Virus record (IMG/VR): IMGVR_UViG_3300037059_000105
Coordinates: 1 to 8,067 of that record
Reading direction: 5' to 3' (one strand)
DNA length: 8,067 bases
DNA from: a virus
Shown here: in pieces, positions 1-8,067 of the stretch
Layout of the letters: every line of letters starts with the position of its first letter
How positions within the stretch are numbered: the first letter of the stretch is position 1
Made by a program: the position numbers and the translations under genes
The notes under the pieces: generated by a model
Seen by the model: the letters and a program-made list of their open reading frames with translations, nothing else
The model's database searches: none
Told to the model about the DNA's origin: nothing

Positions 1-64
<64 letters not shown>

Positions 65-70
65 AATTAG

Positions 71-108
71 GCAAAAAGCCCAATCACTCCGGTGGTTGGG
101 CTTTTTGC
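71..108. terminator. Intrinsic terminator after the first tRNA copy, bidirectional in form
   Basis: A perfect 13-bp stem pairs gcaaaaagcccaa (71-83) with ttgggctttttgc (96-108) around a 12-nt loop. The A-tract on the 5' side and T-tract (102-106) on the 3' side of the GC core fit the classic rho-independent architecture. Confidence 0.8.
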
Positions 109-152
109 CTTCTGGCCGCCAGCCCCCGTTTTGCCGCACTGCAAAATAATTC

Positions 153-181
153 TTGACTCGGGTGGAGTGGTCCTCTATTAT
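153..181 (+). promoter_or_regulatory. sigma70-type promoter for the second tRNA-fMet gene
   Basis: -35 TTGACT (153-158), a 17-nt spacer and -10 TATTAT (176-181). An A/T-rich UP-like stretch gcaaaataattc lies upstream (141-152). A GC-rich discriminator GGCG follows the -10, as in stable-RNA promoters. The mature tRNA 5' end lies 14 nt downstream. Confidence 0.7.
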
Positions 182-194
182 GGCGTTTCTCTGA

Positions 195-1820
<1,626 letters not shown>

Positions 1821-2032
1821 GGGATTCAGAGGATGGAATGATTCGGCCTTCTGCCAGCGCGTTCGCCACAATGCGTTCGGCCAGCAGCTGGATCAACTCG
1901 TCGCGGGCGGCAAGGCGCTCGGATTCGCGCATGTGATTCGGCAACATTATTTGCAGGATAGTCCAGTTGTTGGAGGGCCAAAAGCGGCCCGGTTTTAGTC
2001 GGAATGTATTACTCGAAACACCGTTTTTGGCG

Positions 2033-2076
2033 CTGGTCTGCGGGGAAAATTTGGTAACTTTTTGCCCGCAGACCAG
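2033..2076. repeat. Perfect inverted repeat CTGGTCTGCGGG-N20-CCCGCAGACCAG
   Basis: The arms at 2033-2044 and 2065-2076 are exact reverse complements. The 20-nt spacer gaaaatttggtaactttttg is AT-rich and can extend the stem (aaaa/tttt). The repeat sits 9 nt past the stop of the last operon gene and has no canonical U-tract in either direction. Confidence 0.75.
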
Positions 2077-2085
2077 GTGACAAGA

Positions 2086-2343
2086 TCAGTCAGCGCCCTT
2101 CTTGCTGACAATCGGCTGGGCCAGTTTTCCGGTGATACGGATGGGCCACATGGGTTCGTAGTCGGGGTTGATCGTGGTCATGATCCAGAAGGCCATGCCG
2201 AAGATCGCTTCAGATACCGGCATCAACCAACTCAGAGACCAGTGACGCGGATCAAGGCAAGGCCCTTCGGTGTTGATGTCGCCGATATAGACAGGGCACA
2301 GGCCGAACCAGCCCTTGTGCGTGAATGTGATGGGGGGCGTCAT
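2086..2343 (-). CDS. Small hypothetical protein, 85 aa, with one probable transmembrane segment
   Basis: ATG 2343 is preceded by GGAGGA with a 6-nt spacer and forms an ATGA overlap with the upstream gene. The hydrophobic stretch is WLMPVSEAIFGMAFWIMTTI. I do not recognise the family. Confidence 0.6.
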   Translation of the reverse strand: MTPPITFTHKGWFGLCPVYIGDINTEGPCLDPRHWSLSWLMPVSEAIFGMAFWIMTTINPDYEPMWPIRITGKLAQPIVSKKGAD

Positions 2344-2358
2344 GCGTTTTCCTCCAGC
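2338..2358. repeat. 21-nt junction repeat, copy A (cgtcatGcgttttcctccagc)
   Basis: It matches 2865-2885 at 20 of 21 positions. It spans the ATGA stop/start overlap plus the GGAGGA ribosome-binding site. Confidence 0.8.
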
Positions 2359-2870
2359 GGCTTCATGAATACGATCCAGTGGGTCAGGCCTTTCCTGCCA
2401 GTGGGGTGACCAAACAGGGGCCGCACGGGAGTCAGCTCGAGCACATCCCGAATCCGCACTTGATCCTCGGCCCACTTGAACACCAACACGCCGTCGCTGG
2501 CCAGCACGCGGAAGCACTCGGAAAACCCCTTGCGCAAGTCCTCGCGCCAGTCTTCTCCCAGCACCCCGTACTTGGCCCGCAGCCAGCTTTTCGGGCCGGC
2601 GTAGCGTAGATGCGGAGGGTCGAAAGCAACCAGCTTGAAGGCCCCGTCTGGATACGGCAGGGCCGTGAAGTCCATTAGCACGTCGGGCTCGATGCGCAGC
2701 GTCCGACCATCACACAGCGTGTGCTTCTCGCTACGGCAATCACCGAATACCGCGTCGGGGTTTTCCCGGTTGAACCACATCATTCGGCTTCCGCAGCACG
2801 GGTCCAGAATCCTGGCGGGCTTTTCATCCACCTGTTCGTTATGGACGATGGCGATGGGGTGCGTCGTCAT
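2340..2870 (-). CDS. Small SAM-dependent DNA amino-methyltransferase (N6-adenine or N4-cytosine type), 176 aa
   Basis: It has the SAM-binding motif I-like ILDPCCGS followed by the catalytic motif IV DPPH (2610-2621). The family is typical of small phage methyltransferases. GGAGGA lies 6 nt upstream of ATG 2870, and both gene ends form ATGA overlaps. Confidence 0.8.
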   Translation of the reverse strand: MTTHPIAIVHNEQVDEKPARILDPCCGSRMMWFNRENPDAVFGDCRSEKHTLCDGRTLRIEPDVLMDFTALPYPDGAFKLVAFDPPHLRYAGPKSWLRAKYGVLGEDWREDLRKGFSECFRVLASDGVLVFKWAEDQVRIRDVLELTPVRPLFGHPTGRKGLTHWIVFMKPLEENA

Positions 2871-2885
2871 ACGTTTTCCTCCAGC
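2865..2885. repeat. 21-nt junction repeat, copy B (cgtcatAcgttttcctccagc)
   Basis: It matches 2338-2358 at 20 of 21 positions. Looser similarity extends to 2851-2887 versus 2327-2360, with one codon indel. Confidence 0.8.
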
Positions 2886-3088
2886 ATTTCGCCTTGATGG
2901 TTGATCCACAGGCGGCACAGGCCGCCGGCGCGGATGGGGAACTGGTTCTCTTTGCACCAGGGCGGGATTTCCGCCACGGGGATGCTGTTGAGCAGTTCGC
3001 GGCGGCCGTCCTTGAAGTGGCGGCACGTCTTGCAGCGGGGCGTGTTGCCGTCGTATTCGACGGATTTGCGCTTGGTTTTCTGGTTCAT
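2867..3088 (-). CDS. Cys4 mini-protein, 73 aa, with a HiPIP-like cysteine pattern (putative Fe-S or metal binding)
   Basis: The pattern is C19-x2-C22 (RCKTCRHF) ... C44-x12-C57 (CKENQFPIRAGGLCRLW). The start is set at ATG 3088, 4 nt after the upstream stop. The track start 3109 would overlap the upstream gene and has no RBS. The SD is weak (GAG). Confidence 0.55.
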   Translation of the reverse strand: MNQKTKRKSVEYDGNTPRCKTCRHFKDGRRELLNSIPVAEIPPWCKENQFPIRAGGLCRLWINHQGEMLEENV

Positions 3089-3092
3089 GGCT

Positions 3093-4052
3093 TTACTCAC
3101 ACAGTCCATATTCAGAGGCGCATTCAGTGGAATTGTTTAGGTCCGTCAGCAGGCTGAATTGACGCCCGCCACGGCTTGTCCTGGCCCACTGAATGACGCT
3201 CTCGATCTTGTTGGCCTCGCACACGTGGCGGTCAGCATGGGACTCGTGCAGTCCCTTGTTGAAGAACGTCGAGAAGCCGCGCTTGCAGGCCTGGCCGACA
3301 AGCATCTCCCACCGGGACTTCTCTTCCAGGAGCTCAGGGAACCTGGCTTCGATCTGAGTTATCTCGGCCTTTCCGCAGTTGATGCAGGGCATGCAACCGA
3401 CGCGGCTCATTCCCTGCCGATAAAGTGGGTTCGGCTGGATTCCGCGCCTGGCGTGCTTTGCAAAAACGTCGTCAGCAGTCCAATCGACCAGCGGACGAAA
3501 CGCCCACATGCCGGGGTTCAGCCGCTCGATTTTTTTGGCATTGCGCCGGTTCTGGGACTCATCCCGGCGGACGCCCTGCCACGACAGCACCTGATGGCCG
3601 GCGTCAATCTGCTCAAGCTGAAACCCGACTGCCATGTTTCGCTTTAACTCCTCGGTGCAGAACTGAGCCTTACGGGACGGGAAGCGGCCCTTCCACAGGC
3701 AGAGATCAAGGAAGGGGTTTCCTGTCGGGTGCAGTACAGCCAGAGCGCGGCGCTTTGCCTTGTTGGTCCAGCGCAGCCGGCGTCCCCGCTTGTCGCGTCC
3801 AGTGCGCTGATCGGTAGCGATGAACCGGCGCTTGCTCGCGATCTCGTGCGAGAAGTCGGCCTTCAGCCGCGTGATGCTGATATCGAGGGCCTGTTCGAGG
3901 TAGGACAGGTACTCATAGACGGCCGGGTGTTCGTTGCCGGTGTCGCAGAAGATCGGCAGCAGGTGCTCTCGCGGGCAGTTCTCCAGGGCGATCAGCAGCA
4001 ACGCGGTGGAGTCCTTTCCTCCGGAGACGCTGATTACGTGTTTGATGGTCAT
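3093..4052 (-). CDS. PAPS-reductase-family PP-loop ATP pyrophosphatase-like protein, 319 aa
   Basis: The PP-loop SGGKDS lies at 4008-4025, close to the N-terminus. Other motifs are CTEELK, QGVRRDES, PLVDWT and NPLY. A cysteine cluster GCMPCINC sits at 3375-3395. AAGGTGG lies upstream of ATG 4052, which forms an ATGA overlap with the upstream gene. Confidence 0.9.
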   Translation of the reverse strand: MTIKHVISVSGGKDSTALLLIALENCPREHLLPIFCDTGNEHPAVYEYLSYLEQALDISITRLKADFSHEIASKRRFIATDQRTGRDKRGRRLRWTNKAKRRALAVLHPTGNPFLDLCLWKGRFPSRKAQFCTEELKRNMAVGFQLEQIDAGHQVLSWQGVRRDESQNRRNAKKIERLNPGMWAFRPLVDWTADDVFAKHARRGIQPNPLYRQGMSRVGCMPCINCGKAEITQIEARFPELLEEKSRWEMLVGQACKRGFSTFFNKGLHESHADRHVCEANKIESVIQWARTSRGGRQFSLLTDLNNSTECASEYGLCE

Positions 4053-4663
4053 GCCGCCACCTTTTTGAACTCGACAACCCACACCCACGGGTTGGCATCC
4101 CACGAGCCGGCGCCATTGATGGACTCCCACAGTTCGCGGTATGCCTCGGCTGCTGTTGGTTGAAGAGTGCACTTCCCGTCGTCTGGAAGATGCGTATATC
4201 CGTAGCACAGAGGCCACCCATCATCTGGACGAAAGATGTAGCGCTTGATTCCCTCTGCCAGTGCATCCGCCTCGCTGATGTCGTGCAGGCGTTCAACACG
4301 GACAGAGACGACTTCCAGTGAGATACGGCTTGCCCAGCGCGGCATGTGTATTGATGGGCGCCAGCGGTGTCCGTCGTAGGTGTGGCCAGGGTCAGCCCGA
4401 TAGTCAACGCGCCGGCATGACTCTGAATAGTCGGGGTGGTATCCCCACGTCTCACGTACCCAAAGCCGGTCCCCGGGCTGTCCGAAGCGGTTCAGCCGCA
4501 TGATCCGGCCGTCTGCCATCGCCTCTTCATCAATCTCCATGCTGTTGGTTTCACGATTCAGCCGAAGCGGGAGCGGCTTCACGATTCGCCGGGTCTGCGT
4601 CTTCTTCCCGTCAAGGATTGCCCGGACCATCGGTGCGCTGAAAAGGATGGGGCGTTCTTTCAT
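4049..4663 (-). CDS. ASCH-like (PUA-fold) phage protein, 204 aa
   Basis: The N-terminus MKERPILFSAPMVRAILDGKKTQTRR, then GDRLWVRETW, PSIHMPRWASRI, VRVERLHDISEADALAEG and NPWVWVVEF match my recollection of the widespread phage ASCH-domain family. GGGAGG lies 6 nt upstream of ATG 4663, and both gene ends form ATGA overlaps. Confidence 0.75.
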   Translation of the reverse strand: MKERPILFSAPMVRAILDGKKTQTRRIVKPLPLRLNRETNSMEIDEEAMADGRIMRLNRFGQPGDRLWVRETWGYHPDYSESCRRVDYRADPGHTYDGHRWRPSIHMPRWASRISLEVVSVRVERLHDISEADALAEGIKRYIFRPDDGWPLCYGYTHLPDDGKCTLQPTAAEAYRELWESINGAGSWDANPWVWVVEFKKVAA

Positions 4664-6465
4664 GCCACACCTCCCTGCGCCACGCTGATCGCCACGGCCA
4701 CCGGCTGCACCCAGATGGGCATGGCCGACAGGACGAAGGTTTCGCCGCTCCAAGTGAGCAGCAGGGTGGTGCCCATGACGTGGCCGATTCCTTCGGCGGC
4801 ATCCGGGGGCACGGCGTTGCCGATGCGTTCGCGCCAGTCGCTGTCCGACAGGCCTTCTAGCTCGAGGTATTCCTCGGGCTCTACCAGGCTTTGCAGGGCA
4901 GCAAGCTCAAGCGTGGTAAAGGGCCGGTGCCAGGTGCCGTCCTCGGCGACGATGATGCAGGTGCACTTCTCGTTGGCTGCAGGGATGCGGTGATCGGCGA
5001 CTGACCAAGGGCCGTTGTCGTGGCAGGCGGACGCGGAGACGGCGCCGCTTGAGCCTGCCCATGGCACTACGCCGTAGTGGCCGCCGGTAAGGTAGTGGTC
5101 GCCCTTCTCGCGGGCCATGCCGGGCCGGGGGTCAGCCACGGCGAAGGCGCCCTGTCCGGTGGTGCTGCCGCTGATCACAGTGCCGGCGGCGCCGTCGTAA
5201 GCGGTGACCATGTACTTGCCGAAGCTCGGGCCAGCCCGGCGAGGATCTGCTACGCATTGCCCCGTGCCGTGGGCGCTCGTGACGGCCATGGCTGCTTGAT
5301 CGATCCGGATGACGCGGAACTCATTGTTGTGCTTTGCGGGGCCGCCGTGGCGCGGGTCGGCCACGCTGTACTTGCCGCCGCCCGGCGCCGACTGGGCGGA
5401 CACGGCGCCCATGGGCTCGTCCATCTTCAGCACGCCGTATTGGCTGTATTCCGCGCCCTGGTAGCGCGGATCGGCAATCGAGAAGGAACCATTGGAGGGC
5501 GTCGATCTTCCGGCGACGGTGCCGGTGCTTTCGTCCCAGCGATTTACGCCCAGGTATCCGCCCCGGTACTCGGGCACGATGAGGTAATCGCGCAGTTGGC
5601 CGTCTTCGACGTGCAGGCGGTTGAGGCTGCGCCAGTCCTTACCGGCTTCGACAAATGCGAGGCGTACCCAGGTCTTCCACTGCAGCGCCGGCACGCGGTG
5701 CATCGGGCCGCCGGCAGGGTCGCCCGGCAGGGGCATGCGGTCGAGCACGGTGCCCACGGCCTGCAGGCGCTTCTGTTCGGGCTCGTAGAGGAAGGCGGGC
5801 ACCTTTTCCATGTGGCGGGCGACCATCAGGAAACGCTTGCGGCTCTGCGCCAGGCGGCCGATCTTTCCGCAATCGTGAGTGGTTTCGGCCACGGCGTAGC
5901 CGTACTGGCGGAGCAGGCTGACGATCTGGTCGAGTAGGTGCCGGCCGCGGGTCTGGATGCGGGGCACGTTCTCAAAGACGATCAGCTCGGGCGGCTCGGC
6001 CTGGAAGGCCTCGAGCATCAGCCAGATGCCGCGCAGCGTGAGGCGGTTGAGGGCCTGGTATTTGTCGGTGCGGCTCTTGTTCTCGGCCAGCAGTCCGGAG
6101 AAGCCCTTGCAGGGCGCCGACAGAAACACGATGTGGGGATACTCGCCGCCAGCAGCTGCGCGGATTTCCATCGTTCCGGCCTCGCGCCAAGAGGCGGGCG
6201 GCTCAACACCGTGGAAGGCCTTGAACTGGCTGCGGTCGAACAGATCGAGCACGGTGCCGCGGGTGCCGGTAAGGCGCTCGAAGTCACGGATGGCCGGCGC
6301 GTCGACGTCGATGCCACCGATGCAGCGGAACTTGCCGACCATGTTGCCCACGCGGGGCTGGGCCTTGTTGAAGCCCTTGGCGCCGCCGCCGAGTCCGCAG
6401 AAGAGGTGAAAGTGGCGGATTTCGCGGACGTCGTCGGGCGCCAGGGTGAAGTTATCGCGCTTCAT
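4660..6465 (-). CDS. DNA (cytosine-5) methyltransferase, 601 aa, with an expanded variable region
   Basis: The canonical motifs appear in canonical order. They are I FCGLGGG (6382-6402), IV PCKGFS (6097-6114), VI ENV (5965-5973), VIII QSRKRF, IX RPFTTLELAALQS and X GNAVPP (4804-4821). The start is taken at ATG 6465, which forms an ATGA overlap with the upstream gene, rather than at 6477. Confidence 0.93.
   Translation of the reverse strand: MKRDNFTLAPDDVREIRHFHLFCGLGGGAKGFNKAQPRVGNMVGKFRCIGGIDVDAPAIRDFERLTGTRGTVLDLFDRSQFKAFHGVEPPASWREAGTMEIRAAAGGEYPHIVFLSAPCKGFSGLLAENKSRTDKYQALNRLTLRGIWLMLEAFQAEPPELIVFENVPRIQTRGRHLLDQIVSLLRQYGYAVAETTHDCGKIGRLAQSRKRFLMVARHMEKVPAFLYEPEQKRLQAVGTVLDRMPLPGDPAGGPMHRVPALQWKTWVRLAFVEAGKDWRSLNRLHVEDGQLRDYLIVPEYRGGYLGVNRWDESTGTVAGRSTPSNGSFSIADPRYQGAEYSQYGVLKMDEPMGAVSAQSAPGGGKYSVADPRHGGPAKHNNEFRVIRIDQAAMAVTSAHGTGQCVADPRRAGPSFGKYMVTAYDGAAGTVISGSTTGQGAFAVADPRPGMAREKGDHYLTGGHYGVVPWAGSSGAVSASACHDNGPWSVADHRIPAANEKCTCIIVAEDGTWHRPFTTLELAALQSLVEPEEYLELEGLSDSDWRERIGNAVPPDAAEGIGHVMGTTLLLTWSGETFVLSAMPIWVQPVAVAISVAQGGVA
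4987..5559 (-). repeat. Five tandem degenerate ~32-aa coding repeats inside the C5 methyltransferase variable region
   Basis: R1 is 5464-5559 (GYLGVNRWDESTGTVAGRSTPSNGSFSIADPR) and R2 is 5350-5445 (SQYGVLKMDEPMGAVSAQSAPGGGKYSVADPR). R3 is 5239-5325 (NEFRVIRIDQAAMAVTSAHGTGQCVADPR) and R4 is 5125-5220 (GKYMVTAYDGAAGTVISGSTTGQGAFAVADPR). R5 is 4987-5082 (GHYGVVPWAGSSGAVSASACHDNGPWSVADHR). The repeat is clear at protein level and diverged at DNA level. Confidence 0.85.
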
Positions 6466-6806
6466 GCCACACCCCACTTCATCGGGCGCCGGGGGCTGTC
6501 CTGGCCGTGGCTGACGACTTCACCCAGGGCGGCGTAGGCCTTGAGCACGCGGATGCAGCAGGTGCTCGACAGGGCGGTGGCCTCGGCCACTTCATTGGTT
6601 GTCACGATGCGCTTGGCGCCGCGGACGAACTTGAGGATAGCGGCGGCAGCGCGGGTGCTGGTGGTGCGGTGGTGCGCGTTGATGTCGTCTTCGACGTCGG
6701 CATCGCGGGCCTTGGCGGTGTCGATCGCCCAGGCGGCGGCAGCAATGTCGGCATCGTCGCCGGTGAAGCGGCGGGCGCCGATGTTTTCGAGGTGAACGGT
6801 GATCAT
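6462..6806 (-). CDS. Small hypothetical protein, 114 aa, with a possible C-terminal winged-helix/HTH
   Basis: ATG 6806 has GGAG 8 nt upstream and lies 2 nt after the upstream stop. The segment RIVTTNEVAEATALSSTCCIRVLKAYAALGEV resembles a MarR-like recognition region. The stop overlaps the C5 methyltransferase start (ATGA). Confidence 0.6.
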   Translation of the reverse strand: MITVHLENIGARRFTGDDADIAAAAWAIDTAKARDADVEDDINAHHRTTSTRAAAAILKFVRGAKRIVTTNEVAEATALSSTCCIRVLKAYAALGEVVSHGQDSPRRPMKWGVA

Positions 6807-6808
6807 GT

Positions 6809-7033
6809 TCAGTGCTCCAGCAGTTTGAGGTGGGCGGCGTAGCCGCACACTTGGAGGTGGTAGTCGAGCAGGGCGAGGGCGTCGTGGAACTCGATGCGGG
6901 TGAGGTTTCCCCGGGCGATGTCGGCCAGCCACTTCTTGTGGCGGCCGCACTTCACCGATGCGGTTTCGAGGACGATTCCCTGGCTGCGGATGTTCAGCGC
7001 CACGCGCTGGAAATCGATGTGGATGGCGGGCAT
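6809..7033 (-). CDS. Small hypothetical protein, 74 aa, possibly an XRE-like HTH
   Basis: ATG 7033 has GAGG 8 nt upstream. The segment LNIRSQGIVLETASVKCGRHKKWLADIARGNLTRIEFHDALALLD loosely fits the XRE helix-turn-helix pattern. This is pattern recognition only. Confidence 0.5.
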   Translation of the reverse strand: MPAIHIDFQRVALNIRSQGIVLETASVKCGRHKKWLADIARGNLTRIEFHDALALLDYHLQVCGYAAHLKLLEH

Positions 7034-7043
7034 GGGTAAGGCC

Positions 7044-7517
7044 TCAATACGGGATTTCGCCTTCGGCGATGCCGCCCGGCTCGGCCGTGGGGGCGGTGAG
7101 CTGATCGAGGGCGTTCTCGCAGGCTTCCTCCGCGGTGTCGCCTCGGCCTTGGGCGAGGATCTTTCTGTCGGGGTCCTGTTCGCGGGCGTTGCTGCAGATC
7201 CACGCCATCCAGCCCGTGGTGCGGGTGTAGGCCAGTTCGAAGTAGGTGTAGGGGTTGGATTCGAGCAGCAGGGCGTGCATAGCGATGAGGGCGTCGATCG
7301 CGATGTCTTCGCGGGGCGACGGGTTCAGGGCTTCGCCCAGTTCGATCGCGTGGCGCAGATCGACGGTGGATTCCTGCAGCTCGACGAGGATATCGGCGGC
7401 CGTTTTGATCAATGGGGCGTCGCCGGCGGCGAGGGCTTGGTGGTTGTCGCCAAGCATGTTGTTCAGGGATTCGCTCGCCTCCAGCAGGCGGGCGGTGAGT
7501 TCAATAAGGGTTTTCAT
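7044..7517 (-). CDS. Acidic hypothetical protein, 157 aa
   Basis: ATG 7517 has GGAG 7 nt upstream and lies 14 nt after the HD gene stop. The sequence from MKTLIELTARLLE onward looks like a real protein. The Arg/Pro-rich upstream extension in the track ORF overlaps the HD gene in another frame. Confidence 0.65.
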   Translation of the reverse strand: MKTLIELTARLLEASESLNNMLGDNHQALAAGDAPLIKTAADILVELQESTVDLRHAIELGEALNPSPREDIAIDALIAMHALLLESNPYTYFELAYTRTTGWMAWICSNAREQDPDRKILAQGRGDTAEEACENALDQLTAPTAEPGGIAEGEIPY

Positions 7518-7531
7518 GGCGGGGCTCCGGG

Positions 7532-8067
7532 TTACAGGGAGAAGTAGGCGGTGCAGGCGTCGCAGTCGCACTGACGGCTGGGCGGGTGGCCAACGGGGGT
7601 GGTCAGGGCGTAGTACATGCAGAGGAAGTCGGCGCGGGCCTGGTTGGGCGTTTGCGGGCTGATGCGGATGGGCAGGGGCTCGATGCCGTCGAGTTGGACC
7701 CAGTGCTGGTCGGTGGCGGGCATGAGGTCGCGCTTTTCGGTGGCGAGCATGACCATGTCGGCGTGCTCGACTTCGGGGGCGAGGTTGAGCGGGACGGCGA
7801 AGTGGCCGCGGATGCGCTGGGCGATCTGGCGTTCGATGTCGCGGTAGGTGGGCACCAGCTGCTTGAGGGGCGTGGACACGTCGCCGATGTAGGCCTCGTG
7901 GGCGTCGTGCAGCAGGGCGGCCAGGGCGTGCTCGGGCGGCACGATGGTGGCGGCCATCACGCTGTGCTGGGCCACGCTGTAGAAGCTGCGGGTGTGGCCG
8001 TTGAAGCGGCACAGGTTGGACAGGGCGTGGGCAATGTCGAGGATGTCCACGTGGCAGCGGGTGGGAT
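7532..8067 (-). CDS. HD-domain metal-dependent phosphohydrolase (YfbR-like 5'-deoxynucleotidase type), 5' end probably beyond the window
   Basis: The motifs are DIAHALSNLCRFNGH, SVAQHS, LLHDAHEAYIGD (HD at 7904-7909) and ADMVMLATEKRDL. The frame stays open from GTG 8050 to the window edge (..PTRCH-VDILDIAH), and family members usually carry ~20 more N-terminal residues. The true start is therefore likely off-window. Confidence 0.8.
   Translation of the reverse strand, partial: PTRCHVDILDIAHALSNLCRFNGHTRSFYSVAQHSVMAATIVPPEHALAALLHDAHEAYIGDVSTPLKQLVPTYRDIERQIAQRIRGHFAVPLNLAPEVEHADMVMLATEKRDLMPATDQHWVQLDGIEPLPIRISPQTPNQARADFLCMYYALTTPVGHPPSRQCDCDACTAYFSL

Follow-up and report, generated by a model that had tools for sequence, protein, structure and literature searches.

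Background

Do six closely packed genes near one end of a viral DNA fragment encode a single DNA-modification pathway, or are they separate genes that share an operon? The question is raised by a window of 8,067 nt (here the whole stretch of DNA analysed, positions 1 to 8,067 of IMG/VR record IMGVR_UViG_3300037059_000105), in which all six open reading frames lie on the minus strand between positions 2086 and 6465. The initial annotation regarded them as one stoichiometrically coupled system, possibly a sulfur- or redox-dependent modification protecting the DNA of the element from host defences. It also pointed out that methylase genes adjoin PAPS-reductase-like genes in phages, and this link is real: the two are neighbours in phiE125, Acica, Rivra and Dobby, and a methylase plus PAPS-reductase moron at an insertion hotspot has been known in Burkholderia phages since 2002-2010 (Ronning et al. 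2010, PMC2920897). We consider it likely that this interval forms the accessory end, next to the integrase, of a P2-like prophage's early operon, and that it is assembled from independently exchangeable cassettes and does not constitute one machine.

Results and discussion

Organisation of the locus

On this reading the prophage is P2-like (Peduoviridae-type) and inserted next to a tRNA-Met gene, and the interval is an accessory anti-restriction island. The features of the window are:

195..271, plus strand: tRNA-Met gene (CAT), found with ARAGORN
228..1871, minus strand: ORF translation identified, from its N-terminal sequence, as a large serine recombinase (integrase) at the prophage end
2086..2343, minus strand: small protein, 85 aa, borderline hydrophobic (phrog_6519, E 2.1e-20)
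2340..2870, minus strand: small orphan amino-methyltransferase (DPPH methylase), 176 aa (phrog_954, E 1.7e-73; PADLOC MTase_II, E 1.8e-68)
2867..3088, minus strand: Cys4 mini-protein, 73 aa, HiPIP-like, no signal peptide (family profile and AF2/Foldseek)
3093..4052, minus strand: stand-alone phage-type PAPS-reductase-family PP-loop enzyme (PAPSr), 319 aa, phrog_424 (PF01507, E 1.3e-25)
4049..4663, minus strand: ASCH/PUA-like fold protein, 204 aa, phage P1 PmgT family (phrog_874, E 8.5e-76)
4660..6465, minus strand: orphan C5-cytosine DNA methyltransferase (C5 methylase), 601 aa (PF00145, E 1.1e-16; phrog_116, E 6.7e-53)
6462..6806, minus strand: small upstream protein, 114 aa, weakly wHTH-like (HTH_27 only, E 0.036)
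7532..8050, minus strand: HD-domain YfbR-like dNMP phosphatase at the operon head (phrog_318, E 7.6e-65; PF12917, E 2.3e-5, its 24.6 bits being slightly under the 25.9-bit curated cut-off)

The tRNA-Met gene, within which the listed integrase ORF terminates, is the likely flank of the attachment site, and positions 1-66 hold a second, partial tRNA-Met copy. The gene chain is laid out exactly as first annotated, with ATGA stop/start overlaps at 6462-6465 (joining the wHTH-like gene to the start of the C5 methylase gene), 4660-4663, 4049-4052, 2867-2870 and 2340-2343 and a 4-nt gap at 3089-3092. The accompanying domain calls were each confirmed at least in part. Domain and PADLOC searches found no nuclease domain among the 10 operon products, in agreement with the earlier statement that a restriction partner is missing.

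Overlaps of this kind are common in related operons. Of 14 successive junctions between same-strand genes in the early operon of a related prophage (L084), 11 are overlaps of 4 nt joining genes that are unrelated in function, and in a sister prophage (L087, described below) such overlaps likewise chain unrelated genes. ATGA chaining is the default packing of these prophage early operons, so that the overlaps in the window are real but not special, and they would represent ordinary packing of genes in an operon that is presumably read into a single transcript upon infection or induction.

Two orphan methyltransferases

The C5 methylase carries motifs I (FCGLGG, residue 22), IV (PCK, 118), VI (ENV, 165), VIII (QSRKR, 207), IX (RPFTTLELAALQ, 514) and X (GNAVP, 549). 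Between motifs VIII and IX lie five tandem TRD-like units of ~38 aa ending in xxAD[PH]R, matching the multiplied target-recognition region proposed at the outset. Pseudomonas, Marinobacter and Achromobacter phages encode full-length homologues with ~57-64% identity, and the family is represented in 45 phage records. Judged by repeat architecture only, the enzyme is probably multispecific and would methylate cytosines in several sequence contexts. Phage orphan C5 methylases with several short tandem TRD units are known from the Bacillus phages SPR, phi3T and rho11s, whose multispecific enzymes likewise place tandem TRD-sized units between motifs VIII and IX; the window differs in its proteobacterial host and in having units that are recognisable sequence repeats (xxADPR), of which homologues contain 4 to 6 per protein.

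The second methylase possesses the amino-methyltransferase motifs I (DPCCGS) and IV (DPPH at residue 84), which together with its phrog_954 and MTase_II matches uphold its original assignment. It also matches a PADLOC orphan methyltransferase (E 7.1e-49), and its relatives are found in 252 phage records that span many phyla. It is expected to add N6-adenine or N4-cytosine marks in a motif other than that of the C5 methylase. Both enzymes are orphans, as previously claimed, and together they would shield phage DNA from host restriction; the suggestion that the region serves to protect element DNA is plausible.

ASCH-like, Cys4 and 85-aa proteins

The ASCH/PUA fold of the protein encoded downstream of the C5 methylase was borne out by structure only: no Pfam match was obtained for it, while its AF2 model (pLDDT 87.7) was matched best in Foldseek by YqfB, PH0355 and ASCH domains (prob ~1.0). 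It has the beta-barrel fold common to the ASCH superfamily (YqfB ac4C amidohydrolase, PH0355) and P1 PmgT, and shares with the superfamily an N-terminal GxKTxTxR-type motif, but because of insertions it is about twice the size of a minimal ASCH domain. Phage P1 and Pseudomonas phage sequences that carry the annotation PmgT are 41-43% identical to it. The family has matches in 359 phage records and at least 8000 homologues, none of those listed having a Pfam assignment. The protein may bind modified nucleic acid.

Pfam, PHROG and PADLOC searches returned no match for the Cys4 mini-protein. Its family comprises 96 representative relatives in which the four cysteines are invariant. Searched against the PDB, the family profile matches the HiPIP PioC best (E 0.004), and the AF2 model (pLDDT 91) finds HiPIP 1isu as its best Foldseek match (prob 0.90), so that the HiPIP-like designation is tentatively borne out. 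The 85-aa product, originally termed a small membrane protein, corresponds to a real small ORF, but the membrane call is weak, with a best 19-aa Kyte-Doolittle window of 1.46, which is borderline. These three proteins would be encoded by separate accessory genes.

A sister prophage and junction repeats

Across the genes that they share, the sister prophage L087 is 93-97% identical to the window at the nucleotide level; the integrase is 100% identical to the L087 fragment, and the wHTH-like protein shows 84% amino acid identity. L087 retains the wHTH-like, C5 methylase, ASCH-like, Cys4 and integrase genes and a truncated small ORF. What it lacks is exactly two genes, those for PAPSr (964 nt) and the DPPH methylase (527 nt). 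The absence of PAPSr has its junction at GCATGA, and the Cys4 gene is kept although PAPSr is missing. The small ORF has an internal deletion and a called product of 47 aa; it is recovered by tblastn as two pieces in different frames, apparently owing to a frame change.

Two families of direct repeats mark the gene boundaries (unstranded):

2338..2358: repeat family D12, downstream copy, CGTCATGCGTTTTCCTCCAGC (RBS + ATGA junction)
2865..2885: repeat family D12, upstream copy
4659..4676: repeat family D16, TTCATGCCACACCTCCCT, at the C5 methylase/ASCH boundary
6461..6478: repeat family D16, partner copy at the wHTH/C5 methylase boundary

The 21-nt D12 copies (20/21 identical, spacing 527 nt) bracket the DPPH methylase cassette, and the same site in L087 holds one copy. 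The D16 copies (16/18 identical, spacing 1802 nt) bracket the C5 methylase gene in equal register to ATGA. Cassettes are apparently gained and lost through recombination at such short conserved RBS-ATGA junction sequences. The joint absence of PAPSr and the DPPH methylase from this single sister could, however, reflect a functional pair and not two events.

Gene neighbourhoods

Of 80 genomic loci with PAPSr orthologues, 8-9 carry an ASCH-like gene within 8 kb, 4-5 carry the DPPH methylase and 1 carries the small ORF; none carries Cys4 or this C5 methylase family within that distance. Around the DPPH methylase in 80 viral loci, the C5 methylase occurs in 8, the ASCH-like gene in 9 and PAPSr in 5, and Cys4 and the small ORF in none (Cys4, 0/160 over both sets), and gene orders are shuffled (L116, L122, L132, L162). 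By these counts the six genes largely fail to co-occur as the module initially envisaged.

A single coupled pathway of six genes, in which a novel modification would draw sulfur from PAPSr, electrons from the HiPIP-like protein and base recognition from the ASCH-like protein, accords with the contiguity and overlaps of the genes, with folds compatible with these roles and with the intact PP-loop of PAPSr. It is nevertheless very unlikely, considering that L087 drops PAPSr and the DPPH methylase while keeping the ASCH-like and Cys4 genes, that Cys4 is absent from all sampled PAPSr and DPPH-methylase loci, that gene order elsewhere is shuffled, that the overlaps are generic, and that GC3 is heterogeneous between genes (0.67 to 0.84 among cassettes). 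The claim of one stoichiometrically coupled system is not supported, in view of the same losses and generic packing.

The PAPS-reductase-family enzyme

The family assignment of PAPSr stood: besides PF01507 it matches phrog_424 (E 8e-65; 149 phage records in the family), and its PP-loop, SGGKDS at residue 10, is intact and invariant. The CxxCxxC motif is present in the window protein (C220, C223, C226), but its third cysteine is not invariant, the invariant cysteines of the family being 36, 118, 220, 223 and 311.

For Burkholderia prophage PAPS-reductase morons a role in assimilatory sulfate reduction has been proposed (PMC2920897), and PAPSr might likewise be a CysH-like auxiliary metabolic gene boosting sulfate assimilation of the lysogen, unrelated to DNA. 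The PHROG category of phrog_424 (auxiliary metabolic genes) and the best solved-structure sequence matches, which are CysH PAPS reductases, point in this direction. Yet this similarity is confined to residues ~155-240, scores are far below curated CysH cut-offs (64.6 vs 154 bits; 30.5 vs 254 bits), and the C terminus reads YGLCE and not ECGLH, the C-terminal motif of CysH. Moreover, the SGGKDS ATP-pyrophosphatase loop is canonical and invariant, the best defence-library match is SspD, and the gene sits in an early replication/anti-restriction operon, so we give a purely metabolic role hardly any credence.

PADLOC matches of PAPSr are SspD (5.6e-27), BrxP (5.4e-16) and DndC (1.4e-7; 28.8 bits, far under a curated DndC cut-off of 290), with which it shares the PAPS_reduct fold, PP-loop and conserved CxxC. 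PAPSr is nearer to these proteins than to CysH and most likely targets the host's sulfur-based (phosphorothioate) modification and restriction of DNA, whether by acting on it or by interfering with it. Phosphorothioation requires a P-loop ATPase and a DNA-recognition subunit besides the PAPS-reductase protein (PMC12914056, PMC12707154), and both are absent from the window, which argues against the coupled system first suggested. Unlike the DndC, SspD and BrxP systems, the window has no nearby DndD/SspC/BrxC ATPase, DndE/SspB or cysteine desulfurase, and an anti-phosphorothioate action of PAPSr would need host partners because none are encoded here. Such a role for phrog_424 enzymes is extrapolated from a single genetic experiment, which concerns a fused and distantly related protein.

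Related phage loci

That experiment comes from a Vibrio crassostreae phage, in which a PAPS-Dam fusion together with a neighbouring gene confers anti-Dnd activity (Piel et al., bioRxiv 10.1101/2021.05.05.442762); PAPS reductases have also been noted in Aca-regulated anti-defence operons (PMC13551039). As in the window, a PAPS-reductase domain accompanies an amino-methyltransferase among exchangeable anti-restriction genes, but the Vibrio protein is a single chain in which the PAPS-reductase domain is joined to a Dam (PF05869-type) domain, whereas the window has separate genes and another methylase family.

Closer relatives are the methylase/PAPSr morons of the Burkholderia phages phiE125 (gp56-gp57) and phi644-2 and of Acica (gp45-46, Acidovorax), Dobby (gp45-46, Pseudomonas) and 186 (Orf84), whose PAPSr proteins form one family with that of the window (PHROG 424, 44-64% identity). 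Their location resembles that in the window, close to the integrase within an early operon or else at a hotspot of insertion, and the PAPSr gene often lies directly downstream of an orphan methylase gene. The order is C5 methylase, PAPSr, AlpA, integrase in Acica and primase, C5 methylase, PAPSr, excisionase, integrase in Dobby, whose methylase belongs to the multi-repeat family of the window. In the window, an ASCH-like gene lies between C5 methylase and PAPSr, and the HiPIP-like gene and second methylase follow; phiE125 has a ParB-like gene instead of these extra genes.

PAPSr and an adjacent methylase might therefore form a smaller anti-Dnd/Ssp counter-defence unit resembling the Vibrio fusion, the other genes being bystanders. 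This reading, which we hold to be possible but rather unlikely, draws on the Vibrio result, on the adjacency in the four phages named at the outset and in L032, L162 and L168, where the DPPH methylase abuts PAPSr, and on the absence of both genes from L087. DNA methylases make up 15/152 (9.9%) of immediate-flank ORFs of PAPSr against 3-7/128 (2.3-5.5%) at 3 kb, an enrichment of modest size that lacks robustness (p from 0.013 to 0.19). On the other hand, an adjacent methylase is missing in about 80-90% of PAPSr orthologue loci, including those of the three closest orthologues with contigs examined (76-89% identity), which lie among replication and recombination genes with neither methylase nor ASCH neighbours. 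Furthermore, the partner family varies (C5, N6_N4, D12, Dam, DPPH), and in the window itself the Cys4 gene separates PAPSr from the DPPH methylase.

A last alternative is that the cluster is a prophage-encoded defence excluding superinfecting phages, and not a means of self-protection. P2-like prophages are reported to have defence hotspots (PMC9122126), and the PADLOC models DruM, DrmMII, BrxP and SspD match individual proteins. We regard it as exceedingly improbable, however, given that these matches reflect generic methylase and PAPS domains and that neither the window nor the corresponding neighbourhood in the sister contig encodes a nuclease, an ATPase, PglZ or any other effector.

Under the preferred reading of exchangeable cassettes, members may still be related in function. 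The HD phosphatase, C5 methylase, DPPH methylase, ASCH-like and PAPSr families co-occur in viral contigs above their frequency in the phage collection, an enrichment confounded by phage lineage and redundant contigs, and some functional relationship within a loose guild may accordingly exist. The HD phosphatase gene lies near PAPSr, the C5 methylase or the DPPH methylase in four loci (L014, L029, L035, L116).

Organization of the operon and of the prophage end

Beyond a large serine recombinase ORF, the window is occupied by a single minus-strand operon that runs from 8050 down to 2086. Its features, together with those of the adjoining end, are the following.

Features of the window

195-271, tRNA-Met gene
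228-1871, minus strand, large serine recombinase (integrase) ORF
2086-2343, minus strand, 85-aa protein (small ORF), phrog_6519
2338-2358 and 2865-2885, junction repeats of the DPPH methylase, spanning RBS-ATGA
2340-2870, minus strand, DPPH methylase; phrog_954 (1.7e-73), PADLOC type II and orphan methylase models
2867-3088, minus strand, Cys4 protein with four invariant Cys
3093-4052, minus strand, PAPS-reductase-family PP-loop protein (PAPSr); PF01507 (E 1.3e-25), phrog_424 (E 8e-65)
4049-4663, minus strand, ASCH-like protein; phrog_874 (E 8.5e-76)
4659-4676 and 6461-6478, junction repeats of the C5 methylase, 16/18 identical, spanning RBS-ATGA
4660-6465, minus strand, C5 methylase; PF00145 (E 1.1e-16), phrog_116
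7532-8050, minus strand, YfbR-like HD dNMP phosphatase, first gene of the operon

The overall gene anatomy agrees with the initial annotation, and reading of the minus strand bears out the ATGA stop/start overlaps at 6462-6465, 4660-4663, 4049-4052, 2867-2870 and 2340-2343 as well as the 4-nt gap at 3089-3092. The proposed lack of a restriction partner likewise holds: Pfam, PHROG and PADLOC profiles detect no nuclease domain in the ten operon products, and no cognate endonuclease accompanies a methylase among them. Nor do Pfam, curated models or PADLOC find an ATPase or cysteine desulfurase domain in these ten products.

In the sister prophage contig L087 the upstream genes are Ogr/Delta, CII (CP76) and a Toprim primase, and the element is therefore a P2-like prophage. 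When the whole window was compared with phage records by megablast, the tRNA-Met alone was matched. This tRNA occurs in two copies (window 1-66 and 208-273) that lie 207 nt apart, the first being clipped by the window edge and, in the shared part, 98% identical to the second; a terminator-like hairpin is located between them. The serine-recombinase ORF terminates within the second copy, a large serine integrase and a tRNA site being an unusual pairing. At the other end of the operon, homologues of the HD phosphatase immediately precede PAPS-reductase or methylase genes at several further loci (L014, L029, L035, L116), as if the phosphatase belonged to the same accessory-gene pool as these.

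Gene neighbourhoods in other genomes

The six genes from the C5 methylase to the 85-aa ORF had been interpreted as one coupled DNA-modification module. This interpretation is contradicted by four independent lines, and a full six-gene pathway appears highly improbable to us. Tight ATGA coupling had been taken as the mark of such a module, but in L084, the early operon of a related prophage, 4-nt overlaps occur at 11 of 14 consecutive junctions between unrelated early genes. Overlaps are thus the default packing, and ATGA-chained early genes of a prophage are no evidence of a functional module.

Neighbourhoods in other genomes likewise reveal no fixed six-gene set. Among 80 genomic loci with PAPSr orthologues (43-66% identity), searched by tblastn and profiles, the ASCH-like gene lies within 8 kb at 8-9, the DPPH methylase at 4-5 and the small ORF at a single one, and neither Cys4 nor the C5 methylase family of the window was found within that distance at any of them. 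The three closest orthologues with contigs examined (76-89% identity) are situated between small early genes and replication/RusA genes, with no methylase nearby. In the reverse search, 80 viral contigs with the DPPH methylase contained the same C5 methylase family in eight cases, ASCH in nine and PAPSr in five; Cys4 and the small ORF were absent from all 80. Where several of the genes do meet, their order is shuffled: HD-C5 methylase-DPPH..PAPSr (L116), C5 methylase-DPPH-ASCH (L122), C5 methylase-ASCH..DPPH (L132) and ASCH-DPPH-PAPSr (L162/L168). Such shuffled orders are the signature of a shared accessory-cassette pool, not of a fixed pathway. Adjacent genes of the window also differ sharply in GC3 (C5 methylase 0.84, ASCH 0.67, PAPSr 0.77, Cys4 0.84, DPPH methylase 0.77, small ORF 0.77), which is consistent with different origins.

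A narrower functional pair, consisting of PAPSr and a methylase, has more in its favour. In a Pfam census of immediate PAPSr neighbours, with crude ORF picking (longest GC3-weighted ORF), a DNA methylase of any family accounts for 15 of 152 flank ORFs, compared with 3 to 7 of 128 control ORFs 3 kb away (a range because the census gives the top 25 families), i.e. a 1.9-fold to 4.6-fold enrichment (p 0.19 to 0.013), which is not robust. The initial annotation had mentioned PAPS-reductase-like genes next to phage methylases, and these are indeed encountered: Pseudomonas phage Dobby (C5 methylase-PAPSr-excisionase-integrase) and Acidovorax phage Acica (C5 methylase-PAPSr-AlpA-integrase) carry them at the same position as the genes of the window, phiE125 has methylase-PAPSr-ParB and Agrobacterium phage Rivra methylase-PAPSr-methylase. 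A moron made up of methylase, PAPS reductase and partition factor was described by Ronning et al. 2010 (PMC2920897) from a hotspot of insertions in Burkholderia prophages. From the census and the locus counts together it follows that the methylase association is real in some lineages, but facultative, and we consider a dedicated pair rather unlikely. The association is already published, the phage PAPS-reductase family has been on record from phage 186 and phiE125 onwards, and all families of the operon but Cys4 are already annotated and widespread in phages.

A near-identical prophage pair

The window and L087 share 93-97% nucleotide identity over orf74, the wHTH gene, C5 methylase, ASCH, Cys4, the small ORF and the integrase. 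L087 differs by the precise absence of two ORFs, those of the PAPS reductase and of the DPPH methylase. At the PAPSr site of L087 the ASCH stop directly overlaps the Cys4 start (…GGCGGCATGAACCAG…); ASCH and Cys4 therefore survive without the PP-loop enzyme. In the window, the DPPH methylase gene is flanked by a 21-nt direct repeat, CTGGAGGAAAACG[T/C]ATGACG (20/21 identical), of which L087 possesses a single copy where the gene is missing. The junction repeats bracketing this gene and, likewise, the C5 methylase gene suggest that cassettes are gained and lost through homology at the junctions, and the chain as a whole can be read as a string of single-gene cassettes recombining at short conserved junction sequences. 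The junction repeats and this natural pair, which differs by the precise presence or absence of PAPSr and the small methylase, are the most useful by-products of the analysis, and the pair gives genetics a clean point of entry to the function of the very common phage PAPS reductases.

The two methylases

The product of 4660-6465 belongs to the C5-cytosine DNA methyltransferases, with a PF00145 score of 61.6 bits (cut-off 22) and motifs I, IV (PC), VI (ENV), VIII, IX and X (6/6) in canonical order. Full-length homologues of about 57-64% identity occur in the Pseudomonas phages LKA5, H66, Dobby and PP9W, in Marinobacter phage PS3 and in Achromobacter phage CF418P1. Between motifs VIII and IX, its variable region consists of five tandem units of ~38 aa, each with a terminal xxAD[PH]R (window 4990-5475, residues ~331-493). 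In multispecific phage C5 methyltransferases, tandem independent target-recognition domains contribute one target specificity each. The repeats of the window look like an array of such target-recognition modules, judging from their sequence, and the enzyme may accordingly be multispecific. Across the homologues compared (from L088, L089, L090 and L116-L132) the number of units varies from 4 to 6, with four in Marinobacter PS3, five in the window and six in Dobby, a variation that would fit recognition units being gained and lost as modules.

The DPPH methylase carries motif I as DPCCGS and motif IV as DPPH at residue 84, and its 252 matching phage records range from Firmicutes to Proteobacteria. 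Among the PADLOC models, those for orphan methylases are matched by this enzyme and the C5 methylase alike.

The PAPS-reductase-family protein

PAPSr is a full-length member of PHROG 424 and PAPS_reduct (phrog_424 match over residues 3-318; PF01507 90.9 bits, cut-off 22.5) with an intact, family-invariant PP-loop SGGKDS at residue 10, and has more than 6,700 close relatives. The CxxCxxC motif reported for it is present (window 3375-3395, residues 220-226), but only C220 and C223 are invariant in the family, C226 not being conserved. Invariant as well are C36, C118 and C311, and nearly so C132 and C318; the conserved cysteines are candidate cluster or catalytic residues.

In the PADLOC defence library the best match is SspD (5.6e-27, in two stretches, the better one covering residues 4-80 of 319, to a model without curated cut-off), followed by BrxP (5.4e-16) and DndC (1.4e-7). 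PAPSr falls far short of the curated DndC model, scoring 28.8 bits against TIGR03183 (cut-off 290.4) over residues 125-198 only. Phosphorothioation requires a P-loop NTPase and a DNA-recognition component in addition to a PAPS-reductase-domain protein (PMC12914056, PMC12707154), and neither partner is encoded in the window. Pfam and PADLOC find no SspC ATPase and no SspB nickase/DNA-binding match there, and DndD ATPase and DndE are without match in the 10 operon products and in the upstream genes of L087. Within the SspD/BrxP/DndC-like branch, PAPSr is an enzyme with an intact PP-loop that lacks the usual partners. A prophage defence system, which these library matches might call to mind, was considered and then rejected, and is scarcely credible.

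Sulfate assimilation of the CysH type was considered as well. The C-terminal catalytic motif of CysH is ECGLH, whereas PAPSr ends in ...ECASEYGLCE, and its scores fall far under the curated CysH cut-offs (NF002537 64.6 vs 154 bits, TIGR02057 30.5 vs 254 bits). This role was rejected, its probability being very low at best.

What we observe is an early operon of independent cassettes with two orphan methylases. Both methylases would pre-empt host restriction, and PAPSr may engage the host sulfur-modification or restriction axis, either recruiting partners from the host so as to mark the phage's DNA or titrating such partners out. The ASCH-like, Cys4 and 85-aa proteins would work separately, and cassettes would turn over via recombination at the short RBS-ATGA junction homologies. 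We regard this picture of independent cassettes, with the roles so assigned, as probable. In a Vibrio phage, escape from Dnd was traced to two phage-specific genes, of which one is a PAPS-Dam fusion (Piel et al., bioRxiv 10.1101/2021.05.05.442762), and PAPS reductases have been reported in Aca-regulated anti-defence operons (a 2026 paper, PMC13551039). A bolder proposal, which we put forward as a long shot, is that the stand-alone PAPSr of PHROG 424, by itself or together with Dnd/Ssp proteins of the host, installs or erases a sulfur DNA mark and so defeats phosphorothioate-sensing restriction, with the cytoplasmic, HiPIP-like Cys4 as a possible redox partner. If true, this would be a new enzymatic anti-defence mechanism, of which the window and L087 would already provide natural on/off variants.

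The ASCH-like, 85-aa and Cys4 proteins

Pfam searches were blank for these three proteins, and their folds were therefore examined by structure prediction. The ASCH/PUA-like assignment of the initial annotation proves correct at the level of the fold. Pfam is empty to E 10 for the ASCH-like protein, the ASCH model included, and PDB sequence searches with this protein and with the DPPH methylase returned nothing useful. Its AlphaFold model (40 homologues, pLDDT 87.7) has as top PDB matches in Foldseek the YqfB ac4C amidohydrolase (E 6.7e-4, target-normalised TM 0.73), PH0355, 3s9x, 1t62 and ZmASCH (prob 0.94-1.0), which places it, by predicted structure, among the ASCH/PUA-like beta-barrels of the ASCH superfamily. 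The protein has at least 8000 homologues and matches in 359 phage records, and shows 41-43% identity to PmgT-annotated sequences of phage P1 and of Pseudomonas phages.

The 85-aa protein, without Pfam match to E 10, had been called a small membrane protein; it is small and a member of phrog_6519, but its hydrophobicity is borderline only. In L087 the gene has suffered an internal deletion of ~98 nt (window 2142-2239 vs L087 10921-10934) with an apparent change of frame and a called product of 47 aa, which suggests that it is dispensable.

For the Cys4 protein, Pfam, PHROGs, NCBIfam and PADLOC all came back empty, as did tblastn against phage records. A word-indexed homologue search recovered one relative only, and an exhaustive HMMER search was needed to obtain 96 representative ones, with the consensus PRCxTCxHF...C..H.F.V...G.CD.W, in which the four Cys are invariant. 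For two of the relatives the contigs were of insufficient length to be informative. Its proposed likeness to HiPIP is plausible, but remote. The family profile finds HiPIP PioC as top match among all PDB sequences (E 0.004), and the sole credible Foldseek match of the model (pLDDT 91) is HiPIP 1isu (prob 0.90, TM 0.45-0.53); the Pfam HiPIP model, on the other hand, does not match Cys4, one family member reaching E 0.058 against HPIP_like. At the N terminus, MNQKTKRKSVEYD, neither a Tat leader for periplasmic export nor a hydrophobic segment is present (Kyte-Doolittle maximum 0.01). The domain also occurs in tandem in two proteins, P0242 and P0250, with 13 matches in a 2711-aa protein and five in a 414-aa protein.

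Follow-up and report, generated by a model that had tools for sequence, protein, structure and literature searches.

We find that a stretch of viral DNA of 8,067 nucleotides (IMG/VR record IMGVR_UViG_3300037059_000105, hereafter the window) carries, in a prophage setting, a gene for a C5 DNA methyltransferase in which five related units stand in tandem between catalytic motifs VIII and IX. The catalytic motifs are intact, the array is a trait of the family to which the enzyme belongs, and in that family the units evolve as cassettes. We suggest, tentatively and with a probability of about 0.4, that this is an active orphan methyltransferase of a temperate phage with five miniature target-recognition domains (TRDs), which may be used alternately so that several motifs become methylated. 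Judged from its sequence, it is plausible that the enzyme is multispecific; by inference, the cassettes would touch DNA, each would act on its own, and methylation would extend to more than one motif.

A phage C5 methyltransferase and its neighbourhood

The reading frame of the methyltransferase is open up to a GTG at 6477 (4660..6477, minus strand, 605 aa). Translation probably starts at the ATG at 6465, which makes a protein of 601 aa; the equivalent ATG is the one called in a relative that is 98% identical (P0001). The Pfam model PF00145 covers aa 22-230, which comprise motifs I-VIII (E=1e-16), and matches a second time, weakly, at aa ~514-568, where profile positions 272-322 correspond to motifs IX-X. 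Motifs I, IV, VI (ENV), VIII, IX and X are all present and in canonical order (Table 1). The TIGR00675 score of 43 bits is below the cutoff of 100.65 bits, and a sequence search of the PDB with the whole protein gave no match. AF2 and Foldseek together give the catalytic domain a class I methyltransferase fold, with pLDDT >90 over most of aa 11-260 and 521-580 (dips to ~86 at aa 121-130 and 89 at aa 11-20) and a Foldseek probability of 1.00 to DNMT1, MET1, M.HaeIII, M.HhaI and 3g7u. DNMT1 and MET1 are the best matches of the core both by Foldseek and by PDB profile, although the TRD of DNMT1 is a single large non-repetitive domain, unlike the array found here. The constant N-terminal part of the small domain is also modelled well in a second AF2 run, with pLDDT of ~78-93 over aa 231-290, going down to 66 at aa 291-300.

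The window contains one end of the prophage, marked by a serine recombinase gene (Table 1). The 98% identical relative lies in a P2-like prophage, and in phages phiCTX, LKA5 and PS3 the methylase is found in the early region. The neighbourhoods examined (the window, P0001, phiCTX, LKA5 and PS3) showed neither an annotation nor a domain of a restriction enzyme. An exact 36-mer of the window does not occur in the GTDB representative genomes. The gene immediately downstream (phrog_874) stands beside the methyltransferase at 15 of the 80 genome loci, as it does in phage LKA5; we considered it as an obligatory partner and rejected this, because only those 15 loci have the gene.

Table 1. Features of the window, with coordinates on the stretch, strand, and the basis of each assignment.
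Feature	Coordinates	Strand	Basis or remark
tRNA-Met	195-271	+	adjoined by serine recombinase gene
Large serine recombinase (prophage integrase)	228..1871	-	abuts tRNA-Met; marks prophage end
Downstream gene, 204 aa, phrog_874	4049..4663	-	ATG overlaps methyltransferase stop codon (ATGA)
C5 DNA methyltransferase CDS	4660..6465	-	ORF list; PF00145 E=1e-16; 601 aa from probable ATG at 6465
Motif I (FCGLGG, AdoMet binding)	6385..6402	-	inside Pfam match
Motif IV (PCKGFS, catalytic Cys123)	6097..6114	-	invariant in alignments A1 and A4
Motif VIII (QSRKR)	5833..5847	-	motif position
Small domain, constant N-terminal part (aa 230-303), single copy, highly conserved	5569..5790	-	88% mean identity, close homologs
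Unit 1, aa 306-338, type A, first-position type	5464..5562	-	leave-one-out profile, typing
Unit 2, aa 345-376, type A, second subtype	5350..5445	-	leave-one-out profile, typing
Unit 3, aa 384-413, type F	5239..5328	-	leave-one-out profile, typing
Unit 4, aa 420-451, type C, mostly penultimate in family	5125..5220	-	leave-one-out profile, typing
Unit 5, aa 466-497, terminal type B	4987..5082	-	leave-one-out profile, typing
Degenerate sixth element KCTCIIVAEDGTWHRPF, aa 504-520, beta-hairpin leading into motif IX	4918..4968	-	pLDDT >80, strands
Motif IX (RPFTTLELAALQSL)	4885..4926	-	Pfam profile positions 272-322; matches to DNMT1 and MET1
Motif X (GNAV)	4810..4821	-	motif position

Anatomy of the five-unit array

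Five units of ~32-33 aa span aa 306-497, between motif VIII and motif IX, with spacers of 6, 7, 6 and 14 residues, and their [TA]-[VI] dipeptides follow one another at ~35-46 aa. A degenerate sixth element leads into motif IX and is found in all family members. Five units had been proposed at 4987-5559 in the first-pass annotation, and their position, their consensus and the series GTV, GAV, MAV, GTV and GAV all agree with our analysis. The repeat is also significant: pairwise Smith-Waterman comparison gave z = 7-17, with 0/500 shuffles as good, in 8 of 10 unit pairs (the weak ones being U1-U3 and U3-U5), and a profile made from any four units recovered the one left out every time (i-E 1e-12 to 1e-3). 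The repeat exists at the protein level only, as TRF detected no tandem repeat in the DNA of the array, a DNA-level repeat search returned just imperfect matches of 13-28 nt, and the codons for VADPR are not the same across units. Since no DNA-level repeat is left, the copies are old and diverged, as the first-pass annotation had held.

Each unit is built on a scaffold of [YLF]-x-[VI]-x2-[WFY], followed by G-[TA]-[VI] and then G-x3-[VI]-A-D-P-R, and all share an invariant VADPR and G. On the N-terminal side of [TA]-V lies a hypervariable stretch, and on the other side a loop that differs with the unit type; the columns after the dipeptide are those that set this type. Among close homologs, identity is 42% in the columns before [TA]-V, as compared with 83% in the scaffold and 84% in the catalytic domain; the linkers are 64% identical and vary in length from 5 to >30 residues among relatives. 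In more distant relatives (33-57% identical) the hydrophobic and aromatic scaffold positions and the type-specific loops are still strongly conserved. There is no Pfam-A model for a unit of ~33 aa, and a search with aa 290-605 at E<=10 returned PF00145 (motifs IX-X) alone, while a profile of the units found chance NF-kB matches and no significant match to a methyltransferase in the PDB. Structure prediction gave low confidence throughout the array: with 61 close sequences AF2 assigned pLDDT 25-30 to the array and much of the C-terminus, and with 144 diverse sequences it assigned 31-57 to aa 303-497, with isolated one-residue strand marks at most and no packing visible between units.

A family in which units are shuffled

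The first-pass annotation had implied that such an array is rare. Instead it is a common architecture: relatives fall into at least 506 clusters when grouped at 50% identity and occur in at least 546 species genomes, and it was already present in phiCTX and Pseudomonas aeruginosa. The hosts are GC-rich Beta- and Gammaproteobacteria, and the members include phiCTX orf41, F116-like phages and many P. aeruginosa genomes. The named phage members that we compared, namely phiCTX orf41, LKA5 gp10 and the H66 methylase of Pseudomonas phages and the methylase of Marinobacter phage PS3, are 57-64% identical over their full length and uncharacterised. We found no description of this architecture, and no methylation data for family members, in full-text searches on multispecific, prophage and 5mC methyltransferases, phiCTX and F116. 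The family is large and apparently undescribed.

A survey of repeat number in homologues, which had been proposed from the single sequence, shows that units number from 0 to 12 across the family and from 4 to 7 in relatives at least 56% identical. There are five in phiCTX orf41, six in LKA5 gp10 and four in the PS3 methylase; the unit types of phiCTX orf41 are the five of the window enzyme, with units 3 and 4 swapped. Among 248 complete proteins we counted 128 orders of unit types, including permutations of the same set. At shorter distance, relatives 89-92% identical to the enzyme differ by clean deletion or replacement of a whole unit, bounded by VADPR: unit 3 is absent from one of these (P0004), and in another (P0002) a C-like unit stands in its place. 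The array is therefore a family trait, and its units evolve as cassettes.

Target recognition and alternative readings

In the literature that we found, multispecific C5 methyltransferases are attributed to Bacillus phages, whose tandem TRDs are credited with several specificities (PMC8936443, PMC12707154). Motifs VIII and IX lie 307 aa apart here. The same interval measures 111-122 aa in M.HhaI and M.HaeIII, and 191-284 aa in the multispecific enzymes of Bacillus phages; in our enzyme the enlarged region is occupied by several tandem segments of TRD size, as in enzymes of the SPR type. Like M.SPRI, M.Phi3TI, M.Rho11sI, M.H2I and M.SPBetaI, the enzyme is a temperate-phage orphan with one core. 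Both groups have a constant last element beside motif IX, and the mutually similar T-[LIV] cores that recur every 41-47 aa in the SPR, rho11s, H2 and phi3T enzymes have their counterpart in the repeated units. The units are nevertheless shorter than the Bacillus phage TRDs, far more regular, end in VADPR and are much more alike among themselves; their number reaches 12, whereas three or four T-[LIV] cores were counted per Bacillus enzyme, and their hosts are GC-rich Beta- and Gammaproteobacteria. M.HaeIII and M.HhaI share with our enzyme the catalytic fold, the motifs and the order of variable loop, [TA]-[VIL] and variable loop, but in one copy as opposed to five and a degenerate sixth.

The first-pass annotation had equated the unit with the core of a TRD. 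Its slot between motifs VIII and IX, the spacing of the [TA]-[VI] dipeptides and its behaviour as a cassette all favor this, whereas no significant homology was found to the TRDs of Bacillus phages, to M.HhaI or to entries in the PDB and Pfam. The alignment to Bacillus phage TRDs that had been suggested was not significant: no domain rose above noise when the unit profile was run against the SPR, rho11s, H2 and phi3T sequences (hmmsearch), and hhalign gave P=0.23 and a probability of 0.3%. The unit profile did not match M.HhaI. PF00145 did not extend into any unit, including in chimeras of a unit with motif IX, which scored 12-13 bits compared with 15.5 bits for the native tail (Pfam). NCBIfam models likewise stop short of the array. 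The terminal unit and the hairpin do align in one stretch to M.HaeIII 228-324, with E=8e-5 overall, but the portion contributed by the unit, on M.HaeIII 228-245 (VRQWNEPAFTVQAS), adds a marginal ~1.7 bits, with 10/300 shuffles as good (p≈0.03). A family profile places the unit on DNMT1 1516-1539, at 3.5 bits alone, which is below significance; this segment begins with the final residue of TRD loop I and takes in TRD loop II (PMC6316889). M.HaeIII and DNMT1 are HMMER's only cross-family placements of the unit, and from sequence its homology to known TRDs is not demonstrable.

The model that we favor is that the variable region has been expanded into five paralogous cassettes of ~33 residues, in each of which a fixed, three-strand-like scaffold would present two variable loops flanking [TA]-[VI]. 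M.HhaI and M.HaeIII read DNA via Loop 1, the TL dipeptide and Loop 2 (PMC2790894), and the cassette has its elements in the same order. Flexible linkers would join these miniature recognition modules, the single catalytic core would use them in alternation, and methylation of several different short sequences could then shield the phage DNA from several host restriction systems. Gain, loss and swapping of cassettes, together with hypervariability of the loops, may retune the repertoire. A further step would be a natural cassette system of autonomous mini-TRDs, in which the two loops of each specify a short DNA word and phages shuffle, duplicate and mutate the cassettes to track host restriction; this broader proposal we consider rather doubtful.

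Alternatively, the units could form one composite domain, a beta-rich repeat that is open-ended, capped at both termini and recognizes a single, possibly short or degenerate site, or else a non-specific DNA clamp, in which case copy number would tune binding (affinity or processivity) and not the number of specificities. We regard this as a possible explanation, to be taken seriously. Unit types are tied to position: the first is nearly always A (208/248 proteins), B is last in 210 of its 213 occurrences and C is usually penultimate, while the middle types vary. This pattern resembles a capped repeat domain more than interchangeable modules, and the fixed first and last types by themselves fit a single capped domain about as well as they fit cassettes. 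The invariant scaffold and VADPR of all units point the same way, as does a family member with one unit, in which the terminal type B is the sole unit detected, and copy number commonly varies in open repeat domains. With linkers of 6-14 residues, five modules would also have little room to reach a single active-site cleft in turn, and the low AF2 confidence in the array and the lack of sound homology to characterised TRDs weigh against miniature TRDs as well. On the other hand, AF2 shows no packing between units, linkers are poorly conserved and range widely in length among relatives, middle units are permuted among otherwise similar proteins, and a whole unit can be lost or replaced between relatives that are ~90% identical. 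In addition, the fastest-evolving columns fall at the Loop 1 position, which argues for recognition and not for packing.

It is improbable, in our view, that the array does not read DNA and is a flexible, partly disordered appendage for protein-protein contacts, virion packaging or regulation, while recognition would fall to the constant parts, aa 230-303 and 498-520, perhaps aided by the terminal unit. The low AF2 confidence with scarcely any secondary structure, the confident modelling and high conservation of the constant parts and the lack of demonstrable TRD homology are consistent with such a role. However, conservation of the scaffold and loops at 33-57% identity argues for a folded, functional unit, the array occupies the exact position of the recognition loops, and the placements on M.HaeIII and DNMT1, marginal as they are, fall in TRD loops.

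Even less probable is serial reading in the manner of zinc-finger or TALE arrays, with each cassette contacting a few bp beside the target cytosine so that together they define one long composite site. The combinatorial orders, the copy numbers of 1-12, the regular unit with its hypervariable stretch and the fixed terminal units would suit this arrangement, which would amount to a radical form of the cassette system: ordered cassettes, long composite sites and a new modular DNA-recognition code, coupled to an enzyme that flips bases. Yet a long site would bring a phage little anti-restriction benefit, AF2 lends no structural support, and what the unit looks like is the TRD segment at the flipped base, not a flanking reader. 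Because copy number varies from 1 to 12, and because nearly identical proteins can differ by a single unit, we consider a closed, propeller-like domain unlikely.

The textbook illustration of modular target recognition is the multispecific C5 methyltransferases, and we know of no solved structure in which several TRDs share one catalytic core. The family described here is far larger and more regular than the Bacillus phage set, and hundreds of cassette combinations occur in it naturally, among them near-isogenic pairs one unit apart. If the units form one domain instead, they would represent a new DNA-binding repeat fold, beyond the reach of current structure prediction. If, as in the mini-TRD model, the cassettes are independent modules, TRD modularity would become directly testable in this family, the cassettes would serve as parts for engineering methyltransferase specificity, and the family could account for some of the restriction resistance that temperate phages of Pseudomonas, Burkholderia, Cupriavidus and Rhodocyclales show.

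Five units between motifs VIII and IX

The methyltransferase ORF comprises 605 aa from a GTG; four codons downstream, at window 6465, is an ATG equivalent to the start called for P0001, a homolog 98% identical to the window enzyme. PF00145 matches aa 22–230, corresponding to motifs I–VIII (E = 1e-16), and its profile positions 272–322 match aa ~514–568, corresponding to motifs IX–X, with no Pfam match over the ~290 residues that separate the two. The first-pass annotation had claimed that five tandem units lie between motifs VIII and IX, diverged at the DNA level and therefore old. This is borne out: all five lie in the PF00145 gap (window 4987–5562), Smith–Waterman z-scores were 7–17 for eight of the ten unit pairs (0 of 500 shuffles were as good), and profiles of any four units recovered the fifth with i-E values of 1e-12 to 1e-3. 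No repeat was found at the DNA level and the VADPR codons differ from unit to unit, and the copies are therefore old.

Features of the window, its C5 methyltransferase (aa) and the phiCTX relative
Feature	Position	Strand	Remarks
tRNA-Met	195–271	+	adjoins serine recombinase
Large serine recombinase	228–1871	-	PF00239, PF07508, PF13408
Small DNA methyltransferase	2340–3026	-	phrog_954
PAPS-reductase/DndC-like protein	3093–4217	-	PF01507, phrog_424
204-aa protein, function unknown	4049–4663	-	phrog_874, without Pfam match
C5 methyltransferase	4660–6477	-	PF00145
Unit 1	aa 306–338	-	
Unit 2	aa 345–376	-	
Unit 3	aa 384–413	-	
Unit 4	aa 420–451	-	
Unit 5	aa 466–497	-	
Degenerate sixth element	aa 504–520	-	KCTCIIVAEDGTWHRPF; leads straight into motif IX
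HD/YfbR-like phosphohydrolase	7532–8050	-	phrog_318; deoxyribonucleoside 5'-monophosphate phosphatase-like
phiCTX orf41	3492–5270 of a retrieved locus (NC_003278)		annotated 'hypothetical protein'; 5 units

The scaffold hardly varies among 1,311 unique units, with Y/L/F at alignment column 5, V/I at 7, W/F/Y at 10, G at 15, T (52%) or A (38%) at 16, V/I at 17, G (98%) at 26 and [VI]-A-D-P-R (95–99% each) at 30–34. Columns 8–14 vary even inside one unit type, and the type is defined by columns 18–28. Close five-unit homologs (n = 60) are 84% identical to the window in the catalytic domain, 83% in the scaffold columns, 72% in columns 18–25, 64% in the linkers and 42% in columns 8–14. M.HhaI and M.HaeIII recognize their targets by Loop 1, a conserved TL dipeptide and Loop 2 (PMC2790894), and the variable loop, [TA]-[VI] and variable loop of the unit follow the same order.

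With 61 close sequences, AF2 failed outside the core. A second run, on 144 sequences sharing roughly 46–98% identity with the window, reached pLDDT >90 over most of aa 11–260 and 521–580 and about 83–85 over aa 501–520; in Foldseek the core hit DNMT1, MET1, M.HaeIII and M.HhaI. The array (aa 303–497) had pLDDT 31–57 and almost no secondary structure, with isolated one-residue strand marks only. These low values would fit a flexible, bead-like chain, or units becoming ordered only when bound to DNA, but could equally stem from repeat misalignment making AF2 fail.

A widespread family with variable unit order

A word-indexed protein search (E<=1e-5) retrieved 6,712 proteins; of the best 120 (56–98% identity), 9 have 4 units, 96 have 5, 12 have 6 and 3 have 7. 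When 1.84 billion representatives were scanned in full with HMMER, 1,302 clusters (50% identity) scored E<=1e-3 and 506 scored E<=1e-30; complete representatives have 0–11 units, and a further search raised the maximum to 12. Relatives are encoded by at least 546 species-representative genomes, mostly of Betaproteobacteria (Rhodocyclales, Cupriavidus, Burkholderia, Comamonadaceae) and Gammaproteobacteria (Pseudomonas, Stenotrophomonas, Marinobacter), the top match being a Rhodocyclales MAG (81% identical). Named phages with a member (57–64% identity) are phiCTX, the F116-like LKA5 (gp10, six units), H66 (57%; units uncounted), Dobby, Marinobacter phage PS3 (four units) and Achromobacter phage CF418P1. 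The array is a family trait and no peculiarity of the window gene, which is an ordinary member. In several members of 830–1200 aa (P0124, P0169, P0189 and P0315), at about residues 110–520 of each, an intein interrupts the protein at motif IV, which holds the catalytic Cys (window aa ~120–123), or directly beside it; its domains are Hint_2, LAGLIDADG_3 or Intein_splicing, and not every member has all three.

Clustering of 1,447 units from 248 complete proteins gave six main types; the window's array is A-A-F-C-B. Of the 213 B units, 210 stand last; 208 of the 248 proteins start with type A, and type C mostly takes the penultimate place. The middle positions are combinatorial, and 128 orders occur, among them permutations of one set (AAECB and AACEB). 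In relatives 89–92% identical to the window the differences are clean events with VADPR boundaries; P0004 is without unit 3 and P0002 has a C-like unit in its place. phiCTX orf41 shares all five types of the window but carries units 3 and 4 in reverse order, and a one-unit member has kept the terminal type alone. The units evolve as cassettes.

Relation of the unit to known target-recognition domains

Motifs VIII and IX are 307 aa apart in the window enzyme, compared with 111–122 aa in M.HhaI and M.HaeIII and 191–284 aa (database records) in the multispecific enzymes of Bacillus phages. Those of SPR, rho11s, H2 and phi3T contain mutually similar T-[LIV]-centred cores spaced 41–47 aa and, ahead of motif IX, a constant final element containing EPAFTV, a string also present in the M.HaeIII sequence used here (a sequence checked only against the score and coordinates of the PDB match). 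Their internal repeat reads VY..xG[LIV][SA]xT[LI]T[TS]…G…[IV][AS]V.

Going by its position between motifs VIII and IX, the unit would be a target-recognition domain (TRD) core. Aligning the units to the Bacillus TRDs, suggested as a check in the first-pass annotation, gave no significant match: the unit profile found nothing there and hhalign gave P=0.23. Searching PDB with the unit profile found no methyltransferase, no Pfam match reached into any unit, unit+motif IX chimeras included, and M.HhaI did not match the unit. Family profiles aligned the terminal unit plus tail with M.HaeIII 228–324 in one stretch (E=8e-5), placing V..W….TV.AS on VRQWNEPAFTVQAS, but the gain from the unit part is only ~1.7 bits, which 10 of 300 shuffles matched. 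They also placed a unit on mouse DNMT1 1516–1539, with only 3.5 bits; this segment runs from the final residue of TRD loop I and takes in TRD loop II (PMC6316889). Sequence statistics thus do not confirm homology of unit and TRD, and these two placements are the sole positive hints. The proposed equivalence with the segment present once in ordinary C5 methyltransferases therefore stands as a reasonable pattern match and a putative homology.

Prophage setting and possible use of the array

The window is GC-rich (58–69%) and contains a prophage end; P0001 lies in a P2-like prophage. The last 44 nt of the serine recombinase ORF are shared with tRNA-Met, and this overlap is likely the attachment site and prophage boundary. 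Three candidate DNA-modification genes (C5 methylase, phrog_954 and PF01507) lie in ~4 kb. The phrog_874 gene's ATG and the methyltransferase stop codon overlap (ATGA). LKA5 gp08, a 47%-identical homolog, is encoded two genes downstream of the LKA5 methylase, and in 15 of 80 genome loci the gene lies <3 kb from the methylase. The phrog_318 gene lies upstream in the same orientation, and 6 of 80 genome loci also have it close to the methylase. For the long plus-strand ORFs antisense to the methyltransferase (5077–5937 and others across 4400–6550), homolog conservation backs the minus-strand frame only, and they are most likely artefacts of high GC content. Neither annotations nor domains pointed to a restriction enzyme in the neighbourhoods examined, where several genes are unannotated.

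We tentatively favor (probability about 0.4) that the units are mini-TRD cassettes which the enzyme would use in alternation, making it a multispecific methyltransferase that would counter restriction. We do so because the array evolves cassette-wise, tolerates permutation and single-unit loss and has variable linkers, and because a hypervariable stretch occupies the Loop 1 position and the setting is that of a phage. The chief competing reading, a single capped repeat domain recognizing one site or clamping DNA, is somewhat less probable; the fixed first and last types, the invariant scaffold common to the units and the short linkers speak for it, and the permuted and missing units favor alternate cassettes. 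A function other than DNA reading is improbable, and serial reading of a long composite site more improbable still.

No paper describing this architecture or any characterized member was found in the literature searched, no Pfam model covers the unit, and database names of members are generic. Tandem-TRD C5 methyltransferases are an already known kind; we provisionally rate this family as candidate members of that kind, which would form an independent, much larger lineage, and it is this lineage and its distinct repeat unit that we rate as new.
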